DNA of 5,620 nt from Octopus sinensis (taxonomy: Eukaryota). Numbering within the stretch: position 1 is the first letter of the stretch; each line of letters begins with the position of its first letter. The stretch spans positions 1-5,620 of the forward strand of contig NW_021829988.1 in assembly GCF_006345805.1 (NCBI RefSeq), written 5' to 3'. Shown in pieces: positions 1-5,620 of this stretch. The translations under genes and the position numbers were made by a program. Below the pieces are notes generated by a model. It was not told the DNA's origin. It saw only the letters and a list, made by a program, of their open reading frames with translations, and ran no database searches.

Positions 1-143
1 CTGCTTGGTTTGGAAATCCCCTTGCCAGTTTGGCAATTCTCTGCATTCTCAACTTTCTTGATTTCCTCTCTCCAACTCGGTTCTCTCCTCTCTCTCTTTC
101 TTGTAGTTGTATATTTTATTGGCAGCTGTTTGGTCACCACGAA

Positions 144-227
144 ACACACATACACATACATACATACATATATACATACATACATACATACATACATACA
201 TACATACATACATACATACATACATAC

Positions 228-258
<31 letters not shown>

Positions 259-527
259 CTTACATACATACATACATAATACATACATACATACATGCAT
301 ACATACATACACTCATACGTACATACATACATACATGCATGCATGCATACATACATACACACATACATACATACATACACGCACACATACATACATACAT
401 ACATACAAACATACATACATACATACTTACATACATACATACATACACACATACATACATACATACATGCATGCATACATACATACATTCATACATACAT
501 ACATACATACATACATACATACATACA
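144..527. repeat. Imperfect (CATA)n/(TACA)n tetranucleotide microsatellite
   Basis: Continuous catacatacata run with scattered variants (catg, cact, caca). Explains the HTYI/MYVC ORFs. Confidence 0.97.
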
Positions 528-814
528 ACCTCACACGCGCATACTGTAATAAATAACAGAAACAGAGATTTACATATCCAGGTTTTTGTTATACGGTTAA
601 TCACATCTTTCTCTGTCGGGACCTACACATATTCCCGCTGCAAGCCGGTGCACACTGCATATGGTGCACCTTGATGTGAATCTTGGTGAGGATTAACCGA
701 GTATAATAAATTTAACTAACTAGGGTTCATCTACATTTACTAACCGGTAAAAGCGAACTCGGTACCGGCTAGGAGTATATATATCCTTCTTAACCAATTT
801 GGATAGTTACCGTT

Positions 815-1022
815 ATACATACACGCACACACACGCACACACACACACACACACATACATACATACATGCATACATACATACGTACATACATAAAACTTA
901 CATGCATGCATACATACATACATACATACATACATACATACATACAACTTACATGCATGCATACATGCATACATACTGCATACATGCATACATACATACA
1001 TACATACATACATACCATACAT

Positions 1023-1062
<40 letters not shown>

Positions 1063-1083
1063 TATATTATATATGTATATATA
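815..1083. repeat. Compound microsatellite (CA)n-(CATA)n-(TA)n
   Basis: acacgcacacac, then catacata with two aacttacatgcatgc variants, then (AT)n from ~1031 to 1083, abutting the left end of the fold-back element. Confidence 0.95.
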
Positions 1084-1514
1084 GGAATAAAAAATGGAGT
1101 TAACGCAGGTTTAAACAAGTATTTTTTCTTTCTACATATGTTTCAAAAATTCCACTGATACTTATTCAAAAGAATAAAGGTATAAACAATGCAATCTTCT
1201 CTTCGGGAAAGGGAAAAAACGAAACTTGTCAATACGACTTTAGCAAAAAATGATGGATTCGTATAGCGATAGACAGAACGCTATTAATATTGTTTAAAAA
1301 AACGTTATATGATATAACGTCATAAGTAGCTAACAGAAAGAGTAGGGATATTAATAGTGAATGTTAAATATAAAGGAAATTAAAGTCTAAACTATATATA
1401 ATGATAGAGACTACTTATATGCACTAAAAGTATGTTTTTGCCAATGCTTACATCTGTATGCTCGTTCTATAACCGTGTTTACTAGAGTATTTTTAGAAAA
1501 AATAATGAAAAATA
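1079..1514 (-). repeat. Left arm of long inverted repeat (pairs with 1652-2089)
   Basis: Reverse complement matches 1652-2089 end to end (e.g. 1081 ataggaataaaaaatggagttaacgcagg vs cctgcgttaactccattttttattcctat ending 2087). About nine differing sites, nearly all 1-2 nt indels. Confidence 0.97.
1114..1230 (-). ncRNA. Mirror copy of the predicted hammerhead ribozyme in the left arm
   Basis: On minus: ctttc 1211-1207, CCGAAGA 1206-1200, GAAA 1144-1141, catatg 1140-1135, UA 1134-1133, gaaag 1132-1128. All core positions are identical to the right-arm copy. Confidence 0.76.
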
Positions 1515-1652
1515 GCTCAGAATTGCAGAGAAGACAGAATTTCTTGCCTTTGTCATATGGTATCGAAATTGAGAGGATCAACCTCCAAATGAAATTGTTC
1601 ATTGTGGTCTTTTAAATTCAAAATCAGTTTGCTGACCGGTACTATTCCGTTT
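1411..1652 (-). pseudogene. Frameshifted C-terminal fragment of a PLE GIY-YIG-type endonuclease ORF
   Basis: Joining frames gives KRNSTG/SKLILNLKDHNEQFHLE/LILSISIPYDKGKKFCLLCNSELFFIIFSKNTLVNTVIERAYRCKHWQKHTFSAYK* (TAG at 1411-1413; frame switches near 1636 and 1583-1595). This fits the pattern I recall for some PLE EN C-termini: T.LSK.IW.LK...F.I.W.IL....PY......C.LC..E...I......N...E....C.H..K. Recognised by eye, not by HMM. Confidence 0.75.
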
Positions 1653-2089
1653 ATTTTTCATTATTTTTTCTAAAAATACTCTAGTAAACACGGTTATATA
1701 GAACGAGCATACAGATGTAAGCATGGCAAAAACATACTTTTAGTGCATATAAGTAGTCTCTATCATTATATATAGTTTAGACTTTAATTTCCTTTATATT
1801 TAACATTCACTATTAATATCCCCTACTCTTTCTGTTAGCTACTTATGACGTTATATCATATAACGTTTTTTAAAACAATATTAATAGCGTTCTGTCTATC
1901 GCTATACGAATCCAATTTTTGCTAAAATGTCGTATTGACAAGTTTGTTTTTTTCCCTTTCCCGAAGAGAAGATTGCATTGTTTATACCTTTTATTCTTTT
2001 GAATAAGTATCAGTGGAATTTTTGAAACATATGTAGAAAGAAAAAATACTTGTTTAAACCTGCGTTAACTCCATTTTTTATTCCTATAT
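1652..2089 (+). repeat. Right arm of long inverted repeat (pairs with 1079-1514)
   Basis: Starts tatttttcattattttttctaaaaatactctag (reverse complement of sequence ending at 1514) and ends attcctatat. Same manual alignment as the left arm. Confidence 0.97.
1937..2054 (+). ncRNA. Predicted type I hammerhead ribozyme, variant core (U4->C), long stem II
   Basis: Stem I ctttc 1956-1960 / gaaag 2036-2040 (extended by T7/A6 and acaagt 1938-1943 / acttgt 2048-2053); core CCGAAGA 1961-1967; stem II 1968-2023 (13 positions with G:U pairs and one mismatch, capped by atac/gtat and ttattc-tttt-gaataa); GAAA 2024-2027; palindromic stem III catatg; GUA triplet 2033-2035. Confidence 0.78.
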
Positions 2090-2234
2090 TCAAATATTCA
2101 ACGTAAACACGAAGTTTCAACCTTTATAAACAAGGAGTTACAACATCTTTACTTGTGAGATTTTTGCTGTCCTGGTAACTATTCATTCATTTATCCGTGT
2201 TAAATGTTAACAAGGTAAAATACACTCATCTATT

Positions 2235-2268
2235 TATATGTATATATATATATATATGTATATATATG
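2235..2268. repeat. (TA)n microsatellite
   Basis: tatatgtatatatatatatatatgtatatatatg, directly beyond the 3' end of the minus-strand SINE tail. Confidence 0.9.
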
Positions 2269-2271
2269 CCA

Positions 2272-2442
2272 TTTTATTCTTTTATTTGTTTCAGGCGTTT
2301 GACTGCGGCCATACTGGAGCACCGCCTTTTAGTCGCACAAATCGACTCCGCGAGTTTTTTCTTTGTAAGCCTGATAAGTATTCTATCGGTAACTTTTGCT
2401 TGAACCACTAAGTCACGGGGACGTACACACACAAACATCGTT
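2272..2442 (-). mobile_element. 3' module of tRNA-derived SINE (same family as 5012-5419)
   Basis: Reverse complement ...acgtccccgtgacttagtggttc...ggcggtgctccagtatggccgcagtcaaacgcctgaaacaaataaaagaataaa aligns with 5251-5418 (acgtccccgtcacttagcggttc...ggtggtgctccagcatggccgcagtcaaatgactgaaacaagtaaaagagtaaa). Confidence 0.9.
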
Positions 2443-2626
2443 AATGTATGTTTTTGTGTGTAGGTAGTGTAGGTGATGCCCATTGGTTTAGTCATTAAGA
2501 AATCCTACGAAAGATACAAACCATATATAACCGCAAATAAGAAACTTAATTAATATTTGCCGTTTAATTATGAGGAAACGGATTTTCAATATTATTCGGG
2601 TAATTCGCTTCCGTTCACTTCTTACT

Positions 2627-2712
2627 TATGTATATGTGTGTGTATGTATATATGGATATATGTATGTATGTAGTATGTATGTATGTATGTAGTATGTATG
2701 TATGTATGTATG

Positions 2713-2755
<43 letters not shown>

Positions 2756-2784
2756 TATAATATATATATGTATATATGTGTGTG

Positions 2785-2825
<41 letters not shown>
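2627..2825. repeat. Compound (TATG)n-(TA)n-(TG)n microsatellite, probably the expanded internal tract of the minus-strand SINE
   Basis: Direct reading. Lies where the plus-strand copy has its (TA)/(TG) tract (5172-5224). Confidence 0.93.
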
Positions 2826-2976
2826 CGACGGGATTCTTTCAGCTTCCGTTAACCAAATCCATTCACAAGGCTTTGGTCAGTCCGCAGAAATAAGACACTT
2901 TCCCAAGGTGCCACCCAGCTGGATTGAACTCAAAATCATGTGTGCAAACTTCTTTCAATTCAGGCACGCCAGCGCC
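2824..2976 (-). mobile_element. 5' tRNA-like head and core of SINE, diverged
   Basis: Reverse complement ggcgctggcgtgcc...gagttcaatcc...gtggcaccttgggaaagtgtctt...gaccaaagccttgtgaatggatttggttaacggaagctgaaagaatcccgtcgta aligns with 5012-5175. Confidence 0.9.
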
Positions 2977-3016
2977 TATATATATATATATTTATATATA
3001 TATATATATATATATA
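2977..3016. repeat. (TA)n microsatellite between SINE head and element-2 terminus
   Basis: Near-perfect TA run with one ttt interruption. Confidence 0.95.
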
Positions 3017-3300
3017 CTTTATTCAAAGCAGCAGAAATTTAACAAAAGCTGTTACTCGGAGTTTCACGTTCCCGTTCGTCGGACGGTTTTGTTAAAATAG
3101 AACCGAAATAACAATTTGATCAAAACTAGTTAAAGGATACACCTTTAAAAATGGATTTGTTTCATTGGTCCTTTCGAATAACGGTCTTAGGCAAGCGATA
3201 AACAAAATAAACAAAATAAATGAATTCAATATAAATTATAAAAATCGAGGAAAAACCTTAAATCGAAGAGCGGATTCAAAATACATATTGTCATTAATTA
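3017..3300 (-). mobile_element. 3' end/pLTR fragment of a second hammerhead-bearing element (probably another PLE family); upstream limit uncertain
   Basis: Minimal hammerhead with near-palindromic stem III followed by a 36-nt tail ending at a (TA)n tract, the same layout as element 1. No ORF support found; the 3300 boundary is a guess. Confidence 0.5.
3038..3096 (-). ncRNA. Predicted compact type I hammerhead ribozyme, variant core (U4->C)
   Basis: Minus strand tttaacaaaa-cc-gt | CCGACGA (3082-3076) | acg-ggaa-cgt | GAAA (3065-3062) | ctccgag | UA (3054-3053) | ac-agc-ttttgttaaa. Stem I has a 10-bp distal helix, stem II is 3 bp with a GGAA loop, and stem III actccgagt is self-complementary apart from the central C. 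Confidence 0.82.
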
Positions 3301-4221
3301 TATAGAAAATATAATCCGATTAATACAATTAATACATAAAAATTAAAATTAAAATATATTAAAATATTTCACAACAGTATATACTCATACTAAACCATCA
3401 CATATATACATATCATCAAAATACACAGATGGATGTACACAGACCACATACATATACAGACATATCAATGCAAAACGAAAATATACACACAAATACACGT
3501 ATACATATGTATACGCGATCTTGCTCGCATGCAAAACTCACTTGGTGTATACATATAGACTAGAAGTAAAAGGCAGAGAGGGGGAAGAAAAGGTAACGAT
3601 CTTATAAGCAACAGAAAGCTAAAGACGAGAGTAAGAGAAGGGGAGAGGGGCGTAAAGTTACAGGACTCAATACAAGTAACGAATGGGGAGAGAAAAAATA
3701 AGGAAAGAAAGGAAGAAAGAAAGAAGTCTGACTATGCGTAACGAACGTTCACAAAATAAAATTACGTATACATGTGTATATAAAAGTGTATATTAGCAGT
3801 TAATACACATATAAGAACACATATATAAATATATAGAGACAAGTACGTAAATACACATCCACACAAATTCAAGTGTATACATGCATACATATACATCCAT
3901 GTATGTATGTGCATAAGTATAAACACACACGCTCACTTACACATATACATAGACACGTGCATACGAATACATATGCAGGCCAATACAAATATTCACATAA
4001 ACACATGTCTAGGATCTGACGTATATACAAACAACATTATTCTTTTAAAAATTGCTGAGTGCATAATAATAAAAATTTTAGATAAAAGACATGCAAAATA
4101 TAACACCCTATATGGGATTATCTTATAAATTAAACGATTAAAGTGGGTTTATAAAATGCAATAAAATGAAATAAAATAAGTCGAAGGTTTTTCTTAAGAA
4201 ATATATCGAAATATACACAAA

Positions 4222-4625
4222 ACTAGCAGTTTCGCCCGGCGTTGCTCGGGTTTGTAAGGGAAATAAATATATATAAGCATTTTTAGAGAGTTATAGCCAA
4301 AAATTAGCAAAAAAATGCATTAAAAACGGAAAAAAATTATGGTAAATTTTTTTTTAAATCGTTGACTCATCGTAGACATTTTTAGAGAATTACTTCCCTT
4401 ATATAATAGCGAAGAAAATGCATTAAAATGGAAAAAAATGATGGTAATTTTTTTTTTTAATCGTAGACTCATCGTAGACGCACGCTAATACCCAGAAGGG
4501 CTCGATATGAATCTCGACTATAAGATACCCGGTTTTGGTTAAACTGCACCGCAAAATGTGGGAGCAGTTAGGAATCTAAATCGTAGGAGACAGACACCAC
4601 ACAACCTCACTTTTATATATATAGA
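4222..4625 (+). mobile_element. Non-autonomous Helitron-like (rolling-circle) element
   Basis: 5' actagcag followed by GC-rich hairpin cccgg-cgttgc-tcggg (4235-4250), internal tandem duplication, 3' ...cacacaacctcacttttatatatataga. Resembles invertebrate non-autonomous Helitrons that begin ACTAG plus a hairpin and end TATAGA(T). No coding support; boundaries +/-2. Confidence 0.6.
4278..4478 (+). repeat. Two-copy ~100-bp tandem repeat inside the Helitron-like element
   Basis: Units 4278-4376 and 4377-4478 both start catttttagaga, contain aaatgcattaaaa..ggaaaaaaat.atggtaa, and end aatcgt(t/a)gactcatcgtaga. Confidence 0.92.
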
Positions 4626-4817
4626 TATATACAAAAACTTTGCGATGCGGAATAAAACCTGAATAATACGAAATCAGTTTTTCTAAGCCATGTAAAAAAT
4701 AAGTCGGATGCTTGAACCCCCAGCCCGGCCTTTGGCGACACCCTTAAGCCAAGAACTTTTCAGTTTCCCTTCGTACATGCATACACACAAGAAAGGATTT
4801 CCCAACAATTTCTGTTT

Positions 4818-4975
4818 GTGGCTGTGTGGTATGTAGATTGCTTACCAACCACATGGTTCCGGTATCAGTCCCACTGCGTGGCACCTTGGGCAAGTGTCTT
4901 CTAATATAGCCTCGGGCTGACTAAAGCCTTGTGAGTGGATTTGGTGGATGGAAACTGAAAGAAGCCCGTCGTATA
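4818..4975 (+). mobile_element. SINE head and core, lacking the first ~9 nt and with no 3' module of its own
   Basis: gtggctgtgtggta...ggtatcagtcccactgcgtggcaccttgggcaagtgtctt...gaaactgaaagaagcccgtcgtata; roughly 90% similar to 5021-5177 by eye. Confidence 0.92.
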
Positions 4976-5010
4976 TATGTATATATATGTATATATGTAT
5001 ATAGATTTAT
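4972..5010. repeat. (TA)n/(TATATG)n microsatellite between the tandem SINE heads
   Basis: tatatatgtatatatatgtatatatgtatatagatttat. Confidence 0.88.
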
Positions 5011-5011
5011 A

Positions 5012-5419
5012 GGCGCAGGAGTGGCTGTGTGGTAAGTAGCTTGCTTACCAACCATATGGTTCCGGGTTCAGTCCTACTGCGTGGCACCTTGGGCAAGTGT
5101 CTTCTACTATAGCCTCGGGCCGACCAAAGCCATGTGAGTGGATTTGGTAGACGGAAACTGAAAGAAACCCATCATATATATGTATATGTATATATATGTG
5201 CGTGTGTGTTTGTGTGTCTGTGTTTGTCCCCCCCCTAGTATTGCTTGACAACCGATGCTTGTGTGTTTACGTCCCCGTCACTTAGCGGTTCGGAAAAAAA
5301 AACCGATATAATAAGTACTAGGCTTACGAAAGAATAAGTCCCGGGGTCGAGTTGCTCGATTAAAGGTGGTGCTCCAGCATGGCCGCAGTCAAATGACTGA
5401 AACAAGTAAAAGAGTAAAG
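5012..5419 (+). mobile_element. Full-length tRNA-derived CORE-like SINE (octopus OR-type): head, core, microsatellite, 3' module
   Basis: A-box-like tggctgtgtgg 5022-5032, B-box-like ggttcagtcc 5065-5074, ccttgggcaag motif as in CORE-SINE cores, internal (TA)/(TG) tract 5172-5224, 3' end aaacaagtaaaagagtaaa. Homologous modules recur at four other places in the window. Family name is from recall. Confidence 0.88.
5022..5074 (+). promoter_or_regulatory. Degenerate internal RNA polymerase III type 2 promoter (A and B boxes) of the SINE
   Basis: tggctgtgtgg resembles TRGCNNARYGG and ggttcagtcc resembles GGTTCRANTCC, with tRNA-like spacing (~32 nt). Confidence 0.6.
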
Positions 5420-5454
5420 TGAGTACGTAATGAACTGGTGGGTGCGGAGCAGTT

Positions 5455-5543
5455 TGGTAGATGACACAATCCAAAACACTGCAGAGTGGAACTGAATTCG
5501 CAACCCCATGTTTGGAAGGCGAAGTTATTTTACCGCACATTCA
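5455..5543 (-). mobile_element. Highly decayed SINE head, older copy or related family
   Basis: Reverse complement tgaatgtgcggtaaaataacttcgccttccaaacatgg...ttcagttccact...tgtgtcatctac parallels tggctgtgtggtaagtagcttgcttaccaaccatatgg...ttcagtcctact...agtgtcttctac. Confidence 0.55.
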
Positions 5544-5620
5544 TTTCTCAACGTTTATTTCTGCAGTCATTTCTATCTATCTATCCGCTCAGTCGAAGTC
5601 GACTCTCGGTCACTCGTTGG

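What the first reader, a model, noticed from the sequence alone, without database searches (positions are those of the whole stretch)
1937..2054. Hammerhead ribozyme with non-canonical CCGAAGA core and a 56-nt stem II domain
Seen: every type I hammerhead element in order (stem I, C-C-G-A-A-G-A, stem II, GAAA, catatg, GUA, stem I), duplicated at 1114-1230. The normally conserved U4 of CUGANGA is C in both arms. Stem II is a long branched hairpin, whereas the PLE hammerheads I know of are usually minimal. Established: PLE hammerheads with short palindromic stem III can cleave as dimers. Inference: an atypical variant that CUGANGA-based searches would miss. The G:U at the base of stem II may reflect decay.
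Basis: partly seen in the sequence, partly recalled or inferred. Interest (0 to 1): 0.85.

Follow-up and report, generated by a model that had tools for sequence, protein, structure and literature searches.

The report
Hammerhead-like relic in octopus inverted repeat
A hammerhead-ribozyme-shaped RNA motif really is present in both arms of a 1-kb inverted repeat in octopus DNA; it is most likely a weakened copy of the ribozyme that Penelope-like retroelements carry, so it is a fairly ordinary find and not shown to be a new ribozyme variant.

Summary
At 1937-2054 (+) and 1114-1230 (-) all parts of a type I hammerhead occur in order: helix I, CCGAAGA, a 56-nt helix II, GAAA, a 2-bp helix III with palindromic AUAU loop, and GUA, with the cut expected at 2035/2036. 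Eleven of 12 invariant core bases are present. U4 is C, and the 10.1-11.1 pair is G:U.

The two copies are not independent. They are the arms of one 1,011-bp inverted repeat (1079-2089, arms about 97% identical) in an octopus-like genome.

A relaxed descriptor finds a chance match in about 0.6% of shuffled windows (1-3 per Mb). None of 75 chance matches in 24 Mb of simulated sequence had stems as long as these. The 118-nt domain is the most structured stretch of its arm (z -3.3 to -4.0).

Against membership, no Rfam hammerhead model matches, the window has no reverse transcriptase or endonuclease, and no other copy could be retrieved, so covariation and the family consensus at position 4 stay untested. 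U4C is a known, strongly deleterious natural variant.

Best reading (0.55): a Penelope-like-element-type hammerhead, crippled or weak, in two 5'-truncated head-to-head copies. Rivals: chance motif in a foldback or MITE element (0.30); genuinely active C4 variant (0.12). Interest is modest.

The parts
1079..2089 (.). Whole inverted-repeat element, 1,011 bp: two arms plus a unique centre. Its left end abuts a (TA)n/(ACAT)n microsatellite.
   Evidence: the repeat finder, MAFFT and blastn self-comparison; ends checked by eye
1079..1514 (-). Left arm. The sense strand of the hammerhead-like motif is the minus strand, and the putative 3' end of this unit lies at 1079.
   Evidence: 97.1% identity over 442 aligned columns to 2089-1652
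1515..1651 (.). Unique 137-nt centre. It is either the loop of a foldback element or the extra 5' sequence of the longer of two 5'-truncated copies.
   Evidence: No counterpart in the other arm
1652..2089 (+). Right arm. The sense strand of the motif is the plus strand, and the putative 3' end lies at 2084-2089.
1937..2054 (+). Hammerhead-like domain, right arm (118 nt), bounded by the closing stem 1937-1943/2048-2054.
   Evidence: MFE -25.7 kcal/mol, z -3.3 and -4.0. The hammerhead-constrained fold is -23.1 kcal/mol.
1956..1960 (+). Helix I, 5' strand (CUUUC), pairs with 2036-2040.
   Evidence: sequence; descriptor
1961..1967 (+). Core strand CCGAAGA: C3, C4 in place of U4, G5, A6, A7, G8, A9.
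   Evidence: sequence; one mismatch to CUGANGA, at position 4
1968..2023 (+). Helix II, 56 nt. The proximal 7 bp are GAAGAUU/AAUUUUU with two G:U pairs, including G10.1:U11.1. An irregular unbranched hairpin follows.
   Evidence: MFE structure. It is kept in 3 of the 5 larger contexts folded without the opposite arm.
2024..2035 (+). G12 A13 A14, then helix III (A2027-U2034, C2028-G2033, loop AUAU), then A17. The predicted cut is between 2035 and 2036. ACAUAUGU is an 8-nt palindrome.
   Evidence: sequence. Cofolding two copies forms the 8-bp intermolecular helix: dimer -58.4 versus -51.4 kcal/mol for two monomers.
2036..2040 (+). Helix I, 3' strand (GAAAG).
   Evidence: sequence
1114..1230 (-). 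Hammerhead-like domain, left arm (117 nt). The core CCGAAGA is the complement of 1200-1206, and the predicted cut is between 1133 and 1132 on the minus strand.
   Evidence: descriptor hit on the minus strand; base-by-base correspondence from the whole-element fold; pairwise alignment

Best explanation
The 118-nt segment is a real, discrete RNA-type stem-loop domain derived from a type I hammerhead ribozyme. It is of the kind carried in the terminal repeats of Penelope-like retroelements (PLEs) and their non-autonomous derivatives.

The 1,011-bp inverted repeat is read as two 5'-truncated copies of such a unit joined head to head, about 575 and 436 nt long, with 3' ends outward. They sit beside a microsatellite in an octopus genome. 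Each copy keeps its hammerhead 30-35 nt from its 3' end.

In an active family member, two such motifs would pair through the palindromic ACAUAUGU to build an extended helix III. [quoted passage not shown]

This particular sequence has C in place of U4 in the uridine turn and a G:U in place of G10.1-C11.1. The arms differ by only about 3% yet share both changes, so the changes were already in the template that produced both arms. They are not decay after insertion.

The motif is therefore probably a weak or dead ribozyme at this locus. In any transcript that reads through both arms it is also sequestered in a duplex of about 435 bp.

Shown: the motif, its structure propensity, the inverted repeat and the octopus context. 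Inferred: hammerhead ancestry, PLE origin, the dimer mechanism and loss of activity.
For: - All hammerhead elements are in order, with 11 of 12 invariant core bases.
- The architecture matches the published PLE and invertebrate type. Helix II is 7-8 bp, helix I 4-5 bp, and helix III 1-2 bp with a palindromic 2-4 nt loop (PMC4209133). Invertebrate hammerheads have 2 bp plus a tetraloop (PMC7229834).
- Chance rate is 0.006 per shuffled window. None of 75 chance loci in 24 Mb had stems this long. There are no other descriptor hits in the window or in 54 kb of other real DNA.
- The domain is the structural outlier of the arm: z -3.3 to -4.0, against -2 to +1.5 for other 118-nt windows.
- The hammerhead-compatible fold lies within 2.6 kcal/mol of the MFE.
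- The predicted dimer forms the 8-bp helix III.
- The sense strand of the motif points outward in both arms, as expected for head-to-head 5'-truncated retro-copies. PLEs are described as often having an inverted 5'-truncated copy forming an inverted repeat. Most PLE insertions are 5'-truncated with a single terminal repeat.
- The host is an octopus: the window's SINE-like repeat matches O. vulgaris chromosome OX597830.1. Cephalopod genomes hold Penelope elements and Rfam Hammerhead_1 hits (PMC6962438).
- C11.1-G12 would be a CpG, so U11.1 fits a CpG-to-TpG transition (inference from the sequence).
Against: - No Rfam hammerhead family matches at E<=1 on the window or at E<=10 on either isolated region.
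- U4, an invariant base of the uridine turn, is C. The most conserved helix II pair is G:U.
- The unpaired base between positions 9 and 10.1, typical of PLE mini-hammerheads, is absent in the best register.
- A 56-nt helix II is not typical of PLE hammerheads.
- The proximal helix I is not in the MFE of any context folded; a competing register is preferred.
- The window has no reverse transcriptase or GIY-YIG remnant.
- No second copy lies in direct orientation.
- No relatives were retrieved, so there is no covariation or consensus evidence.
- All stems are A/U-rich runs. Real AT-rich DNA produces these more often than my Markov null does.
- A TA or TATA target duplication, compatible with a DNA transposon, cannot be excluded.
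Confidence: 0.55

Rival explanations
1. Chance resemblance. The 1-kb inverted repeat is a non-coding DNA element (a foldback-type or long-TIR MITE-like transposon, or a local palindromic duplication). The hammerhead-like pattern is a fortuitous arrangement of A/U-rich stems around short purine-rich strings. No ribozyme was ever there.
For: - The relaxed descriptor gives 1.3-3.3 chance matches per Mb, thousands in a genome of a few Gb.
- Two of the most conserved positions, U4 and C11.1, do not match.
- Rfam models are silent.
- Long, near-identical terminal inverted repeats with a unique centre and a possible TA/TATA duplication are what a foldback or MITE element looks like.
- DNA transposons outnumber Penelope elements in cephalopod genomes (PMC6962438).
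- There is no coding remnant.
- The stems are low-complexity U-runs and A-runs.
Against: - Only 0.6% of shuffled windows hold any match. None of 75 simulated chance matches had helix I of at least 5 bp with helix II of at least 7 bp, and 9 of 75 had a palindromic helix III.
- The motif coincides exactly with the one strongly structured domain of the arm.
- Its orientation relative to the arm ends fits retro-copies.
- The arms contain no tandem subrepeats of the kind typical of foldback elements.
Confidence: 0.3
2. This is a functional, atypical hammerhead lineage in which C4 and a long helix II are the family norm. It cleaves, probably as a dimer, and is missed by CUGANGA-based searches.
For: - C4 and U11.1 are shared by arms that otherwise differ by about 3%. 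They were therefore present in the template that was mobilised or duplicated.
- A U4C hammerhead is reported to retain enough activity in vivo for viroid infectivity (PMC3088659).
- Natural hammerheads with other core deviations and with U-U at 10.1-11.1 are active.
- The dimer helix III is predicted to form.
Against: - U4C strongly reduces activity in vitro. Apart from the C3-G8 pair swap, all single and double mutants of the CUGA turn showed low activity in a comprehensive scan.
- PLE hammerheads already have low activity with a canonical core. A second weakening change sits at the base of helix II.
- No loop-loop tertiary contact is recognisable that could compensate.
- PLE clades without any hammerhead proliferate well, so mobilisation of a C4 copy does not imply activity.
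- No family data are available.
Confidence: 0.12
3. The relevant function is the long hairpin, not the motif. The inverted repeat is transcribed into a double-stranded RNA of about 435 bp that feeds small-RNA or A-to-I editing pathways, and the hammerhead-like domain is incidental.
For: The whole-element RNA is predicted to fold at -694.6 kcal/mol with every core base paired to the other arm. The host is an octopus-like genome. That cephalopods edit RNA heavily is background knowledge, not tested here.
Against: There is no evidence of transcription. Any inverted repeat has this property. It does not explain the local domain inside each arm.
Confidence: 0.03

Closest known systems
Minimal or atypical type I hammerheads in the pseudo-LTRs of Penelope-like elements (Cervera & de la Pena 2014, PMC4209133)
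   Same: - Type I topology.
- Helix I of about 5 bp and proximal helix II of 7 bp.
- Very short helix III with a palindromic loop, implying action as a dimer.
- No recognisable loop-loop tertiary contact.
- Position near the end of a repeated unit, in a copy arrangement (inverted, 5'-truncated) described for PLEs.
   Different: - C4 instead of U4.
- G:U instead of the highly conserved G10.1-C11.1.
- No unpaired base between positions 9 and 10.1.
- Helix II continues into a 56-nt hairpin.
- No RT/GIY-YIG reading frame in the window.
- The partner copy is inverted, not tandem.
Metazoan non-LTR retrozymes with type I hammerheads (Cervera & de la Pena 2020, PMC7229834; Li et al. 2026 bioRxiv 10.64898/2026.07.22.740005)
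   Same: Non-coding, AT-rich unit of a few hundred nt carrying one type I hammerhead-like motif. Helix III is 2 bp plus a tetraloop, as in invertebrate examples. A link to PLE terminal repeats is proposed.
   Different: Retrozymes are direct tandem repeats of 170-400 nt that give circular RNAs. Here there are two inverted copies and no tandem array. The usual 4-bp helix II and 6-bp helix I with conserved loops are absent.
Natural U4C hammerhead core variant in a viroid (cited in Perreault et al. 2011, PMC3088659)
   Same: The same substitution at the same invariant core position. It is precedent that C4 can exist in a biologically maintained hammerhead.
   Different: That case is a type III hammerhead in a replicating RNA with stabilising tertiary contacts. 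Activity in vitro is considerably decreased. Nothing here shows selection or activity.
Foldback or long-TIR MITE-like DNA elements
   Same: Two long, near-identical inverted arms around a short unique centre. No coding capacity, AT-rich, and a possible short TA-type target duplication.
   Different: The arms have no internal tandem subrepeats. Copy number and constancy of the termini are unknown. This class does not predict a discrete hammerhead-shaped domain oriented outward in each arm.

Membership tests
Hammerhead ribozyme (type I) | Three helices around a junction, in the order helix I 5' strand, core strand, helix II hairpin, GAAA, helix III hairpin, cleavage site, helix I 3' strand | tested here: met
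   Descriptor hits at 1961-2035 (+) and its mirror on the minus strand. The MFE gives helix I and helix II with unpaired junction strands. The constrained hammerhead fold lies 2.6 kcal/mol above the MFE.
Hammerhead ribozyme (type I) | Invariant core strand C3 U4 G5 A6 N7 G8 A9 | tested here: not met
   The sequence is CCGAAGA, with C at position 4 in both arms. The other five fixed positions match.
Hammerhead ribozyme (type I) | G12 A13 A14, the A15.1-U16.1 pair, and H17 (not G) before the cut | tested here: met
   GAAA 2024-2027, A2027-U2034, A2035
Hammerhead ribozyme (type I) | G10.1-C11.1 at the base of helix II (highly conserved, not invariant) | tested here: not met
   G1968:U2023 wobble. 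U-U at this position is tolerated in some natural ribozymes.
Hammerhead ribozyme (type I) | Score at or above threshold against the curated covariance models (Rfam Hammerhead_1, Hammerhead_3, Hammerhead_II, HH9, HH10) | tested here: not met
   No hammerhead family is listed at E<=1 on the window or at E<=10 on 1880-2110 and 1070-1290. The long helix II insertion and the minimal helix III would be penalised, so this result is weak evidence.
Hammerhead ribozyme (type I) | Compensatory base changes in helices I and II across family members | not testable with these tools
   Only two near-identical, non-independent copies exist in the window. DNA and protein-based searches returned no relatives.
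Hammerhead ribozyme (type I) | [quoted passage not shown] | not testable with these tools
   Requires in vitro transcription or RNA end mapping.
PLE-type hammerhead | Helix III of 1-2 bp capped by a small palindromic loop, allowing a dimeric active form | tested here: met
   A-U and C-G pairs plus loop AUAU. ACAUAUGU is an 8-nt palindrome, and cofolding forms it between two copies.
PLE-type hammerhead | Helix II of 6-8 bp, helix I of 4-5 bp, and an unpaired base between positions 9 and 10.1 | tested here: inconclusive
   Proximal helix II is 7 bp and helix I 5 bp. Helix II continues to 56 nt. The register with an unpaired base gives only 4 bp.
PLE-type hammerhead | Located in the terminal repeat of an element that encodes RT and GIY-YIG endonuclease | tested here: inconclusive
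   Ten stop-free stretches of the window have no Pfam RT or endonuclease match. A 5'-truncated copy would not carry them. Full-length family members could not be sought.
Metazoan non-LTR retrozyme | Direct tandem repeats of 170-400 nt, each with a type I hammerhead | tested here: not met
   The two copies are inverted, and there is no tandem array.
Foldback / long-TIR MITE | Long terminal inverted repeats, no coding capacity | tested here: met
   Arms of about 436 nt, about 97% identical, around a 137-nt centre. No Pfam hits.
Foldback / long-TIR MITE | Constant target-site duplication, and many copies with the same termini | tested here: inconclusive
   TA or TATA flanks both ends, but it is itself palindromic and part of a TA-rich tract. 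Copy number is not testable.

The most novel reading that the evidence does not exclude
An octopus lineage of PLE-dependent retroelements whose hammerhead has C4 as the family norm, with a long helix II and a G:U base pair, and which still self-cleaves as a dimer. This would be a naturally maintained uridine-turn variant in an animal genome, invisible to CUGANGA descriptors and Rfam models.
Probability: 0.12. Interest if true: 0.55.

Novelty: new member of a known kind. Interest (0 to 1): 0.3.

Why it matters
If the motif is a true hammerhead relic, it adds a cephalopod example to the well-documented link between type I hammerheads and Penelope-like elements. It also shows how such copies sit in head-to-head inverted pairs. 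That is useful for repeat annotation but not surprising.

It would matter more if the whole family carried C4 and still cleaved. Position 4 of the uridine turn is treated as invariant in search descriptors and in structural models. A maintained animal C4 lineage would mean that current hammerhead censuses undercount, and it would offer a natural test of how much the U-turn can vary.

The present data do not reach that point. They say only that the template which gave both arms already had C4.

Tried and rejected
1. Rfam covariance models, on the whole window at E<=1 and on each motif region at E<=10. No hammerhead or other ribozyme family matched. The many mir-297, mir-466 and mir-3149 hits lie in microsatellites far below gathering score and are low-complexity artefacts.

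2. Retrieval of other copies of the element.
- Exact look-up of the 63-aa ORF found nothing.
- Homology searches with two stop-free translations of the element found no candidate.
- Scans with a 24-mer from the arm end (metagenome and prokaryote-genome collections) and a 20-mer from the core region (all three collections, viral included) gave either nothing or five hits that blastn shows to be isolated 20-22-mers.
- These collections hold almost no cephalopod DNA, so this says nothing about copy number in the octopus genome.

3. Look-ups of two further window ORFs to find the source contig: not on record.

4. Host identification succeeded through the SINE-encoded ORF. The 20-kb O. vulgaris locus obtained does not contain the element and has no descriptor hit.

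5. Pfam scan for PLE proteins: negative.

6. tRNA scan for a SINE head: none called.

7. Arm-to-arm comparison for covariation. There are only three differences in the motif (two adjacent bases at 1946-1947 in the distal U-run of helix I, paired in the predicted folds, and a one-base deletion in an internal loop of helix II), so it is uninformative.

8. Target-site duplication. An 8-bp hAT-type duplication is rejected by eye. TA or TATA is possible but ambiguous.

9. Coordinate error of mine. I first placed the right end of the repeat at 2099; the correct end is 2089. Folds and simulations labelled 1079-2099 or 1515-2099 therefore include ten flanking bases. This does not affect the conclusions.

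Full report
**1. What is in the sequence**

The window is AT-rich eukaryotic-looking DNA. It is full of (ACAT)n, (TA)n and (TG)n microsatellites and SINE-like repeats.

The flagged segment 1937-2054 reads, on the + strand:
- Closing stem GACAAGU (1937-1943), a U-run, then CUUUC (1956-1960).
- CCGAAGA (1961-1967).
- A 56-nt hairpin (1968-2023).
- GAAA (2024-2027), then CAUAUG (2028-2033), U (2034), A (2035).
- GAAAG (2036-2040), an A-run, then ACUUGUU (2048-2054).

In standard hammerhead numbering this gives C3, C4, G5, A6, A7, G8, A9. It also gives G10.1:U11.1, G12 A13 A14, A15.1-U16.1, C15.2-G16.2, loop AUAU, and A17, with the cut after 2035.

There are three corrections:
- 'catatg' and 'GUA' overlap at G2033.
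- Helix II is predicted as an unbranched irregular hairpin, not a branched one.
- The copy at 1114-1230 is the reverse complement.

**2. The two copies are one object**

Self-comparison shows a 1,011-bp inverted repeat. The arms are 1079-1514 and 1652-2089, about 97% identical, around a unique 137-nt centre. The hammerhead-like domain lies 30-35 nt from the outer end of each arm. Its sense strand points outward in both.

Within the domain the arms differ only at two adjacent bases in the distal part of helix I and by a one-base deletion in an internal loop of helix II.

The arms share C4 and U11.1 while differing by about 3% elsewhere. Both changes therefore predate the event that made the two arms, unless the arms have been homogenised. 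This is an inference. The duplication consequently gives no independent support and no covariation.

**3. Is it more than chance?**

It allows at most one mismatch in the six fixed bases of CUGANGA. It requires exact GAAA, A15.1-U16.1 plus one inner pair, and H17 other than G. Helices I and II need at least 4 contiguous pairs including G:U, and helix II may span up to 62 nt with an optional unpaired base.

- It finds only these two sites in the window.
- Dinucleotide shuffles of the window give 0.006 loci per window.
- Markov simulations give 1.3-3.3 loci per Mb, depending on composition.
- The motif is therefore unexpected in a single window. A genome of a few Gb would still hold thousands of relaxed chance matches.
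- In 24 Mb simulated with the element's own composition, none of 75 chance loci had helix I of at least 5 bp together with helix II of at least 7 bp, as observed here. Nine of 75 had a fully palindromic helix III.
- These thresholds were chosen after seeing the motif, and a first-order Markov null under-represents A-runs and U-runs. The true chance rate is higher than these numbers suggest.

**4. Structure**

- The isolated 118 nt fold to -25.7 kcal/mol. Helix I and helix II are paired and both core strands unpaired. z is -3.3 and -4.0 in a second run.
- Other 118-nt windows of the same arm and nearby DNA range from z -2 to +1.5. This is the one discrete structured domain of the arm.
- The exact hammerhead register, with CUUUC/GAAAG next to the cut site, costs 2.6 kcal/mol more than the MFE, which prefers a shifted U-run/A-run pairing.
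- Helix II survives in three of five larger contexts. Proximal helix I never appears in an MFE.
- Two copies cofold at -58.4 kcal/mol, against -51.4 for two monomers. They form the 8-bp intermolecular ACAUAUGU helix, which is the extended helix III of a dimeric hammerhead.
- A transcript through the whole element folds at -694.6 kcal/mol, with every core base paired to the other arm. The motif could fold only in RNAs that start inside the element or come from solo copies.

**5. Context**

- No stop-free stretch of the window has a Pfam match. No tRNA is called.
- An ORF inside the SINE-like repeat at 5238-5540 matches a 'Hypothetical predicted protein [Octopus vulgaris]'.
- The 20-kb locus around that gene, on chromosome OX597830.1, holds at least five copies of the window's ~410-nt repeat at 87-90% identity. 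The window therefore comes from an octopus or a close relative.
- Cephalopod genomes contain Penelope elements. An Rfam scan of the giant squid genome reported 235 Hammerhead_1 loci (PMC6962438).

**6. Comparison with the literature**

- Metazoan type I hammerheads typically have a helix III of 1-2 bp capped by a 2-4 nt palindromic loop, and they act as dimers.
- The PLE mini-hammerheads have helix II of 7-8 bp, helix I of 4-5 bp, an unpaired base before 10.1 and a highly conserved G10.1-C11.1. Their activity in vitro is low (PMC4209133).
- Invertebrate retrozyme hammerheads have a 2-bp helix III with a tetraloop (PMC7229834).
- PLE insertions often include an inverted 5'-truncated copy forming an inverted repeat (bioRxiv 10.1101/2021.04.23.441226). 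Most are 5'-truncated with a single terminal repeat (bioRxiv 10.64898/2026.07.22.740005).
- The octopus motif fits the helix lengths, the palindromic helix III, the position near the unit's 3' end and the outward orientation.
- It does not fit at U4, at C11.1, at the unpaired base, or in the 56-nt length of helix II.
- C4 is not unprecedented. A U4C viroid hammerhead is cited as considerably less active in vitro yet sufficient in vivo (PMC3088659).
- In comprehensive pairwise mutagenesis, every single and double mutant of the CUGA turn had low activity, apart from the swap of the C-G pair (C3-G8 in standard numbering) (PMC9901934).
- U11.1 is what a CpG-to-TpG transition of C11.1-G12 would give. 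C4, in contrast, creates a CpG and is not explained by that route. Both points are inferences from the sequence.

**7. Membership and verdict**

The hammerhead topology and 11 of 12 invariant core bases are met. U4, G10.1-C11.1 and the Rfam models are not met. Covariation and cleavage could not be tested. I therefore do not file it as a demonstrated hammerhead.

- **Most probable reading (0.55).** A hammerhead of the PLE type, inherited in a weakened form by two head-to-head 5'-truncated copies. It is inactive or nearly so at this locus.
- **Chance motif in a foldback or MITE-like DNA element (0.30).** The stems are low-complexity. Two key positions fail. The arms, the centre and a possible TA/TATA duplication look like such an element.
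It gains only from the inference that the mobilised template already carried C4. PLE clades without any hammerhead proliferate well, so mobilisation does not imply activity.

**8. What could not be done**

No other copy of the element could be retrieved. Protein-based look-ups and searches were empty. DNA scans of the viral, metagenome and prokaryote collections gave only chance 20-22-mers. Those collections essentially lack cephalopod DNA.

The decisive analysis is an alignment of all genomic copies from an octopus assembly. It would be used to read the consensus at positions 4 and 11.1, to test covariation, and to see whether copies are solo or truncated or always full inverted repeats. That analysis remains to be run. 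So do the RNA end mapping and the cleavage assays with C4U and U11.1C revertants.

**9. Scoring**

Hammerheads in PLE-type repeats are known across metazoans, and U4C is a known natural variant. Even the favoured reading is a new member of a known kind. Interest is 0.3. The most novel reading not excluded is a family-wide, active C4 hammerhead, with probability about 0.12 and interest 0.55 if true.

Noticed in passing
window 5011-5426 (+); partial copies at 4818-4994 (+), 2808-3017 (-) and 2273-2440 (-): A composite SINE-like repeat of about 410 nt (head, internal microsatellite, tail). At least five copies at 87-90% identity lie in a 20-kb stretch of Octopus vulgaris chromosome OX597830.1 (L006). 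This identifies the window as octopus-like DNA. ARAGORN calls no tRNA in it.
   Followed up: partly
window 1079-2089: A read-through transcript of the inverted repeat would be a near-perfect double-stranded RNA hairpin of about 435 bp (predicted -694.6 kcal/mol). It is a possible substrate for A-to-I editing or small-RNA pathways in a cephalopod.
   Followed up: no
window 4278-4377 and 4377-4479: A tandem duplication of about 100 bp at 84% identity. Each copy ends in 'tcgtagac'-type short repeats. Its nature is unknown.
   Followed up: no
window 131-524, 864-1013, 2628-2829, 3765-3973: Rfam lists many mir-297, mir-466, mir-3149 and mir-1277 matches (best 63.5 bits against a gathering score of 90). 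All lie inside (ACAT)n, (TG)n or (TA)n microsatellites. They are low-complexity artefacts, not microRNA genes.
   Followed up: yes
window 1302-1320 and 1848-1866: A 19-nt near-perfect palindrome, ACGTTATATGATATAACGT, sits inside each arm of the inverted repeat, so it appears as both a direct and an inverted repeat. Its function is unknown.
   Followed up: no
window 2086-2101: An exact 8-bp tandem duplication, ATATTCAA ATATTCAA, straddles the right end of the inverted repeat. It could be a junction or insertion scar, or chance (TRF score 32).
   Followed up: no
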